Source: Zygnema circumcarinatum SAG 698-1b
Lineage: Eukaryota > Plantae > Zygnematophyceae
DNA length: 7,228 bases
Assembly (NCBI GenBank): GCA_037447605.1
Contig: JBBHKD010000071.1
Location: 1-7,228, forward strand
Direction of reading: 5' to 3'
Under the pieces are notes generated by a model, which worked only from the letters and a program-made list of their open reading frames with translations, made no database searches and was not told the DNA's origin. The stretch's first letter is position 1, and each line of letters opens with the position of its first letter. Below, piece after piece: positions 1 through 7,228 of the stretch. The translations under genes and the position numbers were made by a program.

Positions 1-341
1 ATGCTGCGTGCCCGTATCCCACGCCAAAGTCTCAAAAATTGGTTCGGTACAAATTTAGATACTGATGCGCCCAGCTTCGAAGAAAGCAATATTTTGTACA
101 GTGAGAGATTGGACCAATCAAAATTTGCTAAGTCAAAATATAACACGTGGCAGATGTTGATTGGCTGGCAGCTGACAATGTCGAGATCTCGGGCCGAGGG
201 ACGCGCGCACTCGCACGAGCGAGAGCCGGCTTTGGCCAAAGTCGTGGGCGCTTGCCATTCGCTGGGAACAAGTGCGGCTGCAGATCGAACGGTGATCTGC
301 CGTGGTGCGATCTTCGAAGGAATCGACAGCTGCAATTGATA
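1..341 (+). repeat. Partial extra copy of the long-TIR element interior; probable assembly duplication
   Basis: 72-341 is identical to 710-979 (270 bp, offset 638). 1-71 matches ~643-709 with several small indels. The copy ends exactly at the N gap. Confidence 0.9.
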
Positions 342-351
342 NNNNNNNNNN
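342..351. other. Scaffold gap (10 N)
   Basis: Run of ten N bases. Confidence 1.
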
Positions 352-1059
352 TGGTCATACCGGCAAATGCGGAGTGGTGATAAAGTCACGTCGCGTCACG
401 ATCACGGTTACGTTCGGGGGGCGCGAGACTGGTGAAGTTGACTCGAAAACTTGGTAATCGTACAGCTTGGTAATTGGTAATCGTTTTTTAAGTCTGAGAC
501 CCCCTATTAAGAAGCGGAAGCTCCGTCCGCCACGAGATCGTTCGAAGGTACACGTGTAGTCAATCGCAGCCGTCGATTCCCTCGCAGATCGGAACACAGC
601 AAATCACCATTGAAATCTGAAGGCCGGGCTAGGTCCCAGCGAATGCACGTGCCCACGTATCCCGCCAAAGTCGTCTCAAAAGTGGTTCCGTACAAATTTC
701 GTACGGTCGCAGCTTCGAAGAAAGCAATATTTTGTACAGTGAGAGATTGGACCAATCAAAATTTGCTAAGTCAAAATATAACACGTGGCAGATGTTGATT
801 GGCTGGCAGCTGACAATGTCGAGATCTCGGGCCGAGGGACGCGCGCACTCGCACGAGCGAGAGCCGGCTTTGGCCAAAGTCGTGGGCGCTTGCCATTCGC
901 TGGGAACAAGTGCGGCTGCAGATCGAACGGTGATCTGCCGTGGTGCGATCTTCGAAGGAATCGACAGCTGCAATTGATACGCACGTGTGAAGGACGGACA
1001 CCTGCGAACGATCTCGTGGAGGACGGATCTTCCGCTCCGAGCGGATTCTGGCAGGCCGA

Positions 1060-1067
1060 TATTTCTT
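1060..1067 (+). repeat. Left target-site duplication TATTTCTT
   Basis: Identical to 2013-2020 and immediately abuts the TIR. Confidence 0.92.
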
Positions 1068-2012
1068 GGGTAGTGATATTTCCACCCCTTTTTTGGATCC
1101 AAACACCCCTTCCCGGCCGGGCAGATTTCAGAAGGGATTAAAAACAGAAAATGCTTTTTTCACACCTTTTTGGAATCGATACCTACCTTCTTCCGTCGGC
1201 TGATTTTATTTTTGCTAACCAAGGAAAATGATACCCCGTCACCGCATTTTGAATACTGTATCCCGCCTCCCTGAATTTTTTTTTTGAGGGAAAGAATTAT
1301 CTGCCTGCCCGAATCCGCTCGGAGCGGAAGATCCGTCCGCCACAAGATCGTTCGCGGGTGTCCGTCCTTCACACGTGTGTGTCAATCGCAGCTGTCGATT
1401 CCCTCGCAGATCGCACCACTGCAAATCACCGTTCGATCTGCAGCCGGGCTCGATCTTAGCGAATGGAAAGCGCCCACGAGTCCCGTCAAAGCCAAATCGC
1501 AAGAGCGAGTGCGCGCGTCCCTCGGCCCGAGATCTCGTCAATTTTAGCTCGCAGCCAATCAACATCTGCCACGTGTTTCATTTTTGACGTGGAAAATTAT
1601 GATTGGTTCAAGATCTCAATGTACAAAATTTTGGGTTCCTCACATTGCGATCGTACGCCATTTGTACGGACAAACTTTTGAGACGACTTTGGCGGGATAC
1701 GTGGGCAGGTGCCCCGCGCTGTGACCGAGCCCGGCTGCCGATCAAATAGTAATCTGCCGTGTTGCGATCTGCGAGGGAATCGACGGCTGCGATTGACCGC
1801 ACGTGTGAAAAAAAAATCAGGTAAGCGGGATATTCAAATGGGGTGATGGGTTATCATTTTCCTTGTTTCGCAGCAATAAATCTGCCGATGGAGGGTGGTA
1901 TCGATTCCAAAAAGGTGTGAAAAAGCCATTTTCCGCTTTTAATCCTTTTTGACATCTGCCCGGCCGGGAAGGGGTGTTTGGATCCAAAAAAGGGGTGGAA
2001 ATATCACTACCC
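1068..2012 (-). mobile_element. Non-autonomous long-TIR DNA transposon with both ends intact (945 bp; MULE/foldback-like MITE), inverted relative to the host copy
   Basis: 1068-1126 (GGGTAGTGATATTTCCACCCC...GGGCAGAT) is the exact reverse complement of 1954-2012 (59 bp). Imperfect inverted homology continues as ~1068-1490 versus ~1685-2012, with a deletion near 1808 in the right arm. Flanked by the direct repeat TATTTCTT. No transposase ORF. Confidence 0.92.
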
Positions 2013-2020
2013 TATTTCTT
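2013..2020 (+). repeat. Right target-site duplication TATTTCTT
   Basis: Identical to 1060-1067 and immediately abuts the TIR. Confidence 0.92.
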
Positions 2021-2444
2021 TCCCTCAAAAAAATAATTCAGGGAGGCGGGATATTCAAAATGGGGTGACGGGGTGTCATTTTCCTTGGTTAGCAAAAATA
2101 AAATCTGCCGACGGAAGAAGGTGGGTATCGATTCCAGAAAGGTGTGAAAAAAGCACTTTCCGTTTTTAATCCTTTTTGAAATCTGCCCGGCCGGGAAGGG
2201 GTGTTTTGATCCAAAAAAGGGATGGAAATAACACTACCCGTTTAATTTGTCGAAGGCGATGTTTGTACAGTTATCATAACCCCGCATTTCCATCATTTGT
2301 CGTTTTCGGTAAGCTACCTCGAAGCTGCAGCCGCGGTTGCCGACCTTTTCCCCGCGTCGGTCCAAACGATTTCCGTGTCCAACGCGTCGAGCCGCGTCGC
2401 CGTCGAGCCGCCTCCCGGGGGCTGAGGGCATAAAGGCTGGCGGC

Positions 2445-2705
2445 GGGGGAGGGAGGGAGGGAGAGAGCGAGAGAAAGAGAGAGAGAGAGAGAGTGAGAGA
2501 GAGAGAGGCGAGCGGAGAGAGAAAGAGAGAGGCGATCGGAGGGGAGAGTCGAAGTGAGGAGTGACAGGGGAGCAGCTTGGAGGGCGACGCACTCGGTAAG
2601 GAGGGGAGGGAGGGAGGGGGAGGGAGGGAGGGAGGGAGGGGGAGGGGGAGGAGGGGGAGGAGGGGGAGGGGAGGGAGGGGAGGGAGGGGGAGGGGAGGGA
2701 GGGGG
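2445..2705 (+). repeat. Purine-rich low-complexity tract: (GA)n-like block, then a pure-purine (GGGA/GGGGGA)n block
   Basis: GA dinucleotide runs at ~2461-2530. 2598-2705 contains only G and A, with many runs of three or more G. Confidence 0.95.
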
Positions 2706-2820
2706 CCCTTGTCTGCCACTATTTGCTTTACATACGCGCATGTTGCGAACGGTTTGACTTTGCTCAGTCTTTAAAATTGTTTTATCTCTTTTTTTTCTTA
2801 TGCAATTTGAATGGAAGGAG

Positions 2821-2923
2821 GTAAGGGACGAGGGCATTTTCCTAAGCTATGCGCGACTGATGATTTGAAGACTCGCCGCATTCATACTGACCACTCTCCT
2901 CTACTCTGTTCATGCTTGTGCAG
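2821..2923 (+). other. Putative spliceosomal intron in the 5' leader of the LRR-lipase gene (103 bp)
   Basis: Donor GAG|GTAAGG at 2821, branch-like ACTGAC at 2886-2891, pyrimidine-rich tract, then acceptor TGTGCAG| ending at 2923. Confidence 0.55.
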
Positions 2924-3076
2924 ATCATCATAGCCCATTAAGCAAAGGAAGGCCTTCTATTCTTCACATTTATCGAGCTTCATCCAACTTCGTTCGTCCT
3001 TCTGAAAGAAATTTTCTGAGTTTTAGCCCCTTCAAATTTGACATTCAGCTCAACGAATTTTAGGCATTTTCTCAAA

Positions 3077-5002
3077 ATGCCGAGCAACGAGCAGGCGGTT
3101 GCAGAGAGCAGCTTGCAGTCCCTTCCAGTGGCATTCTTGACTTTACCGAAGGACTCTCCGAAGGACGAGAAATCAAAGCTGCTCTTTGACGGGCTGAAGG
3201 AGTGGTTGCAGAAAGAGCTGCCGCTGCACGAGATGGAGGAGGAAAGGGAGAGAGTGAAAAAGGGGGCGCAGAGGCTTACAGATTTGCTGCCAAGGTTGCA
3301 GGCCAAGCAGAACATTCAGTCTGCTGAGTCCTTTGCTGATTTTTTTGCTCTCCTTGACCTGCATCGGAATTCCCTGCCACCAGGCATTGGCCTGCTGATG
3401 AAACTCGCCGACGAAACCACTTTTAAGGCGAACGGCAAGCAGCTTTCGAAGTTTCCCGTTCCTATCATTGAGTGGAATATTTTGATATCATTGGATCTTG
3501 GAAACAACCGCTTGAGCTCTCTGCCGGTAGAAATTAGTCAACTTCGTCGACTCAAAGAACTGCGCCTCGACCACAATGAGCTGACCTCGATCCCGGCCGA
3601 ACTTTCATCTCTGAAGGACCTGAAACTGCTCGATGTGTATGACAACCGCCTGCTTACTATACCGAGCATGCCAAAGCTCCAACTTGTTCAAGGCCAGCTT
3701 CAAGGGCAAGGAGAATGCGTTAAGGAGGGGTTTATTGTTGGTAAAAACCCGCTGCTCTATCGTCTGGATGACGTTTCATTTCAAGGAGCAGGTGAAGAAC
3801 TTATTAAGGAGATAACCTCAGAATTACATCGTGGATTCGAAGAACACTTTGCAAACGCGGAAACCTCTCGTGCGAGTTGCTCAGCCAGCGAAGTCATCAA
3901 GTATTACAACGAGAAGATTTCAGAGAATTTGACGATCGAAGAAGCTGCGCTGCAGATGCTGACGTGCTCCCTGGTTTATCTGGATGATAAATTCAGCGAC
4001 TTCAAGGACCACCTTGAGTTCAACATAACAACAAACCTGTTGACCATGTACCCTGTGGATAACATAGTGGCACCGCCGGTAGATTACTATGCTAGAAGGT
4101 ACAGAATAAAGGATTCACTTCGAAACCCAGAAGGGTGTATTGGCTTCTACTTGGTTCCAGAAAGCGATGAGGAGAGTCAGAAAGCCAAAATCATTTTGTT
4201 TCGTGGCACAAAACCCAATGCGAAATATTTTCCCACGGGCATCATGGCGGACTTGAATCGTAATTCTGTGGGGTTGTGGGCTTTCACTGATGCAAAGGAG
4301 TACATAAAAAAGTGGGCTGAGGACGCGTTAGGAATGGTCGGTGGTGACGGCATCAAGCTGGTGATAACGGGCCATAGCCTCGGGGGAGCTTTGGCAATGC
4401 ACACCTTTGCCAGCATTGAGGAGCCGCTCCTTCGGCAAAAAAATGTCAGAGTGGTCACCTTCAACGCTCCTGGCGTGGATGAAGACACCATTCGAAACAA
4501 AATGTGTGGTGGTGGAGTAGATGTAACTTTGATGTCGAGGAACATTTGTATGGTTTGCCACGACTGGGATGTTGTGCAGTACGGAGGATTTTTGCAGCCG
4601 CCAGGGATTGTGGTCTACACTGGAGACCTTGTGGACAATCCGTCAAGCTCCTTAACAATACTTCGAAGGTCAAGTGTCTCATTGCCAGACTTGGCCATGT
4701 CTGGATTTTGGGGGCTTGTACGACGGCTCGCTGGTGACAGGGCCATCCCGTCAAAGGCCAGAGCCATTCAAAACCTCCTGAACTCGTTCGTTTATGCGCA
4801 CACGGCTCCGACCTTGGCGCTGCGCCAAATGCATGGGCATGCTCCTGTGGATGTCGAGCTGGAGAGGCATGATGGGGGGCATGTGGCCAATGGCCTCGGA
4901 CCTACTTCCAGAAAGATAGCCTTATATCGCGATATCCTCTCTGCTACGATGGCCGCATGTGGCGGGTTTGGCTCGGCTGTGGGTGGCCTGTTCAAGCGTT
5001 AG
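3077..5002 (+). CDS. Leucine-rich repeat / class-3 lipase-like (alpha/beta hydrolase) fusion protein, 641 aa
   Basis: 1.9-kb uninterrupted ORF. First ATG at 3077 in AAAATGC context, with an in-frame TGA upstream at 3017-3019. Contains LxxLxLxxNxLxxLP repeats and lipase motifs ILFRGT, VITGHSLGGALA, VVTFNAPG, HDWDVV and AH. Stop TAG at 5000-5002. Confidence 0.93.
   Translation: MPSNEQAVAESSLQSLPVAFLTLPKDSPKDEKSKLLFDGLKEWLQKELPLHEMEEERERVKKGAQRLTDLLPRLQAKQNIQSAESFADFFALLDLHRNSLPPGIGLLMKLADETTFKANGKQLSKFPVPIIEWNILISLDLGNNRLSSLPVEISQLRRLKELRLDHNELTSIPAELSSLKDLKLLDVYDNRLLTIPSMPKLQLVQGQLQGQGECVKEGFIVGKNPLLYRLDDVSFQGAGEELIKEITSELHRGFEEHFANAETSRASCSASEVIKYYNEKISENLTIEEAALQMLTCSLVYLDDKFSDFKDHLEFNITTNLLTMYPVDNIVAPPVDYYARRYRIKDSLRNPEGCIGFYLVPESDEESQKAKIILFRGTKPNAKYFPTGIMADLNRNSVGLWAFTDAKEYIKKWAEDALGMVGGDGIKLVITGHSLGGALAMHTFASIEEPLLRQKNVRVVTFNAPGVDEDTIRNKMCGGGVDVTLMSRNICMVCHDWDVVQYGGFLQPPGIVVYTGDLVDNPSSSLTILRRSSVSLPDLAMSGFWGLVRRLAGDRAIPSKARAIQNLLNSFVYAHTAPTLALRQMHGHAPVDVELERHDGGHVANGLGPTSRKIALYRDILSATMAACGGFGSAVGGLFKR
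3413..3676 (+). other. LRR region: one degenerate plus three recognisable repeats with 23-aa spacing
   Basis: ETTFKANGKQLSKFPVPIIEWNI / LISLDLGNNRLSSLPVEISQLRR / LKELRLDHNELTSIPAELSSLKD / LKLLDVYDNRLLTIPSMPK, starting at 3413, 3482, 3551 and 3620. Confidence 0.9.
4130..4810 (+). other. Class-3 lipase-like domain (approximate limits)
   Basis: FRGT at 4199-4210 and nucleophile elbow GHSLGG at 4370-4387 (Ser codon 4376). Candidate Asp codon 4568 and His codon 4799 are assigned by motif position only. Confidence 0.85.
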
Positions 5003-5502
5003 CCATCTTCCAACTCCTGAAGGAAAAATAGCCTTCCAGAAAGAGGAACCTTTGATGGGACAGATTCAGGTGGCAGCTTTGATTATTGGAAGGAGCAGTT
5101 TTACTGGTTATCAATTATTATCTGTTCAATCGTTGTTAATATTAGTCTTATTTTTTATGCTAGGTCCAGTTGCTGGCACATTTGCTAAGCGAACGCTTGC
5201 AGGCATCTTGCATGTCTGTGTCGATGCCAACTAAAGTCCAGCTGAAAATTATTTAATTTATAGAAAATTATTCCATCTGTGGACTCATTTTGTATTCATA
5301 CATGGATCCATCATCAGTGACTCGAAAATCTGTTTCAGATGCATCCGTGGCTGCCTTCTCTCCAGGCCATGGAACCAACTGTTTACAAACTGAAGCGTGT
5401 CCGTTGGCCCTAATTGCAACTTGATCTCAAGGGCTGCTCGATACACGGACTCAGAACGATGGCCGGTTCGCCTTCGCAGCTGCTTTCATAAGCACTGTTA
5501 AA

Positions 5503-5953
5503 CCTCTCCCTCCTCCTCTCTCCTCCTCTCCTCTCCCTCCTCCTCTCTCCTCCTCTCCTCTCCCTCCTCCTCTCTCCTCTCCTCTCCCTCCTCTCCTCTC
5601 CTCTCCCTCTCCTCTCCCGCCCTCCTTTCCTCTCCCTTCCTCCTCTCCTCTCCTCCTCTCCTCTCCCTCCTCTCCTCTCCTCCTCTCCTCTCCCGCCTCT
5701 CCTCTCCTCCTCTCCGCTCCCTCCTCTCCTCTCTCGCCCTCCTCTCCTCTCCCTCTTCTCCCTCCCTCCCTCTCCTCTCCTCTCCTCCTCTCCTCTCCTT
5801 TCCTCAACTCCTCTCCCTCCTCCTCTCCTCTCCCTCCTCTCCTCTCCCTCCTCTCCTCGCCCTCCCTCCCTCCTCTCCTCCTCTCCTCTGCTCTCCCTCC
5901 TCTCCTCTCCCTCCTCTCCTTTTCCTCCCTCCCCTTCTCTCCCTCCCTCCCTC
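5503..5953 (+). repeat. Pyrimidine low-complexity tract, (CCTCT)n-like, about 450 bp
   Basis: Almost exclusively C/T, built from CTCCT/CTCC/CCT units, with only a few G or A interruptions. Confidence 0.97.
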
Positions 5954-6078
5954 AGCACCCCCTGGCCTTATAGAACCTCTGCAGCTCCATTTTCTCTACT
6001 CACATTTCCTTCCTCCTTTCCAACCTCTCTCCAAACATCCTAAATATCACCCTTAACATCTCAGACCCTCAGATCCTT

Positions 6079-6342
6079 AAACCCTAAAAACTCTACTCGT
6101 CTCCCTGGCACCACAGCCCCCTCCAGGGCCCTGAACCCTAACTTTTCATTTACCACTAGCCTTTAGTCAACCCTTCCAAAACCCGAACCCTAAAACCCGT
6201 AAACTTGAACGAATCTTCAGACCCTTCCGTGCCGCGTCAACCTTAATGTCCCTTAATAGGCATGTGCCACGTCGGGGTCGAGCGACAAATCACACGGGCG
6301 GAGATGCCGTACAGGAGGCTGTACTTTATCGCTTTAGGGTTT
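6079..6342. promoter_or_regulatory. Cluster of telo-box / plant telomere-like motifs
   Basis: AAACCCTAA at 6079-6087, AACCCTAA at 6134-6141, AACCCTAAA at 6186-6194, and TTTAGGGTTT at 6333-6342 (opposite orientation). Function not shown. Confidence 0.4.
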
Positions 6343-6646
6343 CATGTGACCGTTTCGTGTCGTTGGCGGTTTTACGGTTTGTTACGGCCTACGCTCCACG
6401 GAGGCGAAGCCGGATTGGCCGCAGGACCACGGAGGTTGGACTTTTGTCTTTTTGTGGATCTCTGCAATCATTGCTATTATGATTGGATCTTCGTACGCTT
6501 TTCGTACTGTGTAAAATGCTGCTGGAATGTACGAATATGTACGGCAGGTACCGAATCAAGTTGTACGGCACAGAAACGGTTACAGTACGCCCCCCTAATA
6601 TTTTCATTCAAAGCATTTCCGCTAGCCAAGAAATTCGCCCAGATTT

Positions 6647-6827
6647 GGGGGAGTCAGACCTTGACCATCGCCAAATCAATTTTGTAGCATTGGCTAGGTA
6701 CGCATTTCGGTACGGCTGGGTACGGCGGAGGCACGGATCCCGATCCGGAATTCGTACACGAAAGATCTGACTTTTAGTGTAAGGAATTTGGGAATTTCGT
6801 AAGCGATGGTCAAGGTCTGACTCCCCC
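6647..6827. mobile_element. Small MITE-like element (181 bp) with perfect 25-bp inverted repeats
   Basis: GGGGGAGTCAGACCTTGACCATCGC (6647-6671) is the exact reverse complement of 6803-6827. A third copy with three mismatches lies at 6999-7023. Flanks are TTT and TAA, so there is no perfect TSD. Confidence 0.6.
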
Positions 6828-7023
6828 TAATACACTATAACGTTCGACAGGCTCGGGCGCCGAGCCTGTATCTCATTTTTGTAACCTATTTCGAAGTACG
6901 GATGGGACAGACAGGTTCGGGGGGAGCCGCGGTTTCCGACCCGAATTCTGCAATCGAAATCAATACCTTTTCGATGGCGAAATCTTTCAATTCCGCCGGC
7001 GATGATCGTGGTCTGACTCCCCC

Positions 7024-7102
7024 TAATACTAAAAATTCGATATTCGTAACATTAGGGCTTAAAAAATTCTCGTAATACTAAAAACTCGATATTCGTAACA
7101 TT
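7024..7102 (+). repeat. 30-bp direct repeat, two copies, period 49 bp
   Basis: TAATACTAAAAA(T/C)TCGATATTCGTAACATT at 7024-7053 and 7073-7102 (one mismatch). Degenerate partial third copy at ~7118-7135. Confidence 0.9.
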
Positions 7103-7228
7103 TCGAGTCAACGTCAGTAAAACTAAAATTCTCGAGCGTAGTTTTTCGCACTCGCGGCGCGGTCCTGTTCGCACTCCGCGATCGCCGTCTTCGCACTTCT
7201 CCAAGCGGCCGTCTTACGCCTTCGCCTG

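What the first reader, a model, noticed from the sequence alone, without database searches (positions are those of the whole stretch)
3077..5002. LRR plus class-3 lipase fusion: candidate single-chain sensor-effector
Seen: a charged, probably helical N-terminus, 3-4 LRRs, a ~150-aa linker, then a lipase fold with GHSLGG (Ser434) and candidate Asp498/His575. There is no hydrophobic signal peptide, no Walker A/NB-ARC motif and no kinase. Established: 23-aa LxxLxLxxNxLxxLP repeats lacking the LxGxIP signature are intracellular-type (PIRL/SHOC2-like). Lipase folds occur in plant immunity in EDS1/PAD4/SAG101 (lipase plus EP domain) and in hydrolase-NB-ARC-LRR proteins of bryophytes. Neither has this LRR-first, NB-less layout, and I do not recognise it as a characterised family. 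Inference: a cytosolic ligand-gated or LRR-targeted (phospho)lipase, possibly a minimal immune or cell-death module.
Basis: partly seen in the sequence, partly recalled or inferred. Interest (0 to 1): 0.8.

Follow-up and report, generated by a model that had tools for sequence, protein, structure and literature searches.

The report
Algal LRR-lipase with bacterial enzyme core
This alga transcribes an intact gene that joins a short protein-binding leucine-rich-repeat arc to a lipid-cutting enzyme whose only clear relatives are rare bacterial proteins, some with injected-toxin tags; it is one more copy of a family this scan already reported, and its job is untested.

Summary
3077-5002 is an intact 641-aa ORF with three canonical and two degenerate 23-aa LRRs and a class-3 lipase. 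S434, D498 and H575 match the conserved columns of its relatives.

The gene belongs to the host: public contigs show a spliced GT-AG intron in the 5' leader (2596-2923) and no intron in the coding sequence.

One correction: most of the '150-aa linker' (about residues 245-370) is the N-terminal part of the lipase domain. It is shared with an unnamed bacterial lipase subfamily (best 33% identity). Several of those bacterial relatives carry eCIS_core (injection-cargo) or TPR domains; none carries an LRR. It is not an EDS1 or NLR relative.

Paralogous contigs keep the GHSLGG motif through silent changes. One LRR-matching contig changes the exposed positions.

Best reading: a bacterial effector-type acyl hydrolase domesticated by the alga, with the LRR aiming or gating it. 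Horizontal origin is likely, but the tree does not prove it. The immune role is untested.

The scan found this family before on other DNA of this genome (s1-339065, s1-343940, s1-341347).

The parts
2429..2435 (+). TATA-like box about 45 nt upstream of the mapped part of exon 1 (inferred promoter)
   Evidence: read from sequence; not tested
2479..2595 (+). non-coding exon 1; the 5' limit is estimated from contig length
   Evidence: loose ends at 2923 in runs X1 and X12 equal window 2565-2594; 98-116 letters lie before 2923 in X1, X12, X15
2596..2923 (+). 328-nt GT-AG intron in the 5' UTR
2924..5466 (+). exon 2: rest of the 5' UTR, whole CDS and 3' UTR (3' limit is where the laid stretch ended)
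   Evidence: X15 contigs cover 2923-4526 and 4497-5466 with 0 and 2 differences and no gaps
3077..5002 (+). intronless CDS, 641 aa, LRR + class-3 lipase
3161..3409 (+). charged helical N-terminal region (res 29-111), low-confidence model, possibly an LRR cap; includes a degenerate LRR near res 90
3413..3688 (+). LRR arc (res 113-204), canonical repeats at res 136, 159, 182
3689..3796 (+). true linker (res 205-240), low confidence in the model
3809..4846 (+). class-3 lipase domain (res ~245-590), including the subfamily's N-terminal helical segment
4376..4378 (+). Ser434, nucleophile of GHSLGG
   Evidence: invariant in alignment A1
4568..4570 (+). Asp498, candidate catalytic acid
   Evidence: at least 90% conserved in A1
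4646..4786 (+). about 45-aa helical insertion between Asp and His, absent from the bacterial relatives
4799..4801 (+). His575, candidate catalytic base
   Evidence: at least 90% conserved in A1

Best explanation
A host nuclear gene for a cytosolic serine acyl hydrolase (lipase or phospholipase A type; substrate unknown) with an N-terminal LRR arc. Shown: intact ORF, spliced transcript, class-3 lipase fold, conserved Ser/Asp/His, and a family of paralogues. Inferred: (1) the catalytic domain came from a bacterial lipase subfamily that bacteria often use as secreted or injected cargo (about 0.7); (2) it was domesticated under an algal promoter with a 5'-UTR intron, and the bacterial loading segment was replaced by an LRR arc; (3) it is still catalytically active (about 0.8); (4) the LRR concave face binds a protein partner that differs between paralogues, and this binding brings the enzyme to a membrane or releases it from restraint (about 0.5). 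The enzyme would then release fatty acids or lysolipids locally. Whether the trigger is a microbial protein or the alga's own is open.
For: Splicing and continuous CDS in public contigs. Best hits among 1.84 billion proteins reach E 3e-18 at 28-37% identity; every one whose context I read sits on a gene-dense prokaryote-type contig, or is labelled bacterial. A profile of the bacterial rows alone scores the query at 200 bits, against under 100 for other class-3 lipases. Triad columns conserved, with pLDDT 90-98 around them. Fold Z 16.2 to FaeA and 15.4 to Rhizomucor lipase. Twelve hits carry eCIS_core and one carries TPRs; DUF4157/eCIS_core marks eCIS toxins (PMC11297309). The only PDB sequence hits with E below 0.01 are a T6SS lipase effector (E 0.007) and a fungal lipase. 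A paralogue contig keeps H433 and G437 by silent changes; an LRR-matching contig changes residues 160, 161, 163 and 165 while keeping L159 and L162.
Against: The trees do not place the query with support, and the AU test does not reject grouping it with three eukaryotic lipases (p 0.64). The bacterial rows were chosen by similarity to the query, which inflates the profile score. Algal proteomes may be poorly covered: the query itself is not in the collection. Only one eCIS_core protein (P0052) lies inside the closest subfamily; the others are wider neighbours, and no eCIS operon was seen beside any hit. The variable LRR contig is not shown to be joined to a lipase, and the list of differences is partial. 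No LRR-lipase contact is predicted with confidence. Triad geometry could not be measured. No activity data exist.
Confidence: 0.5

Rival explanations
1. Single-chain immune sensor-executor: the LRR holds the lipase off until a microbial protein binds, then the enzyme damages membranes or makes a lipid defence signal.
For: Effector-type relatives, a multi-copy family, and variation at exposed LRR positions in one contig.
Against: No predicted LRR-lipase interface. Only three canonical repeats. Transcript-type contigs occur in many runs from 8 studies, which fits constitutive expression. No infection data.
Confidence: 0.2
2. Constitutive adaptor: the LRR docks the enzyme on one fixed host partner (as the CCR4 LRR binds CAF1), and the protein does routine lipid turnover or signalling.
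For: A short LRR arc with fold matches to SHOC2, RSU1 and the Ccr4 module; present in runs of many studies.
Against: A fixed partner predicts a conserved concave face, but the LRR-matching contig differs exactly there. A multi-copy family with a broken member (s1-341347, not tested here) is unusual for housekeeping genes.
Confidence: 0.2
3. Non-catalytic scaffold of the EDS1 type: the lipase fold is kept for binding, not hydrolysis.
For: EDS1-family chains match the fold at Z 10-11.6.
Against: Triad intact here and GHSLGG kept in paralogues; no EP domain; the EDS1 family is placed in seed plants (10.1101/572826).
Confidence: 0.07
4. Bacterial contaminant or assembly chimera.
For: Intronless CDS; bacterial best hits.
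Against: Spliced GT-AG leader in three runs; contigs run through LRR and lipase in one piece (X15, 2923-4526); flanks are eukaryotic repeats; held by one organism label in 8 studies.
Confidence: 0.02

Closest known systems
Class-3 lipases (Pfam PF01764; Rhizomucor miehei lipase, Aspergillus FaeA, plant PLA1)
   Same: Fold (Z 14-16), GHSLGG elbow, Ser-Asp-His order.
   Different: No signal peptide; N-terminal LRR arc; subfamily-specific helical segment; 45-aa insertion before the His.
Bacterial Tle-like / Mbeg1-like and eCIS_core-fused lipase effectors (PF26363, PF11187, PF13699)
   Same: Nearest sequence relatives; same catalytic core; variable N-terminal modules (eCIS_core, TPR, disordered tails).
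   Different: Eukaryotic nuclear gene with a spliced leader; LRR in place of a loading segment; no immunity gene beside it. The close bacterial subfamily is itself unnamed and untested.
EDS1/PAD4/SAG101
   Same: Class-3 lipase-like fold.
   Different: No EP domain, no sequence hit, LRR-first layout; EDS1 family placed in seed plants.
LRR-enzyme fusions: IpaH/SspH2/SlrP (LRR-NEL), XopAC (LRR-Fic), CCR4 (LRR-nuclease)
   Same: N-terminal 20-24-aa LRRs before a catalytic domain; NCBIfam hits to XopAC, XopL, SlrP cover the LRR only, far below cut-off.
   Different: Different enzyme. Gating by the LRR is known for the NEL ligases (my own knowledge) and untested here.
Arabidopsis pPLA-I (AtPLAI)
   Same: From memory, a plant acyl hydrolase with N-terminal LRRs; linked to basal jasmonate and defence (PMC4371839). 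I could not confirm its LRRs in a held paper.
   Different: Patatin fold (Ser-Asp dyad) rather than a class-3 lipase; no pPLA-I appeared among the sequence hits.

Membership tests
Class-3 lipase (PF01764) | Pfam score above the gathering cut-off | tested here: met
   35.1 bits against cut-off 22
Class-3 lipase (PF01764) | Rhizomucor-type alpha/beta hydrolase fold | tested here: met
   VIA Z 16.2 to 1uwc, 15.4 to 6qpr
Class-3 lipase (PF01764) | Ser-Asp-His residues present and conserved | tested here: met
   S434 invariant; D498 and H575 at least 90% conserved
Class-3 lipase (PF01764) | triad assembled in space | tested here: inconclusive
   high pLDDT and right topology, but no coordinates available to measure distances
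Class-3 lipase (PF01764) | hydrolysis of acyl esters | not testable with these tools
   needs an assay
EDS1/PAD4/SAG101 | C-terminal EP domain | tested here: not met
   only about 50 residues follow the lipase core; no such Pfam or sequence hit
NLR, including hydrolase-NB-ARC-LRR | NB-ARC/NACHT domain with Walker A | tested here: not met
PIRL / SHOC2-type intracellular LRR proteins | 23-aa LxxLxLxxNxLxxLP repeats | tested here: met
   the match is generic and the best hit is a metagenomic LRR protein
PIRL / SHOC2-type intracellular LRR proteins | long LRR array without an enzyme domain | tested here: not met
   three canonical repeats plus a lipase
eCIS/T6SS lipase effectors | loading domain (eCIS_core, VgrG/PAAR) or adjacent secretion locus or immunity gene | tested here: not met
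   absent from the query and the window; eCIS_core present in relatives only
pPLA-I (patatin) | patatin catalytic domain | tested here: not met
   no patatin hit
Horizontally acquired gene | nested in a bacterial clade with support | tested here: inconclusive
   nearest rows are bacterial, no strongly supported clade; AU tests reject neither placement

The most novel reading that the evidence does not exclude
A bacterial injected-toxin lipase was captured by an algal lineage and rebuilt as a family of NB-less, single-chain immune receptors in which a variable LRR arc switches on a membrane-attacking phospholipase.
Probability: 0.2. Interest if true: 0.85.

Novelty: new variant of a known kind. 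Interest (0 to 1): 0.52.

Why it matters
Both domains are common, but I found the combination in no database protein and no paper I could search. If the LRR gates the enzyme, this is a sensor-effector design without a nucleotide-binding switch, in a green alga that earlier scan notes place close to land plants, where little is known about defence. It would also be a case of a bacterial effector-type enzyme reused by a eukaryote. The gene is small, intronless in its coding part and has natural paralogues, so the idea is directly testable. If the LRR is only an adaptor, it is a lineage-specific lipase family of modest interest.

Tried and rejected
The word search with the lipase region gave only 4 distant hits. 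I used the large search because the claim rests on absence of relatives.

Searches that found no LRR-lipase or nothing useful:
- LRR-region search: 146 generic LRR proteins, none of the 120 listed with PF01764.
- Pattern scan of the lipase hits for LRR arrays: none.
- Metagenome scan with the full protein: nothing.
- PADLOC: no hits. Plasmids: four weak hits.
- Viral fold library: separate LRR and lipase matches only.
- Papers: 'LRR-lipase' 0 hits; the combination searches gave papers that do not describe it. The pPLA-I primary paper was not held.

Rejected: contamination, hidden introns in the CDS, EDS1 membership, NLR membership, and a 150-aa linker.

Limits: paralogue contigs seen have no reference, so they were not searched, aligned or joined; only the listed single-letter differences were read for codon effect. 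The species was not identified here.

Full report
Observation. The window holds one long ORF, 3077-5002 on the + strand, 641 aa from an ATG with no upstream ATG in the spliced leader. Pfam finds Lipase_3 at 425-500 (E 1.4e-8, above cut-off), LRR_4 and LRR_8 at 138-195, and a weak Mbeg1-like match. Canonical 23-aa repeats start at 136, 159 and 182; a repeat near 90 is three residues short. There is no Walker A motif and no hydrophobic stretch strong enough for a signal peptide or membrane anchor. NCBIfam hits to XopAC, XopL and SlrP cover only the LRR and are far below cut-off.

It is a real host gene. Twenty public runs of one organism label, from 8 studies, hold the stretch almost completely. 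None is on record as RNA, but their contigs are spliced. In runs X1 and X12 the contigs leave the window at 2923 and continue with letters that equal window 2565-2594; X15 also has 116 further letters there. This defines a 328-nt intron, 2596-2923, with GT and AG ends, in the 5' UTR. In X15 two overlapping contigs cover 2923-4526 and 4497-5466 without gaps, so the CDS has no intron and LRR and lipase lie on one molecule. The flanks are nested inverted-repeat elements and GA/CT tracts. Contamination is rejected. I did not identify the species; earlier scan notes call it a conjugating green alga, which I did not test.

It has paralogues. Contigs of 85-95% identity pile up over the LRR, the GHSLGG region and the His region, up to five at one site. 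A closer copy (34 differences in 379 letters) has a net 6-nt deletion near codon 27. In the listed differences of one lipase contig, H433 and G437 change silently, while changes further on are mostly replacements (6 silent, 11 replacement codons; partial list). In one LRR-matching contig, residues 160, 161, 163 and 165, the exposed positions of the repeat, are all replaced and L159 and L162 are kept. That contig is not shown to belong to a lipase fusion, so this is a hint only. The scan has already reported this family on other pieces of the genome.

What the lipase is. Among 1.84 billion representatives, the lipase region has 94 hits, the best at E 3e-18 and 33% identity, none close. None has an LRR array, and none of the 120 listed LRR hits of similar length has a lipase domain. 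The top hits align over query residues about 255-590. S434 is invariant, and D498 and H575 are at least 90% conserved. The alga has about 45 extra residues between Asp and His. A profile built from the bacterial rows alone scores the query at 200 bits, within the group, while other class-3 lipases score under 100; the rows were chosen by similarity to the query, so this is partly circular.

Where I could read the context, the relatives are on prokaryote-type contigs with genes such as recG, sucC, grpE and epmA, or are labelled Margulisiibacteriota or 'bacterium'. They are rare, mostly single-member clusters. Their N-termini vary: TPRs in P0014, eCIS_core in P0052 and eleven wider neighbours, and a shared LQRxxGN segment in seven members, which I recall from eCIS cargo but did not test. 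eCIS_core (DUF4157) is a marker of eCIS-associated toxins (PMC11297309). The best PDB sequence match is a T6SS lipase effector, weakly. So the catalytic core looks like a modular bacterial cargo lipase, though no member has a tested function and no eCIS operon lay beside the hits I read.

Origin. Trees put bacterial subfamily members nearest to the query, but with no strongly supported clade. AU tests reject neither a grouping with the subfamily (p 0.55) nor one with three eukaryotic lipases (p 0.64). Horizontal origin rests on similarity, the shared N-terminal segment, the lack of closer eukaryotic hits and the intronless CDS; I put it at about 0.7. The LRR is generic and its source cannot be told.

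Structure. The lipase-only model has pTM 0.82 and matches Aspergillus FaeA (Z 16.2), Rhizomucor and Rhizopus lipases (Z 15), pepper PLA1 (Z 14.0) and, further off, EDS1-family chains (Z 10-11.6). In the Atlas the best TM-score by query (0.55) is a bacterial Tle-like phospholipase cluster, commonest phylum Myxococcota. In the full-length model the LRR (res 113-200) and the lipase core are confident and the blocks around the three catalytic residues have pLDDT 90-98. Residues 205-266 and much of the insertion are not confident, and pTM is 0.57, so LRR packing over the active site is neither shown nor excluded. Triad distances could not be measured.

Mechanism. Most likely (0.5 for the whole chain): an active cytosolic acyl hydrolase of bacterial effector ancestry, in which the alga has put an LRR arc where bacteria put a loading or TPR module; partner binding by the LRR aims or releases the enzyme at a membrane. 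The strict immune-switch version gets 0.2, a fixed housekeeping adaptor 0.2, a non-catalytic scaffold 0.07 and contamination 0.02. Shown steps: ORF, splicing, fold, conserved triad residues, paralogues, bacterial nearest relatives. Inferred steps: transfer, activity, LRR function, biological role.

Comparison and novelty. It is a class-3 lipase by profile, fold and motif. It is not an EDS1 protein (no EP domain; family placed in seed plants, 10.1101/572826), not an NLR and not a PIRL. In layout it resembles LRR-enzyme fusions such as IpaH/SspH2 and CCR4 and, from memory, plant pPLA-I, all with other enzymes. No paper I could search describes an LRR plus class-3 lipase; subscription journals are largely missing from that library. 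Verdict: a new variant of a known kind, one more intact, transcribed member of a family already noted by this scan; interest 0.52.

Noticed in passing
window 72-341 and 710-979: A 270-nt stretch is repeated at 100% identity, the first copy ending at the N run at about 342-350; probably an assembly overlap at a scaffold gap.
   Followed up: no
window 511-2239: Nested non-coding elements with long inverted arms (866-1067 / 1292-1493; 1068-1255 / 2052-2239), like MITEs inserted into one another (also noted as s1-546199).
   Followed up: no
window 6643-7027: Short inverted ends (6643-6671 / 6803-6831 and 6998-7027) that begin with a G run next to TAA, as in PIF/Harbinger-type MITEs.
   Followed up: no
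window 5480-5973, - strand: A TATA-like box at 5973-5966 followed by a long GA-rich tract mirrors the gene's own TATA-like box and GA-rich leader (arms 2433-2473 / 5929-5969, 76%). It may be a convergent promoter or chance similarity of simple repeats.
   Followed up: no
L012:282-1886 (P0014): A bacterial member of the same lipase subfamily has N-terminal TPRs: an independent solenoid-repeat plus lipase layout.
   Followed up: partly
L011:315-2213 (P0052); L009:10001-11449 (P0109): The unnamed bacterial lipase subfamily includes an eCIS_core fusion and a group with a shared LQRxxGN N-terminal segment: candidate undescribed eCIS lipase cargo.
   Followed up: partly
L002:13855-16939: A DotU/TssL and IcmF/TssM gene pair lies about 3 kb from the lipase relative P0007, without other secretion genes called in the stretch shown.
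   Followed up: no
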